From a phage, in the sequence record PZ809289.1: DNA of 64,000 bases; one strand, written 5' to 3'. Positions 1 through 64,000 of this stretch are shown here, piece by piece (the stretch's first letter is position 1; every line of letters starts with the position of its first letter). The notes under the pieces are model-generated. The model was not told the origin of the DNA. It was given only the letters and a program-made list of their open reading frames with translations, and ran no database searches. Made by a program: the position numbers and the translations under genes.

Positions 1-123
1 GTCCCTAGTGATAAGCTTGCTAAATTGACTGGCTCTATCAATGAAAAAGGTGGCAAGGTCACGTTTTCTGCTGGCGGCATAGCCAATCTTAAAAAACTTT
101 TGAAAGCCGCTGGCGCTGAATAA
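1..123 (+). CDS. 3' end of an upstream gene (5'-truncated by window edge)
   Basis: Open frame from position 1 ending TAA at 121-123; directly precedes an internal-protein-like gene. Confidence 0.3.
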   Translation, partial: VPSDKLAKLTGSINEKGGKVTFSAGGIANLKKLLKAAGAE

Positions 124-124
124 A

Positions 125-397
125 ATGAAATCATACCAAGAATTTATCGCTGAATCTATTCTTAATGAGGAAGTAAAAATTAACAAATCTGTTAAGACTA
201 TGATTGATGATATAAATCATCTCTATAACATCGATTTGACTAATCACGTAACTTTAGGCAATAAGCGAAACTTTTTTGTTTTTGATACTTCAGAACTCGA
301 CCAGAATCAAATTAACAATATTGAACGTTTTGCTAATGAAAAAGGGTTGCGTCACGAAACAGCTGGTTATAAAAAGTATGCAATTTATCTAAAATAA
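125..397 (+). CDS. internal-protein-like protein with capsid targeting sequence
   Basis: N-terminus MKSYQEFIAES matches the T4 IP capsid-targeting sequence (MKTYQEFIAE); position upstream of tRNA cluster as for T4 ipI. Confidence 0.65.
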   Translation: MKSYQEFIAESILNEEVKINKSVKTMIDDINHLYNIDLTNHVTLGNKRNFFVFDTSELDQNQINNIERFANEKGLRHETAGYKKYAIYLK

Positions 398-464
398 TTG
401 TTTACAAGGTCTATAGGTGTGATACTATAGACCTATCAAAACAAATGAGTGATTGGAGAATAAA

Positions 465-650
465 ATGAAACGTTGTGAATTAATTAGAAATGTTACTGCA
501 CTGGTCGCCGTTACTGCTTTTGGCTTTAGTATGTTTGCAGGATTCATGCTCGATATGCTTTCAACTTCCGAGAATATAATCTCTTTAGTAGTGGCATTTT
601 TAATTGGTTCAATCTCTTTTGTTATGGATAAAATCTCTAAAGGTGAATAA
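465..650 (+). CDS. small hydrophobic membrane protein
   Basis: ATG 465 six nt after GGAG within promoter-cassette leader; track start 453 is TTG; hydrophobic 61 aa. Confidence 0.5.
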   Translation: MKRCELIRNVTALVAVTAFGFSMFAGFMLDMLSTSENIISLVVAFLIGSISFVMDKISKGE

Positions 651-1057
651 TGAACGTTGAATATTATGTATATGCGGATTATGAAAATAACCCGTCTAAA
701 GATGAAGATAACCGTTTAGGTGTAGATGCTTTTGAATCCCCTTCTGCAGCTTGGCAATGGGTTGAAAGTACTGATATCCCTTATCGTTATATTGAAGTGG
801 TAGACCAAGCAGGAAACAAGTATCCTAAGGAAGCATATGTTCCTTCTGGTAAAGTAAATTTCCTTCTGTTCGCAGGTGACAACTATTACCCACGTGGCGG
901 CTATACCGATTTAATCGCTAAAGCATTTTCTGAAGACGAACTACGTGATATTATTAACGAAAATGAGAAAAAGCCTCGTTACGGTTCTAATCGTTTTGAC
1001 TGTGACTGGTGGCAGATTGTTAATGCTAATACCCATACTATTGTAGACGAGGGTTAA
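650..1057 (+). CDS. hypothetical protein
   Basis: ATGA overlap with preceding gene; 135 aa ORF. Confidence 0.5.
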   Translation: MNVEYYVYADYENNPSKDEDNRLGVDAFESPSAAWQWVESTDIPYRYIEVVDQAGNKYPKEAYVPSGKVNFLLFAGDNYYPRGGYTDLIAKAFSEDELRDIINENEKKPRYGSNRFDCDWWQIVNANTHTIVDEG

Positions 1058-1348
1058 ATGCTATACGTTAAGGTTACTAATCCAGAGAATGGCTATAATT
1101 CAGACCAGGTTGCAGCAGAGCTACTGATTCGCAACTTTGGCAAAGGTGCTGTGCTTGATGTTCAACAGGTTAACATAGGTCGTAGTTCAAGCGATGTTAA
1201 ACTCAAAGTTAACAGCCATCGTTATAATTCTGTTAACTTTACTTTTTATACCGCAACTGAAAACGGATTGGTCGAATATGACATCTTTAAAAATCCTTTG
1301 AAGATTGCTTCTATTAAACTTGATTACATTAATATGTGGCCACAATGA
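1058..1348 (+). CDS. hypothetical protein
   Basis: ATG immediately after preceding stop with GAGGG upstream; 96 aa. Confidence 0.5.
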   Translation: MLYVKVTNPENGYNSDQVAAELLIRNFGKGAVLDVQQVNIGRSSSDVKLKVNSHRYNSVNFTFYTATENGLVEYDIFKNPLKIASIKLDYINMWPQ

Positions 1349-1527
1349 ATCAAATTTGACCAGACTATTCCTAAAAATAGTAATATGCTTTAAGAGTAAT
1401 GTGTTATTATTACTCTAACATTATTAAGTAACCCTCTATTACCAAAGGTTCTTCCCTCAAAGAACCTTTCATAATAGACAAGGTCTATTAATCAAACTTA
1501 CTTTACTTAATTTTATTTGAGGTGTTT

Positions 1528-1794
1528 ATGTTAGTATTAAAATTAGCTTTTTACGACCCAGAAACCAAGACAACAACTACCAAACGTTGTTCTATTTCAT
1601 ATGAATGTCAATTTGGCGAAGTTGAGACTGATGGCGAGCCCTTTATGGCAATTGCCGATAGCACATTCGCTAAACCAAAAATAATTCCACTAGTTAACGC
1701 TGCGGCTTATCTGGTTGCTCCTGAAGAAATGACTTATCATACAATTCAGCACATGGCTAAAGATGATAATGCTCCTGCTGGATTTGTAGTTTGA
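1528..1794 (+). CDS. hypothetical protein
   Basis: ATG 1528 after GAGGTG; ends 5 nt before tRNA; no recognisable motif. Confidence 0.35.
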   Translation: MLVLKLAFYDPETKTTTTKRCSISYECQFGEVETDGEPFMAIADSTFAKPKIIPLVNAAAYLVAPEEMTYHTIQHMAKDDNAPAGFVV

Positions 1795-1799
1795 TTTAA

Positions 1800-1870
1800 G
1801 GCCCTGTAGCTGGACGGTCGAGCGAGCGACTCATAATCGCTGGATGGTGGTTCGATTCCACCCAGGGCCA
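1800..1870 (+). tRNA. tRNA with CAT anticodon (Ile-lysidine type or Met)
   Basis: Cloverleaf by hand folding: acceptor GGCCCTG/CAGGGCC, anticodon stem AGCGA/TCGCT with loop CTCATAA, T-arm GGTGG-TTCGATT-CCACC; CCA not encoded. Confidence 0.75.
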
Positions 1871-1911
1871 TATTTTGAGAACATAAATACTCTTAGAAAT
1901 AGGAGATATTT

Positions 1912-2577
1912 ATGTTCCATTACACTTATAAAATAACAAACAAAATTAATAATAAAATCTATATAGGTGTCCATTCAACCGAAAATTTGAATGATGCATA
2001 TTTTGGTTCCGGTAAACTCTTGAAAAGGGCCCAGGCCAAATACGGTATAGAAAATTTCTCTAAAGAAATATTAGAGTTCTTTGACGATAAAATCTCTATG
2101 TTTGAGTCAGAAAAGAATATTGTGACTGAAGAGTTTTTAAAGCGCCCCGATGTTTATAATTTGAAATTAGGCGGTGAAGGTGGTTGGGACCATTTAAACA
2201 CCGAAGAATATTTAGATAAAAAGAAAGAAGCTTCCTTAAAAGGAGTTGCTGCTTTTAAAACCAGATTTGAGAACGACCCAGACCTTAAAGAAAAATATCG
2301 TAAAATGGGTTCAGAAAGGTTTAAACAACTTTGGGATAATCCTAAGTATAGAGAGAAATTTTCAAATACTAAATCTTTCTTGGGTAAGACCCATTCAGAT
2401 GAAACCAAAAATAAAATTAAAGAATCTCACGCCAGAAATAAACACCAACAAGGTGAAAATAATTCCGGATATGGAAAAATGTGGATTCATTCTTTAGAAG
2501 AAAAAGTTTCTAAACGTATTAACAAAACGGATATTATTCCTGAAGGTTGGAATAAAGGCCGTAAAATAAAATTTTGA
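1912..2577 (+). CDS. segB: GIY-YIG family homing endonuclease (segB-like, within tRNA cluster)
   Basis: N-terminal YTYKITNKINNKIYIGVHST (GIY..YIG), basic C-terminal DNA-binding repeats; sits between two tRNA genes as T4 segB does; SD AGGAG. Confidence 0.75.
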   Translation: MFHYTYKITNKINNKIYIGVHSTENLNDAYFGSGKLLKRAQAKYGIENFSKEILEFFDDKISMFESEKNIVTEEFLKRPDVYNLKLGGEGGWDHLNTEEYLDKKKEASLKGVAAFKTRFENDPDLKEKYRKMGSERFKQLWDNPKYREKFSNTKSFLGKTHSDETKNKIKESHARNKHQQGENNSGYGKMWIHSLEEKVSKRINKTDIIPEGWNKGRKIKF

Positions 2578-2582
2578 ATTAC

Positions 2583-2657
2583 GTCCCGCTGGTGTAATGG
2601 ATAGCATACGATCCTTCTAAGTTTGCGGTCCTGGTTCGATCCCAGGGCGGGATACCA
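2583..2657 (+). tRNA. tRNA-Arg (anticodon TCT)
   Basis: Acceptor GTCCCGC/GCGGGAT with encoded CCA, anticodon loop CTTCTAA, T-arm CCTGG-TTCGATC-CCAGG. Confidence 0.8.
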
Positions 2658-2659
2658 AA

Positions 2660-3036
2660 TGAAGACTATTATATAGTCAAGCCGTCGTATGAAGACTGAT
2701 TACCAGCATTCACCGGCGCAACAAACAAGAAACCGGGTCGCTACCGGTAAGTCGTCGGACTGATGTTCCCTGAGTAAGGACTGGCATTAACAAATCTTTA
2801 CGATCTGTTAACGTCCCCTTACATCACAGCAGAAACGGCGCACCGAATTATCGATTCGAGGAAATATCTTTGCCGTAAGCCGAGTAGCGTTTTTGACGGA
2901 ACGTTCGGATATGGTCGAGATATGGCCTTTTAAAAATATTGAGTGGCGTCAACTACTTAATAACCGGGTTCGAATCCCGGCGTTTCGTACAAACACTTGC
3001 CTAGCAGGTGGAACCCCGACAAGGTTACCCTAGGTT
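2660..3036 (+). ncRNA. ORF-free structured region downstream of tRNA-Arg; candidate stable small RNAs (T4 species 1/2 RNA position)
   Basis: About 380 nt with no ORF in any frame, GC-rich paired segments, a T-arm-like CCGGG-TTCGAAT-CCCGG element, ends at a terminator. Confidence 0.3.
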
Positions 3037-3038
3037 AA

Positions 3039-3068
3039 AGGCCCTTCCGAAAGGTTGGGCCTTTTTTG
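3039..3068 (+). terminator. intrinsic terminator (hairpin plus T-run)
   Basis: GGCCCTTCC-GAAA-GGTTGGGCC followed by TTTTTT. Confidence 0.6.
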
Positions 3069-3076
3069 TATAAATA
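3069..3076 (+). promoter_or_regulatory. T4-type late promoter TATAAATA
   Basis: Exact TATAAATA about 28 nt upstream of ATG 3104. Confidence 0.45.
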
Positions 3077-3103
3077 TGTAGTTAAACTAACCTAGGAAAT
3101 AAT

Positions 3104-3658
3104 ATGAAACTTTTAAAATATTTGAGTTGGGTACTGTTGGTTCCTCTAGATTTTATCTCTATGGTTCTGGCTGTTATCCTTGCACCATTTGTGGTTCCTT
3201 TCCACAATAAAAAGACCGGTAAATTGCCTTATGGCTTTGATTGGATGATGACATACGATAATCCAATTGACGGTGACAAAGGTCATATTAAACGTTGGGC
3301 TAAAATCAGGAAAATGCCAGGTGGTGTTTATCTCCAGAGAGTAGCCTGGTTATGGCGAAATAAAGCTTATAACTTTGCTTATCATAAACTTGGACGCGAT
3401 TGTAGTTCGGAATTCCATTATCGTGGTAATCCTGACGTAGAATCAGGTTCTCCTGATAAAGCTCATCATGGGTGGCTATGGATGTGGAATGACGACGCCT
3501 GGGGTGTATTTGCTTCAGTTCCTTATCTTAAGGTTGGTGGAATCACATTTTACCTTCGAGTGTACTGTGGCTGGAAGCTTAAAAGTCTTTTGTCTCGTAA
3601 AATCCCTAAGGCTATGTTAGCCTTCCACATAAACCCATTCCGGTTCTACAAGAACTGA
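3104..3658 (+). CDS. membrane protein, unknown function
   Basis: SD AGGAAA; N-terminal hydrophobic segment; flanked on both sides by the same terminator sequence. Confidence 0.6.
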   Translation: MKLLKYLSWVLLVPLDFISMVLAVILAPFVVPFHNKKTGKLPYGFDWMMTYDNPIDGDKGHIKRWAKIRKMPGGVYLQRVAWLWRNKAYNFAYHKLGRDCSSEFHYRGNPDVESGSPDKAHHGWLWMWNDDAWGVFASVPYLKVGGITFYLRVYCGWKLKSLLSRKIPKAMLAFHINPFRFYKN

Positions 3659-3663
3659 TTCTA

Positions 3664-3693
3664 GGCCCTTCCGAAAGGTTGGGCCTTTTTTTG
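3664..3693 (+). terminator. intrinsic terminator (repeat of the 3039 terminator)
   Basis: Same GGCCCTTCCGAAAGGTTGGGCC hairpin followed by T7. Confidence 0.6.
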
Positions 3694-3716
3694 TTTCTAA
3701 AAGGTTTAAAAAAGAT

Positions 3717-3745
3717 GTTTACTCTTTCGTAGAACATGATACTAT
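3717..3745 (+). promoter_or_regulatory. early promoter cassette (GTTTAC-N17-TACTAT)
   Basis: GTTTAC 3717-3722, TACTAT 3740-3745, conserved AGACCTATCAA downstream. Confidence 0.6.
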
Positions 3746-3780
3746 AGACCTATCAAAACAACAGAGTGAAGGAGAGTAAA

Positions 3781-4044
3781 ATGGATAATTATGGTGAAGT
3801 GTTTAATTTCTTTATGAAATGCGTTCCTGAAGAATTTGGTGCTACTGTTAACGATATTAAAGTTATCGGCCCTGAACACCCGGTGTATGAAACCTATGCA
3901 GTAATGGGTAATGAAGATGGACAGTGGTATACAATTAAAGTTGTGATTAATATGTTCTCAGCTGAAGGTTACGCCAAATCGTCTACCAAAGTTTACCATG
4001 GTAATGATTTTGATGCAGAAAATTATTTCAATAATATGAAATAA
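3781..4044 (+). CDS. hypothetical protein
   Basis: ATG 3781 after GGAGAG; track start 3766 is GTG. Confidence 0.5.
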   Translation: MDNYGEVFNFFMKCVPEEFGATVNDIKVIGPEHPVYETYAVMGNEDGQWYTIKVVINMFSAEGYAKSSTKVYHGNDFDAENYFNNMK

Positions 4045-4047
4045 AAC

Positions 4048-4077
4048 GTTTACATGGGCTCATGATTAAGATATTAT
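4048..4077 (+). promoter_or_regulatory. early promoter with inverted repeat flanking -10
   Basis: GTTTAC 4048-4053, TATTAT 4072-4077, palindrome ATGGGCTCAT...ATGAGCCCAT. Confidence 0.5.
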
Positions 4078-4102
4078 GAGCCCATAATTTGAGGAGAACA
4101 TA

Positions 4103-4501
4103 ATGAATATCGAAGATAAAGAAATGCAAGAGTTGTATAATTCATTAACACCTGAACAACAAAAATATGCCAAAGAACTAGAGAAAGCTCTTACTTTCAA
4201 CTTGGCAAAAACTGATTGGGCCGCTATGTATGAAGAAAAAACTAGATTAGAACTTGAAGCCGTCGAAAGAAATGAATGGATTGTCGAAACCAAGATTTCT
4301 GATGGTGGTTGCTCTGTTGAGGTGTCAGCTGTAGTTAAAGGTACTCATGGTGAAAAATCATGGGGCTGGCATAATGAAGCAAACAAACATATTGTTCTCT
4401 CAACGTCAAAAACTTATGGCCAAAGGGCTCCTGTATCCAAAGCTATTATTAAGCAAGCTCAATGGGAAGCCAATGAAATTTGCCTCGCAAAAATGAAATA
4501 A
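4103..4501 (+). CDS. hypothetical protein
   Basis: SD GAGGAG 7 nt upstream; 132 aa. Confidence 0.55.
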   Translation: MNIEDKEMQELYNSLTPEQQKYAKELEKALTFNLAKTDWAAMYEEKTRLELEAVERNEWIVETKISDGGCSVEVSAVVKGTHGEKSWGWHNEANKHIVLSTSKTYGQRAPVSKAIIKQAQWEANEICLAKMK

Positions 4502-4504
4502 AAT

Positions 4505-4534
4505 GTTTACAAACCTCAGAGGACAGGGTATAAT
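4505..4534 (+). promoter_or_regulatory. early promoter (GTTTAC / TATAAT)
   Basis: GTTTAC 4505-4510, TATAAT 4529-4534 inside palindrome GAGGACA...TGTCCTC. Confidence 0.5.
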
Positions 4535-4577
4535 GTCCTCATGGATTACAAAACGTTAACCAACTGAAGGAAATACT

Positions 4578-5171
4578 ATGAACACTTTAAAGAAAATCGT
4601 TGAATTCATCCGTTCTAAACTGGGTACTGCAATGGCTCAGAACCTGTCAATCGAAGACCAGTATACTAAAGCTGCTTCTACCCTGATTGATAAAATCACT
4701 GAACTCCAGACTGCTCATGTTAAGTCTGTGAATGAAGAAAAACGTATTCGTGCGTTGGCTAATGAAAAAGACCAACTGGCTGCTTCTAAAGAACGTGAAA
4801 TTCGTAAACTGATTGCCGAAGGCGCTGATGTCCAGGTACATGCTAAACTTGGCCTCCTTTATCGTCGTACAGCTACTCAGCTTCGTAAGAAAGCTGATGA
4901 TTATATCGAAATGCGTAATGAAATTAAACTGAAGGTTAAGGAACTTGATGACTCTCGTCAGGAACTGGCTGTTAAGCTCGAGTACATCCGTGAAACTCGT
5001 AATATGGCTGCCCTTGGTATTGCTACTGCCGATGATGTTGTTGAAATCGCTGCACTGACTAAGATTGATATTGAAGACACCCTACTGCGTGTAGAAACGT
5101 TTAAAGGCCCGCAAGTTGGAATGGATACGACTTCTGCCGATATCGACGACTACATTAATTCACTTAAGTAA
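4578..5171 (+). CDS. coiled-coil protein (PspA/IM30-like architecture, speculative)
   Basis: 197 aa, heptad-rich Lys/Glu/Arg sequence throughout; SD GGAAA. Confidence 0.55.
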
Positions 5172-5178
5172 TGTTATT

Positions 5179-5201
5179 GGGAGACTTCGGTCTCCCTATT
5201 T
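5179..5201 (+). terminator. possible terminator or RNA stability hairpin
   Basis: GGGAGAC-TTCG-GTCTCCC followed by TATTT (weak T-run). Confidence 0.3.
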
Positions 5202-5219
5202 GGAGGAGAGGAGAATATT

Positions 5220-5756
5220 ATGAGTTTATATGATAACCTTATATCAAATATTGATTGGTTTAAAAATAGTGGTCTTTCCCATGAAACCAATGCAGTTCTT
5301 TATAGAATTCGCCAAGACCTAGGCTATTCAAACGATTTCTTAAGCAGAACATCTAGCCGTGGCGATACTACCAAATTACCTTTTATTTTTGCTTTAGCTG
5401 AAGACCTTTCTTTTGAAGATGCTTTGGAAATTATTGACGTAAATCTGGCTATTCAACGAGTGGAATTCGCTGGACTACGTTATTCAGTATATTCTTTAAA
5501 CGAGAGCGCTGATTGTGTGCTTCTTAATATGGCAGACGATGATTACCATTTAGTATGCTATGTAGCTTTAGAAAATGGTGATGTATTTGGAATGGTTGAC
5601 CGTCGCCCATCTTACTCTGATATTAAAAATTACGATAAAGATGAGCTTATTATTTTGGCTAATGAGTACACATTAGAAAGTCGTAAACAACAACGTAAGC
5701 TTAATCGTTTTATTGCTGAATGTCGCGAATACGCTAAAGAGGTTCAAAATGCATAA
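5220..5756 (+). CDS. hypothetical protein
   Basis: Strong SD GGAGGAGAGGAG; 178 aa; C-terminal region contains NRFIAECR motif shared with two other genes. Confidence 0.6.
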   Translation: MSLYDNLISNIDWFKNSGLSHETNAVLYRIRQDLGYSNDFLSRTSSRGDTTKLPFIFALAEDLSFEDALEIIDVNLAIQRVEFAGLRYSVYSLNESADCVLLNMADDDYHLVCYVALENGDVFGMVDRRPSYSDIKNYDKDELIILANEYTLESRKQQRKLNRFIAECREYAKEVQNA

Positions 5757-6102
5757 GCCTAGTAAAACCGACCCTGGTTACGCATTAGCAGATTACGATA
5801 TCTCTATTTCATTATTCCTCGGCATTGCTACTAGTATGACTGCAGGGATAATTGGATTTCTTGTCGGTGGGATTATTAATGGTATGCCTCGCCATCCGTT
5901 TGAAGATATGAGCCTCGCGTGGATTTGGGTTCCGGCTTTAATAGGATTTTTTATCCCATGGGTCTTTGATATTGCCCAAACTAATAAAATAAACAAGCCA
6001 CGTAAAAAGAGATATGCTTTAGCTATGGCTAATTATAATGAGTATGTAAAACAAACTAAACGTAATGACCTTGAAACCTTTATTAAGGAATGTAAATCAT
6101 GA
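5749..6102 (+). CDS. membrane protein
   Basis: ATG 5749 overlapping upstream stop, SD AAAGAGG; two hydrophobic helices; C-terminal ETFIKECKS. Confidence 0.5.
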   Translation: MHKPSKTDPGYALADYDISISLFLGIATSMTAGIIGFLVGGIINGMPRHPFEDMSLAWIWVPALIGFFIPWVFDIAQTNKINKPRKKRYALAMANYNEYVKQTKRNDLETFIKECKS

Positions 6103-6389
6103 ATAAAATTGAAATTGAAATCCCGGAACACAATGACGAGAAATCTGCAGAAAAGGCTATCTATGCTCTTCTGAATAAAGTGAATACCATCGAACATGAA
6201 TGTGAAGCTATTGCCGATAAGTATGGTATCCAATTCGGTACTGGTGATTATGGTTCAGGCCGTACATATTATCCTGTCGGTTATGAATGCTCCCAGTGGT
6301 TTAAAGATGAAATTGAAAACAACGGTGGTGAAGTTGAAAATGGCGTCGTTACAGTTGGTGCTTGGATCTCCTCTTCGGCAATGTGCTAA
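6099..6389 (+). CDS. small acidic protein, member 1 of a tandem paralog array ending in C-terminal Cys
   Basis: ATGA overlap; ends GAWISSSAMC; shares ADKYG core with next gene. Confidence 0.6.
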   Translation: MNKIEIEIPEHNDEKSAEKAIYALLNKVNTIEHECEAIADKYGIQFGTGDYGSGRTYYPVGYECSQWFKDEIENNGGEVENGVVTVGAWISSSAMC

Positions 6390-6398
6390 GGAAATTTT

Positions 6399-6680
6399 AT
6401 GATGAATGATTACCATAAAAATAAAGAGCTGGCTGACGCAGTAAATGATATCCACAAAGCTATTCGTCGTGCTGAGGAAATTGCTGACAAATATGAGACT
6501 CATTTTAATATATACCCTGCTCGCGGTATGGGCGGTGACTATTATTCTCCTGGCGCCTTGAAAGCCGACCTTGCCCACTGGGAAGAATACGGTGAAGCTC
6601 AGTACGCTATTGTAAACCAACATGATTACACTACCAGCCTAGAAAATGGTGGTTGGGTGTCCTCTTCTTCTGAATGTTAA
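6399..6680 (+). CDS. small acidic protein, paralog 2
   Basis: SD AAGGAAA; ends GGWVSSSSEC. Confidence 0.6.
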   Translation: MMNDYHKNKELADAVNDIHKAIRRAEEIADKYETHFNIYPARGMGGDYYSPGALKADLAHWEEYGEAQYAIVNQHDYTTSLENGGWVSSSSEC

Positions 6681-6689
6681 GGAAATAAA

Positions 6690-6902
6690 ATGACTATTGA
6701 TGAAATTGAAAACCAAATCCGTGAATTAGTACGTAAAGGCCAGTCTGTGGCTGACGAAACGGGTGAAGAGTTCCGTGTTTCTGGTCGTGGAGAATACATT
6801 TCTCCAAAGAACCCGGAATATGATGATTACGAATGGGTCCGTGATGACTACGGTATTCCGGAAGGTGAAGGTTTCTGGTTTACATCCTCTATGTCTTGCT
6901 AA
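6690..6902 (+). CDS. small acidic protein, paralog 3
   Basis: SD AAGGAAA; ends GFWFTSSMSC. Confidence 0.6.
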   Translation: MTIDEIENQIRELVRKGQSVADETGEEFRVSGRGEYISPKNPEYDDYEWVRDDYGIPEGEGFWFTSSMSC

Positions 6903-6913
6903 GGTGATAAAAA

Positions 6914-7138
6914 ATGTCTGATATTAATGAATTAGAAAAAGCTGCACTTGAACTGGCTGCACTGTATAAGAAAGTAAAAGATATGGCTTCTGCTCAAAGT
7001 TTTGGTGTTGAGCTCGACGATTATGACGGTGAAGTTCGTCTCGAAGATTGGCTGAATAGCTCGTGTTATGGCGAAGAAGCTGGTCGCACCTTCGTTGCTC
7101 GGGCCGATGGTAAAATCTGGTATCCGAGCTCATGCTAA
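6914..7138 (+). CDS. small acidic protein, paralog 4
   Basis: SD AAGGTGA; ends KIWYPSSC. Confidence 0.6.
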   Translation: MSDINELEKAALELAALYKKVKDMASAQSFGVELDDYDGEVRLEDWLNSSCYGEEAGRTFVARADGKIWYPSSC

Positions 7139-7359
7139 AATTAAAGAAAAGATACATTCGTAAAATAAATGGTCTTCGCGATTATGCCAAAGGTTGGCCG
7201 TTAAGTATTATTATGGCTGATAGACACCCGCGTTATAATACTGAGATGACTTATTACAAAAAGTACGATTCATATTGTCGGTCTAAAGCAGGTCGTTTAG
7301 ATGGTTCTTATGAAGACTATTTCGGTAAAAAACCTACTCGTATTTCGTTAGGAAAATAA
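7132..7359 (+). CDS. hypothetical basic protein
   Basis: ORF overlapping preceding stop; 75 aa. Confidence 0.4.
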   Translation: MLKLKKRYIRKINGLRDYAKGWPLSIIMADRHPRYNTEMTYYKKYDSYCRSKAGRLDGSYEDYFGKKPTRISLGK

Positions 7360-7389
7360 TTTAACCACATGGATGTGGTAGGAGGACTT

Positions 7390-7719
7390 ATGCATAAAGA
7401 TTCAGTATTCAAATATCTTTTGAAAACAAATAAAGAATTCTATATGAATGGACAGGCCTTCTTGTTCGTTCGTGGTAAACGTGAGATGTTTTACAAATGC
7501 GACCTCTCAATGCACCATCATATGTATCACACCCGCGGTGAGCCTATACTGGGGTTCTCTGGTGACGAGACTAGACACATAGCTATGTACTACGACCATT
7601 TTAAGCTCAATGATTGTGGTGACAACGCTTTGGTCTGGAACCCGTCTTGGCGTCGTTGGGATACAGTAGACAATGATAAATTATTTTTAGAATATTGCAG
7701 AAGTGATGTACAACTCTAG
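7390..7719 (+). CDS. hypothetical protein
   Basis: ATG 7390 four nt after GGAGG; His/Cys-rich. Confidence 0.5.
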   Translation: MHKDSVFKYLLKTNKEFYMNGQAFLFVRGKREMFYKCDLSMHHHMYHTRGEPILGFSGDETRHIAMYYDHFKLNDCGDNALVWNPSWRRWDTVDNDKLFLEYCRSDVQL

Positions 7720-7762
7720 AAAATCATGTTACTATTACCCTACACAAACATGAGGAGAACAT

Positions 7763-8002
7763 ATGTGGTATTACGCTCCGATGTCCGATAAGTCTAATGA
7801 ACCGGTACGCATTACTCGCGCCAAGTTTAAAAAGATTTATGGCTTCTCTTATAAGAAGTCTGATTACGGTGTTCGTTTTGAAGATGCCCACTGTATCAAT
7901 GACCCTTATGCTGAAGAAATCTCTAATGAGATAATTCCTATCATTAAGAATAATTCTGATGATATGTGGGAATTGCATAACGATTACGTCGCTGAAATTT
8001 AA
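7763..8002 (+). CDS. hypothetical protein
   Basis: SD GAGGAG; 79 aa. Confidence 0.5.
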   Translation: MWYYAPMSDKSNEPVRITRAKFKKIYGFSYKKSDYGVRFEDAHCINDPYAEEISNEIIPIIKNNSDDMWELHNDYVAEI

Positions 8003-8021
8003 GTTTACTGAGGAAAATATT

Positions 8022-8981
8022 ATGATGTTAGTTATTGGTTCTCGTGCACTGCACCACGCTGGTCTGATTGAAAGTAAGCATATCGAAAATTCTGATTGGG
8101 ATTTCATTGCCGACCAAGGCTCATGGAATCACTTTAAAGCACGTATGTTCGGCGCCCATGTACACGTTGACAATCCTGATGTCCAGGCTTTCAAATGTAT
8201 GCATAATGGTAAAGAAACCTATTTTGAAGCTTATATCGTTCGTGCTCTGACTAACGTACGAGAAATTACCGGTGAGCTTCAAGACGAAGATTTCACTTCA
8301 AGCTATCGTCTCCTGAAATATGCTGAAAATCATATTAAAAAGGACCGTCTTACTGGTTTCTATTGGGCCACCCCTGATATCTGTCTGGCTATCAAAACCT
8401 CTCATCGTTTCCTTAAGAATAATCCGTTCTTCTTGAAAACCATGTCCCACATCAAATACCTTCGTAATAAAGGTATCACCCTTAACGAAGAACTCCAGGA
8501 AATTATGTTGCAACGTCAAAAAGAAACGTTGAGCTATTCCCACCCTAAATTGGATGTAAACAAATCATCGTTCTTTAATGATACCATTTATACGCTGGAC
8601 CATGACTCTATTCATGAAGCAGTGGCATTGGCAGGGCGCCCTGCATATACCTTTTATATGAAGGAAGGTTCTGAAGTCATGACCTCTCGTGAGAAGTTCG
8701 AGGCTTTGCCTGAAGCTATTAAACTGGCTGGTGTATATGAAGAAACTTGTGTCCTGGCACTAGAACGTTCACAGGTTCCTAATGACTTCAATATTTCACC
8801 ATCATTAAGTTTTTATATGGCTCTTGAGAAAGTGTGTACCTCAATCACTTCAGGTTGGTTCCGCGAGTACGCCTGGGAAAACTACCAAGCTGTAGTGAAT
8901 ATGTATAAGACTTTAGGTGAAAACGACTACATTGAACGGTTTAAGCGTAACCAACATTTAATTCGTCCTTTCGAAAAATAA
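8022..8981 (+). CDS. putative nucleotidyltransferase-fold protein
   Basis: ATG 8022 after GAGGAAA; N-terminal IGSRALHHAGLIESKHIENSDWDFI resembles minimal NTase G-S...D-x-D motif, later HVHVD; about 320 aa. Confidence 0.45.
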   Translation: MMLVIGSRALHHAGLIESKHIENSDWDFIADQGSWNHFKARMFGAHVHVDNPDVQAFKCMHNGKETYFEAYIVRALTNVREITGELQDEDFTSSYRLLKYAENHIKKDRLTGFYWATPDICLAIKTSHRFLKNNPFFLKTMSHIKYLRNKGITLNEELQEIMLQRQKETLSYSHPKLDVNKSSFFNDTIYTLDHDSIHEAVALAGRPAYTFYMKEGSEVMTSREKFEALPEAIKLAGVYEETCVLALERSQVPNDFNISPSLSFYMALEKVCTSITSGWFREYAWENYQAVVNMYKTLGENDYIERFKRNQHLIRPFEK

Positions 8982-8993
8982 TTGCACAAAACA

Positions 8994-9022
8994 GTGTACA
9001 AGGTCTATAGGTGTGATACTAT
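8994..9022 (+). promoter_or_regulatory. early promoter cassette (near-identical copy of the 400-428 cassette)
   Basis: GTGTAC 8994-8999, TACTAT 9017-9022, palindrome AGGTCTATAG/CTATAGACCT. Confidence 0.55.
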
Positions 9023-9059
9023 AGACCTATCAAAACAACAGAGTGAAATGGAGAATAAA

Positions 9060-9272
9060 ATGAAACTTTCTAACCAAGCAATCAACATGTTAAACGAAGT
9101 TCGTGCAGCTGGTGCTAAATGCCTGATGGTTAACACTCGTGACGGTGACCTTCGTCAAGCATTTGGTGAATTGAAATCTGCTGACCTGGTTAAATGTTCA
9201 GTTGGTATTGGTAACGCACTTCGTGTATCCTTATCTCCTAAAGGTAAAATGTACTTTTTCAACAAAAAGTAA
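9060..9272 (+). CDS. hypothetical protein
   Basis: ATG 9060 six nt after GGAG; leader identical to the leader of gene 465-650. Confidence 0.5.
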   Translation: MKLSNQAINMLNEVRAAGAKCLMVNTRDGDLRQAFGELKSADLVKCSVGIGNALRVSLSPKGKMYFFNKK

Positions 9273-9286
9273 GTGAGGAAAATATT

Positions 9287-9973
9287 ATGAACGGTCCGAA
9301 AACTTTTAATTCTAAAGCTCGTGCAGTAGGTGGTTTTGCAGGTCATATTTCTAATGATGATATTAAAAACGAGCCTATGTTCTTTAACTGTGATTTGAAT
9401 TTTGCTGCACAAAATGGTGGTCCTATTACTCGTAGCTTTATTACTAATCTCCCTGATGAGTGGAAAGCCGTTGAATGCGTATTTGATTCCCGTGTACACA
9501 TGTTAATGCCCGGCTGGTACCCTGCAATTCCAGGCTTCCACCATGATGATGTACCCCGTCCGGATATTCCGGTTGGTCAACACTTTATTACCGCAGGGCA
9601 ACCTGATTATGATAATCCTCGATACCATTCTGAACATATTCTTGGTCTTGTTAACGCTGATGTGTGTCCTACTCATTTTGCAACCGGAACTGCCCAGTTC
9701 AGTCAGATTCCTGAAGGCGAACTTATCTATCGCCAGTGGCATAAAGAAGTTCTGGAAAAAATTGAGTCTAATGAATTAACTAAGTGGGATGCTCCTGACC
9801 GCACGTTGCTCCAGTTTGATTGGCAGACATGGCATACAGGTTCTCGTGCAGTAAGTAACGGTTGGCGCTGGTTTGGTCGTGTGTCTCGTAATACAGACCG
9901 TGTTAAAAAGATTACAAATGAAATCCGCGTTAATGCTCAAGTATATCTGGAATTTCCTATGGAGGGCTGGTAA
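9287..9973 (+). CDS. putative 2OG-Fe(II) oxygenase-like protein
   Basis: FHHDD (HxD), distal His in WHTGS and RWFGRVS (RxS) in the order expected for the 2-oxoglutarate dioxygenase fold; SD GAGGAAA. Confidence 0.45.
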   Translation: MNGPKTFNSKARAVGGFAGHISNDDIKNEPMFFNCDLNFAAQNGGPITRSFITNLPDEWKAVECVFDSRVHMLMPGWYPAIPGFHHDDVPRPDIPVGQHFITAGQPDYDNPRYHSEHILGLVNADVCPTHFATGTAQFSQIPEGELIYRQWHKEVLEKIESNELTKWDAPDRTLLQFDWQTWHTGSRAVSNGWRWFGRVSRNTDRVKKITNEIRVNAQVYLEFPMEGW

Positions 9974-10566
9974 TGGCCCTTTATGAACCTGGATGTATGG
10001 GTATTGATACAAACTTCATCCGTCGGTCGGAAAATGCCGGAATTATTATCCCAAGTGGTGAACATATGATTATTAAAAAGTCCTGGCGAAATATCGATGA
10101 CGGTGATGAAGGAATTTCAGCCAGTACAATAGATTGGTCAGGTTGTACTGCCGAAATGAAACAGCTTTTAATTGAGGAGTTCAGAATGGGTTATATCGTA
10201 AATGGTTGGCAACCGGTAAAGAAAATCACCCGCACTGACGATAAGTATATTTGTCTCCAAGATGGAAAGGCTAAGCTCATTGATACTGAATGGCTTACGT
10301 TCGGACGATATGTTGTAGCGTATTTTATTACTTTACTTCCAATGATAGTGTTGAGTTCATTTTTAATCGACGCCAATTGGAATGATGCGCTAGAACGAAC
10401 TATTATTGGTGCGGGATTAATGAACCTTTTCACCGCTGGAGCTGCTTTAAGTATTTGGTGCTTGGCTATTGAAATGCCATGGCGTTTACGTCGTCAACAA
10501 CGTCTTTACGACGAAGGTAAAAACAAACATAATTTAAATGAGTTTATTAAGGAATGCCGTAAATGA
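9973..10566 (+). CDS. membrane protein
   Basis: TAATG overlap; hydrophobic helices; C-terminal NLNEFIKECRK. Confidence 0.55.
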   Translation: MALYEPGCMGIDTNFIRRSENAGIIIPSGEHMIIKKSWRNIDDGDEGISASTIDWSGCTAEMKQLLIEEFRMGYIVNGWQPVKKITRTDDKYICLQDGKAKLIDTEWLTFGRYVVAYFITLLPMIVLSSFLIDANWNDALERTIIGAGLMNLFTAGAALSIWCLAIEMPWRLRRQQRLYDEGKNKHNLNEFIKECRK

Positions 10567-10799
10567 GTATTGCAATTTATATTAAATCTGAGTCATGTGA
10601 TTCTTATCTGTATTCCTATGATACCGGAACGTCAGAAGAGAAAATCAAAGAAGATTTAGAAAGCGACTTGGGTATGTTCTGTCCTATTGGTGACTATATG
10701 CTTCAAGTGTCTGATAGTGAAAGTCCATCATCAGAAAATAGACTTCAAATTATTATGCAAGATATTTTTAAACAATCATGGGAACGAGACGATGAGTAA
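10563..10799 (+). CDS. small acidic protein
   Basis: ATGA overlap; 78 aa. Confidence 0.4.
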   Translation: MSIAIYIKSESCDSYLYSYDTGTSEEKIKEDLESDLGMFCPIGDYMLQVSDSESPSSENRLQIIMQDIFKQSWERDDE

Positions 10800-11241
10800 G
10801 AAAGCTAAGGAATTATCGGCAGGTATTTTGTTCATGACCGTTGATAAAGAACTGGTCATGGGTCGTGTAACAGGCTCTCGTAATCCAGAGAACATGCGTC
10901 ATAAATGGGACATTCCTAAAGGCCATGTCGAACCAGGCGAAGAGCCTATTCAAGCGGCAATGCGCGAAACCGAAGAAGAGATTGGATTCACAGCATACGA
11001 TCCTGCATTCCTGAAAGACCTAGGTGAGTTCAAATATTCAAGCAATAAGAATCTACATCTGTTCTTATATACGGTGCCTGTGGAACACGAGCAGTTCAAG
11101 GATTGCAAATGTACGGCTTACCATACGTTCCCTGATGGTCGTACTATTCCTGAATTCGATGCTTTTGCCTTGATTAAACGTCCGCAATGGGAATATGTCA
11201 TGGGCCCGTCGATGTTTAAGGTTTTAGATTCGCTCTTTTGA
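10792..11241 (+). CDS. nudE: Nudix hydrolase NudE
   Basis: Nudix box GHVEPGEEPIQAAMRETEEEIG; immediately upstream of lysozyme e as T4 e.1; ATG 10792 chosen over track start. Confidence 0.8.
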   Translation: MSKKAKELSAGILFMTVDKELVMGRVTGSRNPENMRHKWDIPKGHVEPGEEPIQAAMRETEEEIGFTAYDPAFLKDLGEFKYSSNKNLHLFLYTVPVEHEQFKDCKCTAYHTFPDGRTIPEFDAFALIKRPQWEYVMGPSMFKVLDSLF

Positions 11242-11249
11242 TATAAATA
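11242..11249 (+). promoter_or_regulatory. late promoter TATAAATA upstream of lysozyme gene
   Basis: TATAAATA followed by hairpin ACCTCCT...AGGAGGT that contains the SD of e. Confidence 0.6.
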
Positions 11250-11271
11250 CCTCCTATACTCAGGAGGTATT

Positions 11272-11766
11272 ATGGATATTTTTGATATGTTACGCCTTGA
11301 TGAAGGCTGTAAATTAGACTTATATAAGGATACTGAGGGATACTATACTATTGGTATTGGCCAATTGATTACTAAGAATCCTTCTAAAGATGTTGCTCGG
11401 GCTGAACTTGATAAGCTTATGGGCCGGGTTTGTAACGGACGTATTACTATGGCTGAAGCCGAACAACTTTTTAACAGGTCGGTTGAAAATGCTCGTAGAG
11501 CTATTCTGCGTAATCCTAAATTGAAACCTGTTTATGATGTACTGGACGAAGTTCGTCGTTGTGCTTTAATTAACATGGTATTCCAAATGGGTGAAGCAGG
11601 TGTAGCTGGGTTCACTAACTCTTTACGTATGCTCCAACAGAAACGTTGGAATGATGCGGCAGTTAACCTGGCTCAATCCCGTTGGTATAAACAAACCCCT
11701 AATCGTGCTAAGCGCGTGATTTCTACATTTAAAACAGGTACTTGGAAAGCATATGAAAACTTATAA
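11272..11766 (+). CDS. e: T4-type lysozyme (endolysin) e
   Basis: 164 aa, near-colinear with T4 lysozyme ([22 protein letters not shown]..., catalytic E11/D20/T26 region conserved). Confidence 0.95.
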
Positions 11767-12151
11767 TGAATTTATCGCAGAGAATGTAATTCCTGCATCT
11801 AAAGAACTTTTGGCAATGTTCGAATCTGAAGAGTTCACTGAAGAACTGAATGAGAATCTGACCCAGGCCACTCCTCAGGTTATTCGCGTTCGTAATGCCC
11901 TTCAGACAGGCATGCAGGCTCGCGTCTCTAAGACTATGAAGCTGGCCTTCACCACTTCTAAAAATGAAGACTACGGTGATGGTATTGCAATGAACACTGG
12001 ACAGTATTATGTTGAGTGGAATGGCGAAACCGGTACTGCTAAGATTCGCCAAACCAGAGCAGCGGGTGGTAAAATGTTGGACATTAAACTGAACGTTAAA
12101 GAGAAAGACGTCGCGGCTTTGTTCAAGAATTGGATGAAGACCTATAAATAA
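11753..12151 (+). CDS. internal-protein-like protein with capsid targeting sequence
   Basis: Starts [11 protein letters not shown]; position of T4 ipIII; start overlaps stop of e. Confidence 0.7.
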
Positions 12152-12180
12152 GTTTACATCTCCTAGAATTGTGATAGTAT
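12143..12180 (+). promoter_or_regulatory. tandem late (TATAAATA) and early (GTTTAC...TAGTAT) promoters
   Basis: TATAAATA 12143-12150 immediately followed by GTTTAC 12152-12157 and a -10-like TAGTAT. Confidence 0.5.
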
Positions 12181-12233
12181 ATCTACAGTTACTTGAACAG
12201 ACCAATTAAAATATTTTCCTTTAAGGAACCCGT

Positions 12234-12830
12234 ATGAAAACGTATAAAGAATTTATCGCCGAAGCTTCTGTAGGAAAGGTCCAAGGCATTAATAAAGATG
12301 AGTGGACTTACAAAGGAAACGGCGTTGACAACCCAGGAAACGGTTTTGACGCTAAAACAGCTCCTATTGAACGGTACTTGGCTACAAAAGCTTCCGACTT
12401 TAAAGCTTTCGCCTGGGAAGGACTTCGCTGGCGTAACGACCTAAATATTGAAGCTGATGGACTTAAATTTGCCCATATCCAAGATGTTGTTGCTAGTAAC
12501 TTGGACGCAGCTTTTGTTAAAGCTGACGGTGACCTTCGTCGCTGGAATTTAAAACTGTTCTCTAAACAGAAAGGTCCTGTATTTGTACCTAAAGCAGGTA
12601 AATGGACTATTGATAATAAATTGGCTAAAGCAGTTAACTTCGCTGGTCTTGAATTTGCCAAGCATAAATCCGCATGGAAAGGTCTTGATGCAATGACTTT
12701 CCGTAAAGAATTTGCCGATGTTATGGCTAAAGGCGGCTTTAAGGCAGAAATAGATACCTCTAAAGGTACGTTTAAAGACGCTAATATTCAGTACGCTTAC
12801 GCCGTTGCTAATGCAGCCCGTGGTAATTAA
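12234..12830 (+). CDS. internal-protein-like protein with capsid targeting sequence
   Basis: Starts MKTYKEFIAEAS; 198 aa, Lys/Ala-rich; between e and denV like T4 ipII/ipIII. Confidence 0.7.
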   Translation: MKTYKEFIAEASVGKVQGINKDEWTYKGNGVDNPGNGFDAKTAPIERYLATKASDFKAFAWEGLRWRNDLNIEADGLKFAHIQDVVASNLDAAFVKADGDLRRWNLKLFSKQKGPVFVPKAGKWTIDNKLAKAVNFAGLEFAKHKSAWKGLDAMTFRKEFADVMAKGGFKAEIDTSKGTFKDANIQYAYAVANAARGN

Positions 12831-12854
12831 TAAAGCCGATACTTGATAAAAGTT

Positions 12855-12883
12855 GTTTACATCTCCTGTAGTCATGATACTAT
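12855..12883 (+). promoter_or_regulatory. early promoter cassette with flanking inverted repeat
   Basis: GTTTAC 12855-12860, TACTAT 12878-12883; ATCTCCTGTAG 12861-12871 pairs with CTACAGGAGAT 12895-12905 (contains SD). Confidence 0.6.
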
Positions 12884-12910
12884 AGACCTATCAACTACAG
12901 GAGATTAAAA

Positions 12911-13318
12911 ATGACTCGTATCAACCTTACCTTAGTATCTGAATTGGCTGACCAACACTTAATGGCTGAATATCGTGAATTACCACGTGTTTTCGGTGCA
13001 GTTCGTGAACGTATTGCCAAAGGGCAAGGCTTCTCTGATATCCCTAAAGACTTCCGCCTTGGTTCAGGGCACGTCAAGTTCTTTTATGACAAAATTGGTT
13101 TTTTGTTCTTGCGACAAAATGCAATAATTGAGGAACTTCTGAAGCGTGGTTACCAGATTCAAAATACCCATGTAGACGTAGCGGATATTCCATTACGGCT
13201 TATGAACGATTTCACTCCAACCGAAGCTGATATAGCTTTAAGCCAAGCTCGTCTGGATGAAAAAATTGCACAGCGTCCTACCTGGTACAAACATTATGGC
13301 AAGGCTATTTACGCTTAA
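12911..13318 (+). CDS. denV: endonuclease V (pyrimidine dimer DNA glycosylase) DenV
   Basis: Starts [32 protein letters not shown], essentially the T4 DenV N-terminus; C-terminal [15 protein letters not shown]. Confidence 0.95.
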
Positions 13319-13361
13319 TTAAATCCGTGATAGAATACTTCTATCAACTTAAGGAATAACA

Positions 13362-13661
13362 ATGAAAACTTATCAAGAATTTATCACAGAAGCCAAAGCT
13401 CCTAAAGCATTTCAAATTGGAGTTCAAGGCAATTTAGACCAAGAATATGTTGATGCTATTGTAGCAAGCCTCGGTAAACAGGGCGTACAAGTCGATTTTG
13501 TTGATTTTACCAAAGGTAATACTTTTAATATTGTTACATCTAAAGGTTCTTTAGCTAAAGTTAAAAAGGCCTTTGGCGTAGCACAAGCATATGAAATCGA
13601 CCACTCCGAATTAGAAAATAAAGGTCGCCAGAACACAATTAGAGGTTCTGGTTCTTTCTAA
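13362..13661 (+). CDS. internal-protein-like protein with capsid targeting sequence
   Basis: Starts MKTYQEFITEA; 99 aa. Confidence 0.65.
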   Translation: MKTYQEFITEAKAPKAFQIGVQGNLDQEYVDAIVASLGKQGVQVDFVDFTKGNTFNIVTSKGSLAKVKKAFGVAQAYEIDHSELENKGRQNTIRGSGSF

Positions 13662-13765
13662 TAAAGGCAAGCCGGCCCTCTCCTCATGAACGTCTAGTCC
13701 TCTGGGTGATGAACCCAAGGATGAATTATGTGCCAAGGATTAGTCCATAACTTAAAGAGTCAAAA

Positions 13766-14125
13766 ATGAAAACATATCAGCAATTTATTACTGAATCTAC
13801 CCAACGTATTAACGAAGCTATGTCGCCTGAACAGTTGGCTAAAGCTAAAGAAGGCCTGAACCCATCTGAAGTTTTTAAAGTTACAGGTAAAGACTTTGCT
13901 TCTATGGCCACTAACCAAAGCCTGGCTAAAGAACTTAAATCTAAATCTAACTTCATTCATGCTACATGGAATGGTGATTCTCTTACTTCAATAAGTGTGT
14001 ACAATAAAAAAGGTCTCCTTAAGAGTTCTTATGGCGCGGATGCCATCCGTGTTTCTAAATCAGATTGGCATAAAAACACTACTAAAGCAGAAAAACCTCA
14101 TAACCCGGCACTAGACCATCTTTAA
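13766..14125 (+). CDS. internal-protein-like protein with capsid targeting sequence
   Basis: Starts MKTYQQFITEST; 119 aa. Confidence 0.65.
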   Translation: MKTYQQFITESTQRINEAMSPEQLAKAKEGLNPSEVFKVTGKDFASMATNQSLAKELKSKSNFIHATWNGDSLTSISVYNKKGLLKSSYGADAIRVSKSDWHKNTTKAEKPHNPALDHL

Positions 14126-14133
14126 GGCTTAAT

Positions 14134-14391
14134 ATGAAAACTTACCAAGAATTTATTACAGAATCCACTTTAGTTTCTAAACGTTGGAATATGATTGTAA
14201 ACGTTAAACCTTCCGGCACTGAAGTTTCTATGGCCGACCCTAATGATGACGAACTTGAGCACGCTTTTAGCTCTAAAGAAACTGACGAGAAAGTGGTTAA
14301 GCAACTGGTTGCTGATGCAGATCAACTTCGTAAAGTAGCAGATGTTGTTAAGCTGTTTACTAAGAAAGGTTTTAAACACGAAGAACGTTAA
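14134..14391 (+). CDS. internal-protein-like protein with capsid targeting sequence
   Basis: Starts MKTYQEFITEST; 85 aa. Confidence 0.65.
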   Translation: MKTYQEFITESTLVSKRWNMIVNVKPSGTEVSMADPNDDELEHAFSSKETDEKVVKQLVADADQLRKVADVVKLFTKKGFKHEER

Positions 14392-14540
14392 TTAGCATTT
14401 TAAATGGGAGCAACCTGGACCTCACAATTCTGTGAGGGACTCCCGCCAACCTGTAATAAGGTCGAGCCCAAGTGCGGTAATGGGTAAATGCAGAAAGGGA
14501 CGAATTAATGTGCCAAGGAACGGCCCTCAAAGGAAATACT

Positions 14541-15068
14541 ATGAAATTTTTAACCCCTATTTATCTAACCTTAATGCACGCCTTCGCTGAACGCGCCATT
14601 GAACGTTTAGACTCAGACCAATATACCTGGTATGAACCTACTTCACGAATGCAAGAGTTTGGTACTCTTCGTCTTGATGGCGGTCGACAAACGGGTAAAA
14701 CAAGTGCCATTGCGCAGTTTGCTGCGGATTGGGTTTCCAAAGGTAATGATGTGATTGTTATGTCGAGTTCTTCGCATCGCTCGCGAGAAATTTGTAATAT
14801 AATAAAACAGGTTTCTAAGGCACACCCACATCTCCAAGTCGAAGGTCCCGGTTTTGTTGTCTATGATACCGTGCGCAGTTTCCTTGATGAAGACAATTTC
14901 CATAAGTATCGTGGACTATCTGTTACTCGATTATTGATTATTATCGAAGAGCCAATGCGCCTTCCAACGATGGATAAGTTCTATGAAGCTTACCAGGTAA
15001 TGATTAATAAATTTATGTGCCAAGGCGACAAGCCTTTGCCTCTGTTCTTTGTGATAGGAATGCAATGA
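14541..15068 (+). CDS. small P-loop NTPase
   Basis: Walker A GGRQTGKTS and Walker B-like RLLIIIEEP; start uncertain (ATG 14508 or 14541). Confidence 0.45.
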   Translation: MKFLTPIYLTLMHAFAERAIERLDSDQYTWYEPTSRMQEFGTLRLDGGRQTGKTSAIAQFAADWVSKGNDVIVMSSSSHRSREICNIIKQVSKAHPHLQVEGPGFVVYDTVRSFLDEDNFHKYRGLSVTRLLIIIEEPMRLPTMDKFYEAYQVMINKFMCQGDKPLPLFFVIGMQ

Positions 15069-15361
15069 TGACCGATGAAGAACTTTTTGAGTTCTGTTAT
15101 TTCTCACGTAAGGTCCGAAGAGAGGACCTTACTGCAAATTTCGAATATGCTTATTTCTACCCACTAGAATACGTGTTCATGACAGGGCCCTTTAAGGGCT
15201 CTCGTTTTAGATGTCATGCTCCTAGTATCCGATTAATGAAACAGGTTCCTTACTTCACTCTCGAGTTCATCTCAGGGCCTTGTAAGGGTATTATTACTCG
15301 TAGTCTCTTGACTTATGACCAAGAGATTCATATGATTTCTGACTGGAAAAAATATGTCTAA
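15065..15361 (+). CDS. hypothetical protein
   Basis: ATGA overlap with preceding gene; 98 aa. Confidence 0.4.
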   Translation: MMTDEELFEFCYFSRKVRREDLTANFEYAYFYPLEYVFMTGPFKGSRFRCHAPSIRLMKQVPYFTLEFISGPCKGIITRSLLTYDQEIHMISDWKKYV

Positions 15362-15572
15362 ATTGACAATTGAAGGCTCTGATGAAGCTCTGAAGATGTT
15401 TGTTGACTGGTTCCATGAACAAGGCGAGCATGGCTTTATGGAATGTTGGGATGGCGGACAATGGAATGGTAAAGAAACCGTTTATCCTAGCACATATATC
15501 TCTGTTCGTGGTGGATATGATGGGATTCATTTAGTTGAATATGATATTGCATCTGATGAGGAAGTGAAATGA
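15354..15572 (+). CDS. small acidic protein
   Basis: 72 aa ORF overlapping neighbours. Confidence 0.45.
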   Translation: MSKLTIEGSDEALKMFVDWFHEQGEHGFMECWDGGQWNGKETVYPSTYISVRGGYDGIHLVEYDIASDEEVK

Positions 15573-15847
15573 TTGAAGATATCAAGGGTTATAAACCGCA
15601 TACCGACGATAAAATCGGTAAAGTGAATGCTATCAAAGATGCTGAAGTTCGTCTTGGGTTAATGTTTAAAGCTCTAGAAGAAGAACATGTTACCTATTAT
15701 ATGAACTTAGATACCGAAGAGGTTTCTGAACAAGAACTAGACCAGGCTCATGAACGCATTACCCAGATTCGTAATGCAATTGACCGTCTTAAAGAAGCTA
15801 GTATGTGGGCTTGTCGCTCTGTGTTCCAACCAGAAGAAAAGTACTAA
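15569..15847 (+). CDS. small acidic protein
   Basis: ATGA overlap; 92 aa. Confidence 0.45.
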   Translation: MIEDIKGYKPHTDDKIGKVNAIKDAEVRLGLMFKALEEEHVTYYMNLDTEEVSEQELDQAHERITQIRNAIDRLKEASMWACRSVFQPEEKY

Positions 15848-15851
15848 AGCA

Positions 15852-15880
15852 GTTTACATCTCCTGTAGGTATGATACTAT
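15852..15880 (+). promoter_or_regulatory. early promoter cassette with flanking inverted repeat
   Basis: GTTTAC 15852-15857, TACTAT 15875-15880, arms ATCTCCTGTAG / CTACAGGAGAT. Confidence 0.6.
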
Positions 15881-15908
15881 AAACCTATCAACTACAGGAG
15901 ATTACAAA

Positions 15909-16367
15909 ATGTCAGAAATTAATTCAGAAGTATTCATCCGCCGCAACAAATTACGTCGTCAGTTCGAAACCGAATTCCGTGAACTGAATGCGTCCATCAA
16001 AAAAGCCGCCATTAAGAGCGGAGTCCCAGCCTTCTTTATTAAGTACTCTAATCACTTGTTGGACCGTGCTATCCAACGTGAAATCGACGAAAAATACGTT
16101 TTTGCTTTATTCAAGCAACTCCATAACCATGTTAAAGAAATTCATGAATTTTTAATCCAGGAACCTCTACCTGATGTAGAATCCGAAATTGTCCCTGGTA
16201 AAGTGTATCGTCCATTGCGTCTCGAAATTACCGATAAAACCTTATGGCTAGGTATGACAGTAGACCGTAAACATCCTGATAAAGGATACTCATTAAAATG
16301 TCGTATGGCATTTGTTAACTCTAAACGTTTAGAAGGTAAAACCAGCACGAAAGTAATCTATCTTTAA
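15909..16367 (+). CDS. regB: RegB endoribonuclease
   Basis: 152 aa; EVFIRRNKLRRQFETEFR...HLLDRAIQREIDE...RPLRLEITD matches my recollection of T4 RegB; ATG 15909 after GGAG, far downstream of track start. Confidence 0.8.
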   Translation: MSEINSEVFIRRNKLRRQFETEFRELNASIKKAAIKSGVPAFFIKYSNHLLDRAIQREIDEKYVFALFKQLHNHVKEIHEFLIQEPLPDVESEIVPGKVYRPLRLEITDKTLWLGMTVDRKHPDKGYSLKCRMAFVNSKRLEGKTSTKVIYL

Positions 16368-16379
16368 TAATGAGGTCTC

Positions 16380-16919
16380 ATGAAAAAAGTATTAGCCACT
16401 TTACTATTGACAGTTAGTATGTCTGCCTATAGCGTAGAGCCTACTTTCAACAGTGAGCAACTCGACAATTTGCATTATGCATATGCTTTCGGTGAACAAT
16501 ACCAAAAGTCGGGAAAGTTCAAAGAAACCCCTAATCAAAAAGGATTAGGATATATTATGGCCGGATTACTATGGCAGGAATCATCCGCCGGAATTAATCA
16601 AGGTTTAAATAAAGATAAGCACCATGCTTATGGCATGTTCCAAAATTACTTGCCTACGTTAAGAAGTCGTGTTCAACAGGTAGGTTGGAAGATGTCTGAC
16701 AAAGAAATAATTCGTATGGTCCAAAAACGACAGAACAGTGCCTCTTGGGCCTACATTGAGCTGTCTTATTGGATTGATGTTCACAAAGGTGACCTGAGAA
16801 AAGCGATTGCTTCTTATAATGCGGGCTGGAACGTCAAAGCAGGCAGTAAATATGCTTCTGAAGTTCTAGAAAAGGCCAATTATCTAAAATCTAAAAAGAT
16901 GTTTGAGGCGGTGTATTAA
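16380..16919 (+). CDS. secreted lytic transglycosylase-like protein (T4 vs.1 position)
   Basis: Signal peptide; SLT-type motifs E-S (LWQESSAG), GMFQ, YNAGW. Confidence 0.6.
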   Translation: MKKVLATLLLTVSMSAYSVEPTFNSEQLDNLHYAYAFGEQYQKSGKFKETPNQKGLGYIMAGLLWQESSAGINQGLNKDKHHAYGMFQNYLPTLRSRVQQVGWKMSDKEIIRMVQKRQNSASWAYIELSYWIDVHKGDLRKAIASYNAGWNVKAGSKYASEVLEKANYLKSKKMFEAVY

Positions 16920-17276
16920 ATGATTAAGCAGATGACTATAGCGCTTATGTTGATTGCTCCGGGAGTATTAGCGTCACAAGTTGGTGATAGTAATAATTCA
17001 ATTGTCGAGTATGCTACCCGTACAGCAAAAGATTATTGTCATCCGAGCAATACTGAATGCATTATCGAATTCAGTTCAAAAATCACAGCTGCTTTTAAAG
17101 ATGGCCAGAACGACGTAGAGCATCGCCGAATGAAAGAGAAAACTCTTTCTAAAAGATACGAGCAACGTCTAAACGTTACTGAATGTATTCCATCTGATAA
17201 AAAGTACAAAGAAATGTGCGCGTCTATGGTAGACAGACTCGTTGACTCATACAACCGAGGATTAAACTCTAAATGA
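16920..17276 (+). CDS. secreted/periplasmic protein (T4 vs position)
   Basis: N-terminal signal peptide, Cys-containing mature part. Confidence 0.45.
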   Translation: MIKQMTIALMLIAPGVLASQVGDSNNSIVEYATRTAKDYCHPSNTECIIEFSSKITAAFKDGQNDVEHRRMKEKTLSKRYEQRLNVTECIPSDKKYKEMCASMVDRLVDSYNRGLNSK

Positions 17277-17740
17277 TTATTGATTATATTAAGGGCGATA
17301 TCGTCGCCCTGTTTCTTCAAGGTAATAATGTTGCACACGGGTGCAACTGTTTCCACACAATGGGTTCAGGTGTAGCTGGGCAATTGGCTAAGGCTTATCC
17401 GCCTATTCTCGCTATCGATAAAACTACTTATTTAGGCAATTTGGCAAAACTTGGCACGTTTACTCAAGCTACAGGTAATAATGGCCAAATTTGCTATAAT
17501 TTATATACCCAATACGAACCAGGCCCTAATCTTGATTATGGTGCTTTAGTAAACTGTATGATAGAATTAAATCAACAAGCAAAAGGTCTTTTGTTTAAAC
17601 CAAGAATTTATATCCCTCGCATTGGTTGTGGTATTGCTGGTGGTGATTGGGACAAGGTTTATCAATTGATTAATTTGTTTACTCCTGATATTAATTTAGT
17701 GGTGGTAGATTATGAAAGCCCATTACCCGCATCCGTTTGA
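17273..17740 (+). CDS. macro-domain protein (putative ADP-ribose binding/hydrolase)
   Basis: VAHGCNC...GSGVAGQLA and GCGIAGG resemble macro-domain NAAN...GGGVAGAI and G-x-G motifs; ATGA overlap. Confidence 0.55.
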   Translation: MIIDYIKGDIVALFLQGNNVAHGCNCFHTMGSGVAGQLAKAYPPILAIDKTTYLGNLAKLGTFTQATGNNGQICYNLYTQYEPGPNLDYGALVNCMIELNQQAKGLLFKPRIYIPRIGCGIAGGDWDKVYQLINLFTPDINLVVVDYESPLPASV

Positions 17741-17924
17741 CCCTAAAAACAAAGCGGAAATTATTCGACGCTGGACCGAAACACGAGTAACTAAATGCCC
17801 TATAAAAAGTCAACACAACACCGATAAATGGTATATTGGTGAATATGTTGAATATACTTTTATAGATAAAAATAAACGTAAACAGCATGTAGAAGAATAT
17901 TGCTTAAAGGTGCAATGGTTATGA
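17712..17924 (+). CDS. hypothetical protein
   Basis: SD GGTGG; 70 aa. Confidence 0.4.
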   Translation: MKAHYPHPFDPKNKAEIIRRWTETRVTKCPIKSQHNTDKWYIGEYVEYTFIDKNKRKQHVEEYCLKVQWL

Positions 17925-18106
17925 GTCTGAGTAAAGAACAGAAAGATAAATTGTTTGAGCTTATCCATGAACTTCTAGATGAGCATGCAGAAGCAAATTC
18001 TTTTTATGATGAATATGGCCCGCTATCTCCCGAACATCAGGAAGAATTTGTCAATCGATTTGATGAGAAAGAAAACGAATTAATAGCTTATGTGAATACG
18101 CTTTAA
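17921..18106 (+). CDS. small acidic protein
   Basis: ATGA overlap at 17921; 61 aa. Confidence 0.4.
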   Translation: MSLSKEQKDKLFELIHELLDEHAEANSFYDEYGPLSPEHQEEFVNRFDEKENELIAYVNTL

Positions 18107-18115
18107 GAAGGTAAT

Positions 18116-18853
18116 ATGGCAAAGGAATTCCATTATAATTACTTGACTGTAATAAAAACCCATAAGGCAAATTATTACTATGTAGGTAAACACTCCACTG
18201 ATAATCTTTCAGACGGGTATTATGGAAGTGGTACGGTAGTTAAAAATATTTGTAAAAAGCATCCTTATAAAACTCGTATATTAGAATTCTTCGAATCTGA
18301 AGAAGAGGCGTATGCCGCCGAAATTCCTTTAGTTGAAAAGGCTAAATTAAAATATGGTAAGCATTCTTTAAATTTTGCTGATGGCGGAAGAGGTAAAAAG
18401 AAAGGAACCAAATTATCTAATTTAACTAAACAGAAAATGTCTAGGTCTAGAAAAGGAGTTAAATGGAGCAAAGCCAGAATAGAAGCTTCTAAATTCACCA
18501 CTTCTAATAAAGGTTTAAACCATTATTCCAATAGAATAGGATTTAGTGATGAGCATAAAGCTAAAATAGGATTAGCCTCTAAAAAATTAAAAGGATTTAA
18601 ACATAGCGCTGAAACCATAGAAAATATGAGTAACGCCAAAAAGGGCAAAAAGAATCCCATGTACGGTAAAAAGGGCGCTATGGCAGGAAAACCTTCTCCT
18701 ATAAGAAACGAATCTTGGAAATTTTACGATGAATTAAAACTCTTATGGGAAGAATCCAATAAGCCTTCAGCATATATGTTTAAAAAGATAGCTATAAGCA
18801 AAGGTTATCCTAATTGCTCTTATAGAGGAGTTGTATTTAAATGGCAAGCTTGA
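18116..18853 (+). CDS. GIY-YIG family homing endonuclease
   Basis: N-terminal YNYLTVIKTHKANYYYVGKHST, C-terminal repeated basic K/G-rich DNA-binding modules; overlaps start of tk. Confidence 0.7.
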   Translation: MAKEFHYNYLTVIKTHKANYYYVGKHSTDNLSDGYYGSGTVVKNICKKHPYKTRILEFFESEEEAYAAEIPLVEKAKLKYGKHSLNFADGGRGKKKGTKLSNLTKQKMSRSRKGVKWSKARIEASKFTTSNKGLNHYSNRIGFSDEHKAKIGLASKKLKGFKHSAETIENMSNAKKGKKNPMYGKKGAMAGKPSPIRNESWKFYDELKLLWEESNKPSAYMFKKIAISKGYPNCSYRGVVFKWQA

Positions 18854-19413
18854 TGTTTCACTATGCGGCGATGAATTCCGGGAAAACCGCTTCATTGCTA
18901 ACGGCAGCTCATAACTACAAAGAACGTGGTATGGGCGTACTCCTTTTAAAGCCTGCGATAGACAATAGAGAATCAAGCCATAGCATTTCGTCTCGTATAG
19001 GGATTAGTCAAGAGGCTAATGCCGTGACTCCGGATATGGACCTATACGAGTTCTATCGTTGGGCTGAATCTCAAAAAGATATCCACTGTGTATTTGTGGA
19101 TGAAGCACAGTTCTTAGAACCTGCACAGATAAAACAACTGGCAAAGATAGTAGACAATTATAATGTTCCGGTTATGTGCTATGGACTAAGAACTGATTTT
19201 CAGGGTAAACTGTTTCCTGGCTCTGCTGAATTACTCGCTACAGCAGATAAACTCGTTGAGTACAAAGGTGTGTGCCATTGCGGCCGTAAAGCTACTATGA
19301 CGGCTCGTATCCAGGATGGTATCGCAATTAAGGACGGCGCCCAAGTTTCTATAGGTGGCAACGATTCTTACGTGTCATTGTGCAGGAAGCACTGGATAGA
19401 AATAACGAGTTGA
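18841..19413 (+). CDS. tk: thymidine kinase
   Basis: MASLMFHYAAMNSGKTASLL P-loop, VFVDEAQFL, CHCGRKA zinc motif; colinear with T4 Tk. Confidence 0.95.
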   Translation: MASLMFHYAAMNSGKTASLLTAAHNYKERGMGVLLLKPAIDNRESSHSISSRIGISQEANAVTPDMDLYEFYRWAESQKDIHCVFVDEAQFLEPAQIKQLAKIVDNYNVPVMCYGLRTDFQGKLFPGSAELLATADKLVEYKGVCHCGRKATMTARIQDGIAIKDGAQVSIGGNDSYVSLCRKHWIEITS

Positions 19414-19420
19414 GGGTATT

Positions 19421-19699
19421 ATGGACCTAAATTCAAAGATTTTAATTCTAGCGTTCGCTGTGGCCATTTCTTATATTGTTCTTTCGCCTATCATGGATGA
19501 TGTGGCTTACAAAAGAGAGATAGAGGTTGTAGCAGCGACGTATAATGCTAATAATAAAGAGTGTCCTAATAAAAATGGGATGGATTTAATTAAAGCGCAT
19601 TATATGCTTTCCATTACCTCGCCTATACAGAGGAATTGGGTTGAATATAATTTTAACGACGTGTTCTATTCTTATTGTCGTAAGCTTAAAAAGCTATAA
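19421..19699 (+). CDS. small membrane protein (T4 rI.1 position)
   Basis: N-terminal transmembrane segment; SD GAGGG. Confidence 0.45.
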   Translation: MDLNSKILILAFAVAISYIVLSPIMDDVAYKREIEVVAATYNANNKECPNKNGMDLIKAHYMLSITSPIQRNWVEYNFNDVFYSYCRKLKKL

Positions 19700-19702
19700 A
19701 TA
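19695..19702 (+). promoter_or_regulatory. late promoter TATAAATA
   Basis: Exact TATAAATA in intergenic region upstream of rI-like gene. Confidence 0.4.
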
Positions 19703-19791
19703 ATAATACTAACCGTAGAGCTTTAGCTTTTGGTAATCGCTATCGGTTAAGGCCGAAAGGCAAATAGTATAAAACAACAAAGGACTTTTGT

Positions 19792-20085
19792 ATGGATATT
19801 TTCCGTACAGCGGCTTGTATCCTTATGGCGGGATGTTTAAGCCCTACAGTTTCACTAGCAAATAATACCAATGATAAATTGATGGATGCATTTGCTAGTA
19901 GTGCGATGCCTGTTTATGCGCAAATGAGTAGACCCAGCGTAAAGGCCTCCGAAGACTATTGGGCCTATGTTACGGCTTCCTGGAAGATTTCAAGTTGTCG
20001 GACTATAGAAGCGTGCTCAATTGAAGGTCGGGCCATCGGAGAGCGTTATGTAAAACTAATGAAGGTGGAAGATGAAGTTCAATGA
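19792..20085 (+). CDS. rI: RI-like lysis-inhibition antiholin
   Basis: 97 aa, N-terminal signal-anchor, Cys-containing periplasmic domain; adjacent to tk as in T4. Confidence 0.55.
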   Translation: MDIFRTAACILMAGCLSPTVSLANNTNDKLMDAFASSAMPVYAQMSRPSVKASEDYWAYVTASWKISSCRTIEACSIEGRAIGERYVKLMKVEDEVQ

Positions 20086-20455
20086 TTTCGTACCCGGTCG
20101 AGGGTCTGAAGTGGATTCTTATATTGGTTGGCTACTGGTTTCTTTAGCCTATTTTAAGTCAGCCCATTTAGAAACCAAAAGCTATGCAAGACACAAAGCG
20201 TATGACTTCTATTATGTAGAAGTTCAAGGACCGCTGGACCAATTTAGTGAGCAATATCTTGGGTTCAGTGGCAAAGAATATAAAGCATCATTACCGTCTG
20301 CTTCAGACTTGCCTAAGGACCCGGTAGATTTTCTTGACGAGCTTCTTAAAGCATCTGATAAAATCTATGACACCCTTCCTAAGGCCATCCAGTCGACTTT
20401 GGACGATATCACTGGCGTCTTTTACCAGACTAAGTATTTGCTGACGTTAGAATAA
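20072..20455 (+). CDS. hypothetical protein (T4 rI.-1 position)
   Basis: 127 aa ORF overlapping rI stop. Confidence 0.45.
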   Translation: MKFNDFVPGRGSEVDSYIGWLLVSLAYFKSAHLETKSYARHKAYDFYYVEVQGPLDQFSEQYLGFSGKEYKASLPSASDLPKDPVDFLDELLKASDKIYDTLPKAIQSTLDDITGVFYQTKYLLTLE

Positions 20456-20460
20456 TCAAA

Positions 20461-20487
20461 GGTCTCACTTCGGTGGGACCTTTTTTC
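20461..20487 (+). terminator. intrinsic terminator
   Basis: GGTCTCAC-TTCG-GTGGGACC followed by TTTTTT. Confidence 0.65.
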
Positions 20488-20495
20488 GTTTAGGT

Positions 20496-20524
20496 GTTTA
20501 CATCCTCTAGGAACATGATACTAT
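20496..20524 (+). promoter_or_regulatory. early promoter cassette
   Basis: GTTTAC 20496-20501, TACTAT 20519-20524, AGACCTATCAA. Confidence 0.6.
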
Positions 20525-20552
20525 AGACCTATCAACTAATGAGGAGAACAGT

Positions 20553-20789
20553 ATGAAACTTACAAGTACTACGGTTTCATTAGAATATGAAATCAACGGT
20601 CGTATCCTTGAGATTAAGATATTCGACGACCGAAGTATCTTCGCTGATTATCGAGGATACAGAATTCGTCTAGAAAAGGACGAGCTCAAGGAACCGTGGC
20701 TCCTTAAAGACACATTAAAGGGTTGTGGATGTAAACTGAATACTACTCAAGCCCAAGAATTAATTTCTACTATCAACAAATACTGGTGA
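20553..20789 (+). CDS. hypothetical protein
   Basis: SD GAGGAG; 78 aa. Confidence 0.5.
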   Translation: MKLTSTTVSLEYEINGRILEIKIFDDRSIFADYRGYRIRLEKDELKEPWLLKDTLKGCGCKLNTTQAQELISTINKYW

Positions 20790-20793
20790 TATT

Positions 20794-20976
20794 ATGTTAA
20801 CTACTGAACAGATTGAACAAATCCTTAAACTAGCTACTGCTATTGAACGTGATTCTTATGATAGTGCAGTAGAACATTGCGAAGGCTATTCATATTCCGC
20901 AATAGAGCAGTGTAAACGAGATTTGGATAACTCTAAAGCGGCATTGGTTGAGTATCTTAATGAGTTGAAAGCATAA
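20794..20976 (+). CDS. hypothetical protein
   Basis: 60 aa ORF 4 nt after preceding stop. Confidence 0.4.
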   Translation: MLTTEQIEQILKLATAIERDSYDSAVEHCEGYSYSAIEQCKRDLDNSKAALVEYLNELKA

Positions 20977-20995
20977 TGGCTGATGGCACAGGAAC

Positions 20996-21097
20996 ATGAA
21001 GATGATTTATTACTTAGAACCCTGGGCTTGGTCAACAATGATTATAGGCCCTATTTTAATCGGTTTATTCTTTTCATGGTTAGTGAGGAAATTGTAA
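20996..21097 (+). CDS. small hydrophobic peptide (33 aa)
   Basis: Not in ORF track (under 60 aa); fills gap, single transmembrane helix, stop abuts next start. Confidence 0.3.
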   Translation: MKMIYYLEPWAWSTMIIGPILIGLFFSWLVRKL

Positions 21098-21295
21098 ATG
21101 TTATACGATCCAAATGGTTGTTCTGAAGATGGTGTGATTGCCCTTTTAGCAGATGTTGAAGAATCTGACGATGACGTCTTTGTTAAAGATTGGGAAGAAA
21201 AAGGTGGAATCACGCTCCAACAAGAAAATGATATGATTTGTCTGAATGCAGACCAAGTCGAAGAGCTTTATAGTATTTTAAAACATAACCGTTGA
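21098..21295 (+). CDS. small acidic protein
   Basis: SD GAGGAAA; 65 aa. Confidence 0.45.
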   Translation: MLYDPNGCSEDGVIALLADVEESDDDVFVKDWEEKGGITLQQENDMICLNADQVEELYSILKHNR

Positions 21296-21305
21296 GGAAT
21301 AGAAA

Positions 21306-21866
21306 ATGATTATTGAAACAACTGAATTGTTTGGCGAACTGTCCGCTGAAGTAGTTAATAACGCAATTGAGCTTTCACAAGAAGACGATAAAATCGTACT
21401 GACTATCGCTGATATTAAACCGCTTTATGATTTAATGGTTTTAGATAGACACGATTATCTTAACGGTCGGGCTAGTGCTCCTATCGATATCAATGATGAT
21501 ATGTTTGCCTATATCTATAAAAATGAAACCGGGTTTAATCTGGAAAATGGTATTGAATGTCTGAGCATCAGCGATTCTGATAAATTCTTTGATTGTATTT
21601 TCAAACTGTTCCAGGAAGAATGCAAGCCGGAAGTTGAATGGAAAGTCCCTGGCCAAGATGCCGTGATTCGTTCTAGTGAAACCTTTGAAGGTGATGAAGA
21701 AGAACTGAATTATGATACTGAATTAACCGTGTATCAACATCAGGGCCGTGATTTGTTATCCTTGACCCAAAGACACGATGGTGAAAGTGAAGTGGTATTT
21801 ACTAAAGACGAACTAAAAGTTTTAGTCTCTTATCTGAACTCTGTTATCCCAACTATGAACTCTTAA
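21306..21866 (+). CDS. acidic hypothetical protein
   Basis: 186 aa ORF with upstream GAGGAA. Confidence 0.5.
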   Translation: MIIETTELFGELSAEVVNNAIELSQEDDKIVLTIADIKPLYDLMVLDRHDYLNGRASAPIDINDDMFAYIYKNETGFNLENGIECLSISDSDKFFDCIFKLFQEECKPEVEWKVPGQDAVIRSSETFEGDEEELNYDTELTVYQHQGRDLLSLTQRHDGESEVVFTKDELKVLVSYLNSVIPTMNS

Positions 21867-21876
21867 GGAAAATATT

Positions 21877-22329
21877 ATGATTATCAATGCAAACTCTTGG
21901 CACGCTAAACTTCATGACCGTTTTTATGACAGTCATTCTCGACCGCACTCTTTATGTGCTTACTTCTGGAAAATGGTTTGGGCTTGTTTTGCTTGTGCTG
22001 TTGTTGCAGGTAGTACGCTTTTTGGATTAACTGTTGCAGGTGTTGGTGTATTAGAGCATTTCTTTGTATTAAGTACCCCTGTTCTGTTGAGTCTAGGGTT
22101 TGTTTTAGGATTGGTTGCAATAGCTCTTATTATTGCGCTATCCATTGGTTTGGCATTAGGTGTGATGAATTTACACGCATGGTATGATGCACGTAGAGAA
22201 GAAAAGGAATGGCAACGTATTCAAGCTGAGCGTGAAGGCCGAGAAACTAAAGAAAATATCGTTATTCAATACATTAAAGCTCGTAAATCTAAGGTCTGTC
22301 CGGTAATCCACTTCGAGGACAAAGAATGA
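21877..22329 (+). CDS. membrane protein
   Basis: Several hydrophobic helices; SD AAGGAAA. Confidence 0.5.
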   Translation: MIINANSWHAKLHDRFYDSHSRPHSLCAYFWKMVWACFACAVVAGSTLFGLTVAGVGVLEHFFVLSTPVLLSLGFVLGLVAIALIIALSIGLALGVMNLHAWYDARREEKEWQRIQAEREGRETKENIVIQYIKARKSKVCPVIHFEDKE

Positions 22330-23336
22330 GAACAGTTATGAAAGGCTACTTCGGTAGCCACCTTTATGGAACAAGTACTCCGGAATCTGACGTCGATTTT
22401 AAAGAAATCTTTGTTCCACATCCGCGTGATATTCTGTTAGGTACGGCTATGAACCATACCAACCTGAATACGAATAACACTGCTTCCAAAAACACTAAAG
22501 ATGATGTTGACCATGAGCTTTACAGCCTGAAATATTTCTTTAAACTAGCGGCTGAAGGCGAAACCGTTGCTCTGGACATGATTCATACTCCACCTGAACT
22601 GGTGGTTAAATCTGATTTACCTGATGTATGGAAATTTATCCAAGACAATCGTTCTCGGTTCTATACGACTAACATGAAAGCCTATTTAGGGTACGTCCGT
22701 AAGCAAGCTTCTAAATATGGTGTTAAGGGTTCTCGACTAGCTGCACTGCGTGGTGTACTGGCTATTGTTAACCAGATTCCTGAACAGTGGGTCGATTATC
22801 AAGAAGATGGTTCGACTAAACAACGTCGTACTAAGGTAGAAGATATTAAACATCGACTCCCTGAAAATGAGTTCTGTGAATGGGTATTCCATAACCATGA
22901 GAAAACAGGCCCTCAAACGTTCTATACTGTTCTAGGACGTAAGTACCAAACTACTTTGTCTTTAATCGAGCTCAAGCAATCTCTGAATAAGCTTGATGCT
23001 GAATATGGCGAACGTGCTCGTAAGGCTGAAGCTAATGAAGGTATTGACTGGAAAGCTCTGAGCCATGCTTATCGGGCTGGATATCAATTGTTGGAAATCT
23101 ACCAAACAGGCGACCTGGTATTCCCATTGCGCGAAGCCTCTATCATTAAGCTGATTAAGGCCGGTGAACTTCCATTTAAAGAGGTCCAAGAACTTCTTGA
23201 AGACACTGTTGATTTAGTCGAAGTACTGGCTATCCAGGCTCATAAGAACGGTATGCCTGCTAAGGTAGATATGAAGTTCTGGGACAAGTTTGTTGAAGAG
23301 GTATACCTTGACAACCACAACTCTTATTATCGATAA
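22326..23336 (+). CDS. Pol-beta-superfamily nucleotidyltransferase (cGAS/OAS/PAP-like motif)
   Basis: N-terminal GSHLYGTSTPESDVDF = G-S-x3-G-T-x4-S-D-h-D-h, later DDVDHE; 336 aa; ATGA overlap. Confidence 0.6.
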   Translation: MRTVMKGYFGSHLYGTSTPESDVDFKEIFVPHPRDILLGTAMNHTNLNTNNTASKNTKDDVDHELYSLKYFFKLAAEGETVALDMIHTPPELVVKSDLPDVWKFIQDNRSRFYTTNMKAYLGYVRKQASKYGVKGSRLAALRGVLAIVNQIPEQWVDYQEDGSTKQRRTKVEDIKHRLPENEFCEWVFHNHEKTGPQTFYTVLGRKYQTTLSLIELKQSLNKLDAEYGERARKAEANEGIDWKALSHAYRAGYQLLEIYQTGDLVFPLREASIIKLIKAGELPFKEVQELLEDTVDLVEVLAIQAHKNGMPAKVDMKFWDKFVEEVYLDNHNSYYR

Positions 23337-23343
23337 CGAAGAA

Positions 23344-23532
23344 ATGAAGGTCTTTTTATCATATGGAAGACCCCATAAAACCCGACGTTGGTATCTTGAA
23401 GCTGTCTGTAAAGAAACCGGACGTCGAGTCAATATCAAGTACGTGTGCAAACCTACGCCTAAACAGACAAGACAATTTGTTAACTGGGCTATAAATGATA
23501 TACGCTTCCATAATTTTTGGAGCGCAATTTAG
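23344..23532 (+). CDS. small basic protein
   Basis: ATG 23344 after GAAGAAATG; 62 aa; followed by terminator. Confidence 0.4.
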   Translation: MKVFLSYGRPHKTRRWYLEAVCKETGRRVNIKYVCKPTPKQTRQFVNWAINDIRFHNFWSAI

Positions 23533-23554
23533 GAACCTTCGGGTTCCTTTTTTG
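23531..23554 (+). terminator. intrinsic terminator
   Basis: AGGAACC-TTCG-GGTTCCT followed by T-run; identical hairpin recurs at 58538. Confidence 0.65.
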
Positions 23555-23573
23555 GGTTTAGTGCAAAAAAAGA

Positions 23574-23602
23574 GTTTACACCTTCGTAGAGCATGTTATT
23601 AT
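23574..23602 (+). promoter_or_regulatory. early promoter cassette
   Basis: GTTTAC 23574-23579, TATTAT 23597-23602. Confidence 0.55.
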
Positions 23603-23639
23603 GGACCTATCAAATCTACTGAGTGAAATGGAGAATATA

Positions 23640-24620
23640 ATGTTAACTATCAAAATCAACAAAGGTATCTATCGCGGTAATGTAATCTCCGGTACGTTCA
23701 TGAGTTCAGGTAAAACCTGGTTCCCTAATAAAATTCATGAATCCGAAGCTCACCTCGGTGATGGTAAGGTATTTGTACAGATTGATGGTGTTGAACGTGG
23801 TGTATGGGTGTTCAAATGTGACGTTGAAATGGAAGGTGCTGAAGCTCCTGCAGTTGTTACTGAATCCGCTGAAGAAATGAAACATCGCATTAACAAACGT
23901 TTTAAAGTAATGAACATGATGACTAGTGGAATCATCGATGGTAAAATTCGTTCCCTTATCATCTCTGGTGCCGCAGGTATTGGTAAAACATATTCTTTGG
24001 ATAAAGCATTACAGAATGCCCACGAAAATGAAACTATCGAATATAAATCAATCAACGGAAAGATTAGTGGAATCGGTCTTTACGAGCAGCTTTGGAATAA
24101 CCGCGGCCCTAATAGTGTTCTTCTTATTGATGATGTTGATGTATTCTCTGATATGGATATCCTGAACCTGTTAAAAGCAGCATTGGATACTGGTGAAAAA
24201 CGTAAGGTGTGCTGGAGCACTTCAAGTTCTTATCTTGATGATAAAAATATCGATAAAGAATTTGAGTATGAAGGCACCATCGTGTTCATCACCAACGTTG
24301 ATATTGACCGTGAATTAGAGCGTGGAACTAAACTTGCTCCACACCTCCAGGCTTTAGTATCTCGTTCAGTTTACTTAGACCTCGGAGTTCACTCTAACGA
24401 AGAGATTATGGTTCGTGTTGAAGACGTTATCCTGTCCACTGATATGATGCAAAACCGTGGTCTGACTGATGCCGAGACTTACCAAGCTTTAGCATGGATG
24501 AAGGCTAATGTATCTCGTCTTCGTAACGTATCATTACGTACAGCTCTTTATCTGGCGGACTTCATTGCCACCGATAAAAATGACTGGAGCGAAATCGCTG
24601 AAGTTACACTTCTGAAATAA
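23640..24620 (+). CDS. AAA+-type ATPase
   Basis: Walker A SGAAGIGKTY, Walker B VLLIDDVDVF, sensor-1-like FITNVD; ATG 23640 after GGAGAA. Confidence 0.65.
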   Translation: MLTIKINKGIYRGNVISGTFMSSGKTWFPNKIHESEAHLGDGKVFVQIDGVERGVWVFKCDVEMEGAEAPAVVTESAEEMKHRINKRFKVMNMMTSGIIDGKIRSLIISGAAGIGKTYSLDKALQNAHENETIEYKSINGKISGIGLYEQLWNNRGPNSVLLIDDVDVFSDMDILNLLKAALDTGEKRKVCWSTSSSYLDDKNIDKEFEYEGTIVFITNVDIDRELERGTKLAPHLQALVSRSVYLDLGVHSNEEIMVRVEDVILSTDMMQNRGLTDAETYQALAWMKANVSRLRNVSLRTALYLADFIATDKNDWSEIAEVTLLK

Positions 24621-24629
24621 GGGTGAATT

Positions 24630-24971
24630 ATGTTTGAACAATTTAGTTATGACCTTATAAAAGCAGAGTTGAAGTACTCTAATGCCGTGAAACAGTCCGT
24701 CGAGGACTATGATAAAGAACTTATCGATGGATATACTAATAGAGTTTATAAAACTGATTGTGAAGAAGGAGACTACAAGAGACTGCTCTTGGCCGCGAAG
24801 ACCCAGGCCTTAATAAATCTAGACCGCAAGCAGGTAAAGTTGGCAGGCGACTTCCGAGATGAACTCTGCGCCATCAGGAATGAATATCGCATTCGTATTG
24901 AACACCAACGGAAAGAGAACACCCAATCCGCCTGGTTTAGTGGTCAAGCCGGTGAAAAAAGTTTCTATTAG
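24630..24971 (+). CDS. hypothetical protein
   Basis: SD AAGGGTGA; 113 aa. Confidence 0.5.
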   Translation: MFEQFSYDLIKAELKYSNAVKQSVEDYDKELIDGYTNRVYKTDCEEGDYKRLLLAAKTQALINLDRKQVKLAGDFRDELCAIRNEYRIRIEHQRKENTQSAWFSGQAGEKSFY

Positions 24972-24973
24972 TT

Positions 24974-25002
24974 GTTTACATCTCCAGTAGAAATGATACT
25001 AT
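24974..25002 (+). promoter_or_regulatory. early promoter cassette with flanking inverted repeat
   Basis: GTTTAC 24974-24979, TACTAT 24997-25002, arms ATCTCCAGTAG / CTACTGGAGG. Confidence 0.6.
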
Positions 25003-25028
25003 AGACCTATCAACTACTGGAGGTTAAC

Positions 25029-25553
25029 ATGAACGCTAAAGATATTTTTTCACTCATCAATTATAACAATGGTAATTTCAAATCCGAAAAACAAAGCAAG
25101 TTCTTTAACGACGTTGCTTGTGGTAATGAGATTACTGTATCTGGAGGAGAGATTTACAAAAGCCGTTGGAACTGGATTGTTGTCATCGATTCAGTTGGTA
25201 TTGTAGAGCTCTATAAAAACACTAACAAAAAACGTACTCTTCACTGGAGTCGTGAAACCAATCAAGCTTATCAAGCTGAACGTAACAAACGTTTAATGCC
25301 TACCGAATCTGACCTGGCAAACGTTAAATCTGATATCGCTTATTTCGATAATCTGATTGCTGAACAACAAGCAGTTATTGATAAGTTTGACGAAATCAAA
25401 GCTTGTAAAGAGATTCCTGAATTTATGCGGGAATCAGTAAACGAACAGTACGCCCTCACTTCAGGTCGTATCGAGCAGTACAAATCACAACGAGCTGAAC
25501 GCCAAGCTCTGCTTCATAAATTTGAAGAGCGTTTAAAGACGGTTCTCGCATAA
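25029..25553 (+). CDS. hypothetical protein with C-terminal coiled coil
   Basis: 174 aa ORF; SD GGAGG. Confidence 0.5.
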   Translation: MNAKDIFSLINYNNGNFKSEKQSKFFNDVACGNEITVSGGEIYKSRWNWIVVIDSVGIVELYKNTNKKRTLHWSRETNQAYQAERNKRLMPTESDLANVKSDIAYFDNLIAEQQAVIDKFDEIKACKEIPEFMRESVNEQYALTSGRIEQYKSQRAERQALLHKFEERLKTVLA

Positions 25554-25616
25554 ACGCTTTATACCAAGGATGGTATAATGGTTCTAGGTTCTTAATTACT
25601 TACTGAGGAAATTATT

Positions 25617-26459
25617 ATGTCACAGGCAATTAATCAAATTCGTTCTGAAGTTAAAAAAGTTATTAAATTTGGTCGTATTCCACTGAATAAAGAAGTGGTT
25701 GAAAAGGTTTTGGCCATGATGTGGGAAAAGTTTGAAGTTTGTATTTCTGTAGATGAATTCACTAAAATATTTGACAAGACTAAAGGTTTGTTTACGTTAG
25801 AAGACCGAGTCATGAAATCTCTTCACAGGGCCGGTATGTTGACTCGTGCTAACGCCAGAATTATTCTTAGAAATTATAACAAAGGCTATGACCTCTATGG
25901 TCGTTTAATTCCAGCGATGTCATTTGATGAAGTTGTTAAAGACCTTCGTACTAACCAACGTCGTTTACTAGCACTGGGTGCTCGCCTTGCAAAAGGTCAA
26001 GATAAGCAAATGCCATTTAAGACTAATGGTTCAGGCGATTGGATTATCTTTAATATTGTCAACCAACCAGGTAACGAAAACGAGTATCTTACTTCAACTT
26101 TTAGTGGTTGTCAATATGACAACTGGAAATTCCATCTTCGATTGGCTTTGTCCGAACTCGAACGTAGTGGTATTCTTACCTTCGATAATGTTAATACCAG
26201 TACAGGCTGGCGTATTAAACTTGTTAAGCCAGGTAATGATGTTAAGAGTCATTCAGAAGCTCCTAAACCGGAACCTGTACCAGTGCGCAGCAATGAGAAG
26301 CACCAAGCTCAAATCGAGTATTTTAGCAATTTGCTTACTTGTCTTAATGTTACAATTCAACAACAAGATGATGAGATTTTCCGACTCTCTGGTCTGAATG
26401 CTAAAGCCAAGGCTGAACGTCAAAAATATATCGATATCCTAAATCTTCTTAAGGATTAA
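25617..26459 (+). CDS. hypothetical protein with C-terminal coiled coil
   Basis: SD GAGGAAA; N-terminus MSQAIN shared with gene 32737. Confidence 0.55.
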   Translation: MSQAINQIRSEVKKVIKFGRIPLNKEVVEKVLAMMWEKFEVCISVDEFTKIFDKTKGLFTLEDRVMKSLHRAGMLTRANARIILRNYNKGYDLYGRLIPAMSFDEVVKDLRTNQRRLLALGARLAKGQDKQMPFKTNGSGDWIIFNIVNQPGNENEYLTSTFSGCQYDNWKFHLRLALSELERSGILTFDNVNTSTGWRIKLVKPGNDVKSHSEAPKPEPVPVRSNEKHQAQIEYFSNLLTCLNVTIQQQDDEIFRLSGLNAKAKAERQKYIDILNLLKD

Positions 26460-26461
26460 TT

Positions 26462-26677
26462 ATGGAAATTATTGGTTTTATTCTTGCTTATCTTGTGATA
26501 GGATTTATTACTGCTTTGATTGCGCATAAAACAGGCGCGTGGAACCCGGTTAAAATTGAATCAAGCTATGATGCGGTATTCATTACATTTGTATGGCCAG
26601 TATTTTGCTTTGCCTGGTTATGTATGCTAATTCTGTGGCCTATCGCTAAACTCTATGAAAAATTATTTGGACTCTGA
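26462..26677 (+). CDS. small membrane protein
   Basis: Two hydrophobic helices; 71 aa. Confidence 0.5.
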   Translation: MEIIGFILAYLVIGFITALIAHKTGAWNPVKIESSYDAVFITFVWPVFCFAWLCMLILWPIAKLYEKLFGL

Positions 26678-26678
26678 T

Positions 26679-27548
26679 ATGAACATTAAAACACGTAAAG
26701 AATATTCCATCTATGACCATGACACGACTCGTCGTATCGCTATCGATCGGCTGGCAGACTTTGGCCATATTTGTAATGGTAATTATACTTATGGTGTAGG
26801 TCGTAAAGGGACTTATATTAGTTCTTTGAACGATTATTGCCGTTGCCCTGCTCATTTATTTGGTGCAACACTGCGAGCTAATATCAAAGACCTCTTGGCT
26901 ACCGCAGGACGTATTTCTACGGTTCCTGTCAATATCAAGAATATTAATTTTACGGCTCGTAACCTAGTCATTAATATTCTGCCTGACGGTATTCAAGTTC
27001 GTTTCCGTCCTACCTCAAAAGGTAATAAGGCCCTTCGTGAAGCATTCGAAACCTTATTCAGAGAGGCAATGACCCGTATTAAGGCAGTAGAATCATATAA
27101 AGTTACAACCGATGAATATGCTGATTGTTTTGAGCGGGCTGATGCAGTGTATTTTAATGTTAAACTAACTCGTGAATATCTTTTGTCTTATGCCCCTTAT
27201 CAATCCCAACAAAAGGACCCACAAATGGAACGTCGTATCTCTACCGCATCATATGGGCCCGTAGGCCAGTATGCAGCCTATGACAAATTCAAAACCACTG
27301 CTGTACCAAGCCCATTCAATTCCGAACCGTATCATTGGAAAATTAAACCCGAGAATTCTTTGGTGGTTACTAACCCTACGATGAAACCTATCGAGAAGTA
27401 TCATGAGGACCACCTCCAGGAATCAATCCACCGTTTAAACGGTCAGATCGAAGATGAGAAAAAGAGTATCCAAGACGTATTGATTCGCATCAAGAACATG
27501 GAACTCCAGCGTGACAAGCTCCGCGCGGCAGTATTAGCTCTAAAATAA
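26679..27548 (+). CDS. hypothetical protein with C-terminal coiled coil
   Basis: Start uncertain (26655 or 26679); about 290 aa. Confidence 0.5.
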   Translation: MNIKTRKEYSIYDHDTTRRIAIDRLADFGHICNGNYTYGVGRKGTYISSLNDYCRCPAHLFGATLRANIKDLLATAGRISTVPVNIKNINFTARNLVINILPDGIQVRFRPTSKGNKALREAFETLFREAMTRIKAVESYKVTTDEYADCFERADAVYFNVKLTREYLLSYAPYQSQQKDPQMERRISTASYGPVGQYAAYDKFKTTAVPSPFNSEPYHWKIKPENSLVVTNPTMKPIEKYHEDHLQESIHRLNGQIEDEKKSIQDVLIRIKNMELQRDKLRAAVLALK

Positions 27549-27605
27549 TGTTTACATCCAAGGATGGATGGAGTATAATCTTTTAAATCTACTGAGGAGA
27601 ATATC

Positions 27606-28616
27606 ATGACTCGTACTGAATACATCAATGCCTTTACTACGTATATCACTACCAACACCCCTCCGTTAACCCCATACGAGGTAATAGTTTCTAATATCAA
27701 TAAATGGGTCGACCAAATTGATGATGCATTATCGCGCTGTTTCAAAGCTGAAATCGAAAAGATTGCAGGCCGTTTGTGCATTCATGATATCATTAAAACA
27801 TTTAAAGGTTCTCGACTGCTTTCGCGCCTGGTCAATAAGGACATCCTTTCTGAGTTCGGTAAAGAGAAATATCCAGGTTCCAACCGTGTTGTTAACTACA
27901 AATGGTTTGGTGATACCATAAAAGGTTATATCAAAATTAAAGGTATGGACCCTAATAGTTTATTTCCGCAACGTTGGGTTAGCGAATTCAAGGCTAACTC
28001 TGCATTAATTCTCAAAGCGGCCTCTAAAACTATAGTTTCCGGTGATTGTCGTACTATTCACCCGATGGCTAATTGCATGATTAAAACAAATAGTTATAAA
28101 GGAAAAGCTATTATTTCTGTTATTTGGTCACCTAATAGGAAACCTAAAGATGATGTGGAAGTTGTAAAGTATCAAGATATTGCTTACGATACCTTGAATA
28201 CTATCGAACAAGCTTTAGCTCTGATGGATACCGTAGAGAAATATGAGACCCAAGAAGTTAAACACCACTTAGGCTGGAAAGGATATGAAGTCTTAGTAAC
28301 AGTCCGTGAAATCAAATGTACCGTTCCAAAAACTGATGCTGAAATTTACAAAGAAAAATGTGAGGAAATTGTGAACACTGATAAAGAGCCTGCTACATTA
28401 GAAGATTTGATTAACGACTTGAACAGCCCTATCATGGCCCCTACACCAATTACTAAATCCAAGTTACCGGAAGTCGTTGCCTTGGAAAAAGCGTATAAAG
28501 ACGCCCTTGCTATCAACAAAAAACTGGCCGGGCAATATACTGCTGCCAAGAAACTTTGGGAAGAGTCTACCAATCGTTTAGACCGTCTTGAACAAGCTCT
28601 GGAGCTGTTGAAATGA
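27606..28616 (+). CDS. hypothetical protein with C-terminal coiled coil
   Basis: SD GAGGAGAA; 336 aa. Confidence 0.55.
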   Translation: MTRTEYINAFTTYITTNTPPLTPYEVIVSNINKWVDQIDDALSRCFKAEIEKIAGRLCIHDIIKTFKGSRLLSRLVNKDILSEFGKEKYPGSNRVVNYKWFGDTIKGYIKIKGMDPNSLFPQRWVSEFKANSALILKAASKTIVSGDCRTIHPMANCMIKTNSYKGKAIISVIWSPNRKPKDDVEVVKYQDIAYDTLNTIEQALALMDTVEKYETQEVKHHLGWKGYEVLVTVREIKCTVPKTDAEIYKEKCEEIVNTDKEPATLEDLINDLNSPIMAPTPITKSKLPEVVALEKAYKDALAINKKLAGQYTAAKKLWEESTNRLDRLEQALELLK

Positions 28617-28834
28617 AATACCAATTAGCTGAAGATATTGACCAAACTATTCCTGATTGGAATGCCATTATTAAAATTGTCGAACGTCGTGAAAAAGCTT
28701 CTAAGAACGTTCCGAACTGTCCGGAATGTGGAACTGAACAGGTTCAATTGGTCCATTGGCAGACTAGTAATCTTCGTTACAAATGCCGCCATTGTAAACA
28801 TAAATTTGAGCGAGAAGAAAATGGCAAAGCGTAA
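28613..28834 (+). CDS. zinc-ribbon protein
   Basis: CPEC...CRHC four-Cys motif; ATGA overlap. Confidence 0.5.
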
Positions 28835-29057
28835 AGAATATGTAGAGGCTGCCGATAAGGCAGTCCGCGAACTTACTCTAGCTTATTATAAAGAGCACGG
28901 TAAATTTCCGGACAGTTATTCAGTATTGAAATCTGCTTTAACTCGCTCGTATAATAATATACTATCTGATGTGTATAATTTAAAATATGAGCACATGGAA
29001 AAATATGGAACAGAACTTGACCGTTCTGAAGCATTCAAACAAATATTAGGAATTTAA
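28821..29057 (+). CDS. hypothetical protein
   Basis: ATG 28821 after GAGAAGAAA; 78 aa. Confidence 0.45.
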
Positions 29058-29058
29058 A

Positions 29059-29322
29059 ATGTTTAAAGTTTATGGTTATGATTCAAATATTCACCGTTGT
29101 GTTTTCTGTGATAATGCCAAACGACTGCTTGATGTTAAGAAACAACCTTACGAATTCATTAACGTGATGCCGGAAAAAGGTGTATTTGATGATGAGAAGA
29201 TTGCTCAACTCCTGGCTGCGCTTGGTCGCGAATCTCAAATCGGTTTGACCATGCCGCAAGTATTTGCTCCGGACGGAACTTCTATTGGTGGCTTTGACCA
29301 ACTGCGAGCGTATTTCAAATGA
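29059..29322 (+). CDS. nrdC: glutaredoxin/thioredoxin NrdC
   Basis: MFKVYGYDSNIHRCVFCDNAKRLL...GLTMPQVFAPDG, near-identical in pattern to T4 NrdC. Confidence 0.9.
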   Translation: MFKVYGYDSNIHRCVFCDNAKRLLDVKKQPYEFINVMPEKGVFDDEKIAQLLAALGRESQIGLTMPQVFAPDGTSIGGFDQLRAYFK

Positions 29323-29480
29323 TTGAATTAATGTTGGTTGTTTTGTATCTTATCATCGGTATTGGTTATGCTAAGACCCTAGCTAAATTAGATGATTCAG
29401 GTGACTTTTGTTGGTGGTTGACGTCTATGATTTGTTGGCCTTTATTTCTGGTTGGTGCTTCATTCTGGAACTTCAAATGA
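29319..29480 (+). CDS. small membrane peptide (53 aa)
   Basis: ATGA overlap with nrdC stop; hydrophobic; shares ATGATTGAATTAA start with next gene. Confidence 0.35.
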   Translation: MIELMLVVLYLIIGIGYAKTLAKLDDSGDFCWWLTSMICWPLFLVGASFWNFK

Positions 29481-29785
29481 TTGAATTAAACGAACAAACC
29501 ATTTTTCTAGGTGATGGTACCGAAGATGACCTGGAATATAAACTATACGAATATATGGTTTGGTTGGCTAAAGCAGAAGGTATAGACTTTGCTGTAGCCC
29601 ATCCATATGGCGAGAACACTGTTGTAATCGGCGGCACCGCTTACGAAGTCCAATGGCAATACGTTGGCCTTGAATCTGAAGAATTTGAAGAAGATGAACA
29701 CGGTGATTGGCATCCAGTCGGTCCTTGGTACTGGGAACACGGTGAACCTGATTTTGAAGTAAGTAGTTGGTGGTGTGACCGTTAA
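29477..29785 (+). CDS. acidic Trp-rich hypothetical protein
   Basis: ATGA overlap; 102 aa. Confidence 0.45.
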   Translation: MIELNEQTIFLGDGTEDDLEYKLYEYMVWLAKAEGIDFAVAHPYGENTVVIGGTAYEVQWQYVGLESEEFEEDEHGDWHPVGPWYWEHGEPDFEVSSWWCDR

Positions 29786-29916
29786 GCCATGGTATGTCGC
29801 TCGGTGGGATACGATAGAACCTACCGAGCCAGAGGAACCCGTTTACAACGATTCCGAAATAGAGTATAATGAACCTTCAAACAATGATTTAATTGATATG
29901 GAATATGGGTTTTACT

Positions 29917-30102
29917 ATGAAAACTGAACTGATTTATACTGAAAAGTTAAATGGCGGTAAAGTCTGGAAACTTCTTATTAAAGGAAGTCCTACTGATCAG
30001 TTTATGGCCACTTGTGTAGGGTTATACACCCGTCCTACTAAAAAGATGATTCGTCAATTTAAACGGTTGCATCGCTCGTTTTATAGTACATTTGAAAAAT
30101 AA
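29917..30102 (+). CDS. hypothetical basic protein
   Basis: Start ambiguous (29905 or 29917). Confidence 0.35.
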   Translation: MKTELIYTEKLNGGKVWKLLIKGSPTDQFMATCVGLYTRPTKKMIRQFKRLHRSFYSTFEK

Positions 30103-30137
30103 TAAATACCCTTATCTAATAATGGTAAGGGTTTATT

Positions 30138-30611
30138 ATGTTGTTGACCGGCAAATTATACAAAGAAGAAAAACAAAAACTTTATGATGCACAATGTGGT
30201 AAGTGTTTGATTTGTAAACGTGAATTAAACCCTGATGTTCAAAGTAACCACCTTGACCACGACCATGAATTGAACGGGCCAAAAGCCGGTAAGGTTCGTG
30301 GTTTACTATGTAACCTGTGCAATGCTGCAGAAGGACAAATGAAGCATAAGTTCAACCGTTCTGGTCTTAAAGGTCAAAACGTTGACTACCTCGAATGGTT
30401 AGAGAATTTGCTGGTCTATCTGAAAGCTGATTATACTGAAAACAATATTCATCCTAATTTCGTTCCTGATAAAACCAAAGAGTTCAGCAGGTTGGGTAAG
30501 GAAGAAATGATTGCTGAAATGCTTTCACACGGAATGACTTATAATGAATCTGCCACTAAGAAACAAATGGTGGATTCATTCAAAAAACAACTGAGGAAAT
30601 CGCTTAAATGA
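30138..30611 (+). CDS. 49: endonuclease VII (Holliday junction resolvase), gene 49
   Basis: MLLTGKLYKEEKQK...HLDHDHELNGPKAGKVRGLLCNLCNAAEG, matches T4 endo VII zinc/H-N-H core. Confidence 0.95.
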   Translation: MLLTGKLYKEEKQKLYDAQCGKCLICKRELNPDVQSNHLDHDHELNGPKAGKVRGLLCNLCNAAEGQMKHKFNRSGLKGQNVDYLEWLENLLVYLKADYTENNIHPNFVPDKTKEFSRLGKEEMIAEMLSHGMTYNESATKKQMVDSFKKQLRKSLK

Positions 30612-30733
30612 TTAATTTTTATGGCTACACATTTTATGCTTTAGCCGAATCTCTGAATGATGCGGTGCGTATTATGGGTGTTGAGTATCCTGCTCAATGG
30701 TTATTTGTTGTAACTAACATGTGGGTTCTTTAA
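30608..30733 (+). CDS. small peptide (41 aa)
   Basis: ATGA overlap with gene 49 stop; stop overlaps next start. Confidence 0.3.
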   Translation: MINFYGYTFYALAESLNDAVRIMGVEYPAQWLFVVTNMWVL

Positions 30734-30948
30734 TGAATAAATTTCGTAATGCTGTTTCTGATATCCTGGCTAATATAACATTGGTTCTGTTTATCGTATG
30801 CCTTTTAATCCTGGCTATTCCGTTTGGATTGCTGTTCATGATTATTGGTGCTCTGAGTACTGAAAAAGGTCTTGAAGGGTCCGAGTTCGACAAACGAATC
30901 CAGGCTGTTCATAGTGTTATTGCAAAAATGATGAAGGTGAAAGAATGA
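30733..30948 (+). CDS. small membrane protein
   Basis: TAATG overlap; hydrophobic helix. Confidence 0.45.
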   Translation: MNKFRNAVSDILANITLVLFIVCLLILAIPFGLLFMIIGALSTEKGLEGSEFDKRIQAVHSVIAKMMKVKE

Positions 30949-31241
30949 AACGTTTTGAAGAATATGTAGCTTTGAATTGGACCGCTTGGGACAAGTTTGG
31001 TGATGATTGGTACTTCCATGACTGTGACCTGAACCCTGAATTCTTTAAAGGTAAGGAAGACGACCTCAAGGACATCTATGCTCTGTCAGAGATTCATGGT
31101 ATTAAACCTACTGTCTATTTCTCTTTTGATGATACCGGGTTCCTTATCCAGATTTACGTCCCATACGGAACTAATGAAGACGAAGTTCTAAAAACTTGGG
31201 ACTACCAAGGAGTTATTTCCTGTGGACCAAAAGTTAACTAA
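30945..31241 (+). CDS. hypothetical protein
   Basis: ATGA overlap; 98 aa. Confidence 0.5.
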   Translation: MKRFEEYVALNWTAWDKFGDDWYFHDCDLNPEFFKGKEDDLKDIYALSEIHGIKPTVYFSFDDTGFLIQIYVPYGTNEDEVLKTWDYQGVISCGPKVN

Positions 31242-31539
31242 AATTGAGATTTACGGTATCCCTGAGACAGTCATGCGCTGTCCAGGGTGCATTGCTGTTC
31301 TATCGCTCCTAAATTCCCTTTCTATCCCACATACTTTCTATCCTGTGATTAATCAGACGCCGTCAGGCGCAGTATATGACAAGCCTCTTATAGTATCATT
31401 GGCCAAACGTGCAGGCTTCAAGAGCTTAGCGATACGCTATCCTGTCATATTTGTCGATAATAAGAAAATAGAAAATATTCCTGCCTTCAAATCGCTTTTG
31501 ATTGAACTTGGTTATGACCAAGATTTAATTGAAGATTAG
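31222..31539 (+). CDS. thioredoxin-fold CxxC protein (NrdH/glutaredoxin-like)
   Basis: CPGC motif near N-terminus; only GTG start (31222) available. Confidence 0.5.
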   Translation: MDQKLTKIEIYGIPETVMRCPGCIAVLSLLNSLSIPHTFYPVINQTPSGAVYDKPLIVSLAKRAGFKSLAIRYPVIFVDNKKIENIPAFKSLLIELGYDQDLIED

Positions 31540-31598
31540 TATTTACTTCCTCTCCTCACGTGTTATAGTCTATCCTATCAACACATGAGGAGAACATT

Positions 31599-31781
31599 AT
31601 GACTATCCAAGATAAAGAAATTAAAGCCGACCAGTATTATTCAGTAAATGGCTACCCTGTTCAAGTAACAAAGGTAACAAATCTCGATGTATGGTATCAA
31701 CCTTTGACTCACCCTGATGCTCCATTGATGGTGTGTGACCGTTCTTTATTTTGTTCAGTAGCTAAGGAAATTAAATCATGA
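31599..31781 (+). CDS. hypothetical protein
   Basis: SD GAGGAGAA; 60 aa. Confidence 0.45.
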   Translation: MTIQDKEIKADQYYSVNGYPVQVTKVTNLDVWYQPLTHPDAPLMVCDRSLFCSVAKEIKS

Positions 31782-32032
31782 GTCTGAAATTACATTCAAT
31801 GAAAAATATCATTACCCTTAATCTGGATGATGAGCGCCTGATTTTTCTCACCGTCACTGATAAGAATATTGAAATTGCAAATGGTCCTAAGACTTATTGT
31901 TGCCCGGTGAAGAATTGGAAACATGTAACCTTTTTGACCCTGTGCGACCGTCTGAAAGATATTAAGTTAGATTTGGATGTCAAAGATGTCCAATACATTA
32001 AAAATCTTATTGGATACAAACTGCTGAGGTAA
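31778..32032 (+). CDS. hypothetical protein
   Basis: ATGA overlap; 84 aa. Confidence 0.45.
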   Translation: MSLKLHSMKNIITLNLDDERLIFLTVTDKNIEIANGPKTYCCPVKNWKHVTFLTLCDRLKDIKLDLDVKDVQYIKNLIGYKLLR

Positions 32033-32034
32033 CT

Positions 32035-32328
32035 ATGGGTAAAACTATTCGTCGTAAAGAATTGTCTGTAAAAGATTTTTATTATTCCGGACGTCGTAAA
32101 GCACCGGACGGCGTAAGTCAGGAACTGGTTGAAGAAAATATCTTCCGTTCCGACAAGTGGAAACGTATGCGCGGTGTTGATTCTGAAGTTAAGAACGAAA
32201 TGAACCGCCAGCTTCGTAAAGAAGTGAGAAAGCTGAAAAAAGATGTTTACAATGACGATGAACCTGATTACAATACTTCTCATCGAGTTGCAAAACGTAA
32301 ATCAAACGAATGTTATCGTTATAGCTGA
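32035..32328 (+). CDS. basic hypothetical protein
   Basis: Highly basic 97 aa. Confidence 0.45.
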   Translation: MGKTIRRKELSVKDFYYSGRRKAPDGVSQELVEENIFRSDKWKRMRGVDSEVKNEMNRQLRKEVRKLKKDVYNDDEPDYNTSHRVAKRKSNECYRYS

Positions 32329-32336
32329 GGAAAATA

Positions 32337-32467
32337 TGAATATCAAACGAATGCTTTTTAAGCAAGGACTATACACTTTAAATGTTAGTCCAAAGGGCGA
32401 TACAACCACGTGGTCAGTAAATGACTGGATTAAATTCATTGATAAACACGGAAACTGGAAAATTTAA
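32337..32467 (+). CDS. small protein (43 aa)
   Basis: ATG 32337 after GAGGAAAAT; track start far upstream. Confidence 0.35.
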
Positions 32468-32668
32468 ATGAATCCTGAATCTAAATTATCACAGCGAATT
32501 GCTGAAGCTCGTCGTCAGTTCTTTGAAAATATGATAGCCCAAGGTATTGATGACGAAGTTTTTCTGAACTGGTTTTGGAACCACAAATATTCAAGTTGTT
32601 CAGGCGCTTTATTAATTTCAGCTGCATCTATGTACGAAGGCTGGAAAGGTGCAATGAGTCAAAAATAG
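32468..32668 (+). CDS. hypothetical protein
   Basis: 66 aa ORF overlapping preceding stop. Confidence 0.4.
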   Translation: MNPESKLSQRIAEARRQFFENMIAQGIDDEVFLNWFWNHKYSSCSGALLISAASMYEGWKGAMSQK

Positions 32669-32736
32669 TTTACAAACTCTTGGGACCAGAGTATAATGGT
32701 CCTACGGATTATAACTTTAAAACTGAGGAAATTATT

Positions 32737-33066
32737 ATGTCACAAGCTATTAAAAACGTACTGAACTCTTTCGCTTTCGATAAAGTAAACGAACTGATGA
32801 AAACAGGTTTTGTAACTCCTCAGGTTCTTGACCAATGGGTTGCTGAACTGTTACCTATCATGCACTCTAAAGACCAGAAAATTGGTAAGAACGGTATTCG
32901 TGAAATCCTGGTTCAATATATCCTCGATGAATTCGATGTCGCTGCCTTTGGTGTAGAATCTAAAGCTTGGTGCCCTGGTGAAATCACGGATAAAACTATC
33001 CGTCGTATGAAAAACCAACGTAAGAAAAAATTCGTCGACCTGAAAATTGTTAAGGCAGCTAAATGA
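32737..33066 (+). CDS. hypothetical protein
   Basis: ATG 32737 after GAGGAAA behind GTTTAC/TATAAT promoter; N-terminus MSQAIK paralogous to gene 25617. Confidence 0.5.
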   Translation: MSQAIKNVLNSFAFDKVNELMKTGFVTPQVLDQWVAELLPIMHSKDQKIGKNGIREILVQYILDEFDVAAFGVESKAWCPGEITDKTIRRMKNQRKKKFVDLKIVKAAK

Positions 33067-33311
33067 ATAATTTGCCTGAGGGTGTATCGGTTATAATAGT
33101 CCTTAAAGCTTTAGCCGGGTTCCAACGTACACCCATGATGAATAATATTGAAACTATTATAAAAGCGGCTAAGATGCTAAGTGGAAGTCATCGTGATTTC
33201 AGGATATTTCCTATAAGCTCTAAAACCACTTATATGAAAATGCCTGACCCAAAAATAGCTTGGGATGAAGGCATGACATTAAATGAATTTGAGGATTATT
33301 TGAATGATTAA
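33063..33311 (+). CDS. hypothetical protein
   Basis: ATGA overlap. Confidence 0.45.
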   Translation: MNNLPEGVSVIIVLKALAGFQRTPMMNNIETIIKAAKMLSGSHRDFRIFPISSKTTYMKMPDPKIAWDEGMTLNEFEDYLND

Positions 33312-33570
33312 AATAAAACTCTCTAATTACGATAAAAACTTGGAAATGATTGCTATGAAAGAAGAACTCTTGAATGATGTCCGCTTTACCGGTTATGCAG
33401 TTCAATTTAATGGTGATGGGACTCTCCAGATTGAGGGTGACCACTTTATCATCGAATACGAATTTAAACAGTACTGGCTTTATGCGAAGGATGAAGTTGG
33501 CGGTGTTGATTACGTCGACGAGTTCGATAACCTAGATGACGCATTGGAAGGAGCTCGATTCCTACAATGA
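33304..33570 (+). CDS. hypothetical acidic protein
   Basis: 88 aa ORF overlapping neighbours. Confidence 0.45.
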   Translation: MIKIKLSNYDKNLEMIAMKEELLNDVRFTGYAVQFNGDGTLQIEGDHFIIEYEFKQYWLYAKDEVGGVDYVDEFDNLDDALEGARFLQ

Positions 33571-33830
33571 AACCCATATCCACCACCCTCGCCTACGAAG
33601 GTCTCGGATTTTTCTTAATAGATAACTGTATGGATGTTGAGTTTGTTTGTGGTGAGACTTCTTTAGTATGGAAGTCTCATATTTCCAAATACAACCATCG
33701 CGAATATCCAGGTCTTTTTAAAGAATTTTGTGGATATATGTCTGAACATGGATGTACTGATACAATTTCTTATTCCGAGTTCACACAAATCCTTGAAACC
33801 GTATTTCAGGCTTATTGCTTACTCCGTTGA
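33567..33830 (+). CDS. hypothetical protein
   Basis: ATGA overlap. Confidence 0.45.
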   Translation: MKPISTTLAYEGLGFFLIDNCMDVEFVCGETSLVWKSHISKYNHREYPGLFKEFCGYMSEHGCTDTISYSEFTQILETVFQAYCLLR

Positions 33831-33896
33831 TGCTTTAAAAGGGTCTTCAAATACTATGATATAATAGACCTATGATTTGAGTTATCTGAGGTAACA

Positions 33897-34454
33897 ATGA
33901 CCGAAATTAAACTGACTAAAAATAACTATGTAAATAATAAGGAGCTTCTGAAAGCTATCACCCAATGGAAAACAGAACTCAGAGAAAATACCGATCCTAA
34001 TAAAATAGTTCGCCAGAACGACGTTATCGGCTTGGCTATTATGCTCATTGCTGAAGGACTAAGTAAACGTTTCAACTTCTCAGGATATACCCAATCTTGG
34101 AAGCAAGAAATGATTGCTGATGGAATCGAAGCTTCGATTAAAGGTCTTCACAACTTCGACGAAACAAAATACGACAACCCACATGCATATATCACTATGG
34201 CTTGTTTTAATGCCTTCGTTCAGCGTATCAAAAAAGAACGTAAAGAAATGGCAAAGAAATATAGCTACTTCGTCCATAATGTCTATGACAGTAATGATGA
34301 CGACATGGTAGGTATTGCAGATGAAACCTTTATCCAAGATATCTACGACAAAATGACTCAGTATGAAACCTCTTTAACTAAAGCACCAGGGTCTGATAAG
34401 AGTGCCGAACCTAAAGTTGGTGAACTGGATTTTTTATATGGAACATCAGATTAA
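33897..34454 (+). CDS. 55: late-transcription sigma factor gp55
   Basis: 185 aa; [13 protein letters not shown]...[49 protein letters not shown] matches T4 gp55. Confidence 0.9.
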
Positions 34455-34668
34455 TATCACTCCACTTTTAGATGGAATGGAAGACTTCGAAGCACTCCCT
34501 TATTTTATTAAATTGATATTACGGGATGTTAAAGGTCTTCCTATTGATATTGACCCACTTAACGTCAGGAATATTGAATTCACTTCTCCTGACAATAACG
34601 TAGATTACCGTTATCATGTTGAGAACGCTAATTTCTACTTCACTATTGAATTGACTCCAAAGGATTAA
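34441..34668 (+). CDS. hypothetical protein
   Basis: ATG 34441 overlapping gp55 stop. Confidence 0.4.
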
Positions 34669-34669
34669 T

Positions 34670-34981
34670 ATGCAAAGCCATGACATTTCTCAATTGACTG
34701 ATGAGCAAATTGAAGAAGCCCAGCAACGTTTAGAAGAGCACAATATTAAAGAAGCTAATTCTCAAGCGGCTAAGATTCTTAAGAAGAATGCTCGTGAAAT
34801 CCGTCGTTTAAATCTCCATGCCCAAGGCGCTGTACTTGAAAACAACTTTGAAGCATATAAGTACGCTTTAATTAAATTACGTGGTATTTACCGTCAACCT
34901 GTTACTGATGAACTTGTTCAATTGATGTGGGAATCTACCCGCAAACAAATTTGGGAAATCGTCAATGGCCCTAGTAAATAA
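34670..34981 (+). CDS. hypothetical protein
   Basis: 103 aa ORF immediately after preceding stop. Confidence 0.5.
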   Translation: MQSHDISQLTDEQIEEAQQRLEEHNIKEANSQAAKILKKNAREIRRLNLHAQGAVLENNFEAYKYALIKLRGIYRQPVTDELVQLMWESTRKQIWEIVNGPSK

Positions 34982-35223
34982 ACCCTTTAAACGGCTTCTT
35001 ATTGGAGCCGCCTTTAGACTTCGCTCATACGGTAATATCTGTATTAAGCAGTCCGAAACCGAATATAAAATGGTCGGCCAGTATTCCGATGGAATTTTTC
35101 GGATTGAGCCCGTAGCCAAGGTTTGGGTAGATTCTCATCAACTTAAGAAATGGTGGCAACGATGATAACGTGGACAGGCGGCTAATGAAAGACGAATACG
35201 AAAAAGTTTAAGAGGTTGTATGA

Positions 35224-35397
35224 ATGACGAATTCGATGGATTTTGATAAGATTAAATCTGACAAAAATGAGATGATACTTCAATTTGAAGCCGCTCGTAT
35301 TAAAGCAGAAAATGAAGGTACTATTACCTATAAGCCTATCAAGTTCAGGTCTAATCACGAACCTCTGTACGGTGTATTAGTTGGTAAAGGAGCTTAG
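35224..35397 (+). CDS. small protein (57 aa)
   Basis: Not in track; SD AAGAGG 8 nt upstream; ends in terminator stem. Confidence 0.3.
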   Translation: MTNSMDFDKIKSDKNEMILQFEAARIKAENEGTITYKPIKFRSNHEPLYGVLVGKGA

Positions 35398-35409
35398 GCT
35401 CCTTTTTTG
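35388..35409 (+). terminator. intrinsic terminator
   Basis: AAGGAGC-TTA-GGCTCCTT followed by TTTTTT. Confidence 0.6.
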
Positions 35410-35437
35410 CTTTATATTCGGATGATAAAATAAATCT

Positions 35438-36055
35438 ATGAAATACATCACATACCTGACAATATATTCCGGGACTAAGCTTCCACCGTTTTATATAGGG
35501 TCTACCACTTTAGAGAAGCATTCAAAAGGATATCACGGGAGTGTCCTTTCTAAAGCATATAAAGAAATCTATAAAAATGAGCTTTTAGAGCATCCAGAAT
35601 TATTTGACTCATGTATTGTAAGTGAACACCCTACAAGAGAAGAGGCTTTAGAAGCTGAAAGAATGTACCAGTTAAGAACGGATGCGGCCCAAAATCCTCT
35701 ATTCTTTAATAGGGCTGTCGCAGCTCCTAAAGGATTCTTTGGGCTTTCGCTACCTAAAGAGCAACACCCTCTTTACGGCTCTCATAATGCTAAAGGGTAT
35801 ATTCATTCCTATAATCCTATTACATTAGAACAAACCTTTGCACCTACAGTCCCCGAAGGATATGTAGAAGGTCGTTCACCTAATTATAAAGCATCTAGTC
35901 ATAATAAGGGCAGGAAGTGGTATAATAACGGAATAGAACATAAACTGATTAACCCATCTAATATTCCTGATGGGTGGGTCAAAGGTAAACTTCCTGGCTC
36001 TGCTTCTAAAGCAGCCTCCAAAATGTGGGAACGGATACGTAATGAAAATTCTTAA
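35438..36055 (+). CDS. GIY-YIG family homing endonuclease
   Basis: N-terminal YITYLTIYSGTKLPPFYIGST; freestanding, 3' end overlaps start of gene 47. Confidence 0.65.
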   Translation: MKYITYLTIYSGTKLPPFYIGSTTLEKHSKGYHGSVLSKAYKEIYKNELLEHPELFDSCIVSEHPTREEALEAERMYQLRTDAAQNPLFFNRAVAAPKGFFGLSLPKEQHPLYGSHNAKGYIHSYNPITLEQTFAPTVPEGYVEGRSPNYKASSHNKGRKWYNNGIEHKLINPSNIPDGWVKGKLPGSASKAASKMWERIRNENS

Positions 36056-37064
36056 TACGGGTGACTGGCACCTTGGAGTGAAGAACGACGACCCTTGGGT
36101 GCAAAATATTCAATTGGCAGGCATTAAAGACGCCATCAATTATTCTAAAGCAAATGGTATCACTGTCTGGATTCAGTATGGTGATATTTTTGATGTTCGT
36201 AAAGCAATTACTCATAAGTGCATGGAATTTGCCAGACATATTTCAGATTTGCTTAAAGAAAATGGCATTACCATGTATACTGTTGTTGGTAACCATGATG
36301 CACACTACAAAAATACCTTGACACCGAACGCTGCTTCTGAAGTTCTGGGTAAATACGACCATATCAAGGTTATTGAGAAACCTACTACGGTTAATTTTGA
36401 TGGTACAGAAATTGATTTGATTCCATGGATGTGTGAAGAAAACACGACCGATATCATGGACCATATCAAAAATACTACTGCCGATTTCTGTATTGGCCAC
36501 TGGGAATTAAATGGTTTCTATTTCTATAAAGGAATGAAATCACATGGTTTAGAACCTGATTTCCTTAAGAAGTATAAGCAAGTATGGTCTGGTCACTTCC
36601 ACACCATTTCTGATGCAGCAAACGTCAAGTATATTGGTACGCCATGGACCCTGACTGCAGGTGATGAGAACGACCCTCGTGGCTTCTGGATTTTCGATAC
36701 AGAAACCCATAAAATGGATTTCATCATCAATGAAACTTGTTGGCATCGTAAGATTCATTATCCGAATGCGACTATCGATTACAAAGATTTTACAAATATT
36801 GCGGTTCGTGTTATAGTCGATAAAATTGATGACGGGCTTACCAAGTTCGAATCTGAACTTGAAAAGGTTGTTCACTCTTTACGTATTGTGTCTAAGGTAG
36901 ATAACAGTGTTGATATCGATGATTCTGAAGAGGAAGATGAAGTTAAGTCCCTCTTGGATATGATGTATGATTATATCGATGCCCTTCCTGATGGCCACAC
37001 TGAAGACGATGTTAAAGCCCTTAAGACTATGGCCGCACAACTTTATAATGAGGTTACACGATGA
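36042..37064 (+). CDS. 47: recombination nuclease subunit gp47 (Mre11-like)
   Basis: MKILNTGDWHLGV..., GNHD, GHWE, GHFH phosphoesterase motifs; ATG 36042 rather than track start. Confidence 0.9.
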   Translation: MKILNTGDWHLGVKNDDPWVQNIQLAGIKDAINYSKANGITVWIQYGDIFDVRKAITHKCMEFARHISDLLKENGITMYTVVGNHDAHYKNTLTPNAASEVLGKYDHIKVIEKPTTVNFDGTEIDLIPWMCEENTTDIMDHIKNTTADFCIGHWELNGFYFYKGMKSHGLEPDFLKKYKQVWSGHFHTISDAANVKYIGTPWTLTAGDENDPRGFWIFDTETHKMDFIINETCWHRKIHYPNATIDYKDFTNIAVRVIVDKIDDGLTKFESELEKVVHSLRIVSKVDNSVDIDDSEEEDEVKSLLDMMYDYIDALPDGHTEDDVKALKTMAAQLYNEVTR

Positions 37065-37324
37065 CTTTAGATGAATTCAAAAAATCAGGCCTTGAACTAG
37101 AACACGACTGCATCGTTATTGATGACGATAACCAAACGAATATCATTAAGTTCTGGTTTGAAGCCGTGAGCACTCGCGATACCAACGAGCTTATTAAAGT
37201 TTATGTTGCTACTGATTGGGCTGTGGAATTTAGCTTTAATGTAATGGTAGATGATACTCCAGAAACATTAATTCATATGGCTGAATCATGCATCAAGGAT
37301 GCTTATAATGATGAAAATGTATAA
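37061..37324 (+). CDS. hypothetical acidic protein
   Basis: ATGA overlap with gene 47. Confidence 0.5.
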   Translation: MTLDEFKKSGLELEHDCIVIDDDNQTNIIKFWFEAVSTRDTNELIKVYVATDWAVEFSFNVMVDDTPETLIHMAESCIKDAYNDENV

Positions 37325-37523
37325 ACATGATTTTCATATTGGCGATGGCTGGTTCGGTAATGTAGAATGGGACGTGGATGGTTCTTGGTATACCGGAACT
37401 ATGTATGTCACTTCTGAATATTCTGAAGGTGTTTCATGGGCCATGGAACTTGACGACGTGTTTGCTTCTTCCGAAGAAATGCTAGAATATGCTGAACAAA
37501 CAATTCGTGAGAACAATACATGA
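37317..37523 (+). CDS. hypothetical acidic protein
   Basis: Start ambiguous among ATGs 37299-37317. Confidence 0.4.
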   Translation: MYKHDFHIGDGWFGNVEWDVDGSWYTGTMYVTSEYSEGVSWAMELDDVFASSEEMLEYAEQTIRENNT

Positions 37524-39202
37524 AAACGTTTAAGTTAAAGAAAGTAACGTATAAAAATATTATGTCGGTAGGCCAGCAACCTATTACAATCCAACTTGAT
37601 AAGGTCCAAAAGACCTTAGTCACCGGTAAAAACGGCGCTGGTAAATCTACGTTCCTTGAAGCCGTTACATTTGCTCTGTTCGGTAAGCCTTTTCGTGATG
37701 TTAAGAAAGGGCAGTTGATTAACTCAAGTAATAAGAAAGACCTTTTGGTCGAACTGTGGATGGAATATGATGGCAAAGAATACTATATCAAGCGCGGGCA
37801 AAAACCCAATATTTTTGAAATCTCTTGTGGCGGTGAACGTCTTGATGAATCTGCCAGCAGTAAAGACTTCCAAGCAGAATTTGAACAGCTTATCGGAATG
37901 TCATATACCAGTTTCAAACAGATTGTCGTACTTGGTACAGCAGGGTATACCCCTTTCATGGGTTTGTCGACCCCTGCGCGCCGAAAGCTTGTGGAAGACC
38001 TCTTAGAGGTTTCTGTATTAGCGGATATGGACAAGTTGAACAAATCTTTGATTCGTGAGACTAATAGCCAAATCCAAGTAATCGACGTTAAACAGGATTC
38101 TATTATCCAGCAAATTAAAATTTATAATGACAACGAAGAACGTCAGCGTAAATTATCAGGTGAGAACGCAGCACGTCTACAAACAATGTACGATGAGCTC
38201 GTTAAAGAAGCCAGGACTGCGAAGGGCAATATAGAAAAACTGACTGATGAATTACTCAATGTCATCGTCGATGATGACCCTAGCAACTCTATGAGTGACC
38301 TGAGCAATAAAGGATTTGCAATCAAGAATGATATGGCAACCTTTACTAAGGTCGTGAAATTATACGAAACCGGTGGTAGTTGTCCTACATGTATGCAAGG
38401 ACTGGAAGAGCATGGAAATATCCTTACTAAAATTAAGGATAAGAACTTTGAGCTTCAAAAATCTTTGGATAAGATTAACGAACAGTACCAAGAACTCAAG
38501 CTCATTAAGGACCAAGTAACCGAACAACGTAATAAAGCTCTGGCTATTAAATCTCAGATAGCTACTCATAAGCAACAAGCCATTACTGCCGTAGAGAAAG
38601 CTAAAAAAGTTAAAGTATTAATCGACCAAGCAGCTGCTGAGTTCGTAAGTAATGCCGAAGAGATTGCCGCGCTTCAAGCAGAGCTTGATAAAATCGTCTC
38701 TACCAAATCGTCCTTGGTAATGGAAAAATACCATCGTGGAATTCTGACAGAAATGTTGAAGGATACTGGTATTAAAGGTTCCATTATTAAGAAATACATT
38801 CCTATCTTTAATAAGCAGATAAATTCTTATTTGAAGATTATGGAAGCGGACTACGTCTTTACACTAGACGAAGAGTTCAATGAGACGATTAAATCACGTG
38901 GACGTGAAGACTTTAGTTATGCTTCATTTTCACAGGGTGAGAAAGCACGTATTGATATCGCACTACTTTTTACATGGCGCGATATTGCTTCTAAGGTATC
39001 AGGTGTTAATATCAGCACGTTAATTCTTGATGAGGTATTTGACAGTGCTACTGACGCTGAAGGCGTTAAGACCATTGCAACCATCTTGAATAGCCTTGAG
39101 GATACGAACGTGTTCATTATCTCTCACCGAGACCATGACCCACAAGCTTATGGCCAACATCTTCAAATGAAGAAAGTTGGACGATTCACGGTGATGGAAT
39201 GA
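37520..39202 (+). CDS. 46: recombination ATPase gp46 (Rad50/SbcC-like)
   Basis: Walker A GKNGAGKST, long coiled coil, signature/Walker B LILDEVFDSA, H-loop IISHRD. Confidence 0.9.
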   Translation: MKTFKLKKVTYKNIMSVGQQPITIQLDKVQKTLVTGKNGAGKSTFLEAVTFALFGKPFRDVKKGQLINSSNKKDLLVELWMEYDGKEYYIKRGQKPNIFEISCGGERLDESASSKDFQAEFEQLIGMSYTSFKQIVVLGTAGYTPFMGLSTPARRKLVEDLLEVSVLADMDKLNKSLIRETNSQIQVIDVKQDSIIQQIKIYNDNEERQRKLSGENAARLQTMYDELVKEARTAKGNIEKLTDELLNVIVDDDPSNSMSDLSNKGFAIKNDMATFTKVVKLYETGGSCPTCMQGLEEHGNILTKIKDKNFELQKSLDKINEQYQELKLIKDQVTEQRNKALAIKSQIATHKQQAITAVEKAKKVKVLIDQAAAEFVSNAEEIAALQAELDKIVSTKSSLVMEKYHRGILTEMLKDTGIKGSIIKKYIPIFNKQINSYLKIMEADYVFTLDEEFNETIKSRGREDFSYASFSQGEKARIDIALLFTWRDIASKVSGVNISTLILDEVFDSATDAEGVKTIATILNSLEDTNVFIISHRDHDPQAYGQHLQMKKVGRFTVME

Positions 39203-39390
39203 GTGATTTTATAACAGGCCAGCATTTGTTGGCCGTTCCTGAACTAAAGCGGTATGTTTTAGTTAATAACTTCTCTGGAGACGAACATCTTGTTACTGAA
39301 GATTATCTCCGAAATGCTTTTAAGTCAGAGTATGATAGAATCATGTCGAACAGGAATCCTGCCTGGTTCGTTTATGAATACTTTGATTAA
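39199..39390 (+). CDS. hypothetical protein (T4 45.2 position)
   Basis: ATGA overlap; 63 aa. Confidence 0.45.
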   Translation: MSDFITGQHLLAVPELKRYVLVNNFSGDEHLVTEDYLRNAFKSEYDRIMSNRNPAWFVYEYFD

Positions 39391-39450
39391 ATTAAGTGCT
39401 TTAAAATATTGATTTATAATACATCTACCAACCAAATGAGAGAAAATATT

Positions 39451-39864
39451 ATGTTTGCTAACGCTATTACTGTTAAAGATATCCAAGTTAAAACCATTCG
39501 TACTGATTCCAACCCACATAATCAAAACCGTATCCGTAAATCATGGGTACTGAATATTGATACCGACTCTGCACGTCGTCTGCAGTCTCTTCCACAAGAA
39601 ACTAAGTTCATGCTCTACGGTATCATTGATAACGACGTATCCGATAAGTGGGTAGAAATTATGCGTCGCCACTATAATGATTCACTGGCCGCAGGTGCTA
39701 AACTGGTTATCGACCGTGATGGTTCTGAACGTCTCGAAGATGATTATTGCGTAGATTTTGACGAACAACTGCTTGAAGCCGGTGCTATTGTTGCTTCCCA
39801 GATTCCAGAGTATATTGAATCTCTGCCTGAATCCATTCGTAAACAAATGATCGTTATTGCTTAA
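39451..39864 (+). CDS. hypothetical protein at rpbA position
   Basis: ATG 39451 after GAGAAAAT; assigned only by position upstream of gene 45. Confidence 0.4.
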   Translation: MFANAITVKDIQVKTIRTDSNPHNQNRIRKSWVLNIDTDSARRLQSLPQETKFMLYGIIDNDVSDKWVEIMRRHYNDSLAAGAKLVIDRDGSERLEDDYCVDFDEQLLEAGAIVASQIPEYIESLPESIRKQMIVIA

Positions 39865-39888
39865 TTTTTGACTTGATAAGGAAACATT

Positions 39889-40587
39889 ATGAAATTCTCT
39901 AAAGAAACTCTGAACATTCTGAAAAACTTCTCCAGTATTAACCCAGGTATCATGCTTAAGCCTGGTAACACTATTCTAACTCGTTCAGTAACGGGTGCAA
40001 GTTATGGTGAAGCTACTGTAAGCGATACCTTTGATATCGAAGCCGCAATCTATGATTTGAACGGCTTCTTAAGTATTCTGTCATTGGTATCTGATAGTGC
40101 TGAAGTTTCGGTAAGTGAAGACCAAACCACCTTAATTATTAAAGACCAACGTTCAACTATTAAATGGCCTATTGCCGACCCAAGTACAATTGCATTCCCA
40201 AGCAAAGCTATTCCATTCCCGGTGGCTGAAGTTATTTTTGACCTTAAAGCCGAAGATTACCAACAGTTGATGCGTGTGTCCTCTGGATTGAGTATTGATA
40301 CATTTGCTATCACTGTAGACAACGGTAAAATTGTAATCAATGGCTACAAACAAGTTGATGATAAGGACCTGGCACGTCCATTGTATTCCTTAGTGGTTGC
40401 AGACCATGATGGTCCTGAATTCAAATTCATTATCAACAAAACTAATATGAAAATGATGCCTGCCGATTACCATGTATTGTTATGGGCTCGTGGTGAAGGT
40501 CAGGACGCTCGTTTCGCAGCCAAGTTTGAAGGTTCACAAGCTTCTTATGTATTGGCTATGGAAGCAGGCTCAAGCCACTCGTTCTAA
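39889..40587 (+). CDS. 45: sliding clamp gp45
   Basis: MKFSKETLNILKNFSSINPGIMLKPGN...; colinear with T4 gp45 including PIADPSTIAFPSK and FEG...YVLAMEA. Confidence 0.95.
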   Translation: MKFSKETLNILKNFSSINPGIMLKPGNTILTRSVTGASYGEATVSDTFDIEAAIYDLNGFLSILSLVSDSAEVSVSEDQTTLIIKDQRSTIKWPIADPSTIAFPSKAIPFPVAEVIFDLKAEDYQQLMRVSSGLSIDTFAITVDNGKIVINGYKQVDDKDLARPLYSLVVADHDGPEFKFIINKTNMKMMPADYHVLLWARGEGQDARFAAKFEGSQASYVLAMEAGSSHSF

Positions 40588-41165
40588 TGTATATATGTTA
40601 TCATAATACGATAACCAACACTAAAACCAAGTGTGTCTATCATTATTTTGGTAGACACCGTGTTACTGCTGAAGAATACTACGGTACAGGTAAGTTTGTT
40701 AAGAAATGCAAACGAGAAAATGCTATTACTCCAGGTCTTTGGGAGTTTTGTGTTGAAGTTATCCATACAGTGGATACGTTTAAAGAAGCCAAGATTATTG
40801 AAGAAGAGCTTGTTAAAGAAGGCATATCAAAATATGGTATCCTTTGTGTTAATAAGAATCCTGGTGGTGATGGCGGTGTGGATTACCACACCGAAGAATC
40901 TAAACGTAAAATGTCAGAAACTAGAACAGGAAAATCAAGAATATTTTCCGAAAGTCATAAAGAAAATTTAAGTAAACGAGCCAGAAAATACTCTGATGTT
41001 TGGTCCGAACCTGTATATTCAAATCTTAAAACCATTTGGCTGGAAACAGGTATGTTAAAACGCGGACGGTTTAGTACGCTTTTACAAAAATATGGGTATA
41101 ATTATTCTGCGAATGAATTGAATAAAATTGTTAAACATTTTAATGAGGAAAATAATAATGAGTAA
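40587..41165 (+). CDS. GIY-YIG-like homing endonuclease inserted between genes 45 and 44
   Basis: N-terminal YICYHNTITNTKTKCVYHYFGRH, YYGTGKF and GGDGG motifs shared with the segB-like protein; T4 has no gene here. Confidence 0.6.
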   Translation: MYICYHNTITNTKTKCVYHYFGRHRVTAEEYYGTGKFVKKCKRENAITPGLWEFCVEVIHTVDTFKEAKIIEEELVKEGISKYGILCVNKNPGGDGGVDYHTEESKRKMSETRTGKSRIFSESHKENLSKRARKYSDVWSEPVYSNLKTIWLETGMLKRGRFSTLLQKYGYNYSANELNKIVKHFNEENNNE

Positions 41166-42135
41166 AGTAGTAAATGGTTTAACTATTAATGAAAACGACT
41201 TCATGTGGGAACAGAAATATCGTCCAGGTACTTTATCTGAGTGTATTCTGCCTGCTCATGATAAAGAAACCCTCCAAGCCATTGTTAATAAGGGCCTAAT
41301 CCCTAACATTATCCTAGTCTCTGCTTCACCAGGCACAGGTAAAACTACCGTAGCTAAAGCATTGTGTGCTGATACAAATTCAGATATGCTTTTTGTTAAC
41401 GGTTCCGACTGCCGTATTGATTTCGTTCGTAATGAACTTACTCGTTTTGCATCTTCCAAATCTATCGAAGGTAAACGTAAGGTAATTGTTATCGACGAAT
41501 TCGACCGTGCTGGTGTTGCTGAAGCTCAACGTCACCTTCGTTCGTTCTTAGAAGCCTATTCCTCAAACTGTTCTGTAATTATTACAGCAAACAATATTGA
41601 TGGTATTATCGGCCCACTTCAATCCCGTTGTCGCGTTATTAAATTTGGTGAAGCCACTCCAGCTGACCAAACATCCATGATGAAAGAAATGATTCATCGT
41701 GCTGTAGCGATCTGTAAAAACGAAAATATCGAAGTCGAAGACCTTAAAGTTATTGCTGCTTTAGTTAAACAAAACTTTCCTGATTTCCGTAAAACAGTTA
41801 ACCAACTGGACCGTTACTCATCCAGTGGTAAAATCGATACAGGCATTTTGAGTATTGTAATGAATACCAATTCGCCTATCGATGAAGTAGTGGCTGCACT
41901 TAAAGATAAAAACTTTAAAGAACTCCGTGCATTAGCTCCACGCCATGTCAATGACTATTCCAACTTTATTATGACGCTGGCTAACGAACTCTATGGTAAA
42001 TTGCCTGGGCCAAGCATTGTTAGAATGTATGAAATTGTCGGTGAAAATAACCAATACCACGGTATTGCGGCTAACCCAGAAATTCACATGACTTATCTGT
42101 TCATCCAACTTGCTCTGGAGCTCCAATGGCTATAA
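41158..42135 (+). CDS. 44: clamp loader large subunit gp44
   Basis: WEQKYRPGTL, Walker A SPGTGKTT, DEFDR, SRC motif; ATG 41158. Confidence 0.95.
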   Translation: MSKVVNGLTINENDFMWEQKYRPGTLSECILPAHDKETLQAIVNKGLIPNIILVSASPGTGKTTVAKALCADTNSDMLFVNGSDCRIDFVRNELTRFASSKSIEGKRKVIVIDEFDRAGVAEAQRHLRSFLEAYSSNCSVIITANNIDGIIGPLQSRCRVIKFGEATPADQTSMMKEMIHRAVAICKNENIEVEDLKVIAALVKQNFPDFRKTVNQLDRYSSSGKIDTGILSIVMNTNSPIDEVVAALKDKNFKELRALAPRHVNDYSNFIMTLANELYGKLPGPSIVRMYEIVGENNQYHGIAANPEIHMTYLFIQLALELQWL

Positions 42136-42698
42136 GTCTTTTTGATGATGACGTTGAACTGAACGAACATGAAGTTGCTTGGAAATCACGTAACGACGCT
42201 GCAATTCAAGCCTTGGCCGATTCATTTAAAGAAAAGGCTGAAAACGAACTGTTCGCCATTATGAACGATATCACATATGGTAAGAACCAACGTAACTTGG
42301 CTCAGTCGGAAAACTACAATCAATTTTGGCTCGATAATAGTTTGAGCCAACATGTGGATTGTATTATGCAGGCTGCAATGGTTAACTGTCTGAAACTTGA
42401 TGACCAAAGTCATTTCAACTATCTTTTACACGCTGTTCCTAAGGGTAAGAGGTTTGGTAAATGGGCTAAGGCCCATGATGATGAAGTTAGTGTAGTTTTT
42501 ATTACTCGTTTATTGATGAAATACCATTCAATTAATAATGATGACGCTTATCGTTATCTCGAGACTTATAAAATTAAAGGCCATCTTCCTGCAGTGCTTA
42601 AGAAGATGAAAGGGTTGGTTACGGACGAATTCCTGAAATCCGTAACTAAAAATGTTAAAGAACAAAAAGACTTGAAAAAGAAAGCATTGGAATGGTAA
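42126..42698 (+). CDS. 62: clamp loader small subunit gp62
   Basis: 187-190 aa, colinear with T4 gp62 (KEQKDLKKKALEW C-terminus). Confidence 0.85.
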   Translation: MAISLFDDDVELNEHEVAWKSRNDAAIQALADSFKEKAENELFAIMNDITYGKNQRNLAQSENYNQFWLDNSLSQHVDCIMQAAMVNCLKLDDQSHFNYLLHAVPKGKRFGKWAKAHDDEVSVVFITRLLMKYHSINNDDAYRYLETYKIKGHLPAVLKKMKGLVTDEFLKSVTKNVKEQKDLKKKALEW

Positions 42699-42704
42699 AT
42701 TAAA

Positions 42705-43067
42705 ATGATTGAAATTACTCTGAAACAACCTGAAGACTTCTTGAAAGTTAAAGAGACCCTAACTCGTATGGGTATCGCTAATAATAAAGAAAAGAAACTA
42801 TATCAATCCTGCCACATTCTGCAAAAGCAAGGGCTGTATTATATCGTCCACTTTAAAGAGATGTTACGTATGGATGGCCGCCAAGTTGATATCGATGGTG
42901 AAGACTACCAACGTCGTGATTCAATTGCCCAGCTTCTTAAGGAGTGGGGACTGATTGATATAGTAGACGACTCTGAGCTGTTCGAAATCACTAATAATTT
43001 CCGTGTCATTTCCTTTAAGCAGAAAAATGACTGGGAACTACTGTCTAAGTATACCATTGGTAATTAA
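42705..43067 (+). CDS. regA: translational repressor RegA
   Basis: MIEITLKQPEDFLKVKETLTRMGIANNK...NNFRVISFKQK, near-identical pattern to T4 RegA. Confidence 0.95.
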   Translation: MIEITLKQPEDFLKVKETLTRMGIANNKEKKLYQSCHILQKQGLYYIVHFKEMLRMDGRQVDIDGEDYQRRDSIAQLLKEWGLIDIVDDSELFEITNNFRVISFKQKNDWELLSKYTIGN

Positions 43068-43068
43068 T

Positions 43069-43284
43069 ATGATTCTTGAAATTGAAACGTGTGAACGTCT
43101 TAAAGAGGTATACGGACTTTCTCCAACTCAAACGATTTTTGACCTTTCCGAAGAGCTCCAAATAGAATTTCAAAAGGACCTCCAAAAGTTACTACATCCT
43201 GGCCAGCAAGTCTTCCAGGCTATGATTAAAACTAAAGACGAAGATGGTAATTCAACTATTAAACGTCAGACAATAGAAATTTAA
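43069..43284 (+). CDS. hypothetical protein
   Basis: ATG 43069 right after regA stop; 71 aa. Confidence 0.45.
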   Translation: MILEIETCERLKEVYGLSPTQTIFDLSEELQIEFQKDLQKLLHPGQQVFQAMIKTKDEDGNSTIKRQTIEI

Positions 43285-43287
43285 GCA

Positions 43288-43309
43288 AAGGGACTTCGGT
43301 CCCTTTTGG
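43288..43309 (+). terminator. terminator/attenuator hairpin
   Basis: AAGGGAC-TTCG-GTCCCTT followed by TTTT. Confidence 0.5.
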
Positions 43310-43365
43310 AGTATAATGATTCATCAACAAACAAAAGACAATCACTCGTCTATAAAGGAAATGAA

Positions 43366-46077
43366 ATGCAAGAATTCTATTTGACAGTCGAACAAATCGG
43401 TGATAATATTCTCGAACGTTACATCGATAAAAATGGTAACGAACGTAGTCGTGAAGTTCCTTACAAGCCTACAATGTTTATGCATGCTAATCCAGAGCAA
43501 GCCGTAAAATACATTGATATCTATGGTAAGGGTTGTGTTAAGAAAGAATTCGATTCTATGCGTGATGCATCCCAATGGATGAAACGTATGGATGATATGG
43601 GTCTCGAAGCCCTGGGTATGGACGACTATAAATTAGCCTATTTGTCTGATACCTATCGTAAAGAAATCAGATATGATTCTTCTAAGATTCGTATTGCTAA
43701 CTTCGACATCGAGGTAACATCTCCTGATGGATTCCCTGAACCAGCTCAGGCTAAACATCCTATCGATGCCATTACCCACTACGACTCGATTGACGATAAA
43801 TTCTATGTATTCGACCTTTTAGTTTCGCCTTATGGTACTGTCGAAGAGTGGTCGATTAAAATCGCTGAGAAACTCCAAGACGAAGGCGGTGACGAAGTTC
43901 CACAAGAAATCATTGACAAAATCGTTTATCTTCCGTTTAATTCTGAAGAAGAAATGATGCTTGAGTACTTGAATTTCTGGCAACAGAAAACTCCTGTGAT
44001 TTTGACTGGATGGAACGTTGAGTCGTTTGACGTACCATACGTTTATAACCGTCTGAAAAATCTGTTCGGTGAGAACACTGCTAAGCGATTAAGCCCACAT
44101 CGTAAAACTCGTGTTAAAGTTATCGAGAACATGTACGGTGCTCGTGAAATCATTACATTGTTCGGTATCTCTGTTCTGGATTATATCGACCTGTATAAAA
44201 AATTCAGCTTTACCAACCAGCCTTCTTATTCTCTGGATTATGTTTCTGAATATGAATTGAAAGTAGGTAAGTTGAAATATGATGGCCCAATCTCCAAGTT
44301 ACGTGAGACGAACCACCAACGATATATTTCCTATAACATTATCGACGTATATCGTGTAGTGCAGATTGATATGAAGCGTCAGTTCATTCTTCTGAGTTTG
44401 GACATGGGTTATTATGCCAAGATGCAGATTCAGTCGGTGTTCAGCCCAATTAAGACTTGGGACGCTATTATCTTTAATAGCCTTAAAGAACAAGGCAAGG
44501 TAATTCCACAAGCTCGTTCGCACGTGGTCCAACCTTATCCTGGTGCTTTCGTTAAGGAACCGATTCCTAACGCTTACAAATATGTAATGAGTTTCGACCT
44601 TACATCTCTGTACCCGAGTATCATTAGACAAGTGAATATAAGCCCAGAGACCATCGCAGGGACATTCGCTAACGCACCGATACATGAATATATTGCCGGA
44701 ACAGCTCCGCGTCCTAGCGACACCTACAGTTGCTCTCCTAACGGCATGATGTATTATAAAGACCGTGAAGGTGTGATTCCGACAGAAATCACAAAGGTAT
44801 TCTTGCAGCGTAAAGAACATAAAGGTTACATGCTTGCAGCTCAACGTAATGGCGAGTTAATTAAAGAAGCATTGGAAAATCCTAATCTCTCAGTTGATAG
44901 TCCACTGGATATCGATTATCGTTTTGACTTCTCTGACGAAATCAAAGCCCAGATTAAAGCACTGTCAGCGCCTTCTTTAAGAGAAATGTTGAAGAAAGCC
45001 GAGCTCACTGAAGTTGCAGGTAACACTGCTCAGATTAACCGTAAGTTGCTTATCAACTCCCTTTATGGTGCACTTGGTAACGTATGGTTCCGTTACTATG
45101 ACCTCAGGAACGCAACTGCAATCACATTGTTTGGTCAAATGGCCCTCCAATGGATTGAACGTAAGGTTAACGAATATCTGAATAGCGTGTGTAAGACTGA
45201 AAACCAGAAGTTCGTGCTCTACGGTGATACTGACTCCATTTATGTTAAGGCAGATGCAATCATCAATAAAGTAGGCGAAGATAAATTCCGTGATACTAAC
45301 CACTGGGTCGACTTCTTAGATAAATTTGCACGTGAACGTATGGAACCAGCTATTGATGCAGGCTTCCGTGAGATGTGTGAGTACATGAACAACAAACAGC
45401 ACTTGATGTTCATGGACCGAGAAGCTATCGCAGGTCCTCCACTTGGTTCTAAAGGCCTTGGTGGATTCTGGACAGGCAAGAAACGTTATGCACTTAACGT
45501 TTGGGACATGGAAGGTACTCGTTATGCTGAACCACACTTGAAAATCATGGGTCTCGAAACTCAGAAATCAAGTACACCTAAAGCAGTTCAGAAAGCTCTG
45601 AAGGAATGTATCCGTCGTATGCTTCAGGAAGGCGAGGCATCTTTGCAAGAATATTTCAAACAGTTTAATAAGGAATTTAACGAACTCGATTATGTAAGCA
45701 TTGCAGCAGTATCCAGTGCTAACAACATCGAGAAATATAATGAAGGTGGATTCCCGGGTTCTAAATGTCCATACCACATCAAAGGTTGCTTAGCTTACAT
45801 GCGTGCTTCTGCAGGTGATTTGACTATGCCTCGCATCGTTGATGGTGAAAAGGTATATGTACTGCCACTTAAAGAAGGCAACCCGTTTGGTGAAGCTTGT
45901 ATGGCATGGCCGTCAGGTATTGAACTTCCGGTTCAGATTCGTGACCAAGTCCTCCGTTGGATGGACTACAACGTACTGTTCCAAAAGACCTTTATCAAAC
46001 CTCTGACCGGTTTTACTGAGTCTGCTAAAATCGACTACGAGAAAAAAGCAACATTATTTGATATGTTCGACTTTTAA
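43366..46077 (+). CDS. 43: DNA polymerase gp43 (family B, T4/RB69-type)
   Basis: Exo motifs FDIEV..., YGDTDS polymerase motif, KKRY; N-terminus MQEFYLTVEQIGD; ATG 43366 after AAGGAA. Confidence 0.97.
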   Translation: MQEFYLTVEQIGDNILERYIDKNGNERSREVPYKPTMFMHANPEQAVKYIDIYGKGCVKKEFDSMRDASQWMKRMDDMGLEALGMDDYKLAYLSDTYRKEIRYDSSKIRIANFDIEVTSPDGFPEPAQAKHPIDAITHYDSIDDKFYVFDLLVSPYGTVEEWSIKIAEKLQDEGGDEVPQEIIDKIVYLPFNSEEEMMLEYLNFWQQKTPVILTGWNVESFDVPYVYNRLKNLFGENTAKRLSPHRKTRVKVIENMYGAREIITLFGISVLDYIDLYKKFSFTNQPSYSLDYVSEYELKVGKLKYDGPISKLRETNHQRYISYNIIDVYRVVQIDMKRQFILLSLDMGYYAKMQIQSVFSPIKTWDAIIFNSLKEQGKVIPQARSHVVQPYPGAFVKEPIPNAYKYVMSFDLTSLYPSIIRQVNISPETIAGTFANAPIHEYIAGTAPRPSDTYSCSPNGMMYYKDREGVIPTEITKVFLQRKEHKGYMLAAQRNGELIKEALENPNLSVDSPLDIDYRFDFSDEIKAQIKALSAPSLREMLKKAELTEVAGNTAQINRKLLINSLYGALGNVWFRYYDLRNATAITLFGQMALQWIERKVNEYLNSVCKTENQKFVLYGDTDSIYVKADAIINKVGEDKFRDTNHWVDFLDKFARERMEPAIDAGFREMCEYMNNKQHLMFMDREAIAGPPLGSKGLGGFWTGKKRYALNVWDMEGTRYAEPHLKIMGLETQKSSTPKAVQKALKECIRRMLQEGEASLQEYFKQFNKEFNELDYVSIAAVSSANNIEKYNEGGFPGSKCPYHIKGCLAYMRASAGDLTMPRIVDGEKVYVLPLKEGNPFGEACMAWPSGIELPVQIRDQVLRWMDYNVLFQKTFIKPLTGFTESAKIDYEKKATLFDMFDF

Positions 46078-46139
46078 GTGTTTACATACCACAAGGAACG
46101 TGGTAGTATCCTTCCTATCAACTACATGAGGAAATTACA

Positions 46140-46376
46140 ATGGAAGCTTTAATCGTTAGTGCTGGTGTTTTAGGATTCGGTTCTCTGGTTATTATGTTCA
46201 TCGGTTACTTTTTACCATGGATTCTGGCTCTTCTGCGAGGCACTCGTAGTAATGTAGGAATTTTCTTCCTTAATCTCCTGTTAGGCTGGACGATGATTGG
46301 TTGGGTAGTGGCTTTAATCTGGGCTATCGTCGCTGAACGTAAATCAAACGCACAAATCATTATTGTTAAACAATGA
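46140..46376 (+). CDS. imm: superinfection immunity protein Imm-like
   Basis: 78 aa, two transmembrane helices, GWTMIGWVVALIWA motif; directly downstream of gene 43. Confidence 0.7.
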   Translation: MEALIVSAGVLGFGSLVIMFIGYFLPWILALLRGTRSNVGIFFLNLLLGWTMIGWVVALIWAIVAERKSNAQIIIVKQ

Positions 46377-46399
46377 AAATAATTGTTTTATTTCTTATA

Positions 46400-46510
46400 A
46401 TGGCTGCCTTTACCGTTTATTGGGCAGTGGCAATTCCGCCAATGATTCCGACACTCATCATTGGATGGATTATTCTTATAGCACAAATTAAGTATAACTG
46501 TTTTAATTGA
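46400..46510 (+). CDS. small hydrophobic peptide (36 aa)
   Basis: Not in track; single transmembrane helix; weak SD. Confidence 0.25.
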   Translation: MAAFTVYWAVAIPPMIPTLIIGWIILIAQIKYNCFN

Positions 46511-46517
46511 GGATATT

Positions 46518-47018
46518 ATGAAAAAGTTAATTATCGCAATGAGTATGCTCCTATCAGGTTGCGCGGTCCAATATGGTGATACAGTTTCGGCCGATGAAGT
46601 TGGTAAAGCTCGTATCGCAGCTGAACAGAAACAATTCGATGGCGAAATGAAATTCCGTGCAGGTTCTGGACTTGTGTACACCCGAGCTAATAATCAATGC
46701 GGTAATAACTGTGCAAAATATGCTCAACAAGAAATCGAATTCCAACGTGAACAAGAGTCCAAGCGTGAAGCGGTACTAGCCAAACACCAGGCAGAAATGA
46801 AGCGTCAAGATGATTTGTACAAAAAGCAGAAACTGTATGCGATGTGCGTAAACCATATCAATCTACAGATTTCCATCCACGAGGCTCGTTATTACGAAAT
46901 GCTCGAAACCGAGAGCTTCGGTAAAGCTCGTGATTATAAGAAACAAATCGATAAGCTCAAGACCAAAGTACCGGCGGCAATAGAACAGTGTATTGAAATC
47001 GGTAAAGATAAGATTTAA
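46518..47018 (+). CDS. lipoprotein
   Basis: Signal peptide with lipobox LLSGC; charged coiled-coil mature region. Confidence 0.6.
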   Translation: MKKLIIAMSMLLSGCAVQYGDTVSADEVGKARIAAEQKQFDGEMKFRAGSGLVYTRANNQCGNNCAKYAQQEIEFQREQESKREAVLAKHQAEMKRQDDLYKKQKLYAMCVNHINLQISIHEARYYEMLETESFGKARDYKKQIDKLKTKVPAAIEQCIEIGKDKI

Positions 47019-47078
47019 GCAATACCAATTTATTAAAAATAGTGTATAATGTACCTACATTCACTTGAGGAACAGATA

Positions 47079-48752
47079 ATGAAAAAGGTTGTTATTTTAG
47101 GCGCGGGTCTTGGCTCACGGTTGTATCCAATTACCAACGAAATCCCGAAGGTACTGGTTAACTACAAACAACATACTGTATTAAAACATTTGTATGATTT
47201 GTATAGTAATCAATCAGATGAAATTATTCTGGTTATTCACAGCAAATTTAACGACCTCGTTAAAGGCTATATTAAATCCATTAACATGATTAATAGTGAT
47301 AAGCCTAAATTCACTATTCGTAACGTTGATGTTGCCAATGGTTCGGCTCATGCTATCGATTGCATTGCTGAAGATATCATTGGGCACAATGTCTTGTTTA
47401 ACTGGTGTGATATTATTCCTGAAGGTCATAAAGTTGAGTGGGATACCGACTACTGTTATACCTATGGGACCGACTGTCGTTTTACATTTGAAGAACCGTA
47501 CTTGCGTGAAATTGGTACCGGTGGTGGCGTAGTTGGCTTGTATCAGGTGGCTAATTGGACAGGTTTCGACCGTTCTAATTATGGTGAAGACCTTGCTGAC
47601 AACCTGGATTCAATGGTCCATTTGACTGAACGTAAGTTAGACTTTGTAGTTGATGTTGGTGACAAACTGAAACTGGCTAAGGCCCATGAAGATTCTGAAA
47701 TTAACCGTGAATTTAATAAATTAGAGTTCACTGAGAATCTAGCTATTAAAGTACCTACAAACGAATTAGGTAAAGAAATCCAATCTAAAGAAATCAATTG
47801 GTACAATTCTATTGATTCTGAATTCGTTCCTAGCATTGTAGACTTTGCTCCAGGTGAATTCATTAAAATGGAACGTATCTTTGGTCGAACCATGGCAGAT
47901 GCCTACCGGTTTATGTCTAAAGAAACTAAAGTCCTAATGGTTTATAAGGTTATTAGTGCATTACGTTCGTTCGGTGGAACTATCGATAATCCGTCCGATG
48001 AGCAATGGTATTCTGATGTTAAGAAAGAAGTATTGGACAAGGTCCTTATTCGTAATGCTTCTATTGCCGGATTGATTGAAGGCTTTGCTCCACAGGGTAT
48101 TACCCATGTTAACGACTTCAAGGTAGGCGACCCAGAAAAACTTCTTCGTCACGCCTTAGAAATTCTGTCTGAACATAAAGAACCGTACCAACTTATTCAT
48201 GGCGACCCGCACTACAGTAATATTATGTTGTCGGACGAAGGTAATATTAAAATCATCGACCCACGTGGTTATTTTGGTAATAGTTCTAAAGGCCCTGCGA
48301 TTTATGATGAAGCTAAGGTGCTTTATTCTATCGATGGTTATGACAAATTTAACTCTGACCCTCTATGGGGTGGCTTAACTCGTAACGGAACTCGTGTATT
48401 CGTTGATATTGAAAAGGTTATGCCTTTAGATGATATTCCGATGTGTACATTTAAGCACAAGCTCTGGATTGCTGTTATCTGGATGGCATTGGCAGGTTAC
48501 TTTAAAAATAACCCTCTGAAAGCTCTGGGCGCTTATTACAATGGGCTATATCAACTGAGTGTGCTGCTGAAGCGGCATCCTCGTAAGCGTAAGCTTATCA
48601 CAGGTGAATTCGTTGATGAAGTTCGCGACCCTATCACGGCTCAAATTATCACTCGTTGTCCTGATAAGTGGGTTTTGCTTGACCAGGAAACTGGTGTAAA
48701 ATATAAACCTACAGGTTCTACCGAACTCCACAAACAATGGAAGAAAATTTAA
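47079..48752 (+). CDS. bifunctional sugar-1-phosphate nucleotidyltransferase / APH-fold kinase
   Basis: N-terminal ILGAGLGSRLYPITNEIPKVLV (RmlA/GlmU-type); C-terminal LIHGDPHYSNIML and IKIIDPRG (Brenner motif); ATG 47079 after GAGGAACAG. Confidence 0.7.
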   Translation: MKKVVILGAGLGSRLYPITNEIPKVLVNYKQHTVLKHLYDLYSNQSDEIILVIHSKFNDLVKGYIKSINMINSDKPKFTIRNVDVANGSAHAIDCIAEDIIGHNVLFNWCDIIPEGHKVEWDTDYCYTYGTDCRFTFEEPYLREIGTGGGVVGLYQVANWTGFDRSNYGEDLADNLDSMVHLTERKLDFVVDVGDKLKLAKAHEDSEINREFNKLEFTENLAIKVPTNELGKEIQSKEINWYNSIDSEFVPSIVDFAPGEFIKMERIFGRTMADAYRFMSKETKVLMVYKVISALRSFGGTIDNPSDEQWYSDVKKEVLDKVLIRNASIAGLIEGFAPQGITHVNDFKVGDPEKLLRHALEILSEHKEPYQLIHGDPHYSNIMLSDEGNIKIIDPRGYFGNSSKGPAIYDEAKVLYSIDGYDKFNSDPLWGGLTRNGTRVFVDIEKVMPLDDIPMCTFKHKLWIAVIWMALAGYFKNNPLKALGAYYNGLYQLSVLLKRHPRKRKLITGEFVDEVRDPITAQIITRCPDKWVLLDQETGVKYKPTGSTELHKQWKKI

Positions 48753-49111
48753 TGCATCTGTGTTTTGATATCGATAATACCATTACTCACTGGCAAGATG
48801 ACCGTGATTACGAAAACTTTAAACCGGACACCGAAATGGTGTCCATGATTAATAAGCTTTATGATGAAGGGTACGAGATTACCTTGTTCACTGCCCGTGG
48901 TATGACTTCATGCGGCCCGGGTCGAATCTTGGTTGAAGTAGTTCCTGCATTAGTTAAGAACCTTGAAAAGATTGGATTGAAATATCACAATCTGCTTACA
49001 CATAAGCCGAGTTATACTTTTATCATCGATGACCGAGCAATCCGTCCTGACCACTTTAAAGAAATGGTTCGTGAAGGAACTCTTGAAACCTATAAGGCAT
49101 ATCATCCGTGA
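48752..49111 (+). CDS. HAD-superfamily phosphatase
   Basis: Motif I FDIDNTIT (DxDxT) at N-terminus, downstream TARG and IIDD; TAATG overlap. Confidence 0.65.
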   Translation: MHLCFDIDNTITHWQDDRDYENFKPDTEMVSMINKLYDEGYEITLFTARGMTSCGPGRILVEVVPALVKNLEKIGLKYHNLLTHKPSYTFIIDDRAIRPDHFKEMVREGTLETYKAYHP

Positions 49112-49644
49112 AACCAAAAATCATTGTTATCGACGGCCCGGATAATTCCGGGAAGTCTACTTTAATTGAATCACTTTTATCTGATAAGAAATATCGTCTT
49201 ATTGATTTCCCTAAAAAGATTAATGGCAAATGCATTTCATTAGGGACTGATAATGACAAGGCTTTAGTCGAGACGTTGTATAAGTTTTTAGACCCTAATT
49301 TTGTCTACATCTTAGACCGTGGGTATCCTAGTAATATTGTTTACTCTGGATTCCTTCGTGGTGAAATGGACCCTTATGTAGAACTGGAAGATTGGAAAGG
49401 GTTTAAATCTGAATTCAATATTATTGAGGTTATTTTAACCCGTAATCCACTGGATAAAGACTTTGAAGATGACCTTATTAAATTAACCAAAGACGAGTTC
49501 AACCTAACTATCCGGCAATATGAAACATGTTTTGAAAACGTGTTTAAAATCTTAAATCACGACGGCCATAATAACTTGCTTAACGTCGATATGGTAGAAT
49601 TAAAACGTCTGAATGAATATATTGAAAATAAGGTGAATAAATGA
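49108..49644 (+). CDS. P-loop nucleotide kinase (dNMP/thymidylate-kinase-like)
   Basis: Walker A IVIDGPDNSGKST, DRG-Y motif; ATGA overlap. Confidence 0.6.
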   Translation: MKPKIIVIDGPDNSGKSTLIESLLSDKKYRLIDFPKKINGKCISLGTDNDKALVETLYKFLDPNFVYILDRGYPSNIVYSGFLRGEMDPYVELEDWKGFKSEFNIIEVILTRNPLDKDFEDDLIKLTKDEFNLTIRQYETCFENVFKILNHDGHNNLLNVDMVELKRLNEYIENKVNK

Positions 49645-50339
49645 AACACATTACCGCTGTTAGTTTTGAAAACGCGTTTAAGCAAATGAACGAAGAAATC
49701 CTGGAAGCCCCACAGTTTGCAGTTGATTCTCGTATCGGCCGTTGTTATGAAATTGGTTCTGCTTCGGTAGAAGTACTGGATGCAAGCACCTATAAATTCA
49801 CCGACCCTCGTATTAATCGTATCAACTATGATTATGCCGAATCTTTCTGGAAGTTTATGATTTCTGGTGGTACTGACGCCGCCGAAGCATTTAAGGAATA
49901 CCCTAATGTTGCTAAGTTCATTGATAAGCCGAAAAGTGACGTATTGCCTGCAAACTTCAACACTTTCTATGGACCTAGAATTGTGGCCCAACTCCCAGCC
50001 TTACTTAAAGAGCTTAAAGAGAAGCCTAACTCAAGACGAGTTGTGTTCCAAATTCTCCAAGAACAAGACCAAGCCCTCCTTGATTCTGACGAATCCTTAG
50101 AATATCCATGTACTGATTCAGTGACATATTATATTCGTGATGGACGTCTTTATGCACATACCCATATGCGTTCACAGAACTGTGCTATTGTTATGCAGCT
50201 GGATTTCTATCTGCAGGGTAAACTGATGGCCTTTATTGCTGAACAGTGTGGTGTTGGTCTGGGTACGTATTCCCATACTATGGTTAGTGCACACGTATTT
50301 GAACGTGATTTTGACTACGTTCGAGGATTCCTGAAATGA
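49641..50339 (+). CDS. 42: pyrimidine hydroxymethylase of thymidylate-synthase family (gp42-like)
   Basis: CTDSVTYYIRDGRLYAHTHMRSQNCAIVMQLDFY aligns with the T4 gp42 active-site region; ATGA overlap. Confidence 0.75.
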   Translation: MKHITAVSFENAFKQMNEEILEAPQFAVDSRIGRCYEIGSASVEVLDASTYKFTDPRINRINYDYAESFWKFMISGGTDAAEAFKEYPNVAKFIDKPKSDVLPANFNTFYGPRIVAQLPALLKELKEKPNSRRVVFQILQEQDQALLDSDESLEYPCTDSVTYYIRDGRLYAHTHMRSQNCAIVMQLDFYLQGKLMAFIAEQCGVGLGTYSHTMVSAHVFERDFDYVRGFLK

Positions 50340-51229
50340 GTTTGTTTATCGTTCCTATTTTCAGTATGCGTAGTTACGAAACAGGTGAATATGCCGTCCT
50401 TAAGGACGGCAATTTTCAACTCCATTTAAACCGTGCTTGCCCAGGTGATTATCTGGCTTATCCTAGAAATTCGAGCGATATCAAAGAATGCATTGAATTA
50501 TTTCCTGAACTGAATTTTGTACCTCTTTGGTATAAAGAAAATGCTTATGAAACTCGTAAACATTTTTGGTCTGAAAATGAGTTCGTTGTTGATTCGTTAA
50601 TCGAATACTATGACTGCTCAGGATTGGTAACCGATATCACAGGTTATGATGGTGCTCATACCGTACAATTCAACTTTAACATTACAATGGACCCTGAAGT
50701 TCCTCGTTATTACATCGATGAGTTTATTGATACCGACGTGGGTTCAGTTGAACGTTCGATTTATACTACAGTCTTGAATCAATGTCAGAAAGACGTCCTG
50801 GTGTCACGAGGTGCGTCCTCTGATAAGATTTTTGTAGACCAAAAGGTAATTAATCCGGCAGTAATTGAGCGTTACTCTGAAGGTCTAGCGCCTATTAAAA
50901 TTGATGGTATTTTCCATCCATTCCGTATCTCTGATAAATGTTATCAATTCGAAAGAGTTGTAGACCAAGCTGCGGCTGAAGGTTCTCGCCTTTATATCAC
51001 CGATCCGAATGATTCATTTAAGCGTGAAGACTATCGTCCTGATGTAGAGATTATTAAATTCAAACCGAGTAAGGTTGAATATTATCAGATTCTGAAATCA
51101 AGACCTCATATCATTTATCATGAGAATCCCGGTTTAGTATTCCATCCTGGTCTGGCTGAATTCATTTATTTCGGTGCCCACATCCATTCTGAGCACGAAA
51201 TGCCAAGTTATGAGGACGTGGTCCTTTAA
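50336..51229 (+). CDS. putative DNA glycosyltransferase (occupies beta-gt position, not beta-gt-like)
   Basis: 297 aa ORF between gp42-like gene and uvsX, ATGA coupled to gene 42; no motif recognised by eye. Confidence 0.4.
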   Translation: MSLFIVPIFSMRSYETGEYAVLKDGNFQLHLNRACPGDYLAYPRNSSDIKECIELFPELNFVPLWYKENAYETRKHFWSENEFVVDSLIEYYDCSGLVTDITGYDGAHTVQFNFNITMDPEVPRYYIDEFIDTDVGSVERSIYTTVLNQCQKDVLVSRGASSDKIFVDQKVINPAVIERYSEGLAPIKIDGIFHPFRISDKCYQFERVVDQAAAEGSRLYITDPNDSFKREDYRPDVEIIKFKPSKVEYYQILKSRPHIIYHENPGLVFHPGLAEFIYFGAHIHSEHEMPSYEDVVL

Positions 51230-51306
51230 CGCTGTAAATGTGAAGTGATATAATTACCCTATCTTAAAACGTGAGTAAAATATAATGATGCCTATGGAAA
51301 AATATA

Positions 51307-52479
51307 ATGTCTGATTTAAAATCCCGTTTGATTAAAGCTTCTACTTCTAAAATGACCGCCGACCTGACCAAATCTAAATTGTTTAATGGTCGTGACGAAG
51401 TTCCTACTCGTATCCCTATGCTGAATATTGCATTGGGCGGTGCGTTGAATGCAGGCTTACAATCAGGTTTGACAATCTTTGCTGCTCCATCTAAACACTT
51501 TAAAACGTTGTTTGGACTTACCATGGTTGCGGCATATATGAAGAAATATCCAGACGCAATTTGTTTGTTCTATGACTCTGAGTTTGGTGCTTCAGAATCT
51601 TATTTCCGTTCGATGGGTGTTGATTTGGAACGTGTGGTTCATACACCAATCCAGTCAGTCGAACAGCTTAAAGTTGATATGACCAACCAGTTAGAAGAAA
51701 TTACTCGTGGCGAAAAGGTTATTATCTTTATCGACTCCATTGGTAACACTGCTTCTAAGAAAGAAACCGAAGATGCTTTGAACGAGAAAGTTGTAGGTGA
51801 TATGACCCGTGCTAAGTCACTGAAATCTCTGTTCCGTATCGTAACACCTTATCTGACTATCAAAGATATCCCTTGTGTAGCAATCAACCACACGGCTATG
51901 GAAATTGGTGGAATGTACCCTAAAGAGATTATGGGTGGTGGTACTGGTATTCTGTACTCTGCTTCTACCGTGTTCTTTATCTCTAAACGTCAGGTTAAAG
52001 ATGGTACTGAGCTCACTGGTTATGACTTCACACTGAAGGCCGAGAAATCTCGTACGGTTAAAGAGAAATCAACGTTCCCGATTACAGTGAACTTCGAAGG
52101 TGGTATCGACCCATTCAGTGGATTGCTTGAAATGGCTACTGATATTGGCTTTGTCGTGAAACCTAAAGCTGGCTGGTATAATCGTGCATTCCTTGACGAA
52201 ACCACAGGCGAAATGGTTCAAGAAGAAAAAGCATGGCGTGCTAAAGCTACCGATTGTGTCGAGTTCTGGGGACCGCTGTTTAAACATGCCCCGTTCCGTG
52301 AAGCAATCGAGAATAAGTATAAGCTCGGTGCAATTAATTCTATTAAAGAAGTTGACGATGCAGTGAACGACCTTATTAACTCTCGTGTCTCTAAGAACGT
52401 TGCTGTTAAATTAGGTGGTAATGCCCAAAGCGCCGCTGATATCGAAAACGATTTGGAAGAGATGAATTTAGATGACTGA
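51307..52479 (+). CDS. uvsX: recombinase UvsX (RecA-like)
   Basis: MSDLKSRLIKASTSK..., Walker A region, FIDSIGN..., colinear with T4 UvsX. Confidence 0.95.
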   Translation: MSDLKSRLIKASTSKMTADLTKSKLFNGRDEVPTRIPMLNIALGGALNAGLQSGLTIFAAPSKHFKTLFGLTMVAAYMKKYPDAICLFYDSEFGASESYFRSMGVDLERVVHTPIQSVEQLKVDMTNQLEEITRGEKVIIFIDSIGNTASKKETEDALNEKVVGDMTRAKSLKSLFRIVTPYLTIKDIPCVAINHTAMEIGGMYPKEIMGGGTGILYSASTVFFISKRQVKDGTELTGYDFTLKAEKSRTVKEKSTFPITVNFEGGIDPFSGLLEMATDIGFVVKPKAGWYNRAFLDETTGEMVQEEKAWRAKATDCVEFWGPLFKHAPFREAIENKYKLGAINSIKEVDDAVNDLINSRVSKNVAVKLGGNAQSAADIENDLEEMNLDD

Positions 52480-52801
52480 TTTATCTGATTTAGATAATTT
52501 CGTTAAAGATACCGAAGAGGGTCCTAGTGACCCTCGTTATTATGAGAAATCATTAGATATAATCCGTAAGTCAATGGGTTCTGTTAAGCAGGAAATTATG
52601 CTTACTTTACCCGATGGCACTGCTCACATCGTTTATGTGATGAATATTGTTATTGAGAAAGATGGAAAAGTGTCGGTTGATTTCGGAACACCTTCCGAAG
52701 ACCGAAAAGAAGAGCTGGCGCTTCATGTAGAAAAATGTGTTACAATGCAAATACAAGAAGAACTGGATAAAATTAAATCTAAGAGGTGGTGGAAGTGGTA
52801 G
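52472..52801 (+). CDS. hypothetical protein at gene 40 position
   Basis: 109 aa ORF between uvsX and 41; assigned by synteny only. Confidence 0.45.
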   Translation: MTDLSDLDNFVKDTEEGPSDPRYYEKSLDIIRKSMGSVKQEIMLTLPDGTAHIVYVMNIVIEKDGKVSVDFGTPSEDRKEELALHVEKCVTMQIQEELDKIKSKRWWKW

Positions 52802-54225
52802 AAACTATTTTGGCTCAACTGCTAGGCAATAGTGATTATTTCACTAAGGTCTGGCCTTATATGAATGATTCTTATTTTGACCAGGGTCCTGCAAAGACCC
52901 TTTTCAAAGAAATTAAAAAACATGTCAATGAATATAATGCAGTGCCTTCTAAGAACGCATTGAGCATTGCATTAGATAACAGTACGCTTTCAGAAGTTGA
53001 ACACCAAGGCGCTAAAGAGCTTTTAAGTTCGCTGAATGCCGGACCTGAAGACCAAGAATGGTTGGTTAAAGAGACGGAGAAATACGTTCAGAAAGCAGCG
53101 ATGTATAATGCAACTTCAAAAATCATTGAAATCCAAACTAATGCCGACCTTCCGGTTGAGCAACAAAATAGAAAACTTCCAGGTATTGGTGCTATTCCAG
53201 ATATCATGCGTGATGCATTATCGATTTGTTTCGATTCTGAATTAGGTCATGACTGGATGGATGACTATGAAGAACGATTCAAAAGTTATTCTGATAAAGC
53301 ACGTAAGGTTCCATTCCGTCTTAATATTCTGAATAAGATTACCAAGGGTGGTGCTGAGTTTGGTACTGAAAACGTATTGTTGGCAGGAACAAACGTAGGT
53401 AAGTCTCTTGGTCTTTGTTCATTGGCTGCTGATTACCTTCAATCTGGTTACGATGTTCTTTATATCTCCATGGAGATGGCAGAGGAAGTATGTGCTAAGC
53501 GTATCGATGCCAACCTTCTGGACGTGTCGCTGGATGATATCGATGATGGTCACGTCTCGTGGCCTGAATATAAAGCTAAGATGGATAAATGGCGTTCAAC
53601 TGCTACTTTAGGTCGTTTAAAGATTAAACAGTATCCTACTGGCGGTGCTAATGCCGATACATTCCGTGCATTATTAAACGAATACAAGCTCAAACAAAAC
53701 TTTGTCCCTCAGGTTGTTATCGTTGACTACTTGGCTATCTGTGCATCGTCTCGTACGAAAGTTTTCTCTGAAAACAGTTACGGATTGATTAAGATGGTCG
53801 CCGAAGAACTACGTGGACTTGCAGTAGAGAAGAAATTATTGCTGTGGACAGCAGCCCAGACTACTCGTGGTGCGAACGTTGCAGCCGAAATCGATATGGC
53901 CGATATTGCTGAATCCTTTGGTATTGCACATACTGCAGACTTCATGTTAGGTGTGGTCGAGACAGAAGAATTTGCTCAAATGGGTATGCAGATGGTTAAG
54001 CAGCTTAAATCTCGTTATGGTGATAAGAGCTACTACAACAAATTTAAGATTGGTGTTAAGAAAGGAAATCAACGTTGGTATGAAGTTGAAGACGATTCCA
54101 ACCCAGGTCCAGTGAACACGGTACGTGAGGCTACAGGTGAGATGAATCGCCAAGCCGAGGTCAATCGACAGACGCGTGTTAATAGAAGTGATTTGGACGA
54201 TTTAGCAGCATCTATCAAATTTTAA
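52795..54225 (+). CDS. 41: replicative helicase gp41 (DnaB-like)
   Basis: GTNVGKSLGLCSLAADYLQSGYDVLYISMEMAEE, IVDYL, WTAAQ; GTG start 52795 (MVETIL) inferred from alignment to T4 MVEIIL, alternative GTG 52786. Confidence 0.9.
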   Translation: MVETILAQLLGNSDYFTKVWPYMNDSYFDQGPAKTLFKEIKKHVNEYNAVPSKNALSIALDNSTLSEVEHQGAKELLSSLNAGPEDQEWLVKETEKYVQKAAMYNATSKIIEIQTNADLPVEQQNRKLPGIGAIPDIMRDALSICFDSELGHDWMDDYEERFKSYSDKARKVPFRLNILNKITKGGAEFGTENVLLAGTNVGKSLGLCSLAADYLQSGYDVLYISMEMAEEVCAKRIDANLLDVSLDDIDDGHVSWPEYKAKMDKWRSTATLGRLKIKQYPTGGANADTFRALLNEYKLKQNFVPQVVIVDYLAICASSRTKVFSENSYGLIKMVAEELRGLAVEKKLLLWTAAQTTRGANVAAEIDMADIAESFGIAHTADFMLGVVETEEFAQMGMQMVKQLKSRYGDKSYYNKFKIGVKKGNQRWYEVEDDSNPGPVNTVREATGEMNRQAEVNRQTRVNRSDLDDLAASIKF

Positions 54226-54247
54226 GGAGCTTCGGCTCCTTTTTTGT
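54225..54247 (+). terminator. intrinsic terminator
   Basis: AGGAGC-TTCG-GCTCCT followed by TTTTTT. Confidence 0.65.
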
Positions 54248-54255
54248 TTTTAAGG

Positions 54256-54284
54256 GTTTACATCTCCTGTAGGTGTGATACTAT
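54256..54284 (+). promoter_or_regulatory. early promoter cassette
   Basis: GTTTAC 54256-54261, TACTAT 54279-54284, AGACCTATCAA. Confidence 0.6.
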
Positions 54285-54308
54285 AGACCTATCAACTTGG
54301 AGAACAAA

Positions 54309-54626
54309 ATGAAAACCATCGACTGTAAAGCAGAATATAAAGTGTATTATCACGGAAGTTGTAGTGTTGCTAATATCGGTAATATGCTTTGTCCTCCTGA
54401 GGAGACAGGAGTTCTGTCTGAAACTGGTCGTAAGAAAAACCTAAATCGTGTGTTCTTTACTGAAGATATTGGTTTGGCTAAGATTTATGCTGGACGTGCA
54501 GCTCGTTCAGTGGGAGGAGAACCCCGTCTTTATCGTGTAATTGCTCCGGTAGATGTGGTTTGTTTAAATGATACTAAAGGCGCTACGGTTTATCATGCTG
54601 AATGGGCCTTCTGTGAGGAAATCTAA
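54309..54626 (+). CDS. hypothetical protein
   Basis: ATG 54309 after GGAGAACAAA; 105 aa. Confidence 0.5.
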   Translation: MKTIDCKAEYKVYYHGSCSVANIGNMLCPPEETGVLSETGRKKNLNRVFFTEDIGLAKIYAGRAARSVGGEPRLYRVIAPVDVVCLNDTKGATVYHAEWAFCEEI

Positions 54627-54821
54627 ATGTCCAAATTGACTACGGTAAAATTTGTATGCTGTTTTAATAATGATGATACCACTACCAAAGAAGCTTCAGT
54701 ACCTGAAAATGATATTGTGTGGGTGGCTACTCAATTCGCTGAAGTCAATAACATTCTAGTCAAGGCCTATGTTGATGGCGTAGAAGTTTATGAACATGAT
54801 GCACGTATTAAGGAAATCTAA
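54627..54821 (+). CDS. Dmd-like protein (tandem paralog of dmd)
   Basis: 64 aa; V.F..CF.N......KE......DIVWVATQFAEVNNILVKAYVD pattern parallels adjacent dmd. Confidence 0.6.
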   Translation: MSKLTTVKFVCCFNNDDTTTKEASVPENDIVWVATQFAEVNNILVKAYVDGVEVYEHDARIKEI

Positions 54822-55025
54822 ATGCCTAAATTAGAGAAAGTAGTGTTTATTGGTTGGTTTGAAAATGGTAATATGTTTACCAAAGAAACCGTTCTAGATG
54901 TTAGTGACCAAAATATGATTGAATGGGTTACAGTGCAGTATGCAGAAGTGAATAATGCGCTGGTGAAAGCCTTTGTTGATGACAATAAAGTTTTTGAGTG
55001 TGATTATCGTTCTAACGAAAAATAA
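54822..55025 (+). CDS. dmd: Dmd antitoxin (inhibitor of RnlA/LsoA-type toxins)
   Basis: KVVFIGWFENGNMFTKETV...VQYAEVNNALVKAFVDDNKVFECDYR matches my recollection of T4 Dmd. Confidence 0.75.
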   Translation: MPKLEKVVFIGWFENGNMFTKETVLDVSDQNMIEWVTVQYAEVNNALVKAFVDDNKVFECDYRSNEK

Positions 55026-55085
55026 CAGTTTACATCAAAGGGGTAATGTAGTATATTACCCCTATCAACTACCGAGGAGAACATT

Positions 55086-55379
55086 ATGAAAAAGTTATTA
55101 ATCGCAGCAATCCTTACAGTAGCATCATGTGGCACAGCTCCAGTTACGGCTGGATTGGATAAAGACCTTTGTGAATGGTCTATGACTGCAGACCAAGAAT
55201 CGGTTGAACATCAGATTTATGCCGATATCATGAACATCACTAAACGCGACCGCCCTGATATGGCTAAAGAAGTGTCAGACCAATTAGCTTCAGGTGGTGT
55301 TATGCAATATAACCGGAATTTGTATTGTGATGCCAATTTCGATAACAAAAATATCGTTAAAGAGGTGACAGGTGAATAA
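55086..55379 (+). CDS. secreted lipoprotein-like protein (spackle position)
   Basis: 97 aa; signal peptide with ASCG lipobox-like motif; synteny with T4 sp, not confirmed by sequence. Confidence 0.5.
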   Translation: MKKLLIAAILTVASCGTAPVTAGLDKDLCEWSMTADQESVEHQIYADIMNITKRDRPDMAKEVSDQLASGGVMQYNRNLYCDANFDNKNIVKEVTGE

Positions 55380-55812
55380 GATTAACAGAAATTTAGTTAT
55401 CAAAAAACTTCGTTGTAAAAATCCAAATGCACAAGCATACAGGATGTTTTGGAGCGACGACCACCAATACCTGGGTTATTTTCTTGTTGATAGCGATGAT
55501 CGAATTACAATGGCTCATAAACTTCTTAACAGAGAATTAAACCATTGGCAAGAACTTATCGCGGTGAGGTCTAAATTATTTTCGTGCAATACAATGCACC
55601 AATTGGTTTATTTTTTCGCTGAAGGTATTCCTGACAAGGTTGAGTTTGATGGATTCGAATTTAAAGACATCCTCCCAGACAACGAATTGAACGACCGCGT
55701 TAATATGGACATCCCTAGCAAGTATATCAAAAACAGTCTGTTGAAAATTCTGGAAGCTCCGGTTTATTCAATAGATGACCAGATTTTTAATGCCTTTATG
55801 AATCGAGGTTAA
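55372..55812 (+). CDS. hypothetical protein
   Basis: GTG start 55372 overlapping preceding stop; 146 aa. Confidence 0.45.
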   Translation: MNKINRNLVIKKLRCKNPNAQAYRMFWSDDHQYLGYFLVDSDDRITMAHKLLNRELNHWQELIAVRSKLFSCNTMHQLVYFFAEGIPDKVEFDGFEFKDILPDNELNDRVNMDIPSKYIKNSLLKILEAPVYSIDDQIFNAFMNRG

Positions 55813-55813
55813 T

Positions 55814-56035
55814 ATGTTTGTCTTAACTCAATTCTCTAAAGCGGTGTATAGTTACTCTTGTCAGTGGGAAGTCTTTATCGATTCTCCTTCACCTAAGTAT
55901 GGTGTTTTTGGACGAGTAACTACTCAAGCTTATGTCGCACGGCCGACTAAGCGCCAGCTTCGTAAACTTAAAAAGGCCCATCGCCAACTGATTGAGAGAA
56001 GGGAACAATATGAGTGCAATGTGTACGGGCTCTAA
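55814..56035 (+). CDS. hypothetical basic protein
   Basis: SD GAGG; 73 aa. Confidence 0.45.
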   Translation: MFVLTQFSKAVYSYSCQWEVFIDSPSPKYGVFGRVTTQAYVARPTKRQLRKLKKAHRQLIERREQYECNVYGL

Positions 56036-56201
56036 GATTTCTGTATTCGAATTATTCGAAGAGTATGAAATCGTATCAAAGGACCAAGAAGCTATCCATA
56101 TTATTGCCGGTGATGGTGTGACTTGGATTATTCCACTTTACCACGAAGATACGTACGAAGTCACTGATGCAAATGGTGATAAAGCTATTTTCGTAATATA
56201 A
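56010..56201 (+). CDS. hypothetical protein
   Basis: ATG 56010 after GAAGGGAA; overlaps preceding ORF in another frame. Confidence 0.4.
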   Translation: MSAMCTGSKISVFELFEEYEIVSKDQEAIHIIAGDGVTWIIPLYHEDTYEVTDANGDKAIFVI

Positions 56202-56204
56202 ATA
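56197..56204 (+). promoter_or_regulatory. late promoter TATAAATA
   Basis: Exact TATAAATA 14 nt upstream of a 54-codon ORF. Confidence 0.5.
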
Positions 56205-56217
56205 AGGCCAGGAGCCT

Positions 56218-56382
56218 ATGAAATCTTTTAAAGAAGTTATGAACGAAGATATGGTCGCAGGCGATGCAGGTGGAAACCCATCTAATATTGCCTCCGGAAC
56301 TACCTCAGGCGCAGTCGTCAACAAAGGGCCTGAACAAATCCCATCTAAAAAGCGTAAAGAAAAATCCGAAAACGAATGATAT
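56218..56382 (+). CDS. small late protein (54 aa), Gly/Ser-rich
   Basis: Not in track; late promoter plus SD GGAGCC; MKSFKEVMNEDMVAGDAGGNP... Confidence 0.4.
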
Positions 56383-56417
56383 AATGGCTCTATTAATTTA
56401 GAGCCCAAGGAAAAATA

Positions 56418-57446
56418 ATGTCATATGTCGATAGAGAATTTGCTGTACGTGCCTTGAATTATCAACCTAAATTCAGACAAGTAACTGGTAGTGATTTTAA
56501 ATTAAACTGTCGTTGTCGTGTATGTGGCGACTCCCTAAAAGATGAGAACAAAGCTCGTTTTTGGGCCTATCCGGCCAATGACGGCTCCGTAATGCTGCAC
56601 TGTTTTAACTGTGACTATTCAGCAGGAATTAAGAAGTATCTATACGAATATGAGCCTGATTTATATCGAGAATATATTCTTGAGAAACATAAAGAGCAAT
56701 CGTTCGGGAGACAAGCTGCACCTAAGGTGGAGATATCAGAAAAGATTAAAGCCAAGATGCCTGTCATCGAAAAGCTTAATTTCTGTGAACGTCTGGATAG
56801 AATGCCAAAGGACCATCCTATTATCAAATATGTGACGTTACGCTGCATTCCTGAAAACAAATGGAACCGGCTGTGGTTTACTAAAGAATGGCCGGCATTG
56901 GTGAACTCTGTCAATCCAGGGACCTATTCTAAAGAAATGCCTGAGCCTCGTTTGGTTATTCCAATTTTCAATAAGAATAAACAAATTGAAAGTTTTCAGG
57001 GTCGAGCCTTACGTAAAGATGCTCCACAAAAATATATTACAATAAAAGCTCATGACCAAGCTACAAAAATATATGGAATGGATACAGTTGACGAACGTCA
57101 GTTGGTGTGGGTAATGGAAGGCCCTATTGACTCTTTGTTTGTTCCGAATGCAATAGCAATTACTGGCGGGTCGTTGGACTTGGCTATGGTTCCATGTAAA
57201 GAAACTCGTGCCTGGGTAATGGACAATGAACCCCGCCATCCTGACACAATTAAGCGTATGCAACGATTAGTTGATGCTGGCGAAAGGGTTCTATTCTGGG
57301 ACAAGGCTCCATGGCCTTCTAAAGATATAAATGATATGATTATGAAAGATAAAGCTGATATAAATGATGTACTGGCATATATGAAAGCTAATATAGCCCA
57401 AGGTTTAATGGCAAAAATGAGACTTTCAAAATATTCTAAAATTTAG
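56418..57446 (+). CDS. 61: DNA primase gp61
   Basis: Zinc ribbon CRCRVCGDS...HCFNC, TOPRIM-like EGPIDS, DNEPRHPD; colinear with T4 gp61. Confidence 0.95.
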   Translation: MSYVDREFAVRALNYQPKFRQVTGSDFKLNCRCRVCGDSLKDENKARFWAYPANDGSVMLHCFNCDYSAGIKKYLYEYEPDLYREYILEKHKEQSFGRQAAPKVEISEKIKAKMPVIEKLNFCERLDRMPKDHPIIKYVTLRCIPENKWNRLWFTKEWPALVNSVNPGTYSKEMPEPRLVIPIFNKNKQIESFQGRALRKDAPQKYITIKAHDQATKIYGMDTVDERQLVWVMEGPIDSLFVPNAIAITGGSLDLAMVPCKETRAWVMDNEPRHPDTIKRMQRLVDAGERVLFWDKAPWPSKDINDMIMKDKADINDVLAYMKANIAQGLMAKMRLSKYSKI

Positions 57447-57643
57447 GCAGGAACTCCGCTAAAGAATCCAATTATGCTTAATACGTGTTCCATTGTAACC
57501 GCTGGTAAAATTATCCCTTGGCTAGCGGCTACAGGGACTACTAGAAGATTCCAAAGGAATACGTCTAGCGCAAGAAAACCTAACATCATTTTCTTGTCTT
57601 TCTTTTCAGCCAATTTCCAGATTTGGTAAAAAATACTGCCCAT
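57443..57643 (-). CDS. small membrane protein on the opposite strand
   Basis: Minus-strand ATG preceded by AGGAGG at 5 nt spacing; 66 aa with hydrophobic helices; convergent with gene 61. Confidence 0.5.
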   Translation of the reverse strand: MGSIFYQIWKLAEKKDKKMMLGFLALDVFLWNLLVVPVAASQGIILPAVTMEHVLSIIGFFSGVPA

Positions 57644-57734
57644 GTTATCCTCCTGTTAAAATAATATTTATTCGCTTTAATCTAACAGTTTATAATTATC
57701 TAACTTACTAATGAATTGAAAAGGAAAAAATATA

Positions 57735-58256
57735 ATGGCACACTTTAACGAATGCTCACAACTTATTGCTGGTGTTGATAAAGCTGAGGAAGCTTATTTT
57801 AATGCTCTGATTCACGAAGATAAAGACCCTCTGCAGGTTATGCTTGATATGCAGAAATCATTACAAGTCCGTTTGGCTAAAGATAAACCTGAATATAACC
57901 GTCATCCTGATGACTTGGCTACTGCAGGTGAAGTTGTTGATTGGTTGCGCAATCAGAAAGATTATATTGATGATGAATTCCGCGAACTTCTGACTTCTCT
58001 TGGTGGCATGAGCAATGGCGAAAAAGATGCGAGCGCTGTATGGAAGCCTTGGAAAGCTCAACATGCTGAACGTCGTGAAACCCTGATTAACGATTTGTCT
58101 CCTGAAGACCAGCTCGAAATTAAATTCGAAATGATTGATATTCTGCACTTTGTTCTGAATATGTTCCAAGGTCTTGGACTGACTGCTGAAGAAATCTTTA
58201 AACTGTATTACCTGAAAAATGCCGAGAACTTTGCTCGCCAGGACCGAGGTTATTAA
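57735..58256 (+). CDS. 56: dCTPase gp56-like (all-alpha NTP pyrophosphatase)
   Basis: 173 aa; synteny between 61 and soc; acidic helical sequence as expected for the MazG-like fold. Confidence 0.6.
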   Translation: MAHFNECSQLIAGVDKAEEAYFNALIHEDKDPLQVMLDMQKSLQVRLAKDKPEYNRHPDDLATAGEVVDWLRNQKDYIDDEFRELLTSLGGMSNGEKDASAVWKPWKAQHAERRETLINDLSPEDQLEIKFEMIDILHFVLNMFQGLGLTAEEIFKLYYLKNAENFARQDRGY

Positions 58257-58258
58257 GT

Positions 58259-58266
58259 TATAAATA
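58259..58266 (+). promoter_or_regulatory. late promoter TATAAATA upstream of soc
   Basis: Exact TATAAATA about 30 nt upstream of soc ATG. Confidence 0.6.
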
Positions 58267-58297
58267 CACCTGTAATTAAACAACAAAGGAGTTAATT

Positions 58298-58531
58298 ATG
58301 GGTGGTTTCGTTAATATCAAAACCTTTACGCATCCGGCTGGTGAAGGTAAAGAAGTTAAAGGTGTTGAAGTATCTGTCCCGTTTGAAATCTATTCAAACG
58401 AGCATCGTATTGCGAATGCACACTATCAGACATTTCCTTCTGAAAAGGCGGCATACACTACTGTAGTAACTGATGCAGCCGATTGGCGAACTAAGAACGC
58501 GGCGATGTTTACGCCTACCCCAGTAGTTTAA
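58298..58531 (+). CDS. soc: small outer capsid protein Soc
   Basis: VNIKTF...HYQTFPSEKAAYTTV matches T4 Soc; late promoter upstream. Confidence 0.85.
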   Translation: MGGFVNIKTFTHPAGEGKEVKGVEVSVPFEIYSNEHRIANAHYQTFPSEKAAYTTVVTDAADWRTKNAAMFTPTPVV

Positions 58532-58537
58532 TTATAA

Positions 58538-58561
58538 GGAACCTTCGGGTTCCTTTTTTGG
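58538..58561 (+). terminator. intrinsic terminator (same hairpin as 23531)
   Basis: AGGAACC-TTCG-GGTTCCT followed by TTTTTT. Confidence 0.65.
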
Positions 58562-58625
58562 TTTTAAGGGTTTACTTTCTAAGAAGGTTATGTTAAGATG
58601 GTCTTATCTTATAGAGGAGAATGCT

Positions 58626-58835
58626 ATGTTAAATCGTTGGATTAAACCAAATAAAACTTTAGATGAAATTATCGCTAACCACGTATTGAAAAAGTACTTT
58701 TATACGCCTTGGTATACCGAAGTTATTGTCCATTCATTTATGATGCATGAAGACGGTTCTATCGAATTTAATGCCGAAATCCGTCACGAGACTGATGATA
58801 TTGATAAAGTTGAATTTAAACGAGGTTTCCTATGA
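58626..58835 (+). CDS. hypothetical protein
   Basis: ATG 58626 after GGAGAATGCT. Confidence 0.45.
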   Translation: MLNRWIKPNKTLDEIIANHVLKKYFYTPWYTEVIVHSFMMHEDGSIEFNAEIRHETDDIDKVEFKRGFL

Positions 58836-59155
58836 TTCGTTGGCTTAAGAATTTTTTCAAGACCAAACCTGGTGAAGGGGTGGTTCCTATCTCAGGTCTG
58901 AAGGAATATGTTTATGTGGGCGATGGTATGATGGAAGAAGTTATCCGTCAACCTGAAAAAGCCGGTAATGTAGGCCCGGGTGCCCTTCCTTTGAATTCTA
59001 AAAAGTTTAAAGAGCATCTAGAAGCTCGTCGCACAAGCCATATTGATACTACTCCTATTATGGTTGCGGCTGCTGTCAGTTCTTGGACTGGTGATTCTTC
59101 TTATTCGTCTTATGACTCAGGAAGCTGTGACTCATCGTCCGGCTCGTGTGATTAA
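58832..59155 (+). CDS. hypothetical protein with Ser/Cys-rich C-terminal tail
   Basis: ATGA overlap; tail SSWTGDSSYSSYDSGSCDSSSGSCD. Confidence 0.5.
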   Translation: MIRWLKNFFKTKPGEGVVPISGLKEYVYVGDGMMEEVIRQPEKAGNVGPGALPLNSKKFKEHLEARRTSHIDTTPIMVAAAVSSWTGDSSYSSYDSGSCDSSSGSCD

Positions 59156-59355
59156 TGAAACCTTTATCATGGCTTAAAGATTGGCTGGACCGTCCTGGTG
59201 ATTATCTTGATGACGGGTGGTTGGACCAAGCTAATGCAGAAATGAAACGCGAGTCCGAAGAATGGATTCTTAAAGGTATCCGTGAAGAACGCGAAAAGAA
59301 ATTAGAACGCGAAGCTCTTAGAATTATGCGTGACATCTATGGGGATAAATCATGA
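59155..59355 (+). CDS. hypothetical protein
   Basis: TAATG overlap; 66 aa. Confidence 0.45.
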
Positions 59356-59519
59356 CTACTGAAGAGGCCGAAAAACAAGCTAAAGAGGCACTGGATTTGC
59401 TTCTTAAAATTGGTAGTAAAATGATGGAAGAAAACGAGAAATACATCCAAGAAAATAAAATTCCGGATGGTCCTTTAGTAGGTAAACTAAAAAGAGGAAA
59501 ACATAATGAAAGTCTATGA
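59352..59519 (+). CDS. small protein (55 aa)
   Basis: Not in track; ATGA overlap with preceding stop. Confidence 0.3.
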
Positions 59520-59994
59520 ACTCGAATTCTTTGTTCGTGATTCTGCCGGACAAACGCGACCTTATGATGCTACAGTGGGTCTTATCTTTGTCGACAATGG
59601 TACGAATTCTATAACCCAGCTAGAAACACGATTAAAAGATATTAAGCCACCAGAAAATATTCTAATGAAGGCATATCATAATAAAAATGTTGATGTTGCT
59701 GAGGGTTGTCCTTTTAGCCTGGCTGAAGCATTACATATCAAGGGTTATCGCCATCCGGACCCGTATGGCGAAGGAACAATGGACATTTTCTATAAAGATA
59801 CCGATAGAATGTCCAACGAACGTCTTAAAGGTCGTACTTATCTGATTTCCGCTACCGAAGGCCTTATTGAAGTTGAACGTCAGATTTGGAAGCACTTTGA
59901 TATTGGATTGCGCTTTACCATGACTGAAGACGCTATTCGTGATGCTAAGGCGAGAGCTCGTATGTATGGCTATGGTCCTATCGGTGGTTACTAA
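59506..59994 (+). CDS. hypothetical protein
   Basis: SD AAGAGGAAA; 162 aa. Confidence 0.55.
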
Positions 59995-60182
59995 TGGACT
60001 TGTTTGATATGTTTGTCATTCCGGACCCTGAGCCTGAAACAACTCAGGAGCCGCCTGTTGACCTTGTCAACGAACTTGATATGATTATACAGAAGCACGG
60101 TTTTAAGTTGCCTAAAGAGGTCCTTAGTGACCTTGCTTCTTATTACTTAGACCCTCCACCTTGGGCTCCTTGGGTAAAATAA
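59994..60182 (+). CDS. small acidic protein
   Basis: TAATG overlap. Confidence 0.4.
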   Translation: MDLFDMFVIPDPEPETTQEPPVDLVNELDMIIQKHGFKLPKEVLSDLASYYLDPPPWAPWVK

Positions 60183-60415
60183 TGAATTGGCTAACTAATA
60201 TACCTACATCGGCGTTGGATATCGACCGTAAACAGGCTCGTAATGAAATCGAGCAAAAAAATATTCAGGCGAAAGCCCCTAAGATTGAAGCTGAGAAGCC
60301 AGAAACAAAAAGCTCGTATGAATCAAAAAGCTCCTATACTTCATATACCCAATCCTCATTAGGCATGGCTGCTGACATTGCAGTGTTTGGCGTCCCACTT
60401 GGTGTGTTTAAGTAG
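60181..60415 (+). CDS. hypothetical protein
   Basis: ATG 60181 overlapping preceding stop; C-terminal hydrophobic segment. Confidence 0.4.
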
Positions 60416-60467
60416 TTTACACCTCCTCCCTTCATGTTATAATGACCTCTAAATCGCTGGAGGTCAT

Positions 60468-61037
60468 ATGAACATCGAACAAAAATGTCTTTATCAAGAC
60501 CGAATCAATTCCAAATTTTCAAAATCTGAACAAGCCTTGTTAGAGAAATGTCTGGATGCCAAAAAAGACCCTAACTTCCATTACGACCTTGACAAACTGG
60601 TTCGTAAGCATGTTACTTCGGCCGTTCCTGTAGAGCTTTATCGCGGGATTACCGCCAGAGAACTTGAGCAATTAGAGCTCCTTTCAGTAGGATGTCAATG
60701 GTCTCCTGGTCGAGTTACTTCTTTTAGTACACAATACTCTCAGGCTCGTCAGTTTGCAGGGGCATGGGAATATGGAACCAAAACCATTTTAAGTCTCAGG
60801 AATGCACCGTTCATTTTCGACTACTACAATCATGCTATCGACCTTGTTCTTGCTGGGAATGTAGACGCCCTTGAAATTGATGAAACTCGTATTGATCTCT
60901 ATGATATGGTCGAAACTGAATGTGAGTTCATGGTCTCTAGCCAATCGCGATTTGAGATTGTTGCAATCGAAACCGTCAAAAGAGACCCATATGAAATCGA
61001 GTACAAAACAATTCATTTAAAAATGTTGGATTTTTAG
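60468..61037 (+). CDS. ADP-ribosyltransferase (ModA/ModB family)
   Basis: R-S-EXE triad: LYRG, SFSTQ, ECEF; 189 aa; SD GGAGG. Confidence 0.75.
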   Translation: MNIEQKCLYQDRINSKFSKSEQALLEKCLDAKKDPNFHYDLDKLVRKHVTSAVPVELYRGITARELEQLELLSVGCQWSPGRVTSFSTQYSQARQFAGAWEYGTKTILSLRNAPFIFDYYNHAIDLVLAGNVDALEIDETRIDLYDMVETECEFMVSSQSRFEIVAIETVKRDPYEIEYKTIHLKMLDF

Positions 61038-61091
61038 TTTACAGGCAAGGAAGCTTGTGGTACTATCTTTCTATCAACTGAGGAGAATAAT

Positions 61092-61706
61092 ATGTTATAT
61101 CCGAGCCATAAATTAGCAGAATTTATCAACAATGCCAAATGCGATGATTTCCGTGAGAATACTCAGATAGAAATTGATGAAGTGTATTCTGATTTAGAAC
61201 AGAGTACCCTCTGGCAGTGCATGGAAAATAAACCAGATTGTATCCAGGAAACTCTGAACAAAATCATCCGTAAGAACCTGACTTCTGTAGTGCCTGATAA
61301 GCTCTATCGCGGCATATCTAAAAAGACTATGAAGTATCTAGAGTCCACAATGTGTGTAGGTGCGGTAATTGAATTCGACCGCGTGATGAGCTTCTCTAAA
61401 GACTTCAACGTGGCAAGGAATTTCGCATCTTATAACTTCTACGGCACATTTAATATCTTTTGTATTAATGATGCACCATTTGTGTACAATTATCAGGAAG
61501 AAATCTTTAAAATGTTATGTGCTGCGCCCCCTGAAGAGTTCCCAGGAGCATTTCCTGAATCTACCCGTGTAGCAAACTTACAATTAATCAATGATGAAGA
61601 TGAGATGATGTTCCCTGCGGGAACTACGCTGCGCGTAGACTCTATTGAGAGAAATCCTAAATGGAATAATTACACCATTTGGAATCTTTCCGTTCTTTCT
61701 TACTGA
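61092..61706 (+). CDS. ADP-ribosyltransferase (ModA/ModB family), second copy
   Basis: LYRG, SFSKDF, EDEMMF; 204 aa; SD GAGGAG. Confidence 0.75.
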   Translation: MLYPSHKLAEFINNAKCDDFRENTQIEIDEVYSDLEQSTLWQCMENKPDCIQETLNKIIRKNLTSVVPDKLYRGISKKTMKYLESTMCVGAVIEFDRVMSFSKDFNVARNFASYNFYGTFNIFCINDAPFVYNYQEEIFKMLCAAPPEEFPGAFPESTRVANLQLINDEDEMMFPAGTTLRVDSIERNPKWNNYTIWNLSVLSY

Positions 61707-61774
61707 ACCACCCGGTTTAATTGAAAGGCAAAGTCCTTGATTCATTATACCGTCGAAAATTTAAAGCAAAAAGT

Positions 61775-61803
61775 GTTTACTTTACCGAGCAACATGATAC
61801 TAT
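61775..61803 (+). promoter_or_regulatory. early promoter cassette
   Basis: GTTTAC 61775-61780, TACTAT 61798-61803, AGACCTATCAG. Confidence 0.6.
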
Positions 61804-61843
61804 AGACCTATCAGCTAATCGTCCGTAAGATGAGAAAAATATT

Positions 61844-62593
61844 ATGCCTACTATTAAAACTAACGATGAATTTGAGTTAAAGGTTTACAAACGTCGCGAA
61901 CACACTAAAGCCTCTGCCAAAAAACGTGGTAAGGACTTTAACCTGTCTAGTAAGTACGTTCGTAGACTTCTTGAACAAAAAGTGTGTGCATATTCAGGCG
62001 AGCGCTTTGATGAGAATTCAGATAAAGATAAGATTTCGTTTGAACGCTTTAACAACGATATAGGTTATATCGAAGGTAATGTAATCCCGGTTAAAGTTAA
62101 GTACAACGGGTTGCGAGCTGATTTGTCTTTAGATGAATTGAAACGTGCACAGACTCGTTTAGCGTCCCGTATTTCAGGTGGTTCTAAAATGCCTAATAGT
62201 TTTAAAGTTACCCCAGATAATTATTATAAAATTCGTAAAATAGTTAAAAATATTAAAGATACCCAAAGAGGTCTTAAAAAGCGTGAAAAACGTCTTAAGG
62301 ACCTTATTAAATCAGGAGCCACTGATAATACCCCTTCTGTCATCGCGGTTAAGGCCCGTATCCATGGTTCTAACGCTTCAATAGGTACTATGGAAAAGGG
62401 TCTTAAATCTTTAATTGGTGGGCCTGATTGGCGTGTCAAGTTTAAATTGTCTGAAGCAGAAACGCGTTACGATATGTATGATAAAATTATTCAAGGTCTG
62501 GAGCGTTTAGAACACCTTTCTTTTATTGACAAAATGAAGTTGAAAAAAGGTCTTCCGCTGAATGCTTCAATTTTTTCACTGATTAGAGGTTAA
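61844..62593 (+). CDS. HNH-like (Mob-type) homing endonuclease-related protein
   Basis: CAYSG...ISFERFNNDIGYIEGNV resembles the HNH core with His positions substituted; basic C-terminus. Confidence 0.4.
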   Translation: MPTIKTNDEFELKVYKRREHTKASAKKRGKDFNLSSKYVRRLLEQKVCAYSGERFDENSDKDKISFERFNNDIGYIEGNVIPVKVKYNGLRADLSLDELKRAQTRLASRISGGSKMPNSFKVTPDNYYKIRKIVKNIKDTQRGLKKREKRLKDLIKSGATDNTPSVIAVKARIHGSNASIGTMEKGLKSLIGGPDWRVKFKLSEAETRYDMYDKIIQGLERLEHLSFIDKMKLKKGLPLNASIFSLIRG

Positions 62594-62597
62594 CGTG

Positions 62598-62894
62598 ATG
62601 TACTATGCATACGTATTAGTTCACAAGGACAAAGACGGGTACGAAATTCCATTAGAAGAGGCCGGTGAAGTGACTTTGTATTCGACAAAGATTGGAGCCG
62701 ATACCGCTCTATCCGTTTATGAAATGTCAACAAAAAGATATCTTCGGCTTGGACGCCTTGAAACGGTGTGCACACCTAGAAAATGGTGGTTTGATAAGTG
62801 GGAAACTAAAACAGTATATCCTACCGAAGAACGAGCCCGAGAACTTAAATTAGTTTTAGACACTTTATATGTTAAGCGAGTAAAATTGGCATGA
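62598..62894 (+). CDS. hypothetical protein (dda.1 position)
   Basis: ATG 62598; 98 aa. Confidence 0.45.
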   Translation: MYYAYVLVHKDKDGYEIPLEEAGEVTLYSTKIGADTALSVYEMSTKRYLRLGRLETVCTPRKWWFDKWETKTVYPTEERARELKLVLDTLYVKRVKLA

Positions 62895-64000
62895 TTACAT
62901 TTGAAGACTTGAACATCGGCCAGAGGACGGCCTTTAAAGAAATCATTGAAGCTATTAAACGACGTAAGGGCGAATGGATTACATTGAACGGCCCTGCTGG
63001 TACGGGTAAAACAACCCTTACCAAATTTATTCTTGACCATCTAGTCAAGAATGGTGAACTCGGAGTTATTTTGACTGCACCTACCCATGCGGCCAAAAAG
63101 GTGCTGTCGAAACTCGCAGGTCAAGAAGCATCAACAATTCATAGAATTCTAAAAATTAACCCTACTACGTACGAAGACCAGGACATCTTTGAACAACGCG
63201 AAGCTCCTGACTTGAGCAAATGCAATGTGTTAGTTGTTGATGAAGGCTCGATGATTGACGGTAAGCTGTTTAAGATTATTGAATCCTCCGTGCCACCATG
63301 GTGTACTGTATTAGGGATTGGCGACAGAGCTCAGCTACAGCCAGTGGAACCTGGAAGTGATGGTAGCCCTCAGTTGTCTCCATTCTTTACACATCCAAAA
63401 ATCAAACAATTACATTTGACTGAAGTGATGCGTAGTAATGCTCCTATCATTGAGGTGGCTACTGAAATCCGTAATGGTGGGTGGTTTAGAGATTGTGTAT
63501 TCGAAGGACATGGTGTCCATGGTTTTAAATCCCAAACAGCATTAAAAGATTTTATGATGAATTATTTTTCCATTGTAAAAGATGCTGATGCCCTGTTTGA
63601 GAATAGGATGTTTGCTTATACCAATAAATCGGTTGAAAAGCTGAATAGCATTATTCGTAAAAAGCTTTATGAAACCGATGCACCTTATATCAAGGGCGAA
63701 ATCCTGGTGATGCAAGAGCCTTTTATGAAGGAACTTGAATACGACGGTAAGAAATTCTCTGAAACTATTTTTAATAACGGACAAATGGTTCGTATTCTGG
63801 ATGTGAACCACACCTCATTGTTCTTGTCTGCCAAGGATGTAGGCACTCGACAAATGATTAATTACTGGGACCTGCAAGTAGAATCTATCGATGAAGACGA
63901 TGAGTATTACGTAGAGCATTTAAAGGTTATTGATGAGGCTTCAGTCGAGAAGTTCCATTATTTCTTGGCTAAGGTTGCTACCGAGTACAAAGCCATGCGT
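62891..64000 (+). CDS. dda: Dda helicase (SF1), 3'-truncated by window edge
   Basis: TLNGPAGTGKTTLTKFI, APTHAAKK, VVDEGSM, colinear with T4 Dda; ORF runs to position 64000. Confidence 0.9.
   Translation, partial: MITFEDLNIGQRTAFKEIIEAIKRRKGEWITLNGPAGTGKTTLTKFILDHLVKNGELGVILTAPTHAAKKVLSKLAGQEASTIHRILKINPTTYEDQDIFEQREAPDLSKCNVLVVDEGSMIDGKLFKIIESSVPPWCTVLGIGDRAQLQPVEPGSDGSPQLSPFFTHPKIKQLHLTEVMRSNAPIIEVATEIRNGGWFRDCVFEGHGVHGFKSQTALKDFMMNYFSIVKDADALFENRMFAYTNKSVEKLNSIIRKKLYETDAPYIKGEILVMQEPFMKELEYDGKKFSETIFNNGQMVRILDVNHTSLFLSAKDVGTRQMINYWDLQVESIDEDDEYYVEHLKVIDEASVEKFHYFLAKVATEYKAMR

Follow-up and report, generated by a model that had tools for sequence, protein, structure and literature searches.

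The 66-codon open reading frame (ORF) at positions 57443-57643 on the minus strand of the window, by which we mean the whole 64,000-nucleotide stretch of phage DNA analyzed here, is very probably a real and conserved phage gene that is read in this frame and encodes a membrane protein, and comparison of its orthologues indicates that it is under purifying selection. Taking the evidence as a whole, the explanation that we consider best, and that we hold with reasonable though far from complete confidence, is that the gene specifies a late accessory inner-membrane protein of holin ancestry.

The window derives from a Dhakavirus, that is, a JS98/QL01-like T4-type phage of the Tevenvirinae: over the 1.9 kb surrounding the ORF, a sequence search returned QL01 DNA at 99.4% identity and JS98 at 94.5%, and the window's counterpart is the reverse complement of QL01 from ~8.8 to 72.8 kb. 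This is a long early/middle region, which carries genes 1, 57A, e, tk, nrdC, 55, 47, 46, 45, 44, and 43 and continues through uvsX, 41, and 61 to 56, soc, and modA/B. The initial annotation had singled out the ORF as the lone convincing opposite-strand gene, with a near-perfect ribosome-binding site, and its coordinates, its 66 codons, and the spacing of that site were all reproduced. As read from the sequence, the coding region (66 codons plus TAA; product MGSIFYQIWKLAEKKDKKMMLGFLALDVFLWNLLVVPVAASQGIILPAVTMEHVLSIIGFFSGVPA) begins with an ATG at 57643-57641 and ends with a TAA at 57445-57443, and it is preceded on the same strand by the Shine-Dalgarno sequence AGGAGG (57649-57654), with the 5-nt spacer ATAAC before the ATG. 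This is the one place on the window's minus strand where AGGAGG precedes an ATG by 4-9 nt, and the equivalent coding sequence of QL01, AVT32_gp028, is the sole opposite-strand one among ~135 across the counterpart region (~65 kb), in agreement with the solitary orientation that had been noted. The gene is indeed convergent with primase gene 61, whose TAG on the plus strand (57444-57446) overlaps the TAA of the ORF in the tetranucleotide TTAG (57443-57446), and the gap described before gene 56 (dCTPase) amounts to 91 nt (57644-57734) between the ATG of the ORF and that of gene 56 at 57735. Primase and dCTPase are thus the neighbors of the ORF, and endolysin gene e (ATG at ~11272) lies ~46 kb away. 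No Rfam match at E ≤ 1 was obtained in 57000-58300.

The gene is not new to the databases, where its product is deposited as a hypothetical protein and has been assigned to a cluster. The window protein is residue for residue identical to QL01 YP_009202759.1/AKU42685.1, to AND75701.1, and to UniRef A0A0K1LKI5 ("hypothetical protein"). The homologous ORF is unannotated in JS98, JS10, and IME08, and the T4 homologue is missing from the annotations of NC_000866, AF158101, and X01416. No NCBI accession matches the T4 protein exactly; near-identical proteins of RB phages have been deposited. Since the T4 homologue is absent from the reference annotations on which they rely, T4 omics studies built on NC_000866 or AF158101 cannot see it, and a full-text search of the literature returned no paper that deals with ORF 57443-57643, VR7 gp033, or a T4 gene lying between dam and 61. 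What our analysis adds is the gap in the T4 annotation, the pan-T-even conservation of the gene together with a putative late promoter, and a testable link to a holin family.

Several independent comparisons indicate that the ORF is translated as a protein. The product matches PHROG phrog_2024 with E = 5.8e-28 and 97.5 bits, residues 1-64 aligning with profile positions 1-64 of 65. Nucleotide mismatches at codon positions 1, 2, and 3 number 12, 4, and 38 in comparison with phage Marfa and 17, 10, and 40 in comparison with VR26; the corresponding counts are 2, 4, and 22 for the pair Entb_45/PEi20 and 16, 6, and 44 in another orthologue comparison. Synonymous sites in the orthologue comparisons are saturated and nonsynonymous change is low (pS of 0.79 and pN of 0.13 for the window against Marfa, pS of 0.46 and pN of 0.04 for Entb_45 against PEi20, and a dS of 0.72 with a dN of 0.04), and the ratio pN/pS lies between 0.24 and 0.57 among T4-type and Slopekvirus-type members. 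Of the six reading frames, the sense frame alone is open in all 15 lineages examined. The antisense frame is often open, yet closed in 5 of the 15: the plus-strand ORF at 57474-57629 (antisense frame a2), which we considered as a candidate gene in its own right, is interrupted in Roth78, Moon, an S16-like phage, Q7622, and CGG4-1, and substitutions are distributed in the way that suits the minus-strand frame instead. The ORF is short, lacks a Pfam domain, and is unannotated in JS98, JS10, IME08, and T4, all of which might suggest a chance ORF in an intergenic gap. Such a reading is contradicted by the conservation, codon-position, and synteny evidence and is refuted by the PHROG 2024 match, the pS and pN values, the frame that is open in 15 lineages, and the codon-position bias; in addition, when 1.84 billion representative proteins were searched with a profile, a coherent family of only 17 clusters emerged, all of 50-82 residues. 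We therefore assign a chance origin next to no probability.

The position of the gene is conserved along with its sequence. Inspection of syntenic positions in relatives, which had been proposed as a check, placed the homologue on the opposite strand and tail to tail with primase gene 61 in at least 11 genera; this position is common to Dhakavirus, Marfavirus, Gaprivervirus, Kanagawavirus, Mosugukvirus, Gelderlandvirus, and Moonvirus and is found also in a Slopekvirus-like Klebsiella phage, in Mosigvirus, and in Tequatrovirus. The 4-nt overlap of the stop codons recurs in T4, Marfa, Moon, and VR26, and in Roth78 and CGG4-1 the homologue and gene 61 do not overlap. In T4, the homologue (66 codons) occupies positions 17738-17938 of NC_000866 on the plus strand, in the nominally "intergenic" 309 bp that separate dam from 61, and is preceded on that strand by GATAAATA (17709-17716), from which a late transcript would start near 17722, and by AAGGAGG; a sequence expected for its product is MVQKLMALVNAIKGNKKRIAFTISTMVGILLWNFILSPVAIAHGVNIPVVTLDTFVDLAFALVGLI. 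Three tblastn searches returned overlapping sets of phage records: 698 with the T4 type, 139 with the Dhaka type, and 169 with the Slopekvirus type. The gene is one of few that hold a constant position, and that on the "wrong" strand, in essentially every enterobacterial T-even genus.

The region upstream of the ORF points to late transcription. On the minus strand, it reads …GCG AATAAATA TTATTTTAAC AGGAGG ATAAC ATG, in which AATAAATA (57665-57672, minus strand) is a T4 late-promoter-like octamer that matches TATAAATA at 7 of 8 positions and lies 21 nt before the ATG. In T4, the late promoter TATAAATA extends from −13 to −6, and the T at −13, which is the position of the single mismatch here, is often an A in T4-like phages (PMC1524935). 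When the same geometry is applied to the window, transcription would start near 57659 (57657-57661, minus strand), 6 nt after the octamer, giving a leader of ~16 nt. The arrangement of promoter element, AGGAGG, and ATG is the same as in the late genes e and soc of the window and also in 61.1. The plus strand of the window carries six copies of the consensus TATAAATA, among them sites 22 nt before the ATG of e (~11272), before soc (58259), and before 61.1 (56197), and the minus strand carries none; ATAAATA is present on the minus strand in three copies in 64 kb, one of which precedes this ORF.

Across 12 lineages, the exact heptamer ATAAATA is located 12-21 nt before the ATG in 10, and the other two carry ATTAAATA, a variant that is one base longer. 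The flanking DNA of these lineages cannot be aligned, yet the promoter-like motif is kept, as is a strong Shine-Dalgarno sequence (AGGAGG, GGAGG, or AGGAG) in all 12. In Gaprivervirus, where the gene is present as a tandem pair, the motif precedes the upstream copy only, which suggests that the two copies are cotranscribed. Because a late-promoter-like motif was found in every lineage checked, the best support goes to a late gene that is read against the direction of early transcription, and we regard late expression as likely, with the conserved putative promoter of the gene sitting inside an early/middle region. The initial annotation had offered a "late or host-independent" function. The first half of this proposal is favored by the conserved late-promoter-like element and by the layout shared with e and soc; the second half is undefined and unsupported, since T4 late transcription still employs the core of the host RNA polymerase together with the phage proteins gp55, gp33, and gp45 (Nolan et al. 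2006, PMC1524935). On the plus strand, we recognized by eye a MotA-box-like TTCGCTTTA (57671-57679), followed after an 11-nt spacer by TATAAT (57691-57696), the two together spanning 57671-57696; they probably form a middle-type promoter that serves gene 56 and is arranged back to back with the late element. A mot-box middle promoter is annotated ahead of the gene 56/69 region in the T4 record X01416.

Given that no terminator-like hairpin was detected on either strand in 56900-57900, a late transcript of the ORF would run antisense into gene 61. One might therefore suppose that the locus mainly provides a late antisense transcript that helps to shut off early mRNA, with the peptide being secondary, and the convergent arrangement with gene 61, in which the stop codons overlap in most genera, is in line with this idea. 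The constraint at the protein level, the conserved strong Shine-Dalgarno sequence, and the invariant residues nevertheless show that the peptide is the selected unit; moreover, in siphophages and prophages the protein is retained where no primase gene is next to it, and in Roth78 and CGG4-1 the genes do not overlap at all. A primarily antisense role thus appears very unlikely to us.

Homologues outside the T4 locus, and duplications within it, bear on what the protein might do. The family comprises two diverged paralogue subfamilies that share 26-30% identity, subfamily A (MGSIFYQIWKL…), to which the window protein belongs, and subfamily B (MxKLxxLxxAIKG…), to which the T4 protein belongs. Both occur in tandem in Gaprivervirus and in ESCO47, and copy A has decayed in SP18, RZ, and ECML-359. 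In prophages of Escherichia coli, a homologue of 67-70 residues (PHROG 2024, E = 2.5e-11) is the final prophage gene, adjoining the host genes yegD/alkA or yliH. Upstream of it are tail genes, a gene for an 81-residue protein with a transmembrane (TM) segment and a coiled coil, a T4-lysozyme-like gene in the opposite orientation, and a SegE fragment. In metagenomic phages, the homologue comes after a probable tail-fiber gene, a gene for a 94-residue TM and coiled-coil protein, and an Endonuclease VII gene, and on these metagenomic and on unrelated siphophage contigs it is located on the strand of the tail genes. The PHROG matches of the genes neighboring the prophage and siphophage copies are weak and include "minor tail protein." These contexts agree with late expression but do not settle the function.

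Two alternative functions can be weighed against this background. The first is that the protein acts on the host envelope or on a host factor in superinfection exclusion, immunity, or antidefense, in the manner of T4 Imm. A small inner-membrane protein would suit such a task, the tandem paralogues with a decaying copy represent the kind of turnover that is typical of host-interface genes, and the last gene of a prophage is a typical site for a moron. Exclusion must act early, though, and upstream of the ORF only the late-type promoter is conserved, with no convincing σ70-type early promoter; furthermore, the protein has no similarity to the Pfam families of Imm and Spackle and no meaningful match in PADLOC. 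We consider an exclusion function improbable on balance. The second alternative, which we judge still somewhat less probable, is a membrane-bound helper of morphogenesis that takes part in prohead initiation or in the assembly of the tail or tail fibers at the inner membrane. It would accommodate the late-type promoter as well as the non-T4 homologues that are found in or just after tail or tail-fiber blocks, beside the weak "minor tail protein" matches, but no known assembly factor is similar, the T4-type locus is distant from the structural genes, and unrelated accessory genes are also common after tail-fiber regions.

The features of the protein itself conform to the hydrophobic helices that had been noted at the outset, in the form of one strong TM segment (~19-41) and a weaker hydrophobic segment toward the C terminus. 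Hydrophobicity and charge analysis, together with the AlphaFold model, predict the strong TM helix at codons 19-41 (57521-57589, minus strand), and the model (pLDDT of 71) contains helices at residues 2-11, 14-41, and 51-62, with the conserved G..LP.V forming a loop. The family signature extends over codons 31-47 (57503-57553, minus strand): W31, N32, P37, A39, L46, and P47 are invariant in two alignments (A1 and A2) and G43 is near-invariant, so that the invariant motif, which can be written WN-x4-P-x-A-x6-LP, spans the end of the TM helix and the loop. The N-terminal segment contains 4-8 Lys or Arg residues, and the C-terminal ~25 residues contain 0-1 Lys or Arg and 1-3 Asp or Glu, from which we infer by the positive-inside rule that the N terminus is cytoplasmic. 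The C-terminal segment is too polar in several lineages for a confident second TM helix, and its helix could either be interfacial on the periplasmic side or belong to a re-entrant hairpin. The window protein has no Pfam match at E ≤ 1. Sequence searches of Pfam, NCBIfam, PADLOC, and PDB yielded only noise apart from sub-threshold matches to PF11351, and the confident matches in a BFVD structure search were family members only.

The matches to PF11351 (GTA_holin_3TM) are the starting point for a possible holin connection. They were obtained with two distant family members, at 15.3 and 13.6 bits over profile positions 66-117, and stay below the gathering threshold of 24.8 bits. One homologue, OE5505, carries the UniProt name "Holin" (BFVD structure match), and a tblastn search with a distant member led to the 81-residue "GTA-like holin" of Pseudanabaena phage Pan1, with which the family profile aligns at an hhalign probability of 93%. 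For a direct comparison of profiles, we used a reference set (A4) comprising four endolysin-adjacent proteins (59-90 bits) that are bona fide PF11351 holins. The broad family profile (A3) aligned with this set at a probability of 94.4%, a score of 43.8, and an E value of 8.9e-8, which is pairwise and not database corrected, and placed family columns 12-65 on holin columns 72-133, corresponding to TM2-loop-TM3. Profiles of TM proteins are prone to spurious matches; in the controls for this comparison, reversed profiles scored 13-14, and 300 column shuffles gave a mean of ~10 with a standard deviation of ~2 and a maximum of 15.7. With only the 15 primase-adjacent T4-like members, the probability was 61.7% and the score was 30.3 against a shuffle maximum of 21.4, and the narrower profile A2 yielded 17.6% and 23.8. 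The similarity of A3 and of the primase-adjacent profile to PF11351 thus exceeds that of composition-matched controls and is order dependent, reproducible, and moderate, which suggests that these proteins are remotely homologous to the hairpin at the C terminus of GTA-type holins without being members of that family. PF11351 corresponds to TC 1.E.54 and includes the putative holin rcc00556 of RcGTA as well as many endolysin-adjacent phage holins.

Both groups consist of small phage inner-membrane proteins, and in the alignment TM2-loop-TM3 is in register, including W-x-[FY]-[LI]-x-x-P, a Gly, LP, an acidic residue, and G-x-x-G. At the same time, PF11351 holins have ~120-150 residues and three hydrophobic segments, whereas the window protein has 66 residues with one strong TM segment and one weak one, and the family has neither the N-terminal ~70 residues of the holins, with their hydrophobic and long-helix part, nor their charged C-terminal tail. 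The hydrophilic, charged C terminus of the holin type is absent from the window protein, whose C terminus is hydrophobic and uncharged (…FFSGVPA) and whose charge is at the N terminus. In addition, the reference holins adjoin an endolysin gene and ORF 57443-57643 does not, and no lysis-related Pfam domain was found in the genes beside the short "GTA-like holin" of Pan1 or beside the prophage copies. The assignment of the GTA holin is itself largely inferential (PMC3423380). We also considered a split holin, in which the 94-residue TM and coiled-coil neighbor present in L024, L025, and L032 would supply the missing N-terminal half of PF11351; its hhalign score of 12.1 falls inside the shuffle null (10.0 ± 2.2), and we rejected the idea on this basis. 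Weighing these observations, we lean slightly toward an ancestry in the TM2-loop-TM3 core of the GTA-type three-TM holins.

If the gene does encode a late accessory inner-membrane protein of this ancestry, the following scheme can be envisaged. Transcription would begin late, near 57659, from the gp55-type promoter AATAAATA, and translation from the AGGAGG would be efficient. The product would insert in the inner membrane with its lysine-rich N terminus in the cytoplasm and a single TM helix bearing the invariant Trp-Asn, followed by a tight loop of Pro/Gly and then by a C-terminal helix, acidic and weakly hydrophobic, at the periplasmic face or in a hairpin. There it might modulate hole formation or the timing of lysis by the T4-type lysis system through helix-helix contacts, as a late accessory protein and not as an autonomous holin. 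T4 mutants that lack t fail to lyse and go on accumulating phage, so in T4 a protein of the window type cannot be a self-sufficient holin or a spontaneous depolarizer of the membrane. That the protein has an accessory role of this kind in lysis, whether in its timing or in hole formation, is a tentative suggestion. It is more speculative still that a stripped-down holin hairpin constitutes an overlooked, near-universal late component of T-even lysis control; should this be true, such a component would tune the firing of the T holin or couple lysis to the state of the membrane via Asn-mediated TM contacts. The similarity to holins turns an anonymous ORF into a testable candidate for an extra membrane player in T4 lysis and lysis inhibition, and if the link is wrong, the gene would represent one more conserved small membrane protein without an assigned role.

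Among known systems, the closest is the family to which the protein itself belongs, PHROG phrog_2024 (QL01 AVT32_gp028, VR7ORF033w, AR1 ar1_033, and Marfa_028), whose members share its length, motif, and position; neither a function nor a Pfam model has been attached to this family. T4 Imm (PF14373) and Spackle (PF25676) are also small envelope proteins, which act in superinfection exclusion, and in some relatives their genes are located within a few kilobases of the homologue's locus; they differ from the window protein in lying on the early strand and being expressed early, and they share no sequence similarity with it. Class II holins, or pinholins, such as S68 of phage 21, are late proteins of ~65-70 residues that form a two-TM hairpin with a very short turn. 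The window protein resembles S68 in size, in its two hydrophobic segments, in the short turn, and in its predicted late expression, but it has no detectable sequence similarity to it, no charged C terminus, and no conserved dual-start motif, and in several lineages the polarity of the family's second segment precludes calling it a TM helix with confidence. The T4 holin T and antiholin RI, finally, are late inner-membrane proteins with large periplasmic domains and established genetics; they are not homologous to the product of ORF 57443-57643 and would be its candidate partners if it modulates lysis.

Upstream of gene 56, a MotA-box-like TTCGCTTTA is followed by an 11-nt spacer and TATAAT (57671-57696, plus strand), and from its sequence this element is probably a middle promoter of gene 56. 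It shares 2 nt with the late-promoter element of the minus-strand gene 57443-57643, and the putative middle and late promoters thus stand back-to-back, as a divergent pair belonging to different temporal classes.

A scan of the whole window for late-promoter motifs showed a strong strand bias of TATAAATA, with six sites on the plus strand (3069, 11242, 12143, 19695, 56197 and 58259) and none on the minus strand. At two of these, 12143 and 19695, the next ORF start lies 80-90 nt away rather than ~20 nt. The 7-mer core ATAAATA occurs 8 times on the plus and 3 times on the minus strand, and because this falls below the ~14-17 per strand that we estimated from base composition, it suggests that spurious late promoters are avoided in the window. 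At 30101-30150 (plus strand), AATAAATA runs directly into a GC-containing hairpin (cccttatc…ggtaaggg), after which an ATG follows; this may represent a late promoter or terminator arrangement 5' of an ORF. Separately, the window holds only two tRNA genes (Met and Arg), and just 3' of tRNA-Met (1800-1870) a pair of CATAAATA on opposite strands, ~30 nt apart (1882-1889, plus; 1914-1907, minus), encloses a short inverted repeat.

Relatives of the minus-strand gene product, a small membrane protein, occur in several settings. In metagenomic phages (L024 4260-5210, L025 4263-5153 and L032 4272-5159, each in the locus's own coordinates), the homologue comes after a TM plus coiled-coil protein of 94 residues, and its translation is coupled to that of an Endonuclease VII (PF02945) gene; in L025, a convergent SegE-like GIY-YIG gene overlaps the homologue. 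On E. coli chromosomal contigs (L019-L023 and L029), a prophage integrated beside yegD/alkA or yliH ends in a gene for a family member of 67-70 residues, and the same prophage block contains T4-related elements, namely a T4-lysozyme-like gene together with a SegE GIY-YIG fragment. Gaprivervirus genomes carry two paralogues in tandem, the T4-type upstream and the Dhaka-type adjoining primase (L006 1295-1701, L014 1311-1620, L015 1249-1629, L012 1462-1884). The copy nearest primase is decayed or truncated in SP18, RZ and ECML-359, and in RZ a homing endonuclease gene separates it from primase.

Several public records mislabel homologues, as 'dCTP pyrophosphatase' (CGG4-1, IME341) or 'DNA packaging ATPase' (SAKp28), and the 'major capsid protein' notes that Marfa and Roth78 carry for their small gp61.1 homologues are likewise annotation errors (affected entries: L009 1501-1725, P0020, L005 2741-2908, L016 3197-3361). 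The T4 copy has no annotation in NC_000866, AF158101 or X01416, the three records checked, and we found no NCBI protein accession for its exact sequence. The 309-bp dam/61 gap of the T4 reference genome houses a 66-codon homologue, MVQKLMALVNAIKGNKKRIAFTISTMVGILLWNFILSPVAIAHGVNIPVVTLDTFVDLAFALVGLI (NC_000866 17738-17938, plus strand; 4239-4439 of our T4 locus L017), preceded by GATAAATA and AAGGAGG.
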